From Thecamonas trahens ATCC 50062 (Eukaryota > Protista > Apusomonadida), in contig NW_013657649.1 of the NCBI RefSeq assembly GCF_000142905.1, positions 62,001 through 126,000 on the forward strand: a DNA stretch of 64,000 nucleotides, written 5' to 3'. How positions within the stretch are numbered: the stretch's first letter is position 1; each line of letters begins with the position of its first letter. The notes under the pieces were generated by a model. The model made no database searches and had not been told where the DNA came from. It worked only from the letters and a program-made list of their open reading frames with translations. This document shows, piece by piece, positions 1-64,000 of this stretch. Position numbers and translations under genes: made by a program.

Positions 1-2890
1 CCAGCCGCTGCTTGTCGAGCGGCGCCGAGCGGGCGAGGACGGTCATGGCCGGGAGGATGTGCTTGAGCTCGGCGTTGGTGCACTTGGCAAAGTCGGGGCC
101 CTCGAGCGCGGTGTCGAGGTCCGGGTCGTAGATGTTGCACTCGACGGCGATGGCGCGAGCGGTGTCAATGTTGTCGCCGGTGACCATGCGGACGACAATG
201 CCGGCCTTCTGGCAGTCGAGGACCGACTGCGGGACCTCGGGGCGGATGACGTCGTGGATGCCGGTGATGCCGATGACAACCGACTCGGAGATGTCCTCCT
301 CGTCCCAGTTGTCAGCCGGCGGCATGGCGAGATCCTTGTACGCAAGGCAGATGGTGCGGAGCGCGTGCTGCGCCATGTTGCCGATCTTAGCCTCGAGCTC
401 GCTGCGGATCTCGGGCGTGAGCCGGCGGACATTGCCCGACGCGTCGAGGTACGACACGCACTCAGCGAGGACCATCTCGGACGCGCCCTTGACGTAGTGG
501 CGGTACATGCCGTTCGAGAGACGGACAACGTACGACGAGCGCTTGCGCTTGGACGAGAACGGGAAGGCCTTGACCTTGGAGCCCGACGAGTCGGCCTCCT
601 CGCGCATGGCGCGGTAGTCCGGCAGCGAGCCGCGGACCTGCCGCGTGAACTTGAGCAGCGCCTGCTCGGTCGTCGAGCCGGTCCACTCGAGCTTGCTTCC
701 GCCGCCCTCCTTGGACTCGACGCTAACCTCGGCGGCCGACGAGTTGATGTTGATGCCCTGGAGGATCTTGAAGAGCAGAGTGCCCTCCACGCCCTCAGCC
801 TTGGGCCCGACCGACCAGTCCTTGACCTTCTTGGCCAGGAGCGCGTCGTCAGCAGAGTCGATGCCGGCCAGCGACTCGCCGGCAATCCAACCGTCGACCA
901 CCGTCATCTCGTTGCGGGTGAGCGTTCCGGTCTTGTCGGAGCAGATGACCGTGGCACGGCCCATGGTCTCGCATGCCGCAAGCTTACGGACCAGGTTCTG
1001 GTCCTTAAGCATCTTGACCATCGAGTAGGCCAACGCAATGGTGACGGCGAGCGGGAGACCCTCGGGCACCGCCACCACCACAATCGTGATCGACGTGATG
1101 ATGTACTCGGTCATGAGCTCGAGCGCCTCGTTGTCAATCTTCTTGCCCTTGTCAACCTGCATGATGAAGAACTTGACCGAGAGCACAATGAAGAGAATGA
1201 CGGCAGCAAACATGCCAAGCTTGCCAATGTCCTTGGCCAGCTTGTCGAGCTGCTTCTGCAGCGGCGTGTCCTCGGGCGGCACGCGGAGCGCCATGACGGC
1301 ACGTCCGTTGTGCGAGTCCATGCCGACGCACGTGACCAGCATCACCGCGTCGCCCTCCTTGATCTTCGAACCCGAGATGAAGAACGGGTTGTGCTTGTTC
1401 TTGTGGCAGAGATCCGGCTCGCCGGTCTGGCCAGACTCGTCCGCAGCACACGAGTTGCCGCTCACGTACAGCCCGTCAACAGGCACAATGTCGCCTGTGG
1501 AGAGCTGGAGCAGGTCACCCACCACAACGTCAAAGACCGAGATCGACTGCGCAGACTCGGAGCCCGACCGCAGGACCTTGACCGACTTGTCGTCCTTCTG
1601 CTTGTTGAGTTTCTGGAACTGCTGCTCCTTCTTGTAGTCGTTGAGCGCCGTGACCATGACCACCAGCGTGACGGCCACAAGAATGGCCGCACCCTCGATC
1701 CAACCGGCGGCACCGTCGTGCGACGCCACCGTCACGCCCAGAATGAGCGACACAATCGCCGCCACAATGAGCAGAATGAGGATAAAGTCCTGCAGCGTCT
1801 CATAGCAGAGCTCGAGGAACGACTTGGTTGGCGCCTCCGGCAGCCGGTTGGCTCCGAACCGCTCGCGCCGCGACGGAATGGTCGAGACGTCAATACCACG
1901 ATGCAGGTCCGTTCCGAGTGCGTTGGCCACACCCTAAGGAAAAAAAAAAAGAAACAAGCACCATTCGCAGCAGCAATCACAGTAGTCATAGTGGCCATAT
2001 CCATGGTGGTGGTAGGAGTTGCATGCGTGAGTAGGAGGAGCGAGCAGGGGGGGGGGGTGGCGCGGGATAGCCTGAGACCAAAAAAAAAATGGTCCCAACG
2101 GGCGCCATTCTGCAGCCCACAATCGATGGCTCTAAGTGTGACAAGAGGCCAGGTAGGGAGGGGGGGGGGGGAAGGGGGAGGCAGCTGCGCTGCATGGAAG
2201 AAGGATTAGATGGTGGGGTAGTAGGATATGTGTGGGTGGGGACAATGGTAAAGTGGGGAGGGGGGGGGGAGGGGGCTGGAGGAGGAGGTAGAAGCCACGG
2301 GCAGCGTGGGTGTAGGGGACGCCCAGCCCCGTTCCCCTTCTCCGTACTGCAATGCAAGCAAGCAAGGGCGGCAGGTCACACGAAAGCACCAAAAACTGAA
2401 AACTGAAATCATTCGGCCAACGATAAAATGATGGAGAAAGAATTGGTTGGTCGGTGGTTGGTAGCAGCGGCAGTGGGAGGCGGCCGCGGGGGGGGAAGGG
2501 GGAGGGGGACGTACGAGGAGCTTGCCCATCTTGCGGTAGAGCTTGGGGTTTTGCGGGTAGAGCTCGTACAGCTCGTCACGGTTGTACTCGAGACGCTCTG
2601 TGGGCTCGCCGCCCATGCCAGAGGACGAGGAATCGTCATTGGCAGCAGCCTTGACCTGGACGAGGCGGGCCCTGATCGAGTTGGACCGCTTTTCGCCAGC
2701 GGGTAACGCCCGAGACAGCAACGTCGGCAGGCGCAGCCGTGTTGGACTTGGTCTTGCTGCCGCCACGAGCCGCACGTGGCTGACTACGAGCTCCGCCGTC
2801 CTGGAGAGTACCTCCTTCCTCGTCCGAATAGAACGAATCGTAGTACGAGTACGACCCCGACCCGTCATCAAGAGGCGAACGTGCCGCCAT
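1..2890 (-). CDS. PMCA: Plasma-membrane/vacuolar-type Ca2+-ATPase (P2B, PMCA/PMC1-like), 3'-partial; exon 1 2890-2515, exon 2 from 1933 to the window edge
   Basis: Manual minus-strand translation gives PEGLPLAVTIALAYS, ACETMG, ICSDKTGTLT (phospho-Asp), KGASE, RMVTGDN and VLARSAPLDK. Exon 1 (...ELYPQNPKLYRKMGKLL) joins GVANALGTDLHRGID in phase 0. An apparent indel at the G3 run 2701-2703 breaks exon 1. Confidence 0.92.
1934..2514 (-). other. Spliceosomal intron in PMCA (581 nt)
   Basis: GTACGT donor at 2514; polypyrimidine TTTTTTTCCTTAG acceptor ending at 1934; splicing restores the frame. Confidence 0.85.
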
Positions 2891-3006
2891 GATGAGCTTC
2901 CGAGTGCAGTGTGCTCACGACTCGTCGACTTTGCCTTTGCCCTATTTTGCCGTTTGGCGGAACGCTGACAACTGGGCGTGGAGTGGTGTGGGTAGTCAGC
3001 GGGCTT

Positions 3007-3102
3007 GGTGCGTGGATGGGCTGGTGCGTGGATGGGCTAGTGCGTGGATGGGCTGGTGCGTGGATGGGCTGGTGCGTGGATGGGCTGGTGCGTGGATGGG
3101 CT
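3007..3102. repeat. Tandem minisatellite, 6 x 16 bp (GGTGCGTGGATGGGCT)
   Basis: Six adjacent copies with one substitution, just upstream of the PMCA ATG. Confidence 0.95.
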
Positions 3103-3145
3103 GGTTGGTGCAGGGTTAGGATGGCGCTGATCGGACCGGTGCAGG

Positions 3146-3229
3146 GATGAGCCTGGCAGTCATCGGCGTGGTGCAGTGATGAGTCTGGCAGTCATCGGCA
3201 TGGTGCAGTCATCGGCGTTGTGCAGTGAT
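3146..3229. repeat. Imperfect tandem repeat, about 32-bp unit (GATGAGCCTGGCAGTCATCGGCGTGGTGCAGT), 2 copies plus a partial
   Basis: Direct inspection. Confidence 0.8.
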
Positions 3230-4143
3230 CTGCCTGGCTATATAATCCCTGGCTGTTATCGGCGTAGACGGCGACGATGCGGGTGAGAATGAGCAGGAGG
3301 AAGAGCAAGGGGAAGGGCGGCATGGATACAAGGAAGACACCACTCGTCGTCAAAGCCACTGGGGCGTGTAGCACGAGCAGAGCAGGGACAATGCTTGCCA
3401 GGATTGTGCATGAGCATGAGGTGAAGAAGCGGGAGCAGGCGCGGACCAAGGGTAAGGGCTCAGGGGGTTGGGGGGAAGGGAGGGGGGGGGGGGGGGGGGG
3501 GGGGTACGGGGGGGAACGGTACGTACGGGGTACGGTACTAACGTTGGACTTGATCTAGGTGATNNNNNNNNNNNNNNNNNNNNNNNNNNNNNNNNNNNNN
3601 NNNNNNNNNNNNNNNNNNNNNNNNNNNNNNNNNNNNNNNNNNNNNNNNNNNNNNNNNNNNNNNNNNNNNNNNNACGGGCGGATCAGGGTCATAGGCATGT
3701 GGCCGTAGTGGCTGGAGTGGTCAGAGTGCCTGGACAGAGTGGACGGGGTGGGACGGGGTGAGACGGAGCGTGCTGGTCATTGTGTTCGGCTTGGTCGTGG
3801 TGTCTGTGCTCTCGGCAGCTGGGTCGCGTGACTGGCGGCGTGGCTGGCACAACTGGCGTGCGTGACTGGCGTGACTGGCGTGACTACGAGCATGACGGGC
3901 ATGGACCACTAGCATGACGGGCATGGACCATTGTGGACATCATACACATCATGGACATTGTGGCTGTACTTGTTGAGACTCATTCTGGACATGCTGGGCA
4001 TGTTCGACCATCGTCGTCGTTGTCATCATCATCGTCATCGCATCTGCTTACGAGCACATCGGCCCGCGACACCATCACAGCAACGAGAAAGGGCGACACA
4101 ACTCACTCACACGGAAACGAGGCGCATCGCAGCACATTTGCAG

Positions 4144-4440
4144 CGAACGGCAGTGGCGGCGGTTCAGGAGGTGTCGGACGTGCTGCTGGACAAGGTCAAC
4201 TCGGGCGTGGCGCAGGTCTTTGCCAACCAGCGTCTCATCGAGGGCGAGGCCAAGACCCTACATTCCCAGACCTCGCGCCTTGTCAAGCAGACCGGCCAGT
4301 GGGTGACTGCCGTCGAAAAGTTCAATTCGGCCCTCAAGGAGCTCGGTGACGTCGAGGCCTGGGCGAGGGCCATCGAAAGCGATCTCCGTCACGTCGCCGC
4401 CTCTCTCGAGTATGTCAACGACGCCACAACGTCGTCGTAG
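4144..4440 (+). CDS. BLOC1S1: BLOC-1 subunit 1 (BLOS1/GCN5L1); probably the last exon, 5' end uncertain
   Basis: VNSGVAQVFANQRLIE...QW...FNSALKELGDVEAWARAIESDL...LEYV matches the BLOS1 consensus. TTGCAG at 4138-4143 is a plausible acceptor; the ORF is open from 3931. Confidence 0.88.
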   Translation, partial: RTAVAAVQEVSDVLLDKVNSGVAQVFANQRLIEGEAKTLHSQTSRLVKQTGQWVTAVEKFNSALKELGDVEAWARAIESDLRHVAASLEYVNDATTSS

Positions 4441-4477
4441 TACACCATACGCTCCAGATCTAAACTCAATCTGCCGT

Positions 4478-6247
4478 CTAGCAAGTCGACGCCGCTGATG
4501 ACGCCGATGACTCCGACGGCTCCCTTCGCCGATACGCAACGTACTCGGTCCGGTACGCCGACAGGTCAAAGTCACTGCTGCAGGTCTGCGTCGCCGACGC
4601 ATCGGTCGACACCCCGCTAGTGCTGCCCGAGCTGGAGCTCGATTCGAGGCTGGAAGCCACACTGCAAGAGGCGTCAAAGACAGGCCCGGGCAGCGGAAGC
4701 GTCTCGAGCGTCACCGTCGTCTTCAGCTGTGACGATGAGTCGGACAACGACGAGAATGCGCGCTCCGAGGCACTCGATCGCGATTGCCGCGACCTCCGCC
4801 TCCGTCGTCGCTTGCGAGGGCGGCTCCCGTAGCAGCAGAGCCATCCTCCGCCACTACCGTCTGCAGTAGTCGAAAAGTCGTGCGACGACGGCCGGTGCGC
4901 GTCCGATCGTGGCAGGACATCCGGCGTCGGAAAGTTGGCGTATAGCGCGGCGTAGTCCCATTCATGTGGCCGCCAATATAGATCCAGGCCAGCGCTACAG
5001 TCTTTGGGCAGGCTGGCTGGCATTGGGCTGCACGACTTCGATGACGAGTCCGACGACGACGTCGATGACGATCCGACAGCCGGCGAGCACCCTGTTGGCG
5101 GCCACGTCGTTACCGCAGATCGGCCGGCGACAATGCTGGGACCCATCCATGGCCCCGGCTGTGCAACAGTCTCCGCGGAGCTCCGCCAGAATCGGCACCA
5201 GCCGGGGCACGCCGGGCTCCGCGCAGCCTCGATCCGATGAGCAGACGCCGACAGCGCAAACGAGGCCACCAGTCCAAAGTGGTCCGACGGAAACAGCCGA
5301 CGCATCTTGTCAGACCGCCCGCCGCGCTCGGGCGTCGCCAGCGGGCGGGTTCCGATTCGAGCCATGTACTCCGGCCGCCATCGCGGCCGCTGAGGGTGAG
5401 CCACCATCTCGTCGAGAACAGGCATTGAAGGCGGCGCCGACGACGACGAGGCGGATGACAAGTCCGAGTCGGGCGTGAGCGATCGAGTTCGCGATGCAGA
5501 TGCCGAGATGAGACTAACCGGCGGGCCGGAGAGCCGTCGGGCGAGACCGACGTGACCCGGCTCAAAGAACAGACAGCGATCGTAGCGGACGTGAAAGGCC
5601 TTGCGCTTGATCTTGCGCAACATCTCATTTGATGCCGTGTCCTGGGTCAAACCGGGATCGTCCGGGTACAGCATTGGCCACATGTCAATGAGGGGGGTGG
5701 CAACAAGCGCAAGCTCCTCCGGGGCATCGGTCGCCACGTTGGTGTCGCCGGCAATCACCACCAGCGCCGCTTGCTCCCAGTACGGCTCCAAATGACTGCG
5801 GATGTCGAGGATTTGGGCGACACGAAAGGCACCAAACTCGGGAAGCGACTCGAGATGAACGCAGCCGACAACGATGCTGTCCGCGGTGTTGACCTCGATC
5901 TCAGCGAGCAGCAGCTTGCGGTTCATCCGCGAGACAAGATCAAAGGCAATGAACCGTTTGACAGGTAACCGGGAGAGGATAACAACGCCGTACGGCTGCA
6001 GCGTCTTGCCGGAGCCGTCCGAGACAACAAAGTTGTTGCGGATCCATGCATGGGCGAGAATGTGGTTGAGGCTTCGCGGCATGACCTCCTGCAGGCAGAT
6101 GACGTGCGGATCGAGGGCGCGCAACTCGCACAGCGCGGCATGCAGCCGCTCGATCCAATACCCGTCTGCAAAGAACACGTTCCAAGACACTATCCGGAGG
6201 CGATCCAACCTCACATTGGGCAGCTCAAGGGATCCATCATGCTCCAT
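4478..6247 (-). CDS. Endonuclease/exonuclease/phosphatase (EEP) protein, TDP2-like, with a long low-complexity C-tail
   Basis: SWNV, ICLQEV, HLES, GDTN, RYDR and PSDHFG catalytic motifs in the expected order. Confidence 0.85.
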   Translation of the reverse strand: MEHDGSLELPNVRLDRLRIVSWNVFFADGYWIERLHAALCELRALDPHVICLQEVMPRSLNHILAHAWIRNNFVVSDGSGKTLQPYGVVILSRLPVKRFIAFDLVSRMNRKLLLAEIEVNTADSIVVGCVHLESLPEFGAFRVAQILDIRSHLEPYWEQAALVVIAGDTNVATDAPEELALVATPLIDMWPMLYPDDPGLTQDTASNEMLRKIKRKAFHVRYDRCLFFEPGHVGLARRLSGPPVSLISASASRTRSLTPDSDLSSASSSSAPPSMPVLDEMVAHPQRPRWRPEYMARIGTRPLATPERGGRSDKMRRLFPSDHFGLVASFALSASAHRIEAARSPACPGWCRFWRSSAETVAQPGPWMGPSIVAGRSAVTTWPPTGCSPAVGSSSTSSSDSSSKSCSPMPASLPKDCSAGLDLYWRPHEWDYAALYANFPTPDVLPRSDAHRPSSHDFSTTADGSGGGWLCCYGSRPRKRRRRRRSRQSRSSASERAFSSLSDSSSQLKTTVTLETLPLPGPVFDASCSVASSLESSSSSGSTSGVSTDASATQTCSSDFDLSAYRTEYVAYRRREPSESSASSAASTC

Positions 6248-6832
6248 CGTCTGCCCCTCCCCATCCCCCGCACAAACAAGGCAACATGTCCAGTCGATCA
6301 GTCGAACGTGGAGACCGGGGGCATGCAACAGCATCGCATGCACCAACAGAGATCCCAGGCCATTGCAAGGTGTGGTAAGTACAAATCAAGCACGCGATAA
6401 GTCCATCACCCATATCACGTTGAGAGCACCGCCGCCATCACCAGTGACAGTCGTGTCCGGCCAGCACATGTTCCCCACCCCCCCCCCCACAGCAGCACCC
6501 CCCCGCACGCCACATCGGTCTCCCGCAATGGATGTGAGTGGCTATATCCAAGCCGAGCGAGTGCAACCGATTCCGCAACACCACACTCTACGACATCGCT
6601 AGCTTGTCAATGGCGTCCTACATACCGATGTGGAGGTTGGAAGCCATCTCCGCCGACTGGAGTCCCATCGCTGCGGCTGGAGATTGACTCGGCCGAGCGG
6701 ACGGCCATCGCCTCTTGCAGCGCGCAGCATGTCCACAGTCACACTACGCCTTCACCAACACCTTGCCACTCTACGACCTCCCGGGATACCTGCCCAAAAC
6801 CACCTGGAGTCGAGTACCTGATCCTCTAGGCC

Positions 6833-6865
<33 letters not shown>

Positions 6866-7763
6866 CGCGATCTGACTCGAGAAATGTGAGTCGACTGCAG
6901 AGCGTCGAGCTCGGGTGTGTCAGCCGCAGACGGGTCGAGAAGCACGATGAGGAGCACGTCTGGTAGGATGGGGGAGTAACCAACAGGTCCCCACATCCCC
7001 CTTCCGCACCACGTAATAGTCAATTTGGCATAGCGCCCCGCGACGGCCACAATGCTTCATGCANNNNNNNNNNNNNNNNNNNNNNNNNNNNNNNNNNNNN
7101 NNNNNNNNNNNNNNNNNNNNNNNNNNNNNNNNNNNNNNNNNNNNNNNNNNNNNNNNNNNNNNNTACGGCCCGTCCCCCCCCCCGCCCGCCGCCGCCCCGC
7201 CGCCCCCGCCCCGCCAAGCTGCTCAGACTCGGCTGACCCGCACCGGTCTTCCGCACCCATCACATCTTTACCGCCGAGGGACGGCAACTGCAGCCACGAT
7301 GCGAGCGATCTACACATGGTGACTTGCTTGTTGATCGGTGGGTATAGAGAGGCAGGGAGGAAGCTGCATCGCCTACCACACTGTGGCTACAATGCCAACG
7401 ATCTTCCTCTCGATTGGCGGGTGTATGAGATGTTTGCGGAGAGAATAGGAGGGAGAGAATGAGGACATCGCCATGCCTGCGACCATCGCCGAGATCAAAC
7501 CGAGATGGTGTCTCATGGGAGGGGGGCAGGGGGGGGCAGGGGGGGGCAGGAGGAGAGGCGGGGGGCGGGAGGCGGGGGGCGGGAGGCGGGCAGGAAGCCG
7601 ATCAGACGCAACCATACTCTGATCATCCCCCCATCACCCTCCCCTCCTCCTCCCCCTTCCCTCTCCCGTCGTCTTCCCTCACAATCAGACTTGACCGGAC
7701 TGAGTCATGTCGCCCCACCGCCACCGCCACCGCCACCGCCACCACCACCCAACTCACTCACCC

Positions 7764-9274
7764 ATGGCATCTAGCCCCCGCAGCCGTCGCGCGAGGTGAA
7801 GGATGCCGCACCGTGGGTCAAGGCCGTCATGGGCTTGGGCCGGACGGCGGTGGAGGACCAGGTCCAGCGGTGGGCTGCCGAGCTCCGGTCTGCTCTGGAC
7901 GGACTGACCGACGGGGACATTGTGGCGGCGCTGGAAGAACGGCCGGAGGAGCTTAGCGGGGACGCTGACGACAGCAATCCGCAGCGGCTCTCCATCGCCG
8001 CCCTTCTGGAGCGTCTGTTGTCTGTCGAGTACTGGGGCGAGGAGCAGGAGGCTCTGGCTGTCCTGGTGCGATCGGGCGTCGACGGCCCGCTGGCCATCGT
8101 CCTCGCCGCCACCCATCCGGGTCCTCCGCCCGATGGAGGCGCCAACTCCCTGACGCAGGATCAGCTGGCCCAGTTAGTCCTCACCGGCGAGCTGCCGGCG
8201 GCGTCCGAGCCGCAAAGCGAGGCGCAGATCCGCCACGCCCGCGTCTCCGCCCTTCGCCAGGCCTCGGCGCTCATGTTGCGCAACATGGCTTGGGGCGCCC
8301 GCCAGGCCGATAACGGGTTCTTTGCACTGTCGCTGCTTTCACGCCGATCGCTTGGAATCACTGTGGCCAACGCGCTTGTCAACCACCACGAGTCGGGCCT
8401 CGTCGTCTACCATCTCATCGGCATGCTGCGCCTGGCTGCCGCCACCGTCCGCCACGAGGCCCACACAACAGAGGCGCTGGCCGAGCTGTGGTGCGCTCAT
8501 CCGCGGCCAGATGTGCCCGGCGGCGAGACAACTTCCAAGCTGGAGCTGCTGCAGATCCTGGCCGCCACCGCCCGCACCAATCGGGTCATCTCGTCCAAGC
8601 CACCGCTGGTGGTCCACGCTGAGGCCTCGCGCCTGCTCTGTGTCCTCGCTGAGTGGTACACCCTTGTCCCGCGGCTTGCCGAGTATGGATGCTCGCGCCC
8701 AGTTGCCGATTTGGCGGTCCTGACTCCATCGCCGAGTCTGGAGCTCGAGGCCGTCAAGGCCCTGTGGCGGATGCTGTCGTACTCGGACGAGGCCATGGTT
8801 GCGACGTACACTCGCGCCCCGCTCCATGTTGTCCGCGGCCTGGTGGCTGTCATCGCCAAGACATACTCGCGCAACCGCGAGGTGGTGGTCAAGGATGGGC
8901 TGGCAGCCTCGCACGAGGCCGTTTTTCTCGCCTGCAAGTCCATGCTCGCCCTCCTTGACGCCGCCCGCTTCCCAGCCGTGTCGTCGACCGGCCGGCCGGT
9001 CCCGCACCCGCTCGATGCCATCGTCGACTCGGAAGCCATCAAGGTCCTACATGCTGTCCGGCTCATAGAGGCCTTTGAGGGCATGCCCGAGATTGTGCAC
9101 CTCCTCGACGCGCTCGAAAACACGCCGCAAGGTCGTGCGTACCGGACCCGCGTCGAGGCCGAGCAGGCCGCCGCCGACGCTGCCGCCGCCGACGCTGCTG
9201 CTGCCGCCGCCGCCGAAGAGTCCATGTGCGCCAGGCTCCTCCGCGCTGCCCGCGCTGCCTGCGCTATCATGTAG
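7764..9274 (+). CDS. Unknown helical (ARM-like) protein with a C-terminal CaaX box (CAIM)
   Basis: 492-aa ORF with host-like codon usage. ATG 7764 joins it if the C5 run at 7775-7779 is C6. Ends ...AACAIM-stop. Confidence 0.65.
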
Positions 9275-9288
9275 CCACTTGGCATGAT

Positions 9289-10674
9289 TTACTCCCACTC
9301 GCCAAGATCGTCAGAGGCGCACGAGCCGGCCGACGCCGCGTCGGGATCGACCGAGTCTGCTTCGGATGAGGCTGAGACCGAGCCGGCGTCGTCGCCAGCA
9401 AAACGCGGGTGGGCCGACTTGGGGTCATTGTCGACCACAGGCGAGGCCGCTGCAGGCGCATCGGCGGTTTGCGGCGGGTGCGGGATGTACTCGGGCACCG
9501 GCTCGCCGTCGTCGGTTGACGAGAAGAAGTCCTCCGACTCGTACGACTCGGCCTTGGCCGAGTCCGGATCAGCGTGGAGCGAGCGTCGGTTCGACGAGGC
9601 CGAGCCGGAGCGGCCGCTGGTAAAGGTGCGCCCGTCATCGGATGACGAGTCGTCGGCCACCCCGTCGTCCGAGTCCTCGTCGAGTGTGAGGTCAAACTTG
9701 CCTCGGTGTGTAGCCTGCTTCTGCTCCTCGTGGGTCGACGACGACCGGTCGATCCGCGAGAAGCGGTCAGCCAGGGTCTCAGTCGGGAGCGAGGCAAGGA
9801 GGTGGGTGATGAGAAAGTCGTCGGCCTTCTTGCGGGCCTGCTTGATGAACTTGTGCTTGAGCAGGCGCTCGGCAGACGGACGGTCTTCGGGCTTCTTCTT
9901 GAGGCACGAGGCGATAAAGTTGTTGAAAGAGGCCGAGAACTTACGCTTCGACTTGTTTGTCGGGTCCTTCTCCTTTTGCATCGACGAGAGCGTCGGCGGC
10001 TCATTCTGCAGGATCATGAGCATGACCTTCATGGTTGGCCAGCGCGCGTACGGCGGCGAGCCGTGCGCCAGCTCCATGGCCGTCACACCGAGCGACCAGA
10101 TGTCGGCCTTGACGTCGTAGCCGGTCGAGCTCTGCTCCAGTACTTCAGGCGCCATCCAGCATGGAGTGCCGACAAACGTGCGCGCCATCGACTTTGCCGA
10201 GCCGAGCGTTCGGGTCACCCCAAAGTCGCCGAGCAGGACACGGCCATCGGCGTCAAGCAAGATGTTTGCCGCCTTGAGATCACGGTGGATCTGGCCATTA
10301 CGGTGAAAGTACTCGATGGCCTGGAGGCACTTGTAGATGATGTACGAGATGATCTCCTCGTTGAAGATGCCCTGCGGGTGAGCGGTGCGAAGAATGTCCA
10401 GGCACGAGCCATACGAGGCGATGTTAGAGACGAGCCAGAGCTTGGAGCCGTTGAGGAAGGAGCAGTGGTACTTGACAATGTTCTCATGGTCGGCCAGCAT
10501 CATCACCGCAATCTCCCGTCGAAACTCATCAATGTCCGTCTCCACCGAGTCGAGGTTGATGACCTTGACCGCCACACGCCGTCCGTTCTCCTTGCACACC
10601 GCCTCGTACACATCCGCAGACGCCCCACGTCCAATCTGTGCTCCGAGCTCTATCTCAATTTCACACTTAATCAT
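9289..10674 (-). CDS. STE20-family Ser/Thr kinase, OSR1/SPAK (Fray) type; the 5' exon may lie in the gap
   Basis: GRGASADV, VAVKVINLD, IHRDLKAANILL, GDFGV, TFVGTPCWMAPEVLEQ, GYDVKADIWS, MKVMLMILQNEPPTL. Confidence 0.9.
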   Translation of the reverse strand: MIKCEIEIELGAQIGRGASADVYEAVCKENGRRVAVKVINLDSVETDIDEFRREIAVMMLADHENIVKYHCSFLNGSKLWLVSNIASYGSCLDILRTAHPQGIFNEEIISYIIYKCLQAIEYFHRNGQIHRDLKAANILLDADGRVLLGDFGVTRTLGSAKSMARTFVGTPCWMAPEVLEQSSTGYDVKADIWSLGVTAMELAHGSPPYARWPTMKVMLMILQNEPPTLSSMQKEKDPTNKSKRKFSASFNNFIASCLKKKPEDRPSAERLLKHKFIKQARKKADDFLITHLLASLPTETLADRFSRIDRSSSTHEEQKQATHRGKFDLTLDEDSDDGVADDSSSDDGRTFTSGRSGSASSNRRSLHADPDSAKAESYESEDFFSSTDDGEPVPEYIPHPPQTADAPAAASPVVDNDPKSAHPRFAGDDAGSVSASSEADSVDPDAASAGSCASDDLGEWE

Positions 10675-11705
10675 GAGTACCGGAAGGGGGTGGAGAGGGA
10701 GAGGGGGAGGAAGGAGGGGGGGGAGGGGGGGGGAGGAAGGAGGGAGGGGAGGAGGGGCANNNNNNNNNNNNNNNNNNNNNNNNNNNNNNNNNNNNNNNNN
10801 NNNNNNNNNNNNNNNNNNNNNNNNNNNNNNNNNNNNNNNNNNNNNNNNNNNNNNNNNNNNNNNNNNNNNNNNNNAGGGGGGGGGGGGCGGTGACTGGAGT
10901 GTGCTGCTGCAGGTCGAGGAAGCAGTCGTGCTGGTCGTCAATGTGGGCATCGCCAGGCGCCTGTTTCCCCCCTCTCCCGTTTTGTGTCAGCCATGGAATA
11001 GGTCGATTTGATGTGGTGCACCATCATGCATCGGATGGTTCCTGGTGGGTTGGAGTCACTGATCTTGATGTTGGTAAAAGGCAGCTAGAGGAGGTGGGCA
11101 AAGAGGGGAGGGGGAAGTTGATGGAAGGGATGGTTGCTGTTTGGGGATCTGATCTTGGCTCTCAACTTGGTGGAAGGCGATGAATGGGGGAAGGGGAAGG
11201 GGGTGATCGCTTCACCTCGTCACATCTGTGCAACCAGAGGTATTTGCTAGCGATCTAAAGCTGGATGTAAGGGAGTGATCTCAAACAAGATGTCCAATCC
11301 AGGCACATTCCTTAATCCTTTACGGTACGGAATGGACAGTTTGTCCGTCGCGCAAGCCGCGCTCTGCGACGGTTCGCATACGTCGCAACGTCCATCAATC
11401 GTAGCACAACTACTTCTTAGAAACCATCGATCACCGCCTCACATAACCCATCTCACATCACAAACAATCAGTTTACAATCGTAACTCTCCAGCTCACCAT
11501 CTGCTTCCAATGGTGCACTCTATACTTTGCACATTCGTCAACCCTATCCATATTGTCTGCATCACAGCGCCCGAAATCGTAGCCTCTCTCTCACCCATTT
11601 CATTGATCAAACCGATGCAGCAGGTGGCACACAGTTGTACCACAGCCATCGTCACCCTCCCGACTCGCCACTGCTCTCTCCACACCCGTCTCACCATTCT
11701 AAACC

Positions 11706-13313
11706 ATGTCACGGTTTGTGGCGTGTCCAGTCTGTGCCACCGATGTCTCCATCCACGACATCAATGCTCATCTGGATGCCGGCTGTGCCGACCCGACGAC
11801 GGCGGCGCTTGGGAGCTCGCCGGCAGCAGGCTCACAGACAAGCCCAGCGAGCCAGAGTAGCAGGCCGAGTGGGACGGGAGCAAGCGGCGAGGGTGTGGCT
11901 CGGTCGCTGGCGTATACCGCGCCGGGGAGCAAGCGACTGAGGAACTCGGCTGTCGTCCTTGACTCGGGCAGTAGCGACGACGACGAGGGTCTGGGAAGGG
12001 ACGATTCTACGCTGGCGGCGCCTGCGGCCAAGCGGGCGCGCGGGCTGGGGCGGAAGGACCGTTCTGAGGGTGGACCGGCGGCTCCGCTGGCGGAGCGGGT
12101 GCGACCAGAGCGGCTAGAGGACATGCGTGGACAGGAGAAGGCGCTGGCGCCCGGGACGTTGCTGGCGACGCTTATCGAACAGGGCAAGATTCCCAACCTC
12201 ATCCTCTGGGGACCTCCCGGCTGTGGCAAGACCACCCTCGCCCACGTCATCCGGACACGTGTGGAGGGAAAGATGGTGTTTCGCAAGCTCTCGGCTGTCT
12301 CTGCCAACCTCAAGGCTGTTCGAGAGGAGCTAGAGCGAGCGCGGAACACGCGCCGGCTGACAGGCAAGGGCACTGTGCTCTTCCTTGACGAGATCCACCG
12401 GTTCAACAAGATGCAGCAGGACGTGTTCCTTCCGGCGCTCGAGTCGGGACTTATCACACTCATCGGCGCCACAACCGAGAATCCGGCGTTTGAGATCAAC
12501 GACGCCCTGCTCTCGCGGACCCGCATCATCACCTTTGAGAAGCTCTCGGCCGAGCATGTCATCGCCATTCTGCGCCGTGCTCTCGACGCTGCGCCGCACG
12601 GATCGGGCCTTGCCGTCACTGACGACGTGCTTGGCACCATTGCTGGACTAGCCGACGGTGATGCTCGCGCTGCGCTCAACGCGCTCGAGCTTGCTATGGA
12701 CATTGAGGCCCGCGGACGGAGCCCGGGAGACGCTCTCAGCCTGCGAGCGGTCAAGGAAGCGTTCCAGACTCGAATGGTGGCGTTTGATCGGGCTGGTGAC
12801 GAGCACTACAATGTCATCTCGGCGCTTCACAAGTCGCTCCGCGGCTCTGACGTCGACGCCTCGCTCTACTGGCTCGGCCGCCAGCTTGCCGGCGGTGAGA
12901 AGGTCGAGTACATTGCGCGGCGGCTCATCCGCTTTGCTGCCGAGGACGTTGGGATGGCTGATCCGCAGGCGCTTGCCATTGCTGTCTCAGCCTTCCAGGC
13001 CTCGCACCTGATCGGCATGCCAGAAGCCGACGTCGTCCTCGCCCAGGCTGTCGTCTACCTCGCCAAGGCGCCCAAGTCAGTTGCTGTCTACGAGGCAATC
13101 AAGCGGGTCAAGGAGACCGTCGCCCGCGCACCAAACGATCCCGTCCCGATCCACCTCCGCAACGCGCCGCGAAAGGTGCTCAAGGATCTTGGCCATGGCG
13201 CCGGATACGTCTATCCGCCGCATGCCACCCGTGCCGAGGCTGCCTCGCAGAGTTATCTCCCTGACAGCTTACGCGGAACCATGTTCTTCATGCCTGATCC
13301 GACGCCCGAGTAA
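11706..13313 (+). CDS. WRNIP1: WRNIP1/Mgs1 (MgsA/RarA family) AAA+ ATPase with an N-terminal UBZ zinc finger
   Basis: CPVC...INAHLD.C UBZ; PLAERVRP; GPPGCGKTT; LFLDEIHRFNK.QQD; GATTENP; DEHYNVISALHKSLRGSD; VPIHLRNAP. Confidence 0.95.
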   Translation: MSRFVACPVCATDVSIHDINAHLDAGCADPTTAALGSSPAAGSQTSPASQSSRPSGTGASGEGVARSLAYTAPGSKRLRNSAVVLDSGSSDDDEGLGRDDSTLAAPAAKRARGLGRKDRSEGGPAAPLAERVRPERLEDMRGQEKALAPGTLLATLIEQGKIPNLILWGPPGCGKTTLAHVIRTRVEGKMVFRKLSAVSANLKAVREELERARNTRRLTGKGTVLFLDEIHRFNKMQQDVFLPALESGLITLIGATTENPAFEINDALLSRTRIITFEKLSAEHVIAILRRALDAAPHGSGLAVTDDVLGTIAGLADGDARAALNALELAMDIEARGRSPGDALSLRAVKEAFQTRMVAFDRAGDEHYNVISALHKSLRGSDVDASLYWLGRQLAGGEKVEYIARRLIRFAAEDVGMADPQALAIAVSAFQASHLIGMPEADVVLAQAVVYLAKAPKSVAVYEAIKRVKETVARAPNDPVPIHLRNAPRKVLKDLGHGAGYVYPPHATRAEAASQSYLPDSLRGTMFFMPDPTPE

Positions 13314-13563
13314 AGCTGATGCAAGATCGGTGACCACCTGCAAGTGCAGCACCCGATAGCCGAAAGACGATGGCGGGCTTTTGCTGGGATTCGCGGGGAT
13401 CCGAGGATAGCCGAGTGCCATCGGTGTGGCAGGCGGCGCACGCCAAATTGGCCATATTCCGTGCGTTGGGCGGCAATGGGCTCAACTGACCGGTTTGGAG
13501 GGGAGGCTGAGGGAGGAGCCCATACTCCACGCACGGTCACTAGCAGGGCAGCAAGATTGCGAC

Positions 13564-14523
13564 ATGGGATCAACTGTGTACTTTGAGCCTATTCCGTGGG
13601 GGATGTGGAGCGAGGACCCCGCAGGATTTGCGGCTGCGCTCGGGGCCTCCTTCCGCGAGACCGGCTTCGCCGTGGTGGCATCCCACCCTGTGGCCAGCGA
13701 GGTCATTGATGGGGCGTACGCGGCGTCCAAGGCGTTCTTTGCGCTCGACAAGGAGGCCAAGGGCCGATACCACGACCCGGACGGGGCTGGGCAGCGGGGA
13801 TACACTCCGTTCGGCAAGGAGCACGCCAAGGACAAGTCGGCCCGCCTGCCTGATGCCAAGGAGTTCTTCCACGTCGGCCGCCGCCTGCCCGAGGAGGCCT
13901 GGACGGCAGTGATGAAGCCGACGCCGAGCGTGCGTGAGATCGAGACCTTTGACGACGACACATACGCACTTTACCATGCGCTGGACCAGTTTGGCCGCGA
14001 GCTCCTCCGCGCCATCGCCCTTCATCTCGAGGTGCCCGACGATCTGTTTGATGGCGCTGTTGCCGCAGGCAACTCGGTTCTCCGCCTGCTTCACTACCCG
14101 CCGCAGCCGAACGCGCCGCCGCCGGGCGCCATTCGTGCTGCCGCGCACGAAGACATCTCAGTCATCACCCTCCTGCTCGGCGCCGAGGAGGCTGGGCTCG
14201 AGGTCAAGCATCGCTCGGGCGAGTGGCTCTCGCTCAACCCGCCGCCTGGCTCGATTGTTATCAACTGCGGCGACTCGCTGCAGCGGCTGACAGGTGGTGC
14301 GCTGCCGTCGACCACCCATCGGGTCGTCAACCCGACTCCGGAGCGGGCACTCTTCCCGCGCTACTCATCGCCGTTCTTCCTCCACTTTGAGCCCGACTTT
14401 GTCATCGAGCCCATCCCTTCGGCCCTCCATCCGGAGCCGCCCATTACCGCCGATGACTTTCTGATGGAGCGACTGACTGCCATTGGCCTTGTCAAGGCCG
14501 CAGCCAAGAGTGTCAGCGCATGA
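13564..14523 (+). CDS. 2-oxoglutarate/Fe(II) dioxygenase, IPNS-like (DIOX_N + 2OG-FeII_Oxy), bacterial-type
   Basis: RGYTPFG, KEFFHVG, LRLLHYPP, AHED (HxD), STTHRVVNP (distal His), RYS (RxS); no intron. Confidence 0.92.
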   Translation: MGSTVYFEPIPWGMWSEDPAGFAAALGASFRETGFAVVASHPVASEVIDGAYAASKAFFALDKEAKGRYHDPDGAGQRGYTPFGKEHAKDKSARLPDAKEFFHVGRRLPEEAWTAVMKPTPSVREIETFDDDTYALYHALDQFGRELLRAIALHLEVPDDLFDGAVAAGNSVLRLLHYPPQPNAPPPGAIRAAAHEDISVITLLLGAEEAGLEVKHRSGEWLSLNPPPGSIVINCGDSLQRLTGGALPSTTHRVVNPTPERALFPRYSSPFFLHFEPDFVIEPIPSALHPEPPITADDFLMERLTAIGLVKAAAKSVSA

Positions 14524-14573
14524 TGGCATGCGTGTCTCCCGGCTCTGCTCTGCTGCTCTGCATTGAACGTTGT

Positions 14574-16442
14574 TTACGACTTGGGTGCCTGCTTCCGCCG
14601 CACCGTCGAGACGATGGCGGCGAGGGCGAGGCCGAGGAGGACGACGAAAAAGACAAAGAGGATGGAGATCTGGGAAGCCACGGTCCCAAACCCATGCTCC
14701 TTGATCTGGTACGTGGCAAGCATGTCCTCGCCTGAGTTGATAGCGCACGAGCCGTCGGACAGCGCCTCTGATGGCGAGCAGCGGAAGGTCATGTCCTCGA
14801 CCTCGGCGAGGAGGAGTGCGCCAAAGCCGTAGCGGAGCGGCGAGATGAACCGGAGCCAACGAAGCCATGCCGGAATGTTCTTTGGCACAATTAGGAAGCC
14901 CGAGACCATCATCGCCGGCATGAGCAGGAGCGGCGCAATGGCGTTGGCAACCGCAGCCTCCGAGGTAAACGCTGAGACTGTCACGCCCATCACCGATCCA
15001 ACGACGGCCGTCACACCGTGGATGAGGACGAACAGCGCAGCGGTACCCCATTCAGCCTTGAGACCGGCAAGCGGGTAGAGTGGGAGCGCAAAGAGGAGCT
15101 GGTAGAGGAACTGGAACGGGATGTCGGCAAGTACCCGGCAGAACAGGTACGTTGCCGGCCCATAGATACCATCGGCTGTCTCGCGGAAGAGCGCAGAGCG
15201 CTCGGACATGAAAACAAAGACCGAGGCCTGAACAGAGATAAAGATCGCGTTCGTGACTGTGAGGAAGAGAAGGCCCGCCCGATCTAGCGCTCCGGCCTGG
15301 GATGCATCGAGATTGTAGAGGAGGCCGAGGAGAAGGCCAAAGAAGACTGACTGCGCGACGTTGGACTTGACGGCAGACTCGTTACGGAGCGAGATCTTGA
15401 CCGCACGCTTGGTCAACTCCCATGCTTGACGGGCCCACGATGCGCGATCTGCTGGCGCAATGACGGCGAGTGGCGCAGCCGGTGCTGAACTAGCCTCGCG
15501 CGAGGATGTGATGGCCGGCGTTGTGGTCGACGATGACGACGACGATGACGACGACGATGACAAGGCAGCCCGTGAGTCGGCAAAGGCAGCAAAGGCGGCG
15601 GCATTCTTGGGCGAGGCGTCGGCCATGAGCTCGATGACAAAGTCGGCTGGATTCTTGAGGCGCGGGCAGGTGTGGCCCATGTCGGCAAAGTATGTAAGCA
15701 TGTCGTGGGTAGGGCCCGAGTACACGATGAGGCCGGCCGCCATGAGGAGGACAGTGTCGAACAGATTGAAGACGTAGACCGAGGGCTGGTGGATGGTGGC
15801 AAAGACGATGATGCCGCGGGTCTCGACAACCCGGCGGAGGGCCTCAATCACAGTCCGGGCGGCGCGGGCATCGAGGCCGGTCGTCGGCTCGTCGACAAAC
15901 AGGACCGAGGGGTTGATGAGGAGTGAAGCCGCAATGTTGAGCCGTTTGCGTTGGGCAAAGGTGAGGCCGTTGGCGGTCACGCCGGGCACGCCAATCTGGA
16001 CTCCGCGCACTGCGGTTAGATCCATGAGCTCAAGCACGTCATCGATGCGAGCGCGGCGATCTTCATCGGAGAGCGAGGATGGCAGCTGAAGGCGGGCGCG
16101 GAACCAAAGAATGTCGTCGGACGTCATGGTGTCGATAAAGGTGGCGTCCTGGGTCACGTAAGCTGTCGACGCCATGAAGGCATCATGATCGTAGACCGCA
16201 CCGTCGAGGCGGACAGTGCCTGACGATGAGACGCCCGCGGCGCGCGAGGAGAGCACGTTCAGCAGGGTTGTTTTGCCGGCGCCCGACGCGCCCATTAGCA
16301 TGGTCAGCTCGCCGGCAGCTACCGTGCCCGAGACCGAGCGCAGGATGGTCTTGATGGACTTGGCTGAGTCCGAGACGGCGCCTGGTTCGGCGCCGGAGAC
16401 CTTGACCCAGGCCTTGATGTCATTGAAGGAGAGCAGCGACAT
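14574..16442 (-). CDS. ABCG half-transporter A (NBD-TMD): canonical Walker A/B and H-loop, degenerate signature
   Basis: GASGAGKTT; signature GLTFAQRKRLNIA; VLFVDEPTTGLDARAA; ATIHQPS; ABC2 membrane domain. Start taken as MSLLSF; the upstream ORF extension runs through promoter repeats. Confidence 0.93.
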   Translation of the reverse strand: MSLLSFNDIKAWVKVSGAEPGAVSDSAKSIKTILRSVSGTVAAGELTMLMGASGAGKTTLLNVLSSRAAGVSSSGTVRLDGAVYDHDAFMASTAYVTQDATFIDTMTSDDILWFRARLQLPSSLSDEDRRARIDDVLELMDLTAVRGVQIGVPGVTANGLTFAQRKRLNIAASLLINPSVLFVDEPTTGLDARAARTVIEALRRVVETRGIIVFATIHQPSVYVFNLFDTVLLMAAGLIVYSGPTHDMLTYFADMGHTCPRLKNPADFVIELMADASPKNAAAFAAFADSRAALSSSSSSSSSSSTTTPAITSSREASSAPAAPLAVIAPADRASWARQAWELTKRAVKISLRNESAVKSNVAQSVFFGLLLGLLYNLDASQAGALDRAGLLFLTVTNAIFISVQASVFVFMSERSALFRETADGIYGPATYLFCRVLADIPFQFLYQLLFALPLYPLAGLKAEWGTAALFVLIHGVTAVVGSVMGVTVSAFTSEAAVANAIAPLLLMPAMMVSGFLIVPKNIPAWLRWLRFISPLRYGFGALLLAEVEDMTFRCSPSEALSDGSCAINSGEDMLATYQIKEHGFGTVASQISILFVFFVVLLGLALAAIVSTVRRKQAPKS

Positions 16443-16919
16443 GGCGTTTGCGGAATGTGCGCGGTTGACGAGGCGGGCGAGGGAGTGTCCGGCCGGGCGA
16501 TGGCAGCTGTTTTTGGGGATGCGGCGGAGGCGGAGGCGGAGGCGGAAGCAGCAGGCGGAGGCGGAGGCGGAAGCAGCAGGCGGAGGCGGAGGCGGAAGCA
16601 GCAGGCGGAGGCGATCGGCGGAGGCAGGAGACGAGGCGGTTGCTCGCAGGAGAGGGAGAACAGGGAGAGAGGCGAGTCTAGGACGGCACGTGGTAGAGCG
16701 CGTAGTCTGTGGTGGTTGTGTCTTGGCGTAGTCTGTGGTGGTTGTGTCTTGGCGCAGGCGAGTGAGGGGCGGAAGGAGGAGGCGGAAGGAGAGGCGGAAG
16801 GAGGCGGAGGCGGAAGGCGGATGGCCAGCGAGCGGGAACAAAAGGCAGAGGTATTGCGGCGGCGGCGGGCGGTGGTGGCGAGGCAGACAGACTTGAATCA
16901 TCAGCGGTGCAAGGCGGTG
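16443..16919. promoter_or_regulatory. Putative bidirectional promoter of the ABCG pair (477 bp) with repeat arrays
   Basis: Lies between divergent ATGs. Contains 3 x 25-bp GGCGGAGGCGGAGGCGGAAGCAGCA (16529-16603), a perfect 2 x 26-bp GCGTAGTCTGTGGTGGTTGTGTCTTG (16700-16751), and further GGCGGA units at about 16768-16822. Confidence 0.65.
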
Positions 16920-19076
16920 ATGGAGTTTGAGATGGTGGCGAGCGTGACCAGCTCGACTAGCGCAGCCTGCTCGAGCTCGACCAGCTCGTCGACAAGCTCG
17001 GGCACCACAAGTACGACGACCGGGACCGGGACCGGGACCGGGACTGGGACTGGGACCGGCACCGGAACCGGATCGGGGATCGGGACTAGCACAGCAAGCT
17101 CCCTTGACTCCTCGGGCATGCTTGCATCAAGCACGTCGTCGCAGACGGCGGCTTGGCGCGACGTGATTGTATCTGAGCTGACGGTGGAGACCAAGACCGG
17201 CGAGGTGGTGGTGGACGGGGCGTCGATGTGGCTGCGGAGCGGGCGGCTGACGCTGCTGGTCGGTCCGGCTGGCTCGGGCAAGACGGTGCTGCTGGAGACG
17301 CTGGCGGGGCGGATGGGGCGTGGGCTGGGCATTGGCTCGGGCACAGTGTCGCTGGGCGACGAGACGGTGGCATCCGCGCAGTCGGGCATCCGCAAGGCGG
17401 TGCGCGACCGGATCGGGCTGGTGACGCAAGAGGACATTGTGCTGGAGAGTACGACGACCCGTGAGTCGCTGCAGTTTCTGGCGGCGGTGTACCACGGAAG
17501 CAGCAGCTCCGCGGAGCGGGAGAAGATCATCGACTCGGTCCTCGCCTCGCTAGGCATGACCAAGGTGGCGGACACGGTAGTCGGGACGCCGGGGCTCAAG
17601 CGCGGGCTCTCAGGTGGCGAGCGAAAGCGGGCTAACATTGCGCGGGCGCTGGTGAGCCAACCAGATGTGCTGCTGGTGGACAACCCGACGGCCGGCCTGG
17701 ACTCTGCCACTGCAGTGGTGGTGATCGAGGTGCTGGCGGCGCTAGCGCGATCGGCACAAATCCCTGTTGTGGTCGCACTTTCTCAGGGTGCGGTCGAGGT
17801 CTTTGATGCTTTTGATGATGTGGTTTGCCTCGCCAGCGGCGGGCGGGTTGCCTTTGCCGGCTCCGGCGCGGACCTGCTCCCGCACTGGGGCGCTGCAGCC
17901 GGCATGGAGTGCCCAGATGGGGTGAGCCCGATCGAGTTTGTGGTCGAGGTGCTGGCAGGCCCGGAAGCTGGTGAGAACGCTAGCGGATCCGGCAGCAGCT
18001 CCGGCAGTCGATCCGGTAGCGTGTCGTCCAGCTCAAGCTCCGGAGGCGGAGTCCGATACGCGTTGGCGGAGGAAGGTAAGGGCGGCAAGAGCATGTTGGA
18101 GCGCGCGCTGGCGGTCTCGCCGCAGGTAGCGCTGCCTACTATGAGTAAGAGCCTGAGCTCGCCGCGTAGGCATGGCGATGACGACAGCGATGGGAGCGGA
18201 AAGAACTGTGGCGGATGCAGCGACTCGCTGCGGCGGACCGGGCGCGGGTTCTGGCAGCTTATCAAGCGCAACACGGCGGTGATGAGGCGAAGCACCGAGG
18301 CGACAGGCGCGCGACTGGTGCAGGCGCTGGTATTCTCACTGCTCATGGGCGTGCTCTACTACCAGATTCCGCGCGGTCAGGACGCCGGCTACGACCGCGG
18401 CGGGCTCCTTCTGCTGGCGTCTGTCATGCCGATGTTCTCGGCGATGGAGGCGGCGGTGGCGGTGTTCATGGCCGAGTTTGCCACTTACCGGCGTGAAGTC
18501 AAGGAGGGCGTGTACGGGCCGGGCACGTACCTACTGGCCATGATTGTAGCGGATCTCCCGTGTCTTGCGGTGGTCATGATCCTTGCCATTGTGCCGGTCT
18601 ACACGCTCGCAGGCCTCACGGCGACCTTCAAGGCCATTGCGGTCTTTACGGTCGCGAACACGCTCCTTGCTTTGCTAGGCAGCTGGATGGGCGTCCTGCT
18701 TGCGGCGCTGTCGGGCGATGCCAACACGGCCAACATCCTTGCGTCTGCGGTTGTGCTGCCGGGCATGATGTTCACCGGCGTGATGCTCAAGTTTGACAAC
18801 ATGTGGACCGGCTTTGCGCTTCTGCGGCACCTCTCGTTCCTCCGCTACGGCTTTGCGTCAATGATGATTGCCGAGCTGGAGGACATGACGCTATCATGCA
18901 CAGACGACGAGGCCATCAACGGAACTTGCCCCATCGTCAGCGGGCAGGCCGTCCTCGACCAGCTGCAGGTTGAGCGCGACGGCGGACTCGCCTACTCGAT
19001 GGGCATGCTCACCCTCTGCGTGGCTGTCATCGGTCTCATGACTTGGGCCGCGCTCTGGCGCGCGGCGCGGCGATGA
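16920..19076 (+). CDS. ABCG half-transporter B (NBD-TMD): canonical signature, catalytically degenerate Walker B and H-loop
   Basis: GPAGSGKTV; GLSGGERKRANIA; VLLVDNPTAGLDSATA (E to N); VALSQG (H to S); ABC2 TMD; S/T/G-rich N-terminal extension. Confidence 0.93.
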   Translation: MEFEMVASVTSSTSAACSSSTSSSTSSGTTSTTTGTGTGTGTGTGTGTGTGSGIGTSTASSLDSSGMLASSTSSQTAAWRDVIVSELTVETKTGEVVVDGASMWLRSGRLTLLVGPAGSGKTVLLETLAGRMGRGLGIGSGTVSLGDETVASAQSGIRKAVRDRIGLVTQEDIVLESTTTRESLQFLAAVYHGSSSSAEREKIIDSVLASLGMTKVADTVVGTPGLKRGLSGGERKRANIARALVSQPDVLLVDNPTAGLDSATAVVVIEVLAALARSAQIPVVVALSQGAVEVFDAFDDVVCLASGGRVAFAGSGADLLPHWGAAAGMECPDGVSPIEFVVEVLAGPEAGENASGSGSSSGSRSGSVSSSSSSGGGVRYALAEEGKGGKSMLERALAVSPQVALPTMSKSLSSPRRHGDDDSDGSGKNCGGCSDSLRRTGRGFWQLIKRNTAVMRRSTEATGARLVQALVFSLLMGVLYYQIPRGQDAGYDRGGLLLLASVMPMFSAMEAAVAVFMAEFATYRREVKEGVYGPGTYLLAMIVADLPCLAVVMILAIVPVYTLAGLTATFKAIAVFTVANTLLALLGSWMGVLLAALSGDANTANILASAVVLPGMMFTGVMLKFDNMWTGFALLRHLSFLRYGFASMMIAELEDMTLSCTDDEAINGTCPIVSGQAVLDQLQVERDGGLAYSMGMLTLCVAVIGLMTWAALWRAARR

Positions 19077-19298
19077 CCGAGAATGCGAGTGTGCGACGCT
19101 GCAATGGGCCCAGCGAATGAGAAAGTAAAAGAAACTGATGTCCGTCTCTCTGTCATCGGGCGGCGGCGGAGCGAGCCCCAAGAGCGTTGTCGCCAAGGCG
19201 GCGGGGGCAGCAGCGTTTCACATCGGCCAATTCCAATGGGTTCGATCCGGGCTCCGGGTCGCCGTCTTGTCATCGACAACACCTGTCTCATGCTCAGC

Positions 19299-21425
19299 AT
19301 GGACGACCTCGAGCTCGACTGGGGCGTGGCGAATGTGAAGCTGCCGGGCGCAGCAGCGGTGGGCGCTGATGCTGCCGCTGGTGGCGAGGCCGTTGGCGGG
19401 GCGCGGGGCGGAAGCGGCATGGCGGGAGACGGACGAGGCGGGAGGCGGCGCGGTCGCCGCGACAAGGTGGCACGCGCATGCGACTTTTGCCGGCGGCGGC
19501 GGCGCAAGTGTGATGGCAATCAGCCTTGTGCGGCGTGTCGACGACGGGGGAGCGCGTGCACGTTTGCCATGCCTCGGGGGCGGGGGCAGCAAGGCGCGTC
19601 AAGCATGGCATCGAGCGGAGGTGCGACTCCGGCGACGTTGATGGGCGTGAGCAAGCCAGCGGTGAGGGGGGTGCAGTTGAGCGAGGTGAGGGAGCGAGGC
19701 GAGGACGATTGGCTGCTGTCACCGCTGGCGATGGTCCCGCTCTCGGCAGACGTGTCGCTCGACAATCAGCATCTTGAAGCCGCCCAGGCTCTGCGGCACC
19801 AGCTGGCGACACCAAGCCCAAGGGCGAGCGACCACGAGGCAGCAAGATCGCTGGACTCACTCTCGCTGCCGCTGCCACTGGCGCTGGATGGTCCAGTGCC
19901 GGTGGTGAAGCAGCCGGGCGATGAGCAGAGTCTTAAGCGGCGGCGGGCGGCGGCGGAGGGCGACGACGAGAACGAGGACGAGGCTGGGGCATGGGAGCTC
20001 GCCCGCGCACTGAAGAGGCGGGCACACTTGGGCTCGATGTCTGCAGTACGGCACTTGCTTTCGACGTTCGGACGGCTGGTGGCGCCGACGCTGGGCCTGG
20101 CGACTCCATACGGATGGGGCGGCCTCTTTCCGCGGGCAGCAGTGATGCAGCTCGACGCCATCTCAGCGGTGACGCTCCGCGGGATGGGCGAGACTGCTGC
20201 AGCGCACTCGGCCATTTCGTCGGCCAAGGCTCGACTGGCGCGAGTTTATGACGTGCCGTCGCTCGAGGTGGCGTACGGCCACTTTTTGGTCACCACCTAC
20301 TTTGTGGGCGTTAATCACGCCGAGGCGGCGCTGCACGCCGGATGCTGTATTGCGATTCTGCGCGCAATGGCTCGGACAGCAGGGGCCACCCTGCCAGCGC
20401 TACACTCGAAGCTCTCATTTGATACCGTTTCTACGCTTGTACGGGCGCTGATGGAGCTCTCCGAGGTGTACGCGACTCGGATGGTGGCAGCGAACTCAAT
20501 TAAGGCGCTGGCGCTGCGCCACGCGTCGAGCCCACCACTCTTTCTCTCATTTCCGGCCGAGGGCTCGTCGCGGGCAAAAGAATCGTGCGAGTCGGGAAGC
20601 CTGGCTGTGCCAGTCATGGTACCGGAGCGGTGCGCCGCGCTGCTGTCTGCGTTCCGGTCCGGCGATCGCGGCGCGGTGCGTGCGCTGCTCCCGCCATCAC
20701 TCACGGTTGCCGACCATTCGCCGATATCATACGAGCTTTTCATGGTCCTGTACCGGGCGCTTGGGCCAACGATGGAAGCAGTGCTCTCGGTGCCACCGCA
20801 TCCCAGCACTGACCCGGTGCCACGCGAGCTGCTGTCGCTCGCCGCCGCGCTGTACAATGCGGACCTGCCCGAGCCAAGCGGCGAGGTCTCGTACTGGAAT
20901 ACACTTGTCGGCCTCGATCTCATTGACGGGTGCTCCGGCCGAAGCTATCCAGATCGCGACGCTTCTTTGCTGGACGCACTGGGTACGCTTCCGCTGTTTA
21001 CCCAATTCATGGACTTGCTTGATGAGGACCTCGCTGCCGGCGTCCCTAGCCACGAGCTCTGCTGCGGCGAGCAAACGAGCTTGTTTCAAGCTTTTGTCAT
21101 TGTCTCACACGCCTATTTTATGGCGCTGTCAGACATGTGTGAGACTGCCAAGGTAGCAGCGTCGATGGAGCGCATGCTGACACTGCTCGAGAGCGTGAGA
21201 GACCAGCTTGCGGCCGGGTGGACGTTCTCGATCATGACCCTAGTCATGGCCGCCTGTGTCGCAGTCCTCGTCAAGTCGAGCCATGACTTTATCTCCCGCA
21301 TCCTTGCGCTCGGCGAGGCCATTCCCAGCGAGAACGCTCCGGTGTGGACCATGGTCGGGCGGATACTACGGACATCGACGAGCTCACTCCCCAGGCCTGC
21401 TGCGCCTTTTGGGGTGGGGGTGTAA
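19299..21425 (+). CDS. Zn(II)2Cys6 (GAL4-type) transcription factor
   Basis: ARACDFCRRRRRKCDGNQPCAACRRRGSAC binuclear cluster followed by a long helical region. Start uncertain; the ORF is open from 19083. Confidence 0.9.
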   Translation: MDDLELDWGVANVKLPGAAAVGADAAAGGEAVGGARGGSGMAGDGRGGRRRGRRDKVARACDFCRRRRRKCDGNQPCAACRRRGSACTFAMPRGRGQQGASSMASSGGATPATLMGVSKPAVRGVQLSEVRERGEDDWLLSPLAMVPLSADVSLDNQHLEAAQALRHQLATPSPRASDHEAARSLDSLSLPLPLALDGPVPVVKQPGDEQSLKRRRAAAEGDDENEDEAGAWELARALKRRAHLGSMSAVRHLLSTFGRLVAPTLGLATPYGWGGLFPRAAVMQLDAISAVTLRGMGETAAAHSAISSAKARLARVYDVPSLEVAYGHFLVTTYFVGVNHAEAALHAGCCIAILRAMARTAGATLPALHSKLSFDTVSTLVRALMELSEVYATRMVAANSIKALALRHASSPPLFLSFPAEGSSRAKESCESGSLAVPVMVPERCAALLSAFRSGDRGAVRALLPPSLTVADHSPISYELFMVLYRALGPTMEAVLSVPPHPSTDPVPRELLSLAAALYNADLPEPSGEVSYWNTLVGLDLIDGCSGRSYPDRDASLLDALGTLPLFTQFMDLLDEDLAAGVPSHELCCGEQTSLFQAFVIVSHAYFMALSDMCETAKVAASMERMLTLLESVRDQLAAGWTFSIMTLVMAACVAVLVKSSHDFISRILALGEAIPSENAPVWTMVGRILRTSTSSLPRPAAPFGVGV

Positions 21426-21641
21426 ACCTTGCAAAAGTGAACGATGTTTCGCCATTCCAAGCTGAAAGAGTATCCTCAGGGGCATAGATGGTAGGCGTGG
21501 GATATGCACAGTGGTTCTGGTTCTTCAAGGGTGTTGCGCGGTTGAGCGTCTTCTCCCAGCTTCCAGCTGACTCGGAGAGATAACTTACCCGATTGAATCG
21601 AGATGGACGGCCCATCCATCCGGGATAGTCGACCCTGGCGC

Positions 21642-21794
21642 AAACATAAAAAATGTATGCAAACATCTCCAAAACGACCAAAAATATTATTTTTATATAA
21701 TCCATGTCGCAATTCTATTACTATTTCAATATTTAGAACTTCATTATTCTAAATATAATATTATAGAAATATATATATAATATTATAGAACTTG
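21642..21794. other. AT-rich island with palindromes and direct repeats
   Basis: Core 21711-21790 has 9 G/C in 80 nt against a strongly GC-rich background. Confidence 0.9.
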
Positions 21795-22111
21795 ATGGAT
21801 TGTCTGTGCAGACCGCCGAGGCTCACACGACGCTGTCCGTCGTCGCGATACCGCGTACCTCACACCGTCTCCACGGCATAGATTGCTAGCGCTCAATGCG
21901 TTCTATGTATTGATTTGAGTCTATGGCTCGTGACTAGCCTAGAACGCGAGAAAAGCATGAAAAGCCGTTTTTGCTGGGGTCGCACCTAAATGTGCTCGAG
22001 GCCGATCGTTGCCAGACCATCACTCTCCGAGAGTCTCCGGCCGCTGAATCGATGACCGACGGCTTTGCTTCACTTTGCTATGCATTGTATTGTTATTGTA
22101 GCTACTCCAGA

Positions 22112-25100
22112 TTACGCATGAGCACCCGGTGGCGGCTTGTAAAAGTCGCTCGTGTCGAGATCCACAACCCGTGCCGCTACTGCCGACGATTTGGAGAGCC
22201 GCCGTGGCCCAATTGTCCGCGAGTTGCGCCGCGAGCTGAAGCGCGAGTTGCGCCGCGATCCACTGTCCGATTCTGACGAGTCAAAGCGGTACACGCCCGA
22301 CGGACGCCGCATCTTCGATGGTCCGGACCGACTCACCACCTTGCCGTTCAGCTGCCGAGTTGACTCTAGCGTCGTCGACGACGACCTGGTCTTGCTGTCA
22401 CGGCTGTTCGAGTCCGAGCTCAGTGATGACGACGATGACGACCCGATGCCAAGCGGCATCATCTCGGCCACAACTACGTCCTTGTCATCGGCCTCAGCCT
22501 CGGCTTTCGATTCGGGTTGAGGGAGGCAAGTGGCAAAGAGCTTACGCGAGCCGGCAAATACAACTGCGAGGACAACGACCACAAAGACTCCGGCAATGGC
22601 AGCGACAACCAGGCCTTCAGCCGTATCCTTCGTCTGCGCTGAGTTTTCCTCGTCGAGGAACACGGCGCCCGACGTGACATATCCGTACACTACAAAGAGT
22701 GCAATGGCATCGATTAAGTCGAGCAGCTTGGCCACATACGGTGAGAGCGCGATCTGAACGGCAAACATGCATAGAACGAGCCCGCCGGCGACCGAGAGCT
22801 GGAACGACGGCGAGGTGATAAAGACCACCACTGCAGCCATGAGCGCCTTGCGCGAAAACGCCGCCCACACCTCGTACCACCACATGTCCTCGGAGAAGCC
22901 GTTGACCAGGTACGAAAAGTAGAACCAGAACCGCTCCGGGTTCGATCGCGTCCGCCGCATGCCCAGCAACATGACCACCGGCACGCCCACCACGTACACG
23001 CCCATCGAGACAAGCGCGAGCGTCACAAAAAGCGCGTGCAAGCCCTCGTAGCACCTGATGTCCGGATCTGCCACCAGCCGCAGCTCGCCTGTTCCGGGAT
23101 CTGAGCATTGGAAGACCTTGAATGTCACCGTCGCAATGTTGGTGTACTGCAGGAAGAGTACAACCACAGAGTAGCGGATGAGGCCGCGGATCTGCCCGCG
23201 CGCAAGGAGCACCACCGCAGCAATCGCAATGTACAGCCACGGTGCGAGCATAATGAGCACAAACCGAGTGTAGAACGATGAACCCACCAAGCAATGGGTC
23301 GAGAACGACGAGAGCGAGCCCTGCGACGACACAAACGAAATGCCATTCACAATCGCAAGCAGCGTCGTCGACGATTGCAGCGCCTTCAGCTCGCCCATCA
23401 GCACCACAAGTTGCGCAAAGTTGAAGCCTGACCGGATGACAGCTGCTGGCGACGCTGCCGTATGCCGCGACGCCCCGCGCGACTTGCTCGACCGCGACGT
23501 GAACCACACAGAGGTGAACCCAAACATGGCGATGACTGCAAAGCCGCCCACATACGCCACCCACATCGGCCCGCACTCGTTGCATCGCCCGTACGAGTCA
23601 GGCACAAGCCCAGACTCGCAACGGAAGCACGTGAATGACCCACTGTCACGGGTCCCTGAGCACGACGAGTACTCGGCCCCACCCGGACAAGCGTCTGCGT
23701 TAAAGCACTTGATGAATGCTGCCGGCGCGGCGTCGATGTTGCTCGCGTTTCCGCTCGGCCACCAGTAGCCGCGTTGCGCAAGCACAGCCGCGCCGCCAGG
23801 ACAAAGCCCACCCTTGGGACAGGCTCGACAGTTCGCCCATCCGTCACCAGCGTACATCCCATCTGGACAGGCCTCGCACTGTTGCGCACTGTGGTCGACC
23901 AGATTGAGTACCATTCCGCGCGGGCACTTGGTGCATCGCGGCACCGTCTTGCCTGCCGCAGTGTTTCTCAAGTCCAGAAACTCACCAGGCCCACAAACCA
24001 CACCGCACGTCAGGCGTCCTTCAGACAAAAACGTCGACTCACCTTGTTCGCACGGCTCGACCGAGACCTGGAGCGCAGCGCCTGTCGCCGCGTCTAGCGG
24101 CGCAACCTGCAGGCATGTTGAAAGCGAGGTCATCGCCAAGCCGAACGACTTTCCAGCCTGTACGTGCGACAAATCCGACGCAAAGACCTGCAGAGTCGCA
24201 AACGAGCAACTGCCATCAGCTTGTCGTGTGCAGACCTCACCAAAGACCGATGGTGCGTTAGTAGTCACAAACCCGGCCCTCACATTGGAGAACGCCGCAG
24301 GCTGCCCAAGCACATCCGTCACCGCCATGCTGATCTCCTGCGTCCCGCCACTGGCCGTCCGCGTCACAAACGGCTTATCGCCCGACTTGATCGTCACAGC
24401 TATTGCTCCCGAGCCTGCCGTCTGCAACTCGTCCGACACCACGGTTCCGTCCGCCGCCAGTGTCCGCACCCGCAGCGCTGTCGCGGCAGCGTCTGACGCC
24501 ACTGTCGGTCCTGAGGGCGCGCTTGATCCACTAAAGTCGGCAAGCGAAGTCGGCAACGTCGACGTTGTAAACGGCGTCGCCGCCCCCACCGCAGCTCCGG
24601 TCGTGTTCGAGACCGGTTGCATAAGAAGCACGTCGCCAACTTTGGCCGCCCGGTTGCACAGCTCTTGCCCGCACGACGAATCAAGCATGCACACAAACAG
24701 TCCACCACCCGATACCAGGGCGGCGTTGTTGACCACTCGCGGCAAAGCGCCGTCGGCACTGCAAAAATGCACCCGCGAAGAGACCACTAGGACGCCACCA
24801 CCCGACACACTTGCCGTGTTGTCTCCGATGAGCGAGCCTGGTGCGAGCTCGACTCTGCCACCCAGCGCCGCCACTCCACCACCGTTCTGCGCCATGTTGC
24901 CGGATACACTCGCGCTCGACGCAATTGCAAGGACCGGCGGATTGACCAGTGCGTTGGACGAGAGCAGCACACCACCACCACGCCCACTGCTTGCCGAGCA
25001 CCCACTCACGCTTGTTGCGCCCGCAAGCACCACAGAGACCTCACTCGTGTAGACTCCACCGCCATCACTGTTCGTTGTGCAACCCGAGATGGCGCATCCA

Positions 25101-27412
25101 GTCAGCGTCAGTCCGCCCGAATTGAGGGTTGCAGACAGGTGCGAGACCGCCAGACCACCCCCCTCGCTCGCCGCGCTGCACCCAGCCACAGTCACGTCGG
25201 TCAGTACCAGCGGGACCGCCAGCGACTCCATCGCCATTCCACCGCCGCCCTTTCCTGCGCTGCACGCCTCAACAGTCAGCCGTGGACCTATCATAAGCGC
25301 ACTCGTGCTCGTCGCCGCCACATCGGCAACCTTCATCCCACCACCATCGACCGCCGCCGAGCACCCGGAAAACCGCACGTCCGTCACAAACACCGATTTG
25401 AGGTCGAGCGCCGCTGGCGCCGTCACATACAGCCCACCGCCCGAGCCCGCGCTCGCGCTGCAGCCTGAAAGCGTCACGTTTGACAAGTACATGCTGTACT
25501 CGGCGATGGAGATCGAGCCCGTCGCGGCCGTGAAAAAGAAGCCAATACCGCCGCCGTTGCCCGCACCCGCACTTGCGCCCGACACAACCGAGTGCATGAG
25601 CGAGAACTGCGCCACATTCGTCAGCGAGAGCGCGCCTCCGCCTGCACCACACACGCTCGCGTCAGGACACGAGAGCCTGTCGAGCACAAGCCGCGCAAGC
25701 GCAACAATCGGACCATCTGTCGTCTCCGCCACAGCAACCGGCCCGCCGCCGCTCATGCTCAGGTCGCGGATCGACACCGACCGTTTCTTCTCGCTCGCAT
25801 CAAAGTCAGACCCAGAAATCGAGAACGATGCGCCGTTCACAGGCCCAGTGCATGCAATGTTGCTCACACCCATGCCCGCGCCCACCAGCCGGACCGGCGA
25901 GCTGACGACAAAGTTACACGGTCCGGAAAACGTTCCGGCCGGAAGCTCAATCGTGGCGTCGAGCGTCGCGCTCACTGAGACCAGCGCGGCGGAAATACAC
26001 GCCGTCGAACTCGCAGCTGCACCGAGTCCGCCGCACGTTGCCGCATCAAGCACCAGATGCGTCGGTGTGCCGGCGTGGCACACCAGGTTTCGCGACCCGC
26101 GCCCGCCACTGTCGCGGCCCGAGGCCACAAGCACCACGCTCGAAAGGCCTGCTGCCGCGTCGTAGTCCTGGTACGCCACGCTCACAGTGCCCACACCATT
26201 GGATGGATGGCTGCCAATGGTTCCTACTCCCTTGATCGTGCCCGAAATCGCAATGGCTGCCAGTGGAGCGCCCGGCGTCAGATCGTACATCAACCGCCGA
26301 AACGCAATCAGATCCGCCGTGTCGTCGATCCATGAGATCACCACAAACGGGTGCTTGCGCGAGGCGGCCACATCGGCCCACCGCTGATCGGAGGTAGAGT
26401 CGTCGCTGTTGACAAGCGTCTCGGCCGCGCCCGCAAGCACGATGCTGCCGGCCGCAATGTCAACAACGCCCGCCCGGAACACGATGCCCATGCCTGATCC
26501 GTCGAGCACAGCGTCGGTCCAGGCAATGACAAATCCACCTAGCTCAACTAGCGAGTCGCATCGCGGGTTCTGCTGATTGCCGGCCGTGTTGGTCACCGGT
26601 GTCATCGCCTCGCCCACAGCCTCGTACACCGTCGCCGTCGCCGTCGGCCGGTACGCCCGAAAGCTCACACCGTTACCCGCCCCGTCGTTGGTGGTAAACG
26701 TCACAACAAAGCCGCCACCAACAAGCGAGGCTACATCAAACGAGCGCGTGTGGTGGAGGATGTTGCCGCTCGTGGTCACCGCCACCCGTGCCGAGCACGA
26801 TGACAGCGTCGGCGGCACGGCCCACGCCACCTCGCACGTCCGAAAGTACAGCGTCGACGAGTCTTGATACACCACAACAAGCCGCGTGTCGACGTCTGAC
26901 ACGTCCAGCTCCTTGACAATCGCCGGCTTGAAGCCGCCCGAGTCCGGCTCATAGATGTTGGGCGTCCGGTACAGCGTGTTGCTCGCATAGTGAATGAACC
27001 GGCACCCGATGTTGAGTGGAAAGCAGCCCACAAGCCACACATCGCCGCCGCCAGGCGTTTGGATCGAAGTCGACCGGCCCCAATCGATCCGATTGCCGTC
27101 GACGCCGCCAGCGCCCGGGTCGCGGAACGACGCCGCCCCGGCCGGCACCCCGTCCTTGTCGTACTTGTTGGCGTCCTCGCGCCAGCCCGACCACCCGCCA
27201 GTCGCTGACGACTCGAACACAAAGCCGCCGCCAGTCACCGCATACGCCCCAGAGTCATGTCCAACAACGTCGCGGTTGTGCGAGTTAAACTCGTTGCAGG
27301 CCCCCGACATGGCCACGTCTGCGGGACTCACCAGCCCCGCCGAGCAACGTCCGCTCAGCAGCCCCACCACCAGCAACGTGCTGGCCATGACCGCAACTCC
27401 CAGCTTCCACAT
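22112..27412 (-). CDS. Giant receptor-like membrane protein 1: signal peptide, bacterial-type repeat domain, PMP-like GG(A/G)-rich beta-helix, Cys-rich repeats, C-terminal multi-pass TM domain, Ser/Arg-rich tail
   Basis: MWKLGVAV... signal peptide; repeated xxxGGG(L/V/M) units (CSASAGSGGGLYV, GNMAQNGGGV, DNTASVSGGGV); CPRG/CPDG/CPKGGLC repeats; FSYLVNGF...WWYEV...RK in the TM region. Confidence 0.85.
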   Translation of the reverse strand: MWKLGVAVMASTLLVVGLLSGRCSAGLVSPADVAMSGACNEFNSHNRDVVGHDSGAYAVTGGGFVFESSATGGWSGWREDANKYDKDGVPAGAASFRDPGAGGVDGNRIDWGRSTSIQTPGGGDVWLVGCFPLNIGCRFIHYASNTLYRTPNIYEPDSGGFKPAIVKELDVSDVDTRLVVVYQDSSTLYFRTCEVAWAVPPTLSSCSARVAVTTSGNILHHTRSFDVASLVGGGFVVTFTTNDGAGNGVSFRAYRPTATATVYEAVGEAMTPVTNTAGNQQNPRCDSLVELGGFVIAWTDAVLDGSGMGIVFRAGVVDIAAGSIVLAGAAETLVNSDDSTSDQRWADVAASRKHPFVVISWIDDTADLIAFRRLMYDLTPGAPLAAIAISGTIKGVGTIGSHPSNGVGTVSVAYQDYDAAAGLSSVVLVASGRDSGGRGSRNLVCHAGTPTHLVLDAATCGGLGAAASSTACISAALVSVSATLDATIELPAGTFSGPCNFVVSSPVRLVGAGMGVSNIACTGPVNGASFSISGSDFDASEKKRSVSIRDLSMSGGGPVAVAETTDGPIVALARLVLDRLSCPDASVCGAGGGALSLTNVAQFSLMHSVVSGASAGAGNGGGIGFFFTAATGSISIAEYSMYLSNVTLSGCSASAGSGGGLYVTAPAALDLKSVFVTDVRFSGCSAAVDGGGMKVADVAATSTSALMIGPRLTVEACSAGKGGGGMAMESLAVPLVLTDVTVAGCSAASEGGGLAVSHLSATLNSGGLTLTGCAISGCTTNSDGGGVYTSEVSVVLAGATSVSGCSASSGRGGGVLLSSNALVNPPVLAIASSASVSGNMAQNGGGVAALGGRVELAPGSLIGDNTASVSGGGVLVVSSRVHFCSADGALPRVVNNAALVSGGGLFVCMLDSSCGQELCNRAAKVGDVLLMQPVSNTTGAAVGAATPFTTSTLPTSLADFSGSSAPSGPTVASDAAATALRVRTLAADGTVVSDELQTAGSGAIAVTIKSGDKPFVTRTASGGTQEISMAVTDVLGQPAAFSNVRAGFVTTNAPSVFGEVCTRQADGSCSFATLQVFASDLSHVQAGKSFGLAMTSLSTCLQVAPLDAATGAALQVSVEPCEQGESTFLSEGRLTCGVVCGPGEFLDLRNTAAGKTVPRCTKCPRGMVLNLVDHSAQQCEACPDGMYAGDGWANCRACPKGGLCPGGAAVLAQRGYWWPSGNASNIDAAPAAFIKCFNADACPGGAEYSSCSGTRDSGSFTCFRCESGLVPDSYGRCNECGPMWVAYVGGFAVIAMFGFTSVWFTSRSSKSRGASRHTAASPAAVIRSGFNFAQLVVLMGELKALQSSTTLLAIVNGISFVSSQGSLSSFSTHCLVGSSFYTRFVLIMLAPWLYIAIAAVVLLARGQIRGLIRYSVVVLFLQYTNIATVTFKVFQCSDPGTGELRLVADPDIRCYEGLHALFVTLALVSMGVYVVGVPVVMLLGMRRTRSNPERFWFYFSYLVNGFSEDMWWYEVWAAFSRKALMAAVVVFITSPSFQLSVAGGLVLCMFAVQIALSPYVAKLLDLIDAIALFVVYGYVTSGAVFLDEENSAQTKDTAEGLVVAAIAGVFVVVVLAVVFAGSRKLFATCLPQPESKAEAEADDKDVVVAEMMPLGIGSSSSSSLSSDSNSRDSKTRSSSTTLESTRQLNGKVVSRSGPSKMRRPSGVYRFDSSESDSGSRRNSRFSSRRNSRTIGPRRLSKSSAVAARVVDLDTSDFYKPPPGAHA

Positions 27413-27689
27413 CCCCTCCCGTGAACCACTCGACCAAGAACGCATGACTGGCTTGTCCTTGACTGCGGTGGCGAGACAGGTGAGCCACCTTGCACCGTAG
27501 GCCACCGCCACTCCGGGTTGCATGAGTTCGTTGGAGGGGGAGGAACAAGTGAAGTACGAGTGAACCCCCCCCCCCCGGGAACCCACGTTTGCAACAACAC
27601 GGTCCCCCCTCCTTCCCCTCCCCTCAGGCAGCCGGCACCTGTCTGCACACGTCTCCCGTACTCGACTCCAACTCGGACAGCCATCATAT

Positions 27690-30600
27690 ATGCGTATGGT
27701 TATGGTTCGCCTTGCTGCGGCTGCTGCGCTACTGGTGGTGGGCTGGCTGGCTGTGGTCGCGGCTGCTGCCGGCACAACGACGGCCACCCGCCCCGCCCTC
27801 GCTGAGCGCTACGGGCCGTGTGTCCAGCCGGCAGCGTGGCCGTCCAACTCTGAATGGGACTTGGTCGAGGTGACAGGGACCTACAGTGGCGGCGGCACAT
27901 TCTACGGCGCGTGCAAGGTTCACGCACAATCTGGCGGTTCGGGCGGCCCGACGTGTGTCGAGTCCGGCTTTGGAACAGTCGAGGTGTACGTGACCAATCT
28001 TGACGGCACGTTCAACACGCGAGCCCGTCCGGACCTGGCCTGCGGCGACAGTCAGAACGAGATGTTCCCAGGTCTTGTCTCGCTTCGAAGCTCGGCGGAC
28101 GTCATTGCCATCTTTACTGATTGGAGCAATCCCGGCCGATCAAACTCGGCCGCCCGTATCACGCCTACTGGCGCGGTCACTGCCGGCGCGACCAACTTCT
28201 TCACCACCTCGGCCGACCGCTGGCGCGGCGACGAGCTGTACGACGGCACCATCCTCGCCGCTTCACGCTACGCGTATGAGCCGCGCGTCGGAGCCGTCCG
28301 GTTGTCGAGCAACGTTGCCACGGTGCTCAACGAGGTCCGGTTCTGCGACCCGTGCGAGAGCACCGTCAACTCGGTTGACGTAGCCGCCCTTCCCAGCGGC
28401 GGCTTTGTCGCCGTCTGGGCTCTCGTCTCGCACTCGGCCGACGGCGATGCTGGAGCTGCCTTTATCCGCAAGTACGCCAACGACATGACGCCGCTCACAC
28501 CCGAGATGCTGCTCCCCGAGTCGCCTGTCGGCGATCAGGGCGACGTGCGGGTTGCCGTCACTGCCGCTGGCACCATCGTTGCCACTTTTGCGTCCAGTGG
28601 TGTCGACGGCTCCGGCTTCTCGGTGCAAGCTCGTGTCTTTGACTCGGACCTCAACCCGATCGGCCCAGAGGTGACTCTCAACTCGGTGATTCCTGGCTCC
28701 CAGAACCAGCCGTCGATCACCGCGCTCCCTGGTGAGATTGTGTTTGTCGGCTGGCAGTCAGACTCGGAGCTCGCGGCACGCAAGTTTGTAATTGACGCCT
28801 CGGATCCGCTCACCCAAACTCCGCTCATTCCGCTCTCGTCGGACGTACCGCTCACCTCGGGCGGTACCTTTTCTGTGTCGGTCAATCCGTCCATGGACGC
28901 CCGTCCGGCGTCGAATTCGCCCGTCACATACAACTCGGTCATCACTGCCGTAGTCGATGCGCCGACCACGCGAAGCATTCACAACTATCGCTGCGAAGTC
29001 AACACGCCCGACGTCACCGTCGATTCTGCCGCCTGCGCTGGCTGGGGCCAGACGCCGTTCACCATGGCATGCCTTGCGCATGCGCTCACGGTTGTCGGTC
29101 AAGTCGACGCCAACATTCTTGTTGACGCTTCGGCGACCTGGACTGGCTGTCTTCCGGGCGACGGCTTGCTGGTCACAAAGTCGGTCGCCATCCGGCCGCT
29201 GGTTGCGGGCACTACGCTTGTTGTTGACTGCGCCGGCTCCGGCCGCGCCTTTACCGTCAATGGCGACTCGATGGCTGATGCGAATCACCGCGCACGCTCG
29301 GTTGCCTTTGCTGACATGGTGATCCTCAACGCGGTGGCGCCGGCTTTGGGCGGCGTAGGCGCCGGCTCAGGCGGCGGCATTGTGGTGGCCAATACCCTGG
29401 CTGTCGGCCCGGCCGTCTTTCTCGACAACGTTGAGTTTATTGGCTGCTCGGCGCCCGCCAAGGACGGCGGCAGCCTCGCGTTCATAGATACTGCCGGCGT
29501 CCACACCCGCAACTTGACGATTTCGAACTCGAGCGCTGGCGGTAACGGCGGGTGCCTCTCCATGACCTCGTCGGCCTCATCGCAAGTCTCGATCTTTAGC
29601 TTGCTGCTGGAGGACGCACACCTTTCGAGCTGCACCGCCGTGAATAATGGTGGGGCCATTTATGTCAACCTGGTGTCCGACATTCTCCCGCCGCTTGTCT
29701 TCCGCCGTTCCACGCTCACAGGATGCAGCGCAGGCGGCTCTGGCGGCGGTCTTTGGCTGACCTCGCTCCGGGCCAAGGGTCTTAAGCTTGGTCCGGCCCT
29801 CAAGCTCACTGCCAACACCGCGAGCGGCTCCGGCGGCGGCATCTACGCCATCGACGTGCTAACTGAGCTCGACCTGTCGGACGTGAGGATCAGCGACAAC
29901 ACGGCATCGATCGACGGTGGCGGTATTTACTTTACTCGCACCAAGACCGTCAAGGCGCTCCTGAAGGTCTCGCGTGGCAGTCTCCTCGCCGGCAACTCAG
30001 CGGCAGGCAGTGGCGGCGGCCTCTACATTTATGAGAACAACATGCGGCTGGAAGGCCCTGTCAGCATTGCGGGCAACACTGCGAGTACCAATGGCGGTGG
30101 CCTTTACTCGTTCTCCAACGCTGTTGTTACTCCGCCGACCCTAGAAACCAGCGGCACCGTGATCATCTCGGACAACGCGGCACAAGGCGGCGCTGGCTGG
30201 TACCTCTCGGGGAGCAACATTCGCCTCCGCAGTGGGCTGGTGTTCTCCGGTAACTCGGCAAGCGTCAGTGGCGGAGGCTTGTTTGCCACAGGTCGCTCGC
30301 TTGTCGTTGTCGAGAACAGCAACACCACGTCGGTGATCATGACCAGCAACACGGCCAGCAACGGTGGATCGAGCATGTTCTTCTGCCTCTTTTCATCGAC
30401 GTGCGGCCAGAGCGTGTGCGAGATCGGCAAGTCGGTCGATTCGTCGCTGCAGGCTGCCAACACAAGCTCGCCCTCGGTCTATACCCCGTACTCGGCTTGG
30501 GCATCCCGCCCAGACCCTGTAGCGCCACTTGTCATGGCTGGCACCTTTGCTACCGACGCGGCGTCGATTGCTATTGTGGCACCGAACCTGCCCGACTCTA

Positions 30601-32758
30601 TCTCGACCGGCAGCGTGCTTGTTGGCAGTGCTTTGGCCGACGGCGCGGTCGCGGCGTACGATGACTTTGGCGCCCCGCTACTGCGCTTCCCGAGCTCGTT
30701 TCGCTCACCTTTCCTGCCGAGGGCGACTCGTTGTTGCTACCGGCTGTGACGACCCGGTCAGTGTGCTCGATCGACCCGGCTACCGGCTCGTGCGCGTTGG
30801 GGCCAATCCGGGCGTCGGCGCCGGCGATCGCGGCACTCGGCCAGCGCTACCGAATCTCGGCCCAGCTTGTGGCGGCACCGTGCATGACTGCGACCTCGAC
30901 CGTTTCGTTTGCCATCACTGGTTGCACATCAGCGGCCGAGGAGGCTGTCGAGGAGGACAACACCGTGGTCTGCGTGGCGCAGTGCGGAGTAGGCCAGAAG
31001 ATTGTCTCGGTCATGTCAGGCGGCGAGGTGGAGTCCTCGCGCTGCGAGCCATGCGAGGCCGGAACCGTCCAGCCGCTGGAGGGCCACACTCAGCGTGACT
31101 GCGATGCCTGCCTGATCGGCACCTACGCCTTTGCCGGCGAAGCAAGCTGCTTGCCGTGTCCGGCGGGTGCCGATTGCGGCTCATCGGGCAAGTTTCTGCA
31201 CGCCAAGAAGGGCTACTGGTTTCCCAGCCGTGGCAGCAACAGCACTGGAGGAGGTAGCGGGAGCAGCAGCGAGACGAATGCGACGTCGCTTGCGGCGGGT
31301 GTTGGCGTAGCGGGCGCTAGTGGTACTGACGCTGCGACGTCGACCGCTCTCCATGTTCCGCTCTTTTATAGGTGTGATCCGCCCGAGGCCTGCAATGGCG
31401 GCCCAACGTATGATTCGTGCCGGGTTCCAACGTACAAGCAGGGATCGTTCCTCTGCGCCAAGTGCGGCGACGACTATGCGCGCATCGGCCGGACGTGTGA
31501 ACCGTGCTGGCCCAAGTGGGCGCTATGGACAACTTTGGTCATAATTATCGGCGGCGGCATTGTCGGTGTGGTGTTTATTGTCAAGGTCGGCTCCGCGGCG
31601 GCGCGCTCGCATTTGAGCGATGACCGCCTGTCCGCGGCCAAGTCTGGAAGTCGGCGGACCGCCAAGGTCTCACCGCTGGCGTCTTCGTCATCGACTTGTT
31701 CGTACGACGAACAAGAAGAGTCTACTGACCTTGATGCGGTCAGTCTTGAGCGCAATGGTCCCGCAGACGAAGCGCTGACGGTGGCGGCTGGCAGCCGCAC
31801 GGTGGCACTCAAGATCATGATCACGTACTTGCAGACACTGTCGCTCGCAAGCGTGTTCCGGGCGCAGACGTCAGACGTCATCCGAAACATTGGTGCGCTC
31901 ATCGGCGGGTTTACCCAGCCATCGCTCTCGTTCCACACCTTTGTGTGCCTCTTTGGCCGTCTCTCGGTCTACTCGGACTTTGTGTTGACCATGGCGATGC
32001 CGGTAGTCATCGCGGTTGCGGTGGGCATGGCCTCGCTGGTAGTGACGCGCTTGACGCGCGATGCCACCAAGCGAGCCCATCGGTCGATGTACTGCGGACA
32101 AGCCGGCATTATTCTCACCTTTTTGGTCTATCCGGTCCTGGTCCGCACCACGCTCTCGATGTATCACTGCAAGTCGTTTGTAGGCATCGAGCATTCGCGG
32201 CTGGTCTCGGACTTGGAAGTCGAGTGCTTTGTGGGGAGGCACGCGCAGTACGCCGGTATCGCCGCTATCTTTGTCGTCCTGTACGTCATCGGCATCCCTG
32301 TGGGCGCGCTGCTGCTCATGATCCGCGATCGCCGCAAGCTCGGCGTCGACATGTTCGAAGCCAAGTGGGCGTTTGTTGTCGCTGGCTATGCGCGCAACCT
32401 GTGGTGGTATGAGTTTGTGATCCTCTTCCGCAAGGTCGTCGTTGTCGTCCTCGTCGTCTTTGCCTCGTCGGCGTCGGTGCAGGTCACCCTTGGTGCCACG
32501 CTCTTGGCCATGGCTCTTGCCATCCATCTCGAGCTCGCGCCTTACCTCCGTGCTGAGTTTGACAAGGCCGAGTGTCTGGCCCTCGCTGCCCTCTCCGCCA
32601 CCCTGGTTGGCGCAATCACCCTGGTTGAGGGTGCCCAGGGCACCGATCAGGTCCAGATCAACCTTGTTGTCACGGTTGTCGTCGGCCTCAATCTCGCCCT
32701 CATCGGATATCTCGCATTGCTGGCGATTCGCAAGTCAGCGTCTGGTGCCAGGAACTAA
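27690..32758 (+). CDS. Giant receptor-like membrane protein 2, paralog of 22112-27412; a single gene split by an apparent 1-nt deletion at 30673-30676
   Basis: Same domain order (VNNGGAIYV, GNTASTNGGGLY, CPAGADC, GYWFP, GYARNLWWYEFVILFRK). Adding one C to the CCCC run gives DDFGAPATALPELVSLTF and fuses ORFs 27690 and 30731. Confidence 0.85.
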
Positions 32759-32942
32759 ATCCCTGCTCTCCACCTCCTCTTTCCCCTTGTTTCCCCGTCA
32801 TCATTCGATGCCGCGCTAGGCATGGCTGACTTGATCCACCCCCGTGACCAGACTACAGCACCACGACCACAACCCCACTCTCTCCCCCCCTCCACACACA
32901 CACACACTCCACCTCACCGCACTTCCACGCAACCTCACAACC

Positions 32943-35318
32943 ATGTCGAAGAACCCACCCCCCAACGATGAGCATTGGGAAGATATCACCCCTGCCCTGC
33001 GTATGTCCTTGCCTCTCTCTGTCTCTCACGCTCTCTCCCTCTCCCCCCCCTCCCTCCCTCCCTCCCTCCCTCCCTCCCTCCTCACCGCCCAGCCCCGTCC
33101 CCGTCTCCCCTCCACAGACGCTGCTACCGAGTCGCTGGCGGAGGGACAGCTGCTCTTTCCGCATGGTTTCCGGCTGACAGAGGCCATGAGCTCGATCGAG
33201 CTGATGGCGCCCAAGATGGACATGGGCATGACAGAGAAGCGGGTTGCGAGTGCCGAGGAGCGAGTGGCGGCTGGCGAGCTTGCGCTGGCGTTTGATGAGA
33301 CGACCGAGGCCGGGGCGGTGGCGCTGGTCGAAGCGCTGGAGGCGCTGGTTGTGGCGGAAGCCATGTTCATGTCGGGCATCAACATGGTGCAGTCGCTGTT
33401 TGCGGTGGCGGCTCTCCCGCTGCGCGGCCAGCTTCCGCCGGGATCGCCGCTGGGCATTGCGCTCGACGGCTTTGTTGCGTGCTCGACGCTGCTGATGAAC
33501 GCGCTGCTCCGGGCGGATGTGCATGAGGAAGAGGACTTTGTGCCTGGTGCTGGCGGACTTGTTCTCCCGGCGCTTGCGGCGTCGCCTGCCGAGGTGGCTA
33601 TGGCGCTCGAGGCCGAGGCGGCGCGGATCGGCGGAACGGCCGAGGGCAACCCAGCGCTGGCTCGGGCCTCAGTCCTCCTCCTCTTCTGGGCGACGTTCAT
33701 TCAGGTCCAGATCCGAATGGATGGCGCCGAAGTGGCGAGCTCCGGAAAGCACCGATCGCTCTCGCACGGGCGCAAGAAGCTGACCACGGCAGTAGAGCGG
33801 CTCGACCAAGTTCTAGGCAGCCTTGCGGAGAGCCTCTCGCCCGAGGAGGCCGAGGCGCGAATTGCACCGGCACTGCTGGACGTCAACCTCTCGCTCGACG
33901 CCATGGTGCCGGGCCTCATCGCGGTGCAGACGACAATGCCGCGCGGCGAGGCGCTGAGCAAGCTCCGCACGCACGTGCGCGGACTGGCCAGCGCGCTTGA
34001 GGTGGCGCAAGTGCCGGACACGCTCGATGCGACGGTTCGCTTTGTCACCGACTTTTCGCACTTTTCCGATGAGCACGACTTTGCGTCGCGGGCGCGGCTG
34101 AGTCTCCTTGTCCTCGCGCGCAACGAGCTCCAAGGCGGGACCCCGATTGTGGATGCTGTCCGGACAAGCCTGGCCTTTGACTACGGGCTTTCGGACGAGA
34201 TGATGGCGGCATGCGAGGCGAACCAAGTCTTTACGACGGCGACGCTCGCCTTTCGCATCCTCATCCAGTCGCTCTCGTTCAATCGGGCGCGGATGCGGAG
34301 CCAGCTGATGGCGCGGGCTTTTGACGCGTGGCTGCGGACGCAAAATGCGGCGTTTCAGGCTGCGCAGCCGGCGATTGCCGCAGCCGGCGGCAAGTGGACG
34401 CCTGATGTGGAGCAGCTGATGGAGTTCCCGCGATACTATCTGGTCTCAATCATGACGCTCTACACGCAGCTCGGCTTTGAGCTGGAGCTGTACTCGACCC
34501 GCGAGCTGACGGCGGTCTTCTGGTACCTCGACTACTTTCTGGGACTGCGGTACGAAATGCTGCGGACGCGGCTGGCGCGGCACGCAGCAGCGCTAGAGCA
34601 GCTAGCGGGGCCGGCGGGCCTGAGTGGGAAGCGCGGCAAGAAGAAAGGCAAGGGCAAGAAGAAGGGCGGGAACGGGGCCAAGAAGAAGGCGGCGGCGGCG
34701 CGGGCGGCGCGCGAGGCGGCGGTTGCTGCTACCCGCGAGCAGATCCTAGAGTCGTCTGCGCGCAAGCACGTGCTCTGTGGGCTCTTCCGGCTCTGCGTTG
34801 GCCTCACGCTTGACGGGCGGCTGAGTCAGGAGGAGACGCTTTATGGCTCGCCACGCAAGCGGTTTGAGCAGCGGTTTGGCCTCTTTGCGCGGGTGTACGA
34901 TCCCGAGGCGCTCACCTACGACCGGCTCATCAAGTCGATCAATCCTGAAGCTGTTGCCGCCGCCGAAGTCTTTTCGGCAGCGTCTGACTCGTTTGCAGAA
35001 GGCCAAGCCCACCTCGTGGAGTTACTGACAGCGGCCAAGGCCGGGACTGTCAGCTCGTGGGGGACCGAGCGGGGGATGGCGACGCTCAAGGCGTTGACGC
35101 GGGTAGTCATTTCCAACGGCATCGCGACCCGGCAGCTCGCGGCATCGTCGCCAGAGTCGCCGGCGTCTGGCGCCGAGAGACTCGCTTGCCCGGTCTACTT
35201 TGTGATGGACGCCGAGTGCGTCAAGGACATGCCGCGAGTGGTGGTGGCGAGCCCAGAGAAGGACGGCCACGACGACGCGGTCCAGGCGGCGGCCTTCCGG
35301 GTCCTCACCCACCGGTGA
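32943..35318 (+). CDS. NAA35: NatC auxiliary subunit NAA35/Mak10; intron 33001-33117
   Basis: Spliced N-terminus WEDIT...GQLL...FRLTEAMSSIELMAPKMDMGM; EEEDF; GFELELYS..E...VFWYLDY; RFEQRFGLF. GTATGT...CCACAG intron. Confidence 0.9.
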   Translation: MSKNPPPNDEHWEDITPALRMSLPLSVSHALSLSPPSLPPSLPPSLLTAQPRPRLPSTDAATESLAEGQLLFPHGFRLTEAMSSIELMAPKMDMGMTEKRVASAEERVAAGELALAFDETTEAGAVALVEALEALVVAEAMFMSGINMVQSLFAVAALPLRGQLPPGSPLGIALDGFVACSTLLMNALLRADVHEEEDFVPGAGGLVLPALAASPAEVAMALEAEAARIGGTAEGNPALARASVLLLFWATFIQVQIRMDGAEVASSGKHRSLSHGRKKLTTAVERLDQVLGSLAESLSPEEAEARIAPALLDVNLSLDAMVPGLIAVQTTMPRGEALSKLRTHVRGLASALEVAQVPDTLDATVRFVTDFSHFSDEHDFASRARLSLLVLARNELQGGTPIVDAVRTSLAFDYGLSDEMMAACEANQVFTTATLAFRILIQSLSFNRARMRSQLMARAFDAWLRTQNAAFQAAQPAIAAAGGKWTPDVEQLMEFPRYYLVSIMTLYTQLGFELELYSTRELTAVFWYLDYFLGLRYEMLRTRLARHAAALEQLAGPAGLSGKRGKKKGKGKKKGGNGAKKKAAAARAAREAAVAATREQILESSARKHVLCGLFRLCVGLTLDGRLSQEETLYGSPRKRFEQRFGLFARVYDPEALTYDRLIKSINPEAVAAAEVFSAASDSFAEGQAHLVELLTAAKAGTVSSWGTERGMATLKALTRVVISNGIATRQLAASSPESPASGAERLACPVYFVMDAECVKDMPRVVVASPEKDGHDDAVQAAAFRVLTHR

Positions 35319-35336
35319 GGCAAGCGATGGCTAAGA

Positions 35337-36314
35337 TTAGGCGCCGCCACTGGTGAGCGCCGCCGCCAGCGCGTCGTACTCGATGCGGACAAGATCCATG
35401 GCGAGCGTGTCGGCCCAGAGACGGGCGGCGGCGGCGTAGCCGCGCGACGACAGTATGCGGCCGCCCCAGGCAAAGTTGGCCTCGAGGTCGTCGCCGGCGC
35501 GCGGCGAGCGAAAGTATTGGAACAGGTCGGGCCCGCGGCGAAAGTGGGCGGCCTCATCGGGCGACTGCTCGTCATCAAAGTAGTGTGTGATGTGGATGTT
35601 GAGCTGGGCGAGGTAGACGTCGGTGACCGAGGGCGCGAGCGGGACAGTGGCGACGTAGACGACGCCGCCGGTGGCCTCGACAATGGCGGCGGCGAGAGCG
35701 CGGATGTTTGCCCACGACGCTGGCGCGGTGAGCCCGACGGCCGGATCGGAGGCTCCCAGCATGAGGAGGGTGACGTCAGCGGTGGCGGCCTCGCGGGCGC
35801 GGGTGGCGAGCCCAAACACCTGGTCCCACAGCGGGGCCGAGGGCTTGAGCGAGAGCCAGGCAAAGCGCTCGGGCGGGCCGGCCCAAGCCGGGAGCCAAGC
35901 CTCAGATGAAGCACCGGTGGCGCCCATGTTGAGGACGTGCCAACGCTGGCGGACGCGGCGGTCGGCGTGGAGCAGGCCCTCGAGGCGCGGGGCGATGCCG
36001 CCGACGGTGCCAAAGGTGATCCAGTCACCAAAGCCCTCGGCATTGCCGTCGCCGACGACCACGACACAGCGCGGCGGGAGCGGGCTCTCCTCCGGGCGGG
36101 CCAGCCGGCGGGCCAGCCCCACGTTCTGGAACAGCAGCACGTTGAGCCGGAGCCAGGCCAGAGCCAGTGGCTCGCGGATGGTGACGACCACAAAGAGGAT
36201 GACCTTGAACACGTTGGTGAGGACAGCCACCACCGCACGGGTTGCCCGCAGGCCCAGCGACGGCGCCCCGGCACCCAGCCCACCGCGCCGTCCGCTGCTC
36301 TCTGTGCTAGACAT
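35337..36314 (-). CDS. SGNH/GDSL-fold protein with an N-terminal hydrophobic anchor; catalytic residues substituted
   Basis: Block I VVVGDGNAEGFGD, block II VLNMGATGAS, block III LMLGASD, block V GGRILSSRGY...W. Confidence 0.7.
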   Translation of the reverse strand: MSSTESSGRRGGLGAGAPSLGLRATRAVVAVLTNVFKVILFVVVTIREPLALAWLRLNVLLFQNVGLARRLARPEESPLPPRCVVVVGDGNAEGFGDWITFGTVGGIAPRLEGLLHADRRVRQRWHVLNMGATGASSEAWLPAWAGPPERFAWLSLKPSAPLWDQVFGLATRAREAATADVTLLMLGASDPAVGLTAPASWANIRALAAAIVEATGGVVYVATVPLAPSVTDVYLAQLNIHITHYFDDEQSPDEAAHFRRGPDLFQYFRSPRAGDDLEANFAWGGRILSSRGYAAAARLWADTLAMDLVRIEYDALAAALTSGGA

Positions 36315-36908
36315 GGTATGGTGTGTGTGTGTGGGGTGTGTGTGTGTGAGGGGGGAGGAGTGGAGGGTGTGTGTGAGGAGTGGGGGGGTGTGTGAGCGGG
36401 AGGGTGTGAGGGGGATCGGAGTGGGACAAGGGGCGGGGAGGGGCTACGCCACGGAATGGCATGGGTTCGGGAAGGGGGNNNNNNNNNNNNNNNNNNNNNN
36501 NNNNNNNNNNNNNNNNNNNNNNNNNNNNNNNNNNNNNNNNNNNNNNNNNNNNNNNNNNNNNNNNNNNNNNNNNNNNNNNNNNNNNNNNNNNNNNNNNNNN
36601 NNNNNNNNNNNNNNNNNNNNNNNNNNNNNNNNNNNNNNNNNNNNNNNNNNNNNNNNNNNNNNNNNNNNNNNNNNNNNNNNNNNNNNNNNNNNNNNNNNNN
36701 NNNNNNNNNNNNNNNNNNNNNNNNNNNNNNNNNNNNNNNNNNNNNNNNNNNNNNNNNNNNNNNNNNNNNNNNNNNNNNNNNNNNNNNNNNNNNNNAGGGG
36801 GGGGGGGGGGGGGGGGAGGGGGGGGGAGTAGGGGATTGGTGATCGGGTGGGGATGGAGGTGGATAGGGTGATTCCCTGGAGTTGGTGGTGATGGTGATCA
36901 TGTATCAT

Positions 36909-36974
36909 GGTGGTGGTGATGGTGGTGATGGTGGTGATGGTGGTGATGGTGGTGATGGTGGTGATGGTGGTCAT
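36909..36974. repeat. (GGTGGTGAT)n 9-bp tandem repeat
   Basis: About 7 copies in the SGNH/CRAL-TRIO divergent spacer. Confidence 0.9.
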
Positions 36975-37142
36975 GATGGCCATGCCCCGGGACGGCGGGT
37001 GGCGGAACGGTCACGTGGCACTCTCACACCCACTCGCGCTGCCACTCCCACCACACCGACTCCCGCATCCCCCACCACACCCACTCCCGTATCTCCCACC
37101 ACTCCACCCCCTCCTACCTTCTACGTGTCTCTCCCCTGAAAT

Positions 37143-38170
37143 ATGGATAGGGAGGGCCAGGCAAGGGCGCGACGACGGCGGCGGCGGTGGGCGTGGGAGG
37201 AGGCGGTGGTGGGCGAGCTGAGCAGCGAGGAAGCCGCAGGGGTGGCGGCGCTGGGCGAGGAGTTCCCCGAGGTGCTGCCGCTGCAGCGGCTGAGGTTTCT
37301 CCGGGCGCGGGCCATGAACGTAAGCAAGGCGAGCGAGATGCTGCGGTCGGCGCTAGAGTGGCGGGCGGCCAAGGGCATCGAGGCGCTGAGCATTGACTCG
37401 GAGGGCATGTCCCAGCAGCTGATGCCGGGCAAGGCCTTTCTGCACCGAGTTGATGCCCAGGGCCGCCCGGTCATTGTGGTCCGCATGCGGGCGCACACCA
37501 AGGGCGGGCCTCCTGAGCCCGCCGTCCACCACGTCCTGCTCATGGTCGAGACCGCCATCCCTGGATGTATCCGCCGGTCTCGCAGTTTGCCGTCATCGTC
37601 GACTTTACCGGCTCGTCCATGAAGAACTACGACACGGCCATGCTTCGTGGCGTGCTGCAGGTCCTGCAGACCTCGTACCCTGAGCGGCTGGGAAAGATGT
37701 GGATGGTCAACGCTCCGTGGGTGTTCTCGGGCGTCTGGCGTCTTGTCAAGGGCATGCTCGACAAGCGGACCGTGTCCAAGATCGAGTTTGTCGGCTCCGA
37801 CTACAAGGACGTCCTGGCCGCTCACTTTGCGCCCGAGTGTCTGCTCGCCTCAATGGGCGGTTCCTCGCAGTATGTCTTTGATCCGGTCGTCTCGCCGCTC
37901 GGCGTCCTCTTCCCGCTCCCGGAATCAGTCGCCGCAAATCTCACTCTCGACGACGATCTGCTGAGCGCCGACCACTTTGGCGAGGCTGCCGAGTCCGAGC
38001 TGTGGACTGACGACGACCTCGCTGCTCAGCGCTCGCCGACCGCCTTTCTCTCTATGAGTGACGACGACGACGCCGGCGCCACTGCGGGCGACGCTGGCGG
38101 CGACGACGACGATGATGATGATGAGTTTTTCTCTGGCACCGGTGACTACGTGCCGCACGATGAGCTGTGA
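37143..38170 (+). CDS. CRAL-TRIO (Sec14-like) lipid-binding protein; apparent 1-nt deletion at 37559-37561
   Basis: LRFLRAR..NVSKASEML..ALEWR (CRAL-TRIO_N); D.QGRPV; IVDFTG; LQTSYPERLG..WMVNAPWVFSGVWRLVK.MLD.RT.SKI. One extra C gives ETAIPWMYPP. Confidence 0.88.
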
Positions 38171-38181
38171 CGCCCGCACCA

Positions 38182-40238
38182 TCACAGGCCCGGCTTGCCA
38201 TTGAGGTCGATGCCTGACGCTCGCAGAACCTCCAGGTGGTGGGCGCGGTATGCCACGAGCTCCGGGTTGCGGACAAGGGTGAAGGCAAGATGCCAACGGT
38301 TGCGCGCCCGCCGCGAGCGCGGCGGCTCCCGCCGGCGACAGTTGGCAGCATCGACCGGCACCAGCAGTGGAGTAGCCTCACCTCCGACGGGCATGACGCC
38401 GTATGCTGCAAACACCTCGGCAGCCGCCACAAACACCGGCGAGTTGTACTGGTGGTCAAGGAGGAGCATGCCGACAAAGGCCGAGAACCCGGCGTCCCAC
38501 GCCTCGTAGCCGCGCGGATAGGCCGGCACGTCTAGCCGCCAGAGCATGGCAAACTGAATGACCAGCGCCCAGACCAGCCGCTTCACGGCAGCTGCAAGCC
38601 CAGTCGCCAAGTTGAGGTACGTCGAGAGGTAGTCGAAGAGCGAGAACCACCGCCGATTGCGGATGAGGCCGCCGTCGTCAAAGTAGACGGCCACAAAGAC
38701 GCTGCGGAGGAGCCACCACACCACAGCATTGACGACAACTGTCGCCAGCAGATGCCGTGCCGCAGTCACCGCCCACGACCGCACCGCCGGAACAAAGAAC
38801 GTGAGGAGGCCAATGCCAAGCGCAAGAGTGAGAATGAACATGAGAACAAAGCTGCCGAGTACGAGGTGCACGATGTGGTACGGCACAAAGTATGAGGCAT
38901 CGGTGAGCGCAAACTGCCGCGGATCAAAGACGTACTTTCCGCGCCGCAGCTGCAAGATGAGCTGACGATACCGCCGAAACATGAGCCAGGTCATGAGAAT
39001 CACCAGTACAAACATGATGATTGCGCCAAGACCGAGCGCGAGTGCACTTGCCTTGCTTACCCCACCCCAGGGGCCGGGCATCTCGCTTGCTACCTTCCAA
39101 CCTTCGATGGCGTAGTAAATGCCCAGGACGGTGATGACGAGGACAAGGTAAGCGCCCGATGCAGCGGCAAACAGCAGCCGCTGCGGAAAGTAGACTACAG
39201 CCCACCACGGCGTGGCGGTAGACTCGTTGCGTGTACGCCAGGCGTTATGCGCGGCCACGCACCATCGAGTCACAGCGGCCACAAACTGCTCTGCCAGCAC
39301 CACAAAGTAGAGCTTGCAACGCACAGCAGCTGACGGCTCATGATGAAGCTCACGCTCGGTCTCATTCCAGGTGTGGTACCACGGCGAGAAGACTGGCCGC
39401 GGCAGACCCATGCCAACAACAGTCATGATCGGCGGCGGCGGTGGCTTACCTCGGCTGCGCACGTCGTCATCCTGGCTCGCCTCCGATCCACCGCTCCAAG
39501 ATGACACCTCTTCCCACTCCCCTAGCGCCGCAACAGGAGCATGCCAAGACGGCCGGGCAAGGCGCGGGTCGAGCAGCGCCGTCGTGTAGGTTCGTGCCCA
39601 CGTGCGATGGCTGACGGCGAAGCCGGAGCCATCCACGGCGGCGGTGCCCTTGGTGGCGCGCAGGCAAGCGAGAACGAGATGGCCGGCACCTACGGCAGCC
39701 AAGCAGGCCATCGAGCCCCAGATAAAACCACAGCCCACGGCGAGTTGTGCGGAGCGGCAAGGTAGAAGAGCCAGACGACGACGACGACAGAGGCGGTCCC
39801 TAGCGCGGAGGTGAGGGCAGCGGTGGCCGAGCGGCCCGATCCGGCGCCGGAGAAGACGCAGCTATGCATGAGGAGGGTGGAGAGGGCAGTGGCAAGGAGA
39901 ATGTTGTACATGCCGGTGGCGGTTCCCTTGTTGTGCTCGATCTCCACCGGCGGCGATCCCGGGCCGGTGGCGTTGGCCGGAAGCCACTCGGTGACCTCGC
40001 CGACGGCCATAGAGGCCAGAGCGAGTGGATAGCCGATGGCGAGAGCGGCAGCAAAGACAGAGACCATAGCCGCCACCGTCAGCCATCGCCAGGTCACATT
40101 ATCCTCGACCAGATCCAGCGGCATTGCGTTCCGCCTCGCATCCTCCGCCGGCCACCGCAGCCTCGCCCTGCTCGGCCGTCCTCCCCCGCTGCTCCCGTCG
40201 GCATCGCCGCCCGCCCCACCACCTCCACCACGGGCCAT
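38182..40238 (-). CDS. STRA6-like (RBP-receptor family) multi-pass membrane protein; apparent 1-nt deletion near 39724-39727
   Basis: MLWRLD...PRGYEAWDAGFSAFVGMLLLDHQYNSPV and RSRRARNRWHLAFTLVRNPELVAYR match the remembered STRA6 C-terminal consensus; many TM segments. Confidence 0.8.
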
Positions 40239-40670
40239 TCCCTGAGCCCTGCTTCCGCCTCTGTCTCACCCGCACCGTGACCCTGCATGCACGCCGGGTG
40301 TATGTGTGCGGGGTGTGGGGTGTGGGGTGCTGTTGTCGGACTGCTCGACGGGGGCTCCACTGGCTTGTGCGTGTGGGCCATGCGTGCCGCCGTGTGCCGT
40401 GGCCGGTTGCCGTCACGGCATGGCGGTGGTTTTCGGCGACGTGGCCTGCACGAGGATTTCGGCGGGTGCAGAGGCCAATGGAGGACGGGATGTCGTGAGG
40501 AGGGAGGCGAGGAGTGCACAGGCGCGTTTGCAATCTCCAGCCTGCTGACACGATGTGTACGGGTAGATGCGGTATCGGTCGCGGCTACGAGCCGTGCTCG
40601 TGATCTCGTCTTTATCACCGCGAGAATGTAGGCCGTATCACCTACAGTGCTGACGGCAAGCGTGGCTGAC

Positions 40671-42107
40671 CTACTTGTCCGTGGGAACGAGCGCAACTGG
40701 CCCGGCATCATCAGCGACCTCGTCGAGATGGAGAAAAGCCGCGAGATCGGGCGTGTTGGCCAGGCCTGAGGCCAGGCCCTTGGTCTCCGCGATGGCGGTG
40801 TCACGCATCAGCAGCTCGCCGTCGGCCTTGAGCAGGTCCGCGTCAGTGACGTAGAGATAGGTGAAGAAGGAGATAAAGCCGACGACATGGCCGCCGATCC
40901 ACATAGGAGCCCAGGCGTCGACGGCGGGCATGATGAAGATTAGCGGGTAGAGGGCGAGCATCGAGCCGGTGTGGAAGGCCATGAGCGGGAGTGGATCGTC
41001 GACCTGGCGCCGGACATAGTTGTAGAGGGTGACCATGCCGCCGACAACGCAGATGGGAACGAGCGAAGTGACGAGCGAGGTGCGGAGCGCAGCACGGGCG
41101 ATTGCCTGCGAGCTCTCGCCTGCCCGGAACGCCTGCAGCGCACCCCACGCGCCACCGCCCAGCGCAGTGTGCAGGTAGAGGAGCAGGCCTGAGTCTGCAA
41201 TGCTGTCGCCGGCCGAGGCCAGCCACGACGCCTGCGTCGCCCGCGCCGATTCTGCCAATTTGTCCAGCCGGGCCAGCAGCTCCGGCCGCTCGACGCCAAT
41301 CTTGCTCGCAGTCTCTGGCCGTTCAAGGGCAGCAATGGCCAGCGCAGCAGCGGCCTTATCAAAGGCGCGACGGCGGATGTAAATGTTGTCGCTTGCGTTG
41401 GCCAGGGCGCTGTGGACGTGAACGTTGTCAACAAGGGCGGCGGCGAGCGGCTCGTCGGCAGGCGTGTTGGCGACTAGATGGGCAAGTGCCGACGCCAGGT
41501 TCTTGCGGACCACCAGCGTCATGCTCTTGTCCTCCGCAATGTGAGCCATGGCAGTGACCACGTCCGAGTCAAGCACGGAGGCGCGGACTTGCGGCGCCGC
41601 AGCCTGGCACACATTGTCGAGGGTCTTGGACGCAGCGTTGCGCATGCTGAGCTCCGGCGCAAGGGCAGCGACGCGCAGAAGCTGGCGAAGCACCTCAGGT
41701 TCGCGGGCGAGGACAGCCTTGAGCGCGTCGTTAGTCCCACTAGCAGCCGCCAGACCCTCCAGATCGTCCTCCTGAAGCCGGCTCCAGTGGCGGCCCGCCA
41801 CCAGCTGCGGCGCGGTGGCAAGCAGATATGCCGTATCGTCGCCGTCGGCCATGTACACCCCATACGATCCTGCCGCCACCGCAAAGGCCACAGACGCCGC
41901 TACCACCCCGCGCCGCGTAAAGGTCGGGAACACGCCTCCGCCGCCGCCACCTCCGCTGTCGCCACCGCCGCCTGACGCTTCACGCCGCCGCGCCGCTTCC
42001 ACCGCCGCCCTGGCCTGCGCGTGCCCGCTTCGCAATGGCATGGCCCGCCCAGCAACTGCGGCATGCGTCATAGCCTGTGCCACGCACCGACTCACTCTGG
42101 CGAGCAT
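40671..42107 (-). CDS. Unknown protein: mitochondrial-like presequence, TM helix, ARM-like helices, C-terminal TM bundle
   Basis: MLARVSRCVAQAMTHAAVAGRAMPLRS is Arg/Ala-rich with no acidic residues; 478-aa ORF with host codon usage. Confidence 0.7.
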   Translation of the reverse strand: MLARVSRCVAQAMTHAAVAGRAMPLRSGHAQARAAVEAARRREASGGGGDSGGGGGGGVFPTFTRRGVVAASVAFAVAAGSYGVYMADGDDTAYLLATAPQLVAGRHWSRLQEDDLEGLAAASGTNDALKAVLAREPEVLRQLLRVAALAPELSMRNAASKTLDNVCQAAAPQVRASVLDSDVVTAMAHIAEDKSMTLVVRKNLASALAHLVANTPADEPLAAALVDNVHVHSALANASDNIYIRRRAFDKAAAALAIAALERPETASKIGVERPELLARLDKLAESARATQASWLASAGDSIADSGLLLYLHTALGGGAWGALQAFRAGESSQAIARAALRTSLVTSLVPICVVGGMVTLYNYVRRQVDDPLPLMAFHTGSMLALYPLIFIMPAVDAWAPMWIGGHVVGFISFFTYLYVTDADLLKADGELLMRDTAIAETKGLASGLANTPDLAAFLHLDEVADDAGPVALVPTDK

Positions 42108-42139
42108 GGTTTGGCTGAGTGAGGTGGTCGGCGTGTGGG

Positions 42140-42357
42140 TCTGGGGTGGTGATCGATGGAGTGGTGATGGAAGGGGAGGGGCTGGTGGTGGTGATGGAAG
42201 GGGGAGGGGCTGGTGATCGTGATGGGGTGGTGTTCGATGGGGGAGGGGCTGGTGGCGGTGTTCGATGGGGGAGGGGCTGGTGATGGTGTTCGATGGGGGA
42301 GGGGCTGGTGGTGGCGATGGATGGGGGAGGGGCTGGTGATGGTGTTCGATGGGGAGG
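42140..42357. repeat. Degenerate G-rich tandem repeat (about 28-bp GATGGGGGAGGGGCTGGTG...GTGTTC units)
   Basis: About 6-7 imperfect copies. Confidence 0.85.
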
Positions 42358-42420
42358 CTGTGGCTTGAGCCACCAAAACAGCATTTCGCGACCTTTTCCT
42401 GGTGTTGGCGCAACGCGGAG

Positions 42421-43782
42421 GGAGGCGTGACCTTCTTGTGCAACTCCATGCATGTACGGTACAACAGTGCCTGGCGAGGCATGGTGCTATCCACATGGCA
42501 CTGTCCCCCACCTCGTGTCTATCCCTCTCCGATGTGCTCTTTCGGTGCCGCAGTCTGCCTCTCCTTCCGAGCGCGCATGCGTCGGAAAACGATCACACAG
42601 GTTGATCAAGCCCGCCATGCCCTACTCACGGTCACACGCACCAGACGAGCTCTCGGACATAGGGATCGCACTACTCCCTTCAGAGCTCGTGCTGCTGCCC
42701 TCCGAGGTCGTCTGCTTCCGCGAGCTGCTGGTGTCGTTGGTGGCCATCGTCATGGGCATGATGCCCGCGCTAGCAAGTTGCACCGTCAGCTTGTGAATGG
42801 TGCTTTCCTGCTCGCGAATGGTGTCCGCAGCCTCCGTCGCCTCCGTCGCCTGCTTCGCAATGGTGCTCGCCTGCTTCGCGAATGGTGTTCGCAGCCTCCG
42901 TCGCTCGCTTCGTAAATATGCTCGCCTGCTTCCGCATGGGTGCTCTCTCATAGGAATCGATCTGTTTATTAAGCACCTTCAGCAACACCTGATCCGTCTC
43001 CCAATTGTATGCTGGCCATGGCTTCCTATCGAGTCAAGTATATTGTCACTTCCATCTACCGCCCGGCCCTCCGTCCACTCGGCCCGTGTCGTTGTGGCCC
43101 ATCGTCATGGGCATGATGCCCGCCGCTAGCAAGTTGCACCGTCAGCTTGTGAATGGTGCTTTCCTGCTCGCGAATGATGATGCCCGCGCTAGCAAGTTGC
43201 ATCCTCAGCTCGCGAATGGTACTCTTCAGCTCGCGAATGGTGTCCGCAGCCTCCGTCGCCTGCTTCGCAATGGTGCTCGCCTGCTTCGCAATGGTGCTCT
43301 CCAAGGCATCGATCCGCTTAGTCAGCACCTTCAGCAACACCTGGTTCGTCTCCGATTTGGATGCTGCCATGGCTCCTATCGAGTCAAGTATATCGCCACT
43401 TCCACCACCGCCGGCCCTCCGCCACTCGGCCCGTGCCACTCGCCGCAGCATGCGCTCCCCTACGCCGCGACGCGTCCGCCATCGCCGCCGTCGCCGCTCC
43501 AAGTCACGCCGCCGGCATCTGCATCCGCGTTGTTCGCCAGCCTTTCCCTCCTCGCCTTTCCCATCCAGCGCTGCCAGCTCTGCCTCCTCTCCCACGCCAT
43601 CGGCCACCACCTCGAGCACTACCACCGCATCGTCGTCTTGCTTGCCGTCCTTGTTGGCCTGTCTCTCACAGCCATGGACATTGTTGTCGTCCGCCACCGC
43701 CTCCGACCTGTACCCCCGCCCCGGCCCTTCCACCGAGGTCATACCCGCCCCCGCCAATAGAGTATGTAATGCAGGGCGGGTG

Positions 43783-43819
<37 letters not shown>

Positions 43820-43888
43820 TGGGTGGGTGGGTGGGTGTGGGTGACGCATAGTCGGTCAGGAACAAATGCCAGTATGCTCACCAGCACA
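42421..43888 (-). mobile_element. Dispersed repeat copy A (with an internal tandem duplication), inverted relative to copy B at 61471-62567
   Basis: Reverse complement of copy B; ORF-track entries 43361..43783(+) and 61573..61995(-) translate identically. No transposase, TIR or TSD identified, so mobility is unproven. Confidence 0.6.
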
Positions 43889-44216
43889 CGGCGCAGCCAG
43901 TGATTGATCGGTTGGGCGACGGGCTGAGCTAGGCCACCGGCCAAATCTGGCCAAGGCTGTGGTTGTAGCTTTACCAATCTACTTGCTTGTCATTGTGCCT
44001 GGCCTTGCATCAAGCCCTACACTTTGCGAGTCATCAGCCATTGGATAAGGCCACTACAACAGCGGTCCAGGCAGGATCCACGTCACATCAGCCGTCACAT
44101 ACAGGCCACCGCCGTTACGTACCATTGAGCTCGCTCAGACACGCGAGGAAGTAAACGTTTCGGCAGGCTTGCCATGCGTGATTAGCCACCACTGTGACAT
44201 CACATCACCATATCCA

Positions 44217-44977
44217 CTACACAGGGCTCGACGCCTTGCGCTCACGGAAAGTGTTGATGAGCTTGATAAAGAGGATCGGCAGGCGGATGGTGACAAAAGC
44301 AATCATAAAGTAGTAGTACGAGATGAGGACCGAGTGGGTGTTGCGCGGCGTGAGCGCCACATACAGCACGATGTAGCCGAGCTGGACGCCGACGTCAAGA
44401 ACCCGCGAGGCGAACGAAGCCTGAGGCGCCGTCGAGACAAGAAGGTACTCCATAGCATGCGGGTGCTCGCCGCCCCCGGTCCCACTACCTTCCTCCGCAC
44501 TCCCACCACCGATCCCACCCACCAGAGGCGTTTGCGCCGCCCAGGATCCCTCGCGTGCTCTTGCCGCAATGGAAAATGTTGACACAAACGGGTTGAACAG
44601 CGTCGCGGCCGTCCGCCGCTGGTTGCCCACATACAGCCACAGCAGGATCGTCAGTGGAATGAACCACTTGTCCGTCTCGGTAAACTTGCCCACCTGCGAA
44701 AAGGCCGAGATGAAAATCGAGCCGCAGATGCCGAGGAACCTATCGCCGGCCATCCACCCGCGCCTCTTCCCTCTTATCAGCAATTGCCATCCGACGCCAT
44801 TCAGCCCTTTCACTCGCGCACTTTGGCCACCTCTGGCCAACTCCGGTCCCACACCCACCCACACATGCCATCCACCTACAGGTCCATGAACAGTTTGTCC
44901 GCAAAGAGTACCAGCTTGACTACCCGGTCACGTGCAAAGGTGACCGGGCTGGGGACCTTGAGTGTGATGCCTTTCAT
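44217..44977 (-). CDS. Small multi-pass membrane protein of unknown function; intron 44879-44740
   Basis: Exon 1 MKGITLKVPSP...LFMDL joins FLGICGSIFISAF via GTAGGT...GATAG in phase 2; about 4 hydrophobic segments. Confidence 0.7.
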
Positions 44978-45129
44978 TGTTCCCTGCGGTCAGAGTAAAG
45001 TGCGATAGGGCGGTGTGGTGTGGGGCGCTTCGGCCTGCTTTGTTGCCTGCCGCACGGCGGCGGGTGGTGGTGCGTCATGCTGACATGGCCCCACCCAGCC
45101 GGCCGAAGACGCGCGTGCGATACAGCTCG

Positions 45130-48100
45130 TTACACAAACGGTGCCCAACCAAAGAAGATCTGCGAAAGGAGCTCGTCGGACCGGGCTTCCAGAATCAACT
45201 TGTTGACCTGGCCTGAGATCGAGAGGAGCTCGCCGTCTTCAAAGCCCTGCAGCTTTTGCTTGACTCGCATTACCACTCGTTCCGCTTCCTTGGCTGACGC
45301 CGGTGCGCCGCCTGCACTCCCACCAGCACTGGCGGCTTCGAGCGCAGCGAGCTCCGACTCGTTGTCGTTGCCGCGGTTCTGGAGCTGGCACTTTTTGACC
45401 GGCGCGAGCGACCAGCGGTAGAGCGGATCGTGGACAAGGACGTCAAGAATCGTCACCAAGAGCTCCTGCGAGGTCCGGAGAACCCGCAGCATCGCCTCAC
45501 ATGACGCCCGGAACAGGCCCTCAACCCCAGTGGCACCCATGCCGTCTACAACATCGGCGGTCAGCCTAAACGGCACAAGCTCGGGCACCGAAAGCACGCG
45601 GCCCTGCTCAAACGCCACTCCCAGATCGATGTGCACCACTTCGCCGCTCGAAGAGTCTAGCAAAATGTTGAACGAGTGCCGGTCGCCGATGCCCAGCACA
45701 TATCCGACCATCGAGTTGGCCGCCACAGACCGGGTGTATGCGCTCCGCCGCGCAAACCACTCCACCGCGTCCGGATACCGCTCGAGGAAGAACTTGTGCA
45801 GGACAGGCGTAAAGTTTTCCTTGATCTGCCGGAACATCGTCAGCTTGTCCTCACGGCTTCCTTCCGCCACTCGCTTCATCATCTTGAGCGCAGACGAGTA
45901 CGTCAGCTCCTCAGGATGGTATCGCCCGTGCGCCGAGTCGGACCACACTCTTGACACCGGCTTGAACAGATACTCGCCGAGCGGGACAGTCGAATCGACA
46001 AACTCAAGAAACCCAGCCCGTGGCGCAAGTGGCACAATCTTGTACGTGCGCACGTGCAGCTGGCGCGCCCGTGCCGAGCCGCGCCCGTGCAGCACCGCGT
46101 TGACCAGGCCAAACACCTGCTGCATCACCGCATCCTGTCGCATGTCATCCCGGCCCTTGACAAGCTGCCGATACGCCCGTCCGTCACTTCCTCGCAACAT
46201 CACAATCTTGGGCATGTTGATGCCCGACGCCACGTCAAATGCATCCTCAAACGACTCCACGCGGCACGTCGCCATACTCGCCGTCCGACGCGAGGCTCAG
46301 CGCCAAAGACGGCACCGCCAAGAGCCCCAGCTCGAGCTTGTTCAGCTCTGCCATCTGCGCCGCCGCCGCCGTTGAGGAAAACGCCTGCGGCAGCCGCCGT
46401 TGCTCCTGCGTAACAGGCAGCTCCGAAATGACCAGATACATCTCCACCAGCATCTCCATCGTTGCCACCAGCCCGCGCGGCAGCTGGGCCTGCAGCCGCC
46501 GAAGCAGCGCCTGCGCCGCTGCGGTCTTCACCTGGTTGGTCTGGAACGACGACGACGCCCCGGCGGCTCGCTCGCCGTTGGCGAGTGCAAACACTTGGTA
46601 CAAGACGTGGTACGGGTGCTCCAACGCCATCCGCTCCACAAGCTTTCCCAGCACCGCCTGGAACCCGGAGCCATCCTCGCTTCCCAGCCGCGAGCTGATC
46701 TGGTACACCAGCGGCACAAACTTGAACGAAGCTACATTGCCGATCCGCTCACCCACACGAATGTTGACCTCACGGTCGTCTGCGTGTTCGAACCAGAGCG
46801 AGCAGAGCCGAAACACCCGCAGATCTGCCTCAGAGCCCCAAGCCAGACACGAGAGGTATGCATCTAGCGCTTTGTCGCGCAGCACGCTCCGCGACTTGGC
46901 CAGCACGCGCAGCCGCGCCTCGTCCACACCTAACTCCTTTGTCCGCGCCCTGATGAGCCCTTGCAGAATCTTCTTGCGATCTTTTTGCGTGCCTCGACTC
47001 GAGCTCTTTCGGCGTACCTCCAGTTCGGCCAGCTGTTGCTTAAACTTGACAATCTCGGCCTTTCGGCGCTCGTGCAAGCGCCGGATCTCGCGGCCCTCAT
47101 GCGACTGCTCCTGGTCCTTCAACGCCTGGTACATCTCATCTGTGTAACGCGCAATCGCCTCAAATGACGCCGTCACCTCATGTCCGCTGCCCGCCGCCTC
47201 TAGTGTCCGCGCCCGCTCCAAGTACCGCTCGATGATGACCGACGACGACTCGCCACGCGTCTCCGACAGCCACGTCCCCATCAGCCGCAGCGCTGACGAG
47301 AGCACCTTGGTCTCGGCTTGGCTTCGCACCATGTTCTCCAGTCGCCCCACCAGCGCCCGCGCCCGCGCCACAGCCTTGCGCTTCTCGCCTAGCTGCCAGA
47401 ACACCTTGGCCTCGTCAAGCGCGAGTTCACCGAGCGACTCGCCATTGCTGCTTCGCACTAGCCGCGCCACACCCATCAGCGCCGTATTGTACTGCCCAGC
47501 CTCTGCCGCCCGCACGCTCAAGCTCCGCAGCACGCCTACCGCGGCCTTGCGTGCATTCGACGCGCTCAGCAGCCACGCCTTGACCAACATCACCCGCTCC
47601 ACAGCCTCAAACGGCGTCAGCGGTGCCACTCCGCCGGCAATCTCAAACTGAGGCCCGTCCATGTCCCAACTCCACTCGCCGCTCGCCACTCCTTCCATTG
47701 CATTGATCACGTAGAGCTTAGGCAAGACGGCCAGCACGTCTGGCTTGATCACGCTGCCTACTCGTGTCTCGGTCCGCATCTCGCTCCGCACCTCGTGCTC
47801 GGCCACTCCGCCGCTGACAGACTCGATCACTCGCGCGCGCGCTGCGCGCAGCGACTGCGCCTGCTCCTCGGGCTTGCCGCGCTGCAACGCCGCCAATGCG
47901 CGTCCAAACTGCTCCTCGGACCCGACCTCACCGCGCAGCCTGACCTCGGGCTCAACTGCACTTGCTGCTCCGGCCACCTCGCAAACGCTACGCCACACAG
48001 ACTCGCGCCACGCCCGCCCGGCGGCCAGCTCGCGGACAGACCTCGGCACCTCTCGATCGCCCATCGCCTGTAGGCTCAGGCCAAAGAGAAATCCGTGGTC

Positions 48101-51100
48101 CAGCGAGTGGAGAACAGTCGCAAGTCCAACTCGCGCACAAGCACCACCGGCGCCCTCGCATAGCGCCGCATCAAACGAGGCTAGCGCACGTGTCCCGGCA
48201 CCTTGCGATGCGTAGAGCTCGCCTAGATGCACAACGTCATCCACGCCCGCGCTCACTCCGAGTGCAGCAACCGCCTCAGTCTCCCCGAGCGCCGAGTACA
48301 CCTCAAGCAGTACGTTGTCCAGGCCGGCGTTGGACCGACACCGTAGGCCCCACGAGTCAACGAAGACGAGGCCAAAGTGACTCCGCCCGCATGCCACAGC
48401 CGCCCGCGCCACAACTGCAGGATCCAGGTCCAGCCACAGGCTCGAGGCCCACTCGAGCGGCTGCTTGTCGGCGTCGGCAAAGACAGCCTGCCGCCGCAGA
48501 AACGCGAGCACCTCTAGCAGCATACCTGCATCCGCCACTGCCTCGCTTCTGGCATCGACTGCGACTGCCGCCTCGAGCACTCGCGTTGCATCGCCGCTCA
48601 GTGCGGTGTGGAGCACAGCTCGCTCTTCTTCATCACTCCGAGTAGCTGCCTCAAAATACAGCAGCGGCAACGAGAGCGTGACCCACCACGATGAGTGCAC
48701 CAGCAGCGGCTGCAAGAGCCGAAACAGACCGACGCACGAGACAAAAGAGAGCGCAAGTGCCGCCCGGCGCGCCCAACCCCACTCGCCTGCGCCGCGGCAC
48801 ATACCCCGAAACGAGTCGGACGCCTCGGCGGCAAACTGCGACACATCCCACTTTGCCTCCTCCGCCGGCGACGCTTTGAACGGAAACGCAAGGTCCGCAC
48901 AGAGCCAGACCAGCAGTGATGAGAGCGACGAGCACGTCCCAGACGACGGGACTTGGAGCACGGCTTGCACACTTCGCGGCAGCTTCCTCTTCACTTGGCC
49001 CCACTGTGAGCCCAGTGCGGCCTCGGCCTTCATCAGCAGCAAAAAGCTGAGTCGACTCAAATCCTCGCGTGCATCGCCTAGCTGCTCCACAGCTGCCGTG
49101 AGAATGACTCGCTTTGCCTCGACCATACTCGCCGTCAGACGCTTGTTCTGGCATGCCTCCAGCGCCCGCATCCGCGCGCTCCGCACCTCTGGTCCGTACA
49201 TCGAGTACGAGCCACGCGCACGCTCGCGTGCACGCTCCAGCATGCTAATCACCGCAAGCGAGGCCGAAACCCGCTTGCCGCTGCTGTTGAGCGGTGCCAT
49301 CCGAAGCCATGCCTCATCGCGCGCCTCGCGGGTCCGCCGCGCCTCAAACAGCGAGCCAAGTGCCCCAAGACTGCCCAGCACGCTCGCCGCAAGCACCGCA
49401 CGTTCGCCGTCAGCCCGCCGTGCGATGCCCCACACCCGCTCGACAAGTGTGGCCAGAAGCGCGCTCCCAGCGTTGGACACCACCTCGTCATCCGAGAGCA
49501 CAATTCGCGGGCCCGCATGTAGCCAGCCTTCCATGTGGACAGCCAGCGCACGAAGCGCGACTTCTTGGACCCGCGCTTCGCGGGTCGCAAGACCAGCCAG
49601 GTGCTCAGCCAGCTGGACAAACCAGTACGCCGCAGCCTTGGCCTCGGAGCTTGCTGCCGCACACGCCGCACCTCTTCCAGCCGACGATGATCGCCGCCGG
49701 CGCATCGATGGCTTGTGCTGGCCGGCATCGTCATTGCTCCGCCAGCCTCGCACCACCTCTTGCAGAGCGGCGACACGCTCGTCTGCATTCGCATCGAGCG
49801 CGAGTACCGCATACCCGTACACACTTTCGATTCGCCACTCGCTGGCTGGCAAGAGAACAAGGCCCAGCAGAGAGACAGCCTTGATCTGGACCGACAGCTG
49901 CATGTCAGAGCGTGCAAGACCAGCCGTGTGAGCTACCAGCAGCTCGCCTAGCTGCGCCACCACCTCACTCCTGCCGTTTGTCACCAGCCAGCCTAGCACT
50001 GCAAGCGCCGACTCGGCTAGTGCGGCGTCGTCGCCCAGCACCCGCACACAAGCGTTGACCACCAGGCCTGCGAGGTGTCCCTCGTTGAGCACTCGATCAC
50101 CAAGCACCCGCCGCGCTGCCCACACCAACTGCTTAAAGAGCGTCTGCTTGTGCTCACTCCGCTTCGCCTGTGCAATCCATCCGTTAAAGTGCAGAAAAAG
50201 CGCATGGACGCACGCGCTGGTCATGACGTCGCCGTGGTTCGACTTGGTCAACTGCACCAGTGCCTTCTCCACCACCTCGGGCGAGTACGCAATAACCTCT
50301 GCCGTCGCGCAGGCATGTCCGACCTCATCAGGGCTTTCTCCAGACAGCCGCGCCAATTCGGGCCTGCCGCCGTCGTCATCATCATCATCATCATCGTCGT
50401 CGTCATCGTCGTTGACACAGACATCAAGGCTAGCTAGCTCTTGCAGCCGCCTTGTTACATCGGTCGAGCCGACATGCCACTCGTCGGGGAACTCGACCAG
50501 TTTCGCAGCCTCTCCTGGCGAGAGCGCTACACTCCGCAGTAGCCAGATGACCATGAGGTCAAGGTTGGCGTTGGCGGTGGCATCCAGTGACGGAACTTTG
50601 AGCAGCTTCGGCAGATACTCACCCATCAGAGTGTCGGCAAGCGCGTAAGCGGAGTCGTGGCCAGCCGAGAAGAGCGGGACGAAACCGGCGAAGACCGGTC
50701 CAAACACCGCGTTCACCACCTTGCGCACCGACGAGAGGCCGGCCAGCTGGGCGAGTACCTTGAGCGCATCAGTCCACCGGGCGAGCACCAGCCGCGGCAC
50801 AATGGCCGGCAGGAGCTGGCTCCACCAGAGCGGCCCGTCACGCGCCACCTGGCCACACCCGCAAACACCAGCCATCAACTCGCCTAGCTGGCGAAGGGTA
50901 GAAGCATCGCCGTCTGCAGCGGAGAGCCACTGGGCCACCAAAAAGCCGGCATGGCGGGCCGCCCACTCGCAGGGGCAACCAAAGCCGAGTGCCTTGGCCC
51001 CAGTTTCCAGTCGACCCTTGGCCATTGAGCCCAGAGCAGGAACGTGCGCACTCACTCGCAGCAACTCGAGCACAGCATAGCACTCGTGTGAGATCGAGGC

Positions 51101-54100
51101 TTGCGCAAGTGCCGGCTGCAGCTGCGCAAACAGCATGTACGCGCCAGCCGCAGAAGCGCGCTGTTCGTCCAGCATCAAGTTCGAGATGTCGTCGAGGAGC
51201 ATTGAGTGGAAGCTCGGCTTGAGCGACGAGAACAGTGCCTGGACCGCTCTGGTGCAGCTTGCTCGCACCCCAGGCGCCGCGTCTGCAAAGCCGGCCATCA
51301 GTACCTCGATCGCGAAACAGTCATTGAGCGGCGATAGGTGGACGGCGGGAAAGACCCGCCCGGCCAGCAAGCTCCGCGCCCGCCAGCCCACAACCTGTTC
51401 CTTCATCCCTGGCACAATGACATGGAGCACAGCATCGCCAAAGGCGGAAAGCAGTGACTGACCATTGCAACTCTGGTCAGCAGCAACAACCGCTTGCGCC
51501 GCGACAACCGGCACCACCTCTACCACCCGCGTCAGCTCGAGTACCACCATCGCCACCAGCGCATGCGTGCCGACCACCCGCACTTCGAGCCACTTGGTCA
51601 ACTCGAGAGCCACAGGCATGACAGAGGCCAAACACACCGACACAAACTTGGCCTTGTCGTCGGTTGTAGCGCTTGGCTCAGCGGCAACCAGGGCGCGTCC
51701 GACCGCACAGTACCCGATTGCCAGTGAAGACAGCGCCAGGCACCCCAGTCCAGGATCCTCGACCATGACCACCACGTCGCGGTGCAGCGTGGTTTCCAGC
51801 CGAGTCCGCATCGGTGAGAGCCATTGCTCGTGGACCTCGCCCAGCGTGTCGGCCCAGGCAGTGTCGTCGTCAACCGAGTAGGCGAGAGCGGCGGCAGCGC
51901 AAGTGACTCCGTCCATGGCGGCAAGAAGGACCGCGCCGGGGGCGCTGATCTGCGGCGTCAGCAATGCATCAACAATATGGACTGAGCCCTCGCGCGCCAT
52001 GGCACCTGGCGACTCCTGGAGGGCCACAACCCCAGCAACCGACGGCGACGTGATCGTGAGCATGTCGGGCGGCCCGCTGCGCGATGCGCCAGCCACGTCG
52101 TCGCCGCCGACCATCTTGCGCCGCTTGCGCTTCCGCCCGAAGATCGACGATGCCTGTGACGCATGGCTCGTCTCAGAGCCGAGTGAAAACCCGTCGTCAA
52201 TGTCCTGGGACAGACTCGTGCTGTCGTCAAATATCCGAAACCGACCAAGGCCGTCCCCTCTGCGAAGTCCCGGGTCAAAGGCATCGCGCGAAGTTCGGCC
52301 GGTGAGCAGTCTGCTCGAGCCGGCCGCTTGCGGCGATGGGCTTGGCCCGAGGCTGTTGCGCGTCCACTTGGCAAGATCTATGTCGGCTAGCACGGCATTG
52401 ACCACCGCGCTAAGGCCCGAGTAGCCGTCGATAAGAACGGCTGCTGCAACCCGTGTGGCCATGGCAGCGGCGATGGCGCCGAGGCTGGCGAGTGCAGCGA
52501 TAAAAGAGTCGAGCCCCACGCTGGCTGCCAGCATAGCCACGCCCTGCCCTGGGCTTTTGATGGCAGCCTCGACCGTCCGTGTCGCAGGTAGAACGACCTG
52601 GGCCATGACTTTGCCAGCGGCATCGGCCAGAGCGTCAAGTATGTTGCTCGCGTGGGCATCAGCGCCACCGTCGGTCTCGTACAGTACGGAAACAGCACAA
52701 GCATGGGCCAGCGCGCAGCACCCGCGCTCAGCGGCTGCCATCTGGGCGGCAGGTGAGAGGCTGGCAATGGTTGCACAACTGCCTCGTTGCCGCTTTTGGC
52801 CAGTCTGTGCGGATGTAGCAGCCGGAGCCAACGCAGCCTCGACCAGACTGGACAATACCGCTGTCAATGACTCGAGCCCGGCTGGATCGTTGCTAGTAGC
52901 GAGAAGCCCTCTGGAGGAGAACGACGGACGGGGAGGAATACGATCGAGAACCTCAGCCAGAACGTTCGGCGTGAGGGTCACGCGCCCGAGCTCATGAAGG
53001 GCCGAGCATGCCGAGGGCACACGGCGCGGATCGGCGTGTCCGTCAAGGACTGCCTGCGGAAGCGCCGCGGCAGGGAGCCGCAGCAAGGGCGCGGATGAGT
53101 GGACAGCCCGAGCAGCAAGTGTTAGCAGCATGTCTTCGAGGACAGCGGCGTGGCTTGCGGTGGAACGCCATGTTGGGACAAGCGATGGTGCAGCTAGCGA
53201 CGGAAGCGCTTGCTCAGTGACTCGCAGCGGGAGCGAGGTGCTCAAAACAGCTGCAAAGGTGGTGAGGTCAGTGACGCTGGCGCTTTCAGCCCCAGTTGCT
53301 GTTAGCGCGACCAGAAAGTCGAGGGCAGCAAGGGCATGCAAGTGATCAGGGTGACCGGGTGGATTCCCAAGCGCATCGCCAGTGAACTGCTTGCGAAGAA
53401 GCGCAAAAACCGGAGCCGGAAGACATGGCTGGCGTTGGCGACGACAACACTCGACAGCGCCGGCGCCAGCTCGGGGATCGATAGAAGGCGGGTAGTCATG
53501 CAGATAAACGGAGAGGCAACGTGAGGATCAACGAGCGGGGCGCAGCGGAGCGCAACGTCGACAAACTCAAGCCAAGCTGCCGGACCGGGGGAGAGGGCGA
53601 CTAGATGTGCGGCAGGCTGGAGCACGACGCCGGCGTGCGCAATAGCACCGGCAGCAAAGAGCGCATTGGCGTGGAGCTCGGTTTTGTCGGGTTGCAGTCC
53701 CTCCAGCACGTTGATAAGCGGCCCAAGGAGAAGGCGGCTGCCGACGAGCTGGCCGACGATCATGCTCAGCTGCGGAGGAACAACTACGCCGGCGGTAAGG
53801 ATGTCTGCGACGAGGCGGCAGCCATGTAAGACAAGGTAACCGAGGAAAAGAAGCCACGACGAGGCGGCCATCTCGTCGAGCGACGACGACTCGACGTCGA
53901 GGGCAGCTACGGCGGAGCTGACAAGGCGCATAAGCGGCACAGTGTGTTTCCGCGGCGGCGACGACGCCAACTGAGTGTGGTACCAGGCGGCAGCGGCGGT
54001 GGCAAAGGCATCGATACCGAGCGGCGACGGAAGGCCGTGGGTCACATACCGATCGTCGGCTGGCGCCACAGCATACGGTGGTGGCGCGCCCGCGGTCGGC

Positions 54101-55348
54101 GGCGCTAGGCTGAGCGGAACGCCGGCCGATGAGTCAGTGACCTTGATCTGGCTCTTGATATTGTTCAAAAGGGAGCCTGCAGAGAACTCGGCGATGGCGC
54201 GCTCGACGAGACGCGGCATGCCGGGCAGGAGCTTACCGGTGGTGCCGGGTGACGCCAGCCGCAGCATGAGCTGGACGAGGAGGCAGAGCTGCGAGCGAAG
54301 CGCAGCGCGCGGGCCCGGCCCGTCGAGCTCGCCGGTCCAGGCAGCTTCGAGGAAGCCCATCAGTGGGCCGCGCCACAGCTCAAGGACAACCTCAACCGAG
54401 TTGAGTCCATATCGGACGAGAATGAGGTTGACTAGGGTGACAAGGGCGGTAGCAAGCTTGCTCGCGGCATGGCGAGGGCCGAGCGCGGCCAGCGTTTGGC
54501 TCAGCTGGCCGAGCATGTCGTTGACAATTTCGGGCTTGACATCGCACACATCGGCAGTGATGAGAGACTGTAGCGCCGATGCGGCGAGCTTGCCCAAGTC
54601 GGGCGAGAGGTCTGGGTCGACCACGAGGGCTGTCCGGCGGACCAGGGTGTCGACGAGCTTGGAAACGACTTCATGGTCATCGGCGAGCTTGGACGCCACC
54701 AGCGGTGAGGAGAGGCAGTCGATGAGGATGCGAAGATAGTGTCGGCCATAGCCGCAGACGAGCAAGTCGTTGTTGACAACAAGGACAGCGTGTTCAAAGA
54801 AGGCCAGCGCCTCGGGGTAAAGCACCTGCTCGCGCGAGTCGAGGACCATGGCGATAATGGAATGCATGGCAGCGCCCGGCCGGTCGCCGTTGGAAGCCGT
54901 GCCAAAAGCGGCCATGCCCATGGCAAACACGCTTCGCCCAACAGCCGATCCGCTGCGGACCTTCTTCACCACGGCGTCGCCCTCACGGTTGACAAGCGTC
55001 GTGAGAGCCTTGACCACCTCCATCCATGTCACAAGGTTGCGCTCGCCACGTAGCTCGACCTGCCTCGTGTTGCGGTCGAGAACATCCTGAACAGCCTGCA
55101 CACTACTGGCTTCCCCTCCCAGAAGCTGGTCGTACAAGCTCAGCCCGGCCTACACACACCCATGGTCCACAAGTGAGTACCATCGTCGCCCACCGTCCGA
55201 AAAAGGTCGCACTCTGCGCCCAGCCTTCCTACCCCCCAAACCACCCCCCCCCGGCCCCCCACCTACATACCTTACGGTCGCGAGCCTTTGTCGAAACCAG
55301 CTTCTTACACATGGTCTCCAATCGCTCATTCTCTTGTATCCACGCCAT
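45130..55348 (-). CDS. ATM: ATM/Tel1 PIKK kinase; one intron (55270-55150) and two apparent frameshifts (about 53412 and 46262)
   Basis: Spliced N-terminal TAN motif LVSTKARDRKAGL; FAT region (SFKFVPLVYQISSR, EHPYH); GINMPK...GSDG...QLVKGRDDMRQDAVMQQVF; GDRHSFNIL; HIDLG; PELVPFRLT; FATC GQVNKLI.EA..DELLSQIFFGWAPFV. Confidence 0.93.
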
Positions 55349-55544
55349 GTGGCAGAGTAGACTGGCCGCTAACCCCCCCCTGCCACAGAGCTGAATGTAG
55401 TACCACCGCTCGCTCATGGCCGACTTCGTGATCGTGATCGCCGGCTGCTCCTTGACCGCCCGGCCAACGAGCCCACCAACCGTTCTTCCGTGGCACCGGC
55501 CGCTCCCCTGCTGCTGACAGTGGCACCACACGTCTGCACAAGCC

Positions 55545-57023
55545 ATGGTACGAGGCCAAAGTAGCTACAGATAGCTTGTCCCGTAGGAGTCGTAGCATAT
55601 ATTCCCCTTGCAGGTTGACATTGGGAGGGGTGGGGGGGGGGGGGGGGAAGGGCTTGGAGGGCGTGGGGGTGGAGGGTCGGTCGGTGCGGTTGAAATTTGC
55701 GCGCGCGCCCCTGCTACCTGCGCCCGCTACCAGCCAGGCATAGACGGAGAGGGCGGGAGAGCGAGGAGGGGACAGAATGGGTGTAACAAAGAGACAGTGG
55801 GGGAGTGTGTGCGACTTATGGGTGTGATGGTGTGGGCATGGGTATGCTGGACTGTGCTGTGTGCGGCTGCGTGGGGGGGGGGGGGGGGACCGGGGCCGCC
55901 GGCAGGCATCGGTGCTCGACGAGCGGTTTGCGTTTCTGGTGGAGTGGCATGATGCGCTTGCGTCGCTGATGCGGCGTTACCATCTGTTCTACTACGTGGA
56001 GGATTCGACGCTGGAGATGTACGACATCAAGAACCGGCGGACGTTCCTGAAGCGGACACGGTATGAGGACATCGAGCTGAGCGACCTGTACATCGGGGCG
56101 ACGGTGACGGTGTACTCGCGGCAGCTGCATGTGATCGACTACGGCGATGAGTACACGGCCCAGACGATCGGGTCGCAGCTAGAGCGAACACTGGCGCTCA
56201 TCAAGCCGGATGCATACATCTCGATGGGCAAGATTGTGGACGAGGTGTCAAAGGCCGGGCTCTCTGTGGCGCAGGCGCGGATGGTGAAGCTGACGGAGCG
56301 GCAGGCGGCGTCGTTCTATGCTGAGCACGCGGAGCAGCCATGGTTTGGCGATCTTGTTGGGTTTATGACGTCAGATGCGGTCATTGCGCTCGAGCTTGCC
56401 GGGCCGTCGGCCATCTCCAAGTGGCGGGCGCTGATGGGCGCGACGGATCCGGCCAAGGCCGAGCCCGGGACGATCCGGGCCAAGTTTGGCCATAACGCGA
56501 CGGCTAACGGCGTGCATGGGTCGGACTCTGCGGCGTCTGCGGCGCGCGAGCTGGAGTTTTTCTTTTCGGGCGCGGTCTCGTTCGATCAGACTGCTGTCTT
56601 TGACAACTGCACGGCGGTGGTGATCAAGCCGCACGCGGTGCTGTCAGGCGACATGGGCCCGATCCTTGACGCCATCCTCTACCAGGGCTTTGAGATTTCT
56701 GCCCTGCAGATGTTCCGCCTCTCTGTGGCGGACGCCGAGGAGTTCCTCGAGGTGTACAAGGGCATGGTCCCCGAGTATTCGCTCATGGTCGAGCAGCTGA
56801 CCTCGGGCCCGTGCCTCGCACTGGAGATCCGCGCTGAGTCGGCCGTCGCCGCCTTCCGCGACTTTGCAGGCCCGGTCGACCCGCAGGTGGCGGCCGCGGT
56901 CCGGCCGGACACCCTCCGCGCCCGCTTTGGCGTCACCACCGTCAAGAACGCCATCCACTGCACCGATCTCGAGACCGACGGCGAGCTCGAGGTTGCCTAC
57001 TTTTCCGCATTCTCCAGGAGTAG
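55545..57023 (+). CDS. NME7: NME7/NDK7: DM10 plus two NDK domains; probable ATG-only first exon (intron 55548-55905); apparent 1-nt deletion at 57001-57004
   Basis: ERFAFLVEW...LEMYDIKNRRTFLKR (DM10); ERTLALIKPDA, NGVHGSDS; IKPHAV, KNAIHCTDL. One extra T gives the expected end EVAYFFRILQE-stop. Confidence 0.9.
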
Positions 57024-57277
57024 AGCCCCTCTGAGTAGAGTCATTGAACACTGTCTTGCCCCCTGTTGCACCGGCTGTAAGGCCGAGGGTGTCTTTCAGC
57101 CCCGGCTCCCAGCACGACGTGGCATTGACGCGCAATTCGGTGAGCGGAAGGCTGTCGGCCGCTAGTGGCAAGCCGCAAGCAGCCTGGGCGGGGTGTGTAC
57201 ACACGTCTCTCCGGCGTCTTCATCTCGACTGGAACCCCCCCTCTTTCCCTCTGCCCCTTCCTGTCTTCTCATTGACG

Positions 57278-58150
57278 ATGACATCAGGGTTGGCGCTCTC
57301 GCTGGCGGTGGCTGCGGCTGCGGTGCTGTGCGCAATGGCGAGCTCTGTACCCGAGACCACCGAGGTAGTTGCTCTCAAGCAGACCACTTCGCCGACTCTT
57401 GCTGCCCTGGAGGGCGAGTGGGTCGGCAACATGTGTGGTCTGTGTGGCTGTCCTGCTGCCTGCACCCGCCCCTATCAAGTCTCGAGTACGTGTGTGTGTG
57501 TGTGTGTGTGGGGGGGGGGGGGGGGTCAGAGGACGTGACGTGACTCACACTGATGCGATGACGATCACGATGGTGGTGGTCGGGGGCGGAAACGATGACC
57601 ATGGCGTGGGTGGTGGTGGTGGGGCGGGTGATGGTGGTGGGACGGAAATGTTGACGGTGGGACCGGTGGTGGTGCAGACGTCAACATCAGCATTGATCTC
57701 GAAGGTAGGTTGCGGTTCTCGCGGCCAGCGCGGACACTGTGCTCGGACTCGTTTGAAGCCGGCATCACCGAGCACATCATCGAAGGAATCGACGAGAGTG
57801 GGAGCTGCTTGGCTGTGGCAACAGGCGACATTGACCACCCGATCCACTACTCGATCGAGTTTGACACGGTCCACCTGAGAATGGCGTACGCGCCGGACCT
57901 CCAGTTCTGCCCGACGCTCCCGCACGTCCCATCGTGCTCGTGCACCTCGTACGGGACGCCAGTTTCGGGTTTTACCGCCTCATTCGTGCGGGCCGGCCTC
58001 GGACTCGAGCCGAAGCCGTGCCACTTTGTGAAGAACGAGATGACCCTTCGCAGCCCGCTGACATATGTGTTCAAGGTCGCGCTGGTCATGGGCGTCATCA
58101 CCACAGGCATCGAGTGGTTCATTCAGCGGTATTTGCAGGACGTGCCCTAA
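57278..58150 (+). CDS. Small Cys-rich type-I membrane protein of unknown function; intron 57486-57677
   Basis: Signal peptide MTSGLALSLAVAAAAVLC; GTACGT...GTGCAG phase-1 intron gives PYQVSNVNISIDLEG; C-terminal TM YVFKVALVMGVITTGIEW. Confidence 0.75.
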
Positions 58151-58171
58151 GACTTTGACACGTCATGCAGC

Positions 58172-61171
58172 CTAGCCTGACGAGGTCGACACCTCTTGGG
58201 TCGCCGACGATGCGGCGCGGCTCCGCCGCCGCTCGCACCGCGGGCACGCGTCGCGCCGCTGGTCAAAGCATCGCACATGGTAGCACGAGCCGCACGTCTC
58301 GCACGCCACAGTTGTGTTCTGGAACGGATAGATGGCCTCATTGGCGTTGCACATGCCGCAAATATGACCCTTCCACCGGCAACGCTCGCACCCATACACA
58401 TGCGCCTCGAGATGCTCTGCCCACGAGACCAGGTCCGACACCAGATCATCGACGTGCAGCAGGTCGTCGAGCGAGTAAAAGTGGATGTTGTCGAGGTGGT
58501 GTTGCCGCTGGCCAAACAAAGCCAACAGCCCCGGACGCTCCCGGCAAGTCATGGCGAACGCCTTGAGGTGGGCCAGCCGCTTGCGGACCTTGTGCGCGGC
58601 CGCGAGCGCGGGCACCCGCGCGTAGAGACTCGGATTGAGGACTGAGATCTTGAAAACCGGCTCGCAGGCAATCTCCCGCATAAACTGCGCCGCAGGCTGT
58701 GAGACTGGGTATGGTTCCGAGTCCCACGACGACAACAGTCGCGCCGGAATGACCAGCTCGTCGGCGCCGGTGTGGCACGAGCCGCAAAAGTACTTGAGAA
58801 AGTAGGCGCACTCTCGCCCGCCGAGCACGATCGGCACACCGCACCCATAGCACCGCCCGCCCTGCGCTGCCACCGAGTCGGGGAGCGCCCGCCCGCTCTC
58901 GCTAAAGAACAACACCTTGCGCGGCGGGTACATGGCGGCGTCGTCAACATAGCCCCAGTCCGACATCGGCGACAGACCGCCACTGTTCGGGTTCACCACG
59001 ATGCCGGCACCACTTTCCACCGACGCCAGCGAGTCGGCCCTGGTCCTGCTCGGCTCGCGCCACGGTGCAGCCGCAGGCGAGCTGCCAAACGTAGTCGACG
59101 AGTACAAATCGTGGGACGAGAAGCCTCCACCGGCGCCAGCCGAGAACACCGACGCTGGGGCCGGGACGGATGCGCTCTCCCACGGGTACGCAGTTAGCGG
59201 TAGCGACGACGCGACCGGCCGAACGCTTGCCAACCCTGCGCAGCGATCATACATGAGCAGCGCAAGGTTGAGCTCCGGCGCCGGCGCCGACGACCCGTTT
59301 CGCGAGCCGACAGGGAAGACCTTGGCAAACGAGGCCGCCAGCACATCGGCGTGAGTCATCGGATCCGACTGCTGATAGGAGGCGGCCTCGCTCGCGCTCC
59401 TACTCAGCCGCCGCGACCGGCTTCGCTGGCGGTACGCGGTTGTCGGTGTTGCCGCAGTAGTCGAGAGCAGAGTGGTGAGAAGGGCTTCACGCCGCGACGC
59501 CGTCGCCGGCGCACCGAGTGCCTCGGCCGCTCCTCGCCCGCCGATCGAAAGGAACTGCTGAGTGATCGGCTTGGACGCCGCGTAAGCAGACTGCGACGCC
59601 GCACCGTCGTCGGGCAGACGCAGACTGCTGCTACCGCTTTCATCGCCGGTTGCTGCCGCGGCGATGACCTGGTTGCGAAGCGACGACTGCAAGCCCGAGA
59701 CTGAGGGAGGGAGTTCGCGCGGCAGCTTGGCAGCCGTCGACGGAGCAGGGTCGCCAATGCGAAACTTAAACTGCGGGCCCGAGTCTGACTGTGACTGCTC
59801 GAGATTCTTGCGGACAATGGCCGAGAACGGGAGCAGCGGCGAGGCGGCGACAGCCGTGCTGCCAGCACTATCCTCAGCAGCAGTGTCCTTTGTCCCGTTG
59901 CCGATGGTCCGCCCTATCGGTGACGTGCCCTTCGGCAGGGCAAGGAAGGGCGAAGTGGCGACGGCCGACGGGCTGGTGCTCGGCCGCCCCAGCGGCGGCG
60001 ACGGGCTGCGGTCGTCGGGCGCGGTCGTGATGAGGTTGTGCGTCTTGACATTGTCTGGGTGGTTTTCATCCAGCTGCTCTGAGGCCAGCGCCCAAGGGTC
60101 GACATCAGCCGGCAGCCATGGAGAGCCGCCGCGACTGGTGGAGCCGGTTGGCGAGTCGAAATGCCCGACGGCGGGCGCGCCGATCGGCGAGATCGGTGGT
60201 GACGGCACGGGCGACGATGGACTTGCTGTGGGTTCGGGCTCGGGCTCGGGCTCGGGCTCAGGCTCCGACTCGGGCTCGGCCTCGGCCTTGACCTCGCTAC
60301 CCGACAGCTCACCGACGTCGGGCTCTGTGTCCGACAGCTCGTCAACGGCGGCGTCGTCCGACGACGTGACCCCGGGCGAGGCGAGCGCCAGCTTGCGCTG
60401 GTAGCCAGCAATGCCTGTGGGCCGCAACGGTGACGGCGCGGGAAGATCCCCCGGTGGTGCGCCCGGTGCGTCGATATGAGCGACGCCGGCAACCTTTGCA
60501 GCCTTCTTCTTGCGCTTCTTGCGGCGGCGGCCGCGCGAGGCGGCGGAGACAGTGGGTCCATCATGTTCGCTGGCTGGCGCAGTAGAGACAGAAGAAACGT
60601 CTGCAGTGGCAGAGCGGAGCGAAGCGTCGTTCTTTTCAAGCGCCATACGGCCGAGCATGGCCGAGACCTCGCGGTGGACGTCGGGATGCGGCAGCTGATC
60701 AAAGGCGACATCCTTGACACAGAGCGAAAAGTCGACGTGGAGGACCGAGTCGAGGGCCTTTGCAGCGGCCTCTGCCAGGTCTGGGGAAGCCATAGGTGCG
60801 TCAGGAGCGTATGCATCTTGGACGAGAGCGGCGATAGCGCGAATGGCTGCCGGCAGGCTCTTGTCGACGAGGGCGACCCTAACGAGGGCCCTGACCTTGC
60901 CCGCCGGGGTGGAGGCGTCGCTCCCGAGTGCGGCAACAAGATCAAGTTGCTGAGCGTTGCTGCCGAGTGCGGAGCGGAGAGCAGCCCAGGCCTGGGCCTG
61001 TGGCGAGGAGAACATCTTCGGCCGGGTGCCCGTGATCAGAAGGCGGAAGACCAGATCCTCCAACTTGTCGGCCTCGACATGGCCGTCGTGAACAGGCTCG
61101 CCGGCTGGGAGACAGCCCAGCAGCGCCACCGCCTGCTGCTGCACGGCACGCACAAGCACCTCGCCGTCCAT
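58172..61171 (-). CDS. RUN domain plus Rubicon-homology (zf-RING_9/DUF4206) protein, PLEKHM1/Rubicon/DEF8 family
   Basis: N-terminal RUN (LEDLVFRLLITG, GKVRALVRVALVDKSL, YAPDAPM). C-terminal QGGRCYGCG, CAYFLKYFCGSCH, IPARLLSSWD, HVYGCERC..KGHICGMC, CETCGSCYH..C, CPRC. Confidence 0.88.
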   Translation of the reverse strand: MDGEVLVRAVQQQAVALLGCLPAGEPVHDGHVEADKLEDLVFRLLITGTRPKMFSSPQAQAWAALRSALGSNAQQLDLVAALGSDASTPAGKVRALVRVALVDKSLPAAIRAIAALVQDAYAPDAPMASPDLAEAAAKALDSVLHVDFSLCVKDVAFDQLPHPDVHREVSAMLGRMALEKNDASLRSATADVSSVSTAPASEHDGPTVSAASRGRRRKKRKKKAAKVAGVAHIDAPGAPPGDLPAPSPLRPTGIAGYQRKLALASPGVTSSDDAAVDELSDTEPDVGELSGSEVKAEAEPESEPEPEPEPEPEPTASPSSPVPSPPISPIGAPAVGHFDSPTGSTSRGGSPWLPADVDPWALASEQLDENHPDNVKTHNLITTAPDDRSPSPPLGRPSTSPSAVATSPFLALPKGTSPIGRTIGNGTKDTAAEDSAGSTAVAASPLLPFSAIVRKNLEQSQSDSGPQFKFRIGDPAPSTAAKLPRELPPSVSGLQSSLRNQVIAAAATGDESGSSSLRLPDDGAASQSAYAASKPITQQFLSIGGRGAAEALGAPATASRREALLTTLLSTTAATPTTAYRQRSRSRRLSRSASEAASYQQSDPMTHADVLAASFAKVFPVGSRNGSSAPAPELNLALLMYDRCAGLASVRPVASSLPLTAYPWESASVPAPASVFSAGAGGGFSSHDLYSSTTFGSSPAAAPWREPSRTRADSLASVESGAGIVVNPNSGGLSPMSDWGYVDDAAMYPPRKVLFFSESGRALPDSVAAQGGRCYGCGVPIVLGGRECAYFLKYFCGSCHTGADELVIPARLLSSWDSEPYPVSQPAAQFMREIACEPVFKISVLNPSLYARVPALAAAHKVRKRLAHLKAFAMTCRERPGLLALFGQRQHHLDNIHFYSLDDLLHVDDLVSDLVSWAEHLEAHVYGCERCRWKGHICGMCNANEAIYPFQNTTVACETCGSCYHVRCFDQRRDACPRCERRRSRAASSATQEVSTSSG

Positions 61172-61470
61172 AAGCGTGTGTACGTGTATGGGTATGGGTA
61201 TGGGTATGGGTGGGTGGGTGGGTGGGGTGGGAGGAGGCGGGAATGAGTGGCGTGGTGCCCGCCTGTCGCGCGCGTGCGTGTTGCTCGTTGGTGTGTGAAG
61301 TGGTCGGTGGGGTGCAACCAAGTGTAGCACATTGATCCTAGTATTGATCCCCCTCACTGATCCCCTTCATCATCACACCTCCTCGATCACCACCACCAGC
61401 CCCTTCCCCATCCATCGCCACCACCAACCCCTTCCATCACCAGCCCCATCCCCTCTCCATCCTGTTTCAC

Positions 61471-61534
61471 TGTGCTGGTCAGCATACTGGCGTTGTTCCT
61501 GACCGACCACGCCTCACCCACACACCCACCCACC

Positions 61535-61573
<39 letters not shown>

Positions 61574-62567
61574 CACCCGCCCTGCATTACATACTCTATT
61601 GGCGGGGGCGGGTATGACCTCGGTGGAAGGGCCGGGGCGGGGGTACAGGTCGGAGGCGGTGGCGGGCGACAACAATGTCCATGGCTGTGAGAGACAGGCC
61701 AACAAGGACGGCAAGCAAGACGACGATGCGGTGGTAGTGCTCGAGGTGGTGGCCGATGGCGTGGGAGAGGAGGCAGAGCTGGCAGCGCTGGATGGGAAAG
61801 GCGAGGAGGGAAAGGCTGGCGAACAACGCGGATGCAGATGCCGGCGGCGTGACTTGGAGCGGCGACGGCGGCGATGGCGGACGCGTCGCGGCGTAGGGGA
61901 GCGCATGCTGCGGCGAGTGGCACGGGCCGAGTGGCGGAGGGCCGGCGGTGGTGGAAGTGGCGATATACTTGACTCGATAGGAGCCATGGCAGCATCCAAA
62001 TCGGAGACGAACCAGGTGTTGCTGAACGAGATGGCGAAGCAGATCAAGGACTTGGAGAATGCCATTGCGAAGCAGGCGACGGAGGCTGCGGACACCATTC
62101 GCGAGCTGAAGAGCACCATTGCGAAGCAGGCGAGCACCATTGCGAAGCAGGCGACGGAGGCTGCGGACACCATTCGCGAGCGGGAGAGTACCATTCGCGA
62201 GCTGAGGATGCAACTTGCTAGCGCGGGCATCATGCCCATGACGATGGCCACCAACGACACCAGCAGCTCGCGGAAGCGGACGACCTCGGAGGGCAGCAGC
62301 ACGAGCTCTGAAGGGAGTAGTGCGATCCCTATGTCCGAGAGCTCGTCTGGTGCGTGTGACCGTGAGTAGGGCATGGCGGGCTTGATCAACCTGTGTGATC
62401 GTTTTCCGACGCACGCGCGCTCGGAAGGAGAGGCAGACTGCGGCACCGAAAGAGCACATCGGAGAGGGATAGACACGAGGTGGGGGACAGTGCCATGTGG
62501 TAGCACCATGCCTCGCCAGGCACTGTTGTACCGTAAGTCCATAGTTGCACAAGAAGGTCACGCCTCC
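61471..62567 (+). mobile_element. Dispersed repeat copy B (runs into the assembly gap)
   Basis: Inverted near-identical copy of 42421-43888, including the (CCCA)n(CA)n microsatellite. Confidence 0.6.
61986..62369 (+). CDS. Repeat-borne coiled-coil protein (may start upstream at ATG 61614)
   Basis: MAASKSETNQVLL... with heptad modules STIAKQA / TEAADTIRE / STIRELR. Confidence 0.45.
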   Translation: MAASKSETNQVLLNEMAKQIKDLENAIAKQATEAADTIRELKSTIAKQASTIAKQATEAADTIRERESTIRELRMQLASAGIMPMTMATNDTSSSRKRTTSEGSSTSSEGSSAIPMSESSSGACDRE

Positions 62568-62795
62568 NNNNNNNNNNNNNNNNNNNNNNNNNNNNNNNNN
62601 NNNNNNNNNNNNNNNNNNNNNNNNNNNNNNNNNNNNNNNNNNNNNNNNNNNNNNNNNNNNNNNNNNNGCCCCCCCCCCCCCCCCCCCTTTCCCCGCCCCG
62701 CCCTCCCAACCACACATTCATTCGTCCATTGCTCCCGACCGTTAGACCCCGACACCCCACCACCACCCCCCGCCACCCACCTCACCACAGCAGGG

Positions 62796-64000
62796 ATGGC
62801 CCTCAAGTCCCCATGGCCAAACAAGGGCTCGGCATCACTTGTTCTTGCAGGGCCCATCTATGAAAAGTCCGGCTCATTCTTCAAGTCACTCGAGAGCAAG
62901 TACGGTGTGCTCTACGCAGACCGCCTCGAGCTGGGCCAGAGGACGGCAGCCGAGGCCGACAAGCGCCTGCTGCTCCGTCCGGCTGGCAAGGCCCTTACCG
63001 CCGCTGTAGCCGACGCCAAGAAGAATGCTTCTGCCGTGGCAAAGGGCAAGTCACCACCTCTCCCGCCCTACCTCGCTCTCGACGACTACAACGCCCCGCG
63101 TTTCGACCCACCTCCGCCAGAGCCGCACGTCTTCAAGACCTCGGAGCTCGCCATTCGCCTGCGTATCGGCAAGAAGTCACACACGATCTCCTTCGAGTCG
63201 CTCCGCCACCGCACGGTCTGGATCGACGCCCTCTCCCGCGTCATCAACGCCACCAACAACAAGATTGTCCTCCTCGCCCGCGGCGCTCCCGCTCATGCCT
63301 CTGCTGCCACCGCCCACCCCGCGACCACACCCGCTCGCACGCCGAGCACCACTCCCGCCCCCGCTTCTACCCCTCCCTCTGTCACCGTCACCGCCACCCC
63401 CGCTCCCACGTCTGATCCTGCTCCATCCGCCATAGATCCAGCCGCAGGCGTCGGCCCGCCACCCAAGCCCGCGCCGCCCAAGCCTGCGCCGCCCAAGCCC
63501 GTGCCACCCGCAGCGGTGGCTCCCGCTCCTGCATCGCCGCCAAAGCCTGCGTCACCGCCCAAGTCTACGCAGCGCACGGGTGTGGCTCCTGCTCCCGCGT
63601 CACTGCCGAAGCCTGCGTCGCCGCCCAAACAGCAGCCGCAGCAGAAGGCTCGCCCGATTGCCCCAGGCACCGACCCGCTGCCGGTCGACGCGCTGCGTGA
63701 GCTGGCCCCGTCGTCGCTGTCACCATACGCCGCGCCAGCGCAGCTTCCCCATCCGCGGACGGCCGCGCTCGCTGCGCTCTCCGAGCTCGTCGCTGGCTCG
63801 CCCGAGTTTGACTGGAACGCCGAGTACCAGACCCGAATGGCCCGTTGGGTGGAAGCATCGCGCTCCGAAGCTAGTCACGCGCCCGAGGCCGAGTTGGAGC
63901 TTGTCCGCTTTGTCGGCCTCTTTGCCGCTCGCGCCGAGCAAGTCGCTTCCATCATCATCGATGAGTTGCATCTCCCGCTAACGTCCAAGACCTACACTCC
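62796..64000 (+). CDS. PH-like domain, Pro-rich linker and start of a CLU-like domain; 3'-partial (missing from the ORF track)
   Basis: Open frame to the window end: LAGPIYEKSGSFFKS...KYGVLY...RTVWIDALSRVI (PH-like); PPKPA repeats; FDWNAEYQ...LF...AEQVASIIIDELHLP..SKT (CLU-like start). Confidence 0.75.
   Translation, partial: MALKSPWPNKGSASLVLAGPIYEKSGSFFKSLESKYGVLYADRLELGQRTAAEADKRLLLRPAGKALTAAVADAKKNASAVAKGKSPPLPPYLALDDYNAPRFDPPPPEPHVFKTSELAIRLRIGKKSHTISFESLRHRTVWIDALSRVINATNNKIVLLARGAPAHASAATAHPATTPARTPSTTPAPASTPPSVTVTATPAPTSDPAPSAIDPAAGVGPPPKPAPPKPAPPKPVPPAAVAPAPASPPKPASPPKSTQRTGVAPAPASLPKPASPPKQQPQQKARPIAPGTDPLPVDALRELAPSSLSPYAAPAQLPHPRTAALAALSELVAGSPEFDWNAEYQTRMARWVEASRSEASHAPEAELELVRFVGLFAARAEQVASIIIDELHLPLTSKTYT

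What the first reader, a model, noticed from the sequence alone, without database searches (positions are those of the whole stretch)
14574..19076. Split PDR-like pump: two head-to-head ABCG halves with reciprocally degenerate ATPase motifs
Seen: gene A (-) has intact Walker A (GASGAGKTT), Walker B Glu (VDEPTTGLDARAA) and H-loop (TIHQP) but a broken signature (GLTFAQRKR). Gene B (+) has a perfect signature (LSGGERKR) but catalytic E to N (VDNPTAGLDSATA) and H to S (ALSQ). Established: each ABC site combines Walker A/B and H-loop of one NBD with the signature of the other, so neither homodimer has a canonical site, while an A+B heterodimer has one active and one degenerate site. From memory, this is the pattern of full-size PDR pumps: yeast Pdr5 NBD1 has VSGGERKR, DNATRGLDSATA and no His; NBD2 has GASGAGKTT, LNVEQRKR and TIHQP; GLDARAA is typical of plant PDR NBD2. 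It also parallels head-to-head vertebrate ABCG5/ABCG8. Inference: an obligate heterodimer on a shared promoter, representing a pre-fusion state of PDRs, a PDR split by inversion, or convergence.
Basis: partly seen in the sequence, partly recalled or inferred. Interest (0 to 1): 0.85.

Follow-up and report, generated by a model that had tools for sequence, protein, structure and literature searches.

The report
Asymmetric ABCG half-transporter gene pair
Two back-to-back genes of the protist Thecamonas trahens encode half ABC pumps whose ATP-site defects complement each other, so they most likely work only as a pair with one live ATP site; this copies the design of fungal/plant PDR pumps and animal ABCG5/G8, but family trees show it arose on its own.

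Summary
Gene A (-, 14574-16442) keeps Walker A, the catalytic Glu and the H-loop His but has lost the SGG signature. Gene B (+, 16920-19076) keeps a perfect signature but has Asn for the catalytic Glu and Ser for the His.

The genome is Thecamonas trahens (an apusomonad). It holds two more such divergent pairs, on contigs C66 and C11, and three marine metagenome contigs carry the same pair. All 9 A-type and all 7 B-type proteins show the same reciprocal pattern. Their nearest canonical relatives do not.

cDNA contigs of a related strain cover each gene separately. Most differences from that strain are synonymous.

The PDR link is rejected. A and B are sister clades nested among White-type half-size ABCGs. 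Bona fide PDR first and second halves form their own clades elsewhere. Forcing A with PDR half 2 or B with PDR half 1 costs 159-268 log-likelihood units (AU p <= 4e-7).

Best reading: an obligate heterodimer with one catalytic and one degenerate ATP site. It arose by duplication of a half-transporter and was inherited as a two-gene unit. It is convergent with PDR pumps and probably with ABCG5/G8.

The scan had already noted a sister pair elsewhere in this genome (s1-744722). Heterodimerisation itself is inferred, not shown.

The parts
14574..16442 (-). Gene A: A-type ABCG half-transporter (622 aa, NBD then TMD). Catalytic residues intact, signature motif degenerate.
   Evidence: ORF. Start at M154, identical to public model P0121. 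Pfam ABC_tran + ABC2_membrane. PDB hits ABCG1/ABCG2/Pdr5 at E 1e-69 to 1e-80.
16920..19076 (+). Gene B: B-type ABCG half-transporter (718 aa, NBD then TMD). Signature intact, catalytic Glu and H-loop His replaced.
   Evidence: ORF. Pfam. PDB hits. The cDNA contig begins at 16889, so the first ATG is at 16920.
16443..16919 (.). Shared 477-bp divergent intergenic region (putative bidirectional promoter). Not covered by the cDNA contigs.
   Evidence: Sequence. In run X1 the contigs end at 16466 and start at 16889. No 9-mer is shared with the intergenic regions of the other pairs.
16266..16292 (-). A Walker A, GASGAGKTT (canonical; near-invariant in 9 A-type proteins).
15942..15968 (-). A signature position, GLTFAQRKR (SGG lost; hypervariable among A-type proteins: TFA, NFV, SLA, STT, NTA, NVA).
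15858..15896 (-). A Walker B with the catalytic Glu retained (VDEPT...).
15783..15797 (-). A H-loop, TIHQP (invariant in 9 A-type proteins).
14805..15428 (-). A transmembrane domain (ABC2_membrane match).
   Evidence: residues 492-699 of the 775-aa ORF
17262..17285 (+). B Walker A, GPAGSGKT (Lys kept; the rest is variable among B-type proteins).
17607..17630 (+). B signature, LSGGERKR (canonical; invariant SGGER in 7 B-type proteins).
17676..17714 (+). B Walker B with Asn in place of the catalytic Glu (VDNPT). Other B-type proteins have D, S or G here.
17775..17789 (+). B H-loop position, ALSQG (His replaced by Ser; Ser or Ala in all B-type proteins).
18249..18878 (+). B transmembrane domain (ABC2_membrane match).
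   Evidence: residues 599-808 of the 873-aa ORF

Best explanation
A and B are lineage-specific paralogues of a White-type (half-size) ABCG transporter.

Origin. A single half-transporter gene was duplicated into a divergent pair. The two copies then lost complementary ATP-site residues.

How it works (inferred from the established head-to-tail NBD dimer of ABC transporters):
- Only the A.B heterodimer builds one complete catalytic site: A's Walker A, Walker B Glu and H-loop His together with B's SGG signature.
- The heterodimer also builds one non-hydrolytic site that probably still binds ATP: B's Walker A Lys, no catalytic Glu or His, and A's degenerate signature.
- In an A.A dimer both sites would lack a signature. 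In a B.B dimer both sites would lack the catalytic base and the His.

Inheritance. The two genes are transcribed divergently from a roughly 0.4-0.5 kb shared region and are inherited and duplicated as a two-gene unit.

Relation to known pumps. The resemblance to PDR pumps (Asn for Glu, an LNV-like signature, 'GLDARAA') and to ABCG5/G8 (head-to-head genes, one dead site) is convergent. The substrate is unknown.

What is shown: the sequence pattern, its conservation, the phylogeny, transcription of both genes and purifying selection. What is inferred: physical heterodimerisation, single-site catalysis and co-regulation.
For: 1. Motifs verified in the window.

2. Same pattern elsewhere. Thecamonas has two more divergent pairs (C66, C11). 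Three marine metagenome contigs carry the same divergent pair (L043, L044, L046). The motif table covers 9 A-type and 7 B-type proteins:
- Residues of the predicted live site are near-invariant: A GASG[AG]GK[TS], A D-E, A TIHQP, B SGGER.
- Residues of the predicted dead site vary freely: A signature TFA/NFV/SLA/STT/NTA/NVA; B Glu position N/D/S/G; B His position S/A.
- The four nearest canonical relatives keep every motif.

3. Phylogeny.
- FastTree on 303 halves: A+B sister at 0.984, outside a 144-tip PDR-type clade (0.992).
- IQ-TREE LG+C20 PMSF, quick search: A 100, B 100, A+B 96, then the canonical halves C10a/P0246 (91) and P0205/P0236 (97). PDR_h1 96, PDR_h2 97.
- NBD-only and TMD-only trees agree.
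- With named plant, fungal and oomycete PDR halves and animal 'white' proteins added, the PDR halves join the PDR clades and A+B (0.995) sit with White-type halves.
- AU test rejects A+PDR_h2, B+PDR_h1, and both together (delta lnL 159-268, p <= 4e-7).

4. Partner trees are congruent: (C31, L044) and (C66, L043) are recovered in both the A tree and the B tree with 95-100% support.

5. The C66 and C11 pairs are a duplication of just the two-gene unit. A2/A3 are 98.4% and B2/B3 93.1% identical in DNA, and the flanks are unrelated.

6. Expression. Run X1 has one contig over A (14818-16466) and one over B (16889-19083). The contig over A ends at the gene's 5' end in a loose tail that I read, from my own knowledge, as a template-switch-oligo-like sequence, so the material is cDNA. 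Word depths are 48 and 53. Nothing covers 16467-16888.

7. Selection. Against that strain A has 7 synonymous and 5 non-synonymous differences, all 5 in the Ser-rich linker. B has 10 synonymous and 3 non-synonymous.
Against: - No direct evidence of a physical A.B complex or of ATPase asymmetry. AlphaFold-multimer was not available.
- Depths from contigs of one run cannot establish co-regulation (warning).
- In one environmental sample (SRR30952584) an A-type gene (P0279) and a B-type gene (P0180) lie on contigs where no head-to-head partner is visible. Adjacency is therefore not universal, or those contigs are too short.
- B3 on C11 carries a 1-nt gap in a G-run relative to B2, so one copy may be decaying.
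- Profile searches do score the B-type profile best on the first half of Pdr5/Cdr1 and the A-type profile best on the second half. I attribute it to convergent motif states, because the trees and the AU test reject common descent.
- The AU searches were stopped after 10-20 iterations and used LG+F+G4 without a mixture model.
- No ABCG5/G8 sequences were in the trees.
Confidence: 0.72

Rival explanations
1. The pair is a relic of PDR evolution. Either it is the unfused heterodimer from which full-size PDR pumps arose (B ancestral to NBD1-TMD1, A to NBD2-TMD2), or it is a full-size PDR gene split into two genes by an inversion.
For: - Motif resemblance: B has D-N like Pdr5 N334 and a canonical signature, as PDR NBD1 does. 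A has a degenerate signature, as PDR NBD2 does (Pdr5 facts from PMC8421411).
- The B-type profile aligns best to the first half of Pdr5/Cdr1 and the A-type profile to the second half. The Capsaspora PDR query shows the same preference in the genome.
- No full-size PDR was found in the Thecamonas genome.
Against: - A and B are sister clades nested among canonical half-size ABCGs in every tree: FastTree on 303 tips, PMSF IQ-TREE on 67 tips, NBD-only, TMD-only, and with named PDRs added.
- PDR first and second halves form their own clades, which group with each other.
- Constrained topologies are rejected (AU p 4e-7 or lower, delta lnL 159-268).
- A and B carry no PDR accessory domains.
- With B1 as a single-sequence query, Pdr5 NBD2 scores higher than NBD1.
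Confidence: 0.03
2. The pair is orthologous to animal ABCG5/ABCG8. On this view, a head-to-head asymmetric ABCG heterodimer already existed in the common ancestor of apusomonads and opisthokonts.
For: - The gene arrangement is the same. Head-to-head ABCG5/G8 is conserved from humans to arthropods (PMC7756502; PMC3724490).
- The logic is the same: one partner has a degenerate signature and the other a degenerate Walker side.
- Apusomonads are the sister group of opisthokonts (my own knowledge).
Against: - Different residues are degenerate. ABCG8 has lost the Walker A Lys. B-type proteins keep the Lys and have lost the Glu and His.
- There is no reciprocal affinity in profile scores against solved structures. 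The A profile scores G5 314 and G8 302. The B profile scores G5 318 and G8 311. The canonical sister C10a scores G5 211 and G8 201. All three score ABCG1/ABCG2 higher.
- The immediate outgroups of A+B are fully canonical halves, including one from the same genome.
- An earlier agent of this scan reached the same view on a sister pair (s1-744722). That is not independent evidence.
Confidence: 0.06
3. A and B do not form an obligate pair. A works as a homodimer or with another canonical half (for example C10a). B is a non-catalytic regulatory or decaying paralogue that merely sits next door.
For: - Heterodimerisation has not been shown.
- One B copy (B3) has a possible frameshift.
- In sample SRR30952584, adjacency of an A-type and a B-type gene is not seen.
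Against: - B's signature, the only part of B needed for A's catalytic site, is invariant in 7 B-type proteins, while B's own catalytic positions drift.
- B is transcribed and is under purifying selection (10 synonymous against 3 non-synonymous differences).
- The A and B trees are congruent and the pair is duplicated as a unit.
- An A homodimer would have no intact signature in either site.
Confidence: 0.12

Closest known systems
ABCG5/ABCG8 (animal sterol exporter)
   Same: - Two half-size ABCG genes lie head-to-head on a shared promoter and form an obligate heterodimer.
- One nucleotide-binding site is catalytically dead because one partner has a degenerate signature and the other a degenerate Walker side (PMC7756502; PMC3724490).
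   Different: - Different residues are lost. G8 has lost the Walker A Lys. B-type proteins have lost the catalytic Glu and the H-loop His.
- No specific sequence affinity to G5 or G8.
- The nearest relatives of A and B are canonical protist halves and 'white'-type proteins.
- Substrate unknown. Orthology was not tested by a tree.
PDR-type full-size ABCG pumps (Pdr5, Cdr1, plant PDR/ABCG29-43)
   Same: - The composite-site logic is the same. The first half supplies a good signature but has lost its catalytic residues (Pdr5 N334). The second half is catalytic but has a degenerate signature (LNVEQ) (PMC8421411).
- Some A-type signatures even read LNV or LNF.
   Different: - Here there are two separate genes rather than one (NBD-TMD)2 polypeptide.
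- No PDR accessory domains.
- Phylogenetically outside both PDR half clades, and the AU test rejects membership.
- Walker A Lys and Q-loop Gln are kept in B-type proteins (one exception: L046 has E at the Q-loop), whereas the fungal-type NBD1 halves in this data set have lost them.
White/ABCG1-type half-size ABCG transporters
   Same: - Same architecture (NBD-TMD, ABC2_membrane) and the same clade in the trees.
- The nearest relatives are canonical halves C10a (same genome), P0246, P0205 and P0236, followed by the animal 'white' group.
   Different: These relatives keep all ATP-site motifs and could act as homodimers. A and B have reciprocal losses.
Bacterial heterodimeric ABC exporters with a degenerate site (TM287/288, BmrCD, PatAB, EfrCD)
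   Same: Adjacent genes encode two half-transporters, and one consensus and one degenerate ATP site are formed in trans (reviewed in PMC7756269, listed; the details given here are my own knowledge).
   Different: They have a different fold class (type IV exporter, TMD-NBD order), are bacterial, and are organised as operons rather than divergent genes.

Membership tests
ABCG half-size (White-type) transporters | Reverse domain order: NBD first, then an ABC-2 type TMD, in a protein of about 600-700 aa. | tested here: met
   Pfam ABC_tran followed by ABC2_membrane in both A and B.
ABCG half-size (White-type) transporters | Closest solved structures are ABCG proteins. | tested here: met
   ABCG1, ABCG2, ABCG5/8, plant ABCG16/25 and Pdr5/Cdr1 at E 1e-38 to 1e-80.
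ABCG half-size (White-type) transporters | Phylogenetic placement among half-size ABCGs. | tested here: met
   A+B are sister to the canonical halves C10a/P0246, then P0205/P0236, then a clade with animal 'white' proteins.
PDR (full-size ABCG) pumps | A single polypeptide with two NBD-TMD halves. | tested here: not met
   Two separate genes on opposite strands, each with one NBD and one TMD. Separate cDNA contigs.
PDR (full-size ABCG) pumps | Descent from the PDR half-1 and half-2 lineages. | tested here: not met
   A and B lie outside both PDR half clades in all trees. Forced monophyly is rejected (AU p <= 4e-7).
PDR (full-size ABCG) pumps | PDR accessory domains (PDR_CDR, PDR_assoc, ABC_trans_N). 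| tested here: not met
   No such Pfam hit in A or B at E <= 0.01. None in the genome either, but those genome searches had no positive control.
PDR (full-size ABCG) pumps | One degenerate site built from first-half Walker motifs and the second-half signature. | tested here: met
   The B-type Walker side and the A-type signature are the degenerate elements. This is a resemblance in how it works, not membership.
ABCG5/ABCG8-type heterodimer | Head-to-head gene pair. | tested here: met
   Divergent arrangement in 3 genomic and 3 metagenomic loci.
ABCG5/ABCG8-type heterodimer | Orthology to ABCG5 and ABCG8. | tested here: inconclusive
   No reciprocal affinity in profile scores against G5/G8 structures, and ABCG1/ABCG2 score higher. 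No tree with G5/G8 could be built, because no sequence reference was available.
ABCG5/ABCG8-type heterodimer | Physical obligate heterodimer. | not testable with these tools
   Needs co-purification or a multimer model.
ABC heterodimers with a degenerate nucleotide-binding site | All degenerate residues map to one composite site and all consensus residues to the other. | tested here: met
   Motif table of 16 proteins.
ABC heterodimers with a degenerate nucleotide-binding site | The asymmetry is conserved among orthologues, and the partners co-evolve. | tested here: met
   (congruent A and B trees). (the pair duplicated as a unit).

The most novel reading that the evidence does not exclude
The head-to-head asymmetric pair might be homologous to animal ABCG5/ABCG8. 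The arrangement, and the one-live-site design, would then date back to the common ancestor of apusomonads and opisthokonts, with later drift in which residues are degenerate. My evidence (similarity ranks only, no tree with G5/G8) makes this unlikely but does not exclude it.
Probability: 0.06. Interest if true: 0.75.

Novelty: new member of a known kind. Interest (0 to 1): 0.42.

Why it matters
It appears to be a third, independent origin of the 'one live, one dead ATP site' design inside the ABCG family. Independence from PDR pumps is shown here. Independence from ABCG5/G8 is only probable.

Here the two halves are still separate genes. That gives a natural split system for asking why degenerate sites evolve and what they do. 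Each half can be expressed and mutated alone, which is impossible in fused PDR pumps.

It also shows that PDR-like motif states (Asn or Asp for the catalytic Glu, LNV-type signatures) are convergent end points. They are not reliable markers of PDR ancestry, which is a caution for motif-based classification of protist ABC transporters.

The public annotation names these genes 'Abcg4' and 'ABCG2', which hides the pairing. I found no paper on them: a full-text search for Thecamonas plus ABCG gave one unrelated hit.

Tried and rejected
1. PDR kinship, tested in several ways and rejected (see the rival explanations).

2. A careful IQ-TREE run (PMSF plus ultrafast bootstrap) and treekit's own AU test did not finish on the single CPU. 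I used the quick PMSF tree and a 40-row LG+F+G4 AU test on unfinished constrained searches.

3. The first protein search, with B's NBD region, returned mostly unrelated prokaryotic NBDs because of word-based candidate picking. Only P0001, P0002 and P0003 were useful.

4. Names for the PDR-type representatives were sparse. Pfam accessory domains were absent from the protist full-size proteins I sampled. I therefore anchored the PDR clades in two ways:
- a colinear match of the Capsaspora protein to Cdr1/Pdr5;
- named plant, fungal and oomycete PDR fragments.

5. Genome searches for PF06422 and PF08370 found nothing, but had no positive control.

6. I looked for sequence words shared by the intergenic regions of the pairs and found none of 9 nt or longer in three or more regions.

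7. The neighbours of the window pair (a 2OG-Fe(II) dioxygenase and a Zn2Cys6 factor) are not found beside the C66 and C11 pairs. So a conserved 'detox cluster' is not supported by the paralogous loci.

8. ABCG5/G8 sequences could not be fetched by reference, so that tree was left out.

9. An A-B multimer model was not possible: the tool folds a single chain, and I did not hand in a hand-made fusion construct.

Full report
**What is there**

The window is contig C31 (62001-126000) of a 28.7-Mb, 131-contig genome. One paralogue is the NCBI protein 'Abcg4 protein [Thecamonas trahens ATCC 50062]', carried on a contig of 571,036 bp, which is the length of contig C11. The organism is therefore the apusomonad Thecamonas trahens.

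Both proteins have ABC_tran followed by ABC2_membrane. Both hit solved ABCG structures at E 1e-38 to 1e-80.

The ORFs over-extend at their N-termini:
- Gene A most likely starts at 16442. This gives 622 aa, identical to the public model P0121.
- Gene B most likely starts at 16920, giving 718 aa.
- The divergent intergenic region is then 477 bp.

A and B are 35-36% identical in both the NBD and the TMD.

**The pattern is conserved, not a one-off**

The genome holds two more divergent pairs, on contigs C66 and C11.

The public protein searches found further A-type and B-type proteins. Three marine metagenome contigs carry the same head-to-head pair: L043, L044 and L046.

A motif table covers 9 A-type and 7 B-type proteins.
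- Every A-type protein keeps GASG[AG]GK[TS], the Walker B Asp-Glu and TIHQP. Each has lost the SGG of the signature (TFA, NFV, SLA, STT, NTA or NVA instead).
- Every B-type protein keeps GLSGGER[KR]R and the Walker A Lys. Each has N, D, S or G at the catalytic Glu position and S or A at the His position.
- So the residues of one composite site are near-invariant, and the residues of the other drift freely. That is the signature of a consensus site paired with a degenerate site.
- The four nearest canonical relatives keep all motifs.

**Both genes are live**

In run X1 (a related strain, about 99% identical), one contig covers 14818-16466 and another covers 16889-19083. Nothing covers 16467-16888.

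The contig over gene A ends at the gene's 5' end in a loose tail. I read that tail, from my own knowledge, as a template-switch-oligo-like sequence, so the material is cDNA. The 5' UTR of A would then be about 24 nt.

Word depths are similar (48 and 53), against 0-7.5 for the bins that flank the two genes. The tool warns that contig depth cannot rank genes, so I treat this only as evidence that both genes are transcribed.

Differences from that strain:
- A: 7 synonymous and 5 non-synonymous, all 5 in the Ser-rich linker.
- B: 10 synonymous and 3 non-synonymous.
- No difference is listed at the Asn or Ser codons, so these are not read errors.

**Evolutionary origin**

I cut 303 NBD+TMD halves from the 150 best hits among the database's cluster-representative proteins, the genome's own paralogues and the metagenome pairs. 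I scored the motif state of each half.

Results by method:
- FastTree (LG+G, 578 columns): the A clade and the B clade are sisters (0.984). Next to them are canonical halves. The clade of full-size first halves (58 tips; 57 have lost the H-loop His) and the clade of second halves (62 tips, all with a degenerate signature) sit together in a separate 144-tip clade (0.992).
- Quick IQ-TREE under LG+C20+F+G4 (PMSF), 67 halves: A 100, B 100, A+B 96, plus C10a/P0246 91, plus P0205/P0236 97. PDR_h1 96, PDR_h2 97.
- NBD-only and TMD-only trees both place A and B with C10a/P0246.

The clade label 'PDR' is justified in two ways. The Capsaspora member aligns colinearly with Cdr1/Pdr5 over both halves. 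Named plant, fungal and oomycete PDR halves fall into these two clades, while animal 'white' proteins fall near the A+B group.

Constrained trees were rejected by the AU test with p <= 4e-7:
- A with PDR half 2: 268 log-likelihood units worse.
- B with PDR half 1: 159 units worse.
- Both constraints together: 229 units worse.

Caveat: these searches were stopped at 10-20 iterations and used LG+F+G4. The best constrained scores seen in the logs are still 159 units or more below the free tree.

Profiles of the B-type and A-type proteins score best on the first and second halves of Pdr5/Cdr1 respectively (compare). Given the trees, I read this as convergence in the motif positions.

**The pair behaves as a unit**

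Separate trees of the A partners and the B partners of six loci are congruent at all supported nodes. (C31, L044) and (C66, L043) are recovered in both trees with 95-100% support. So at least two pair lineages already existed before Thecamonas split from the metagenomic organisms.

The C66 and C11 pairs are a recent duplication of just the two genes. A2/A3 are 98.4% and B2/B3 93.1% identical in DNA, and the flanks are unrelated.

The A-type family is small. There are eight clusters at 90% identity among 5.8 billion proteins, scoring 658-1035 bits, and then a gap to 484 bits. The only named organism is Thecamonas.

**Relation to ABCG5/G8**

The arrangement and the logic match ABCG5/G8 (PMC7756502; PMC3724490). 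Three things differ:
- The residues lost are different.
- The A-type profile, the B-type profile and the canonical C10a all rank the solved structures alike. ABCG1 and ABCG2 score above G5, and G5 scores above G8.
- The immediate outgroups of A+B are canonical halves.

I could not obtain G5/G8 sequences by reference, so no tree was made. Orthology is unlikely but not excluded.

An earlier agent of this scan read a sister pair of this genome in the same way (s1-744722). I do not count that as independent support.

**Mechanism**

This part is inferred from the established head-to-tail NBD dimer.
- A.B has one complete catalytic site: A's Walker A, Walker B and H-loop with B's signature.
- A.B also has one site that can probably bind ATP but not hydrolyse it: B's Walker side with A's degenerate signature.
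- A.A would lack signatures in both sites. B.B would lack the catalytic base and the His in both sites.
- Physical heterodimerisation, single-site catalysis, co-regulation and the substrate remain untested.

**Limits and counter-observations**

- In sample SRR30952584 an A-type and a B-type gene lie on contigs with no visible head-to-head partner.
- B3 has a 1-nt gap in a G-run relative to B2. The public model (P0391) does not encode the roughly 60 nt around it, as if they were an intron.
- No full-size PDR was found in the genome. The domain searches for PDR accessory domains had no positive control.

**Verdict**

The PDR-ancestry reading is rejected in favour of convergence. This is a new, small, lineage-restricted member of a known kind of system, and it is of moderate interest as a natural split model of ABCG catalytic asymmetry.

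Noticed in passing
G000 contig C66 (L031: B2 2473-4803 -, A2 5033-7030 +) and contig C11 (L032: B3 2403-4498 -, A3 4928-6907 +): Two further divergent A/B pairs in the same genome. They are a recent duplication of just the two-gene unit: A copies 98.4% and B copies 93.1% identical in DNA, flanks and intergenic regions not alignable.
   Followed up: yes
L032 about 3505-3515 (contig C11, gene B3): A 1-nt gap in a G-run relative to B2 shifts the frame inside the conserved 'GYECP' region. The public model (P0391, 655 aa) does not encode the roughly 60 nt around it, as if they were an intron. This is either an assembly error or a young pseudogene.
   Followed up: partly
window 13564-14520 (+) and 19083-21422 (+): The pair is flanked by a 2OG-Fe(II) dioxygenase (DIOX_N + 2OG-FeII_Oxy) and a Zn2Cys6 (Zn_clus) protein. 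The C66 and C11 pairs have unrelated neighbours (F-box-like, PALP enzyme, GT4 glycosyltransferase), so a conserved cluster is not supported.
   Followed up: partly
window 16512-16613 and 16690-16750: The intergenic region holds GGCGGA-type repeat arrays and a direct duplication of about 26 bp. CGG/CCG density is 7.8 per 100 nt against 5.7 for the window. No 9-mer is shared with the intergenic regions of the other pairs.
   Followed up: partly
window 17007-17085: A GT-rich microsatellite encodes the (Thr-Gly)n stretch in B's N-terminal extension. The related strain's cDNA contig is 6 nt longer here, an in-frame length polymorphism.
   Followed up: no
proteins P0124, P0126, P0154, P0158, P0174: In several full-size (two-half) ABCGs of other eukaryotes (for example Lagenidium and Gefionella), the two halves are each other's closest relatives. 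This suggests repeated, independent tandem duplication and fusion of ABCG halves outside the PDR lineage.
   Followed up: partly
G000 contig C10, L041 1289-4417 (+) and 4438-6810 (-): A tail-to-tail pair of ABCG-like genes with fully canonical ATP-site motifs in both. It is probably the pair noted by the scan as s1-753796.
   Followed up: no
G000 contig C10, L033 2434-5160 (-): C10a is the closest fully canonical relative of the A/B clade in the same genome. Its open reading frame runs about 340 aa upstream of the NBD. It is a useful comparator for experiments.
   Followed up: partly
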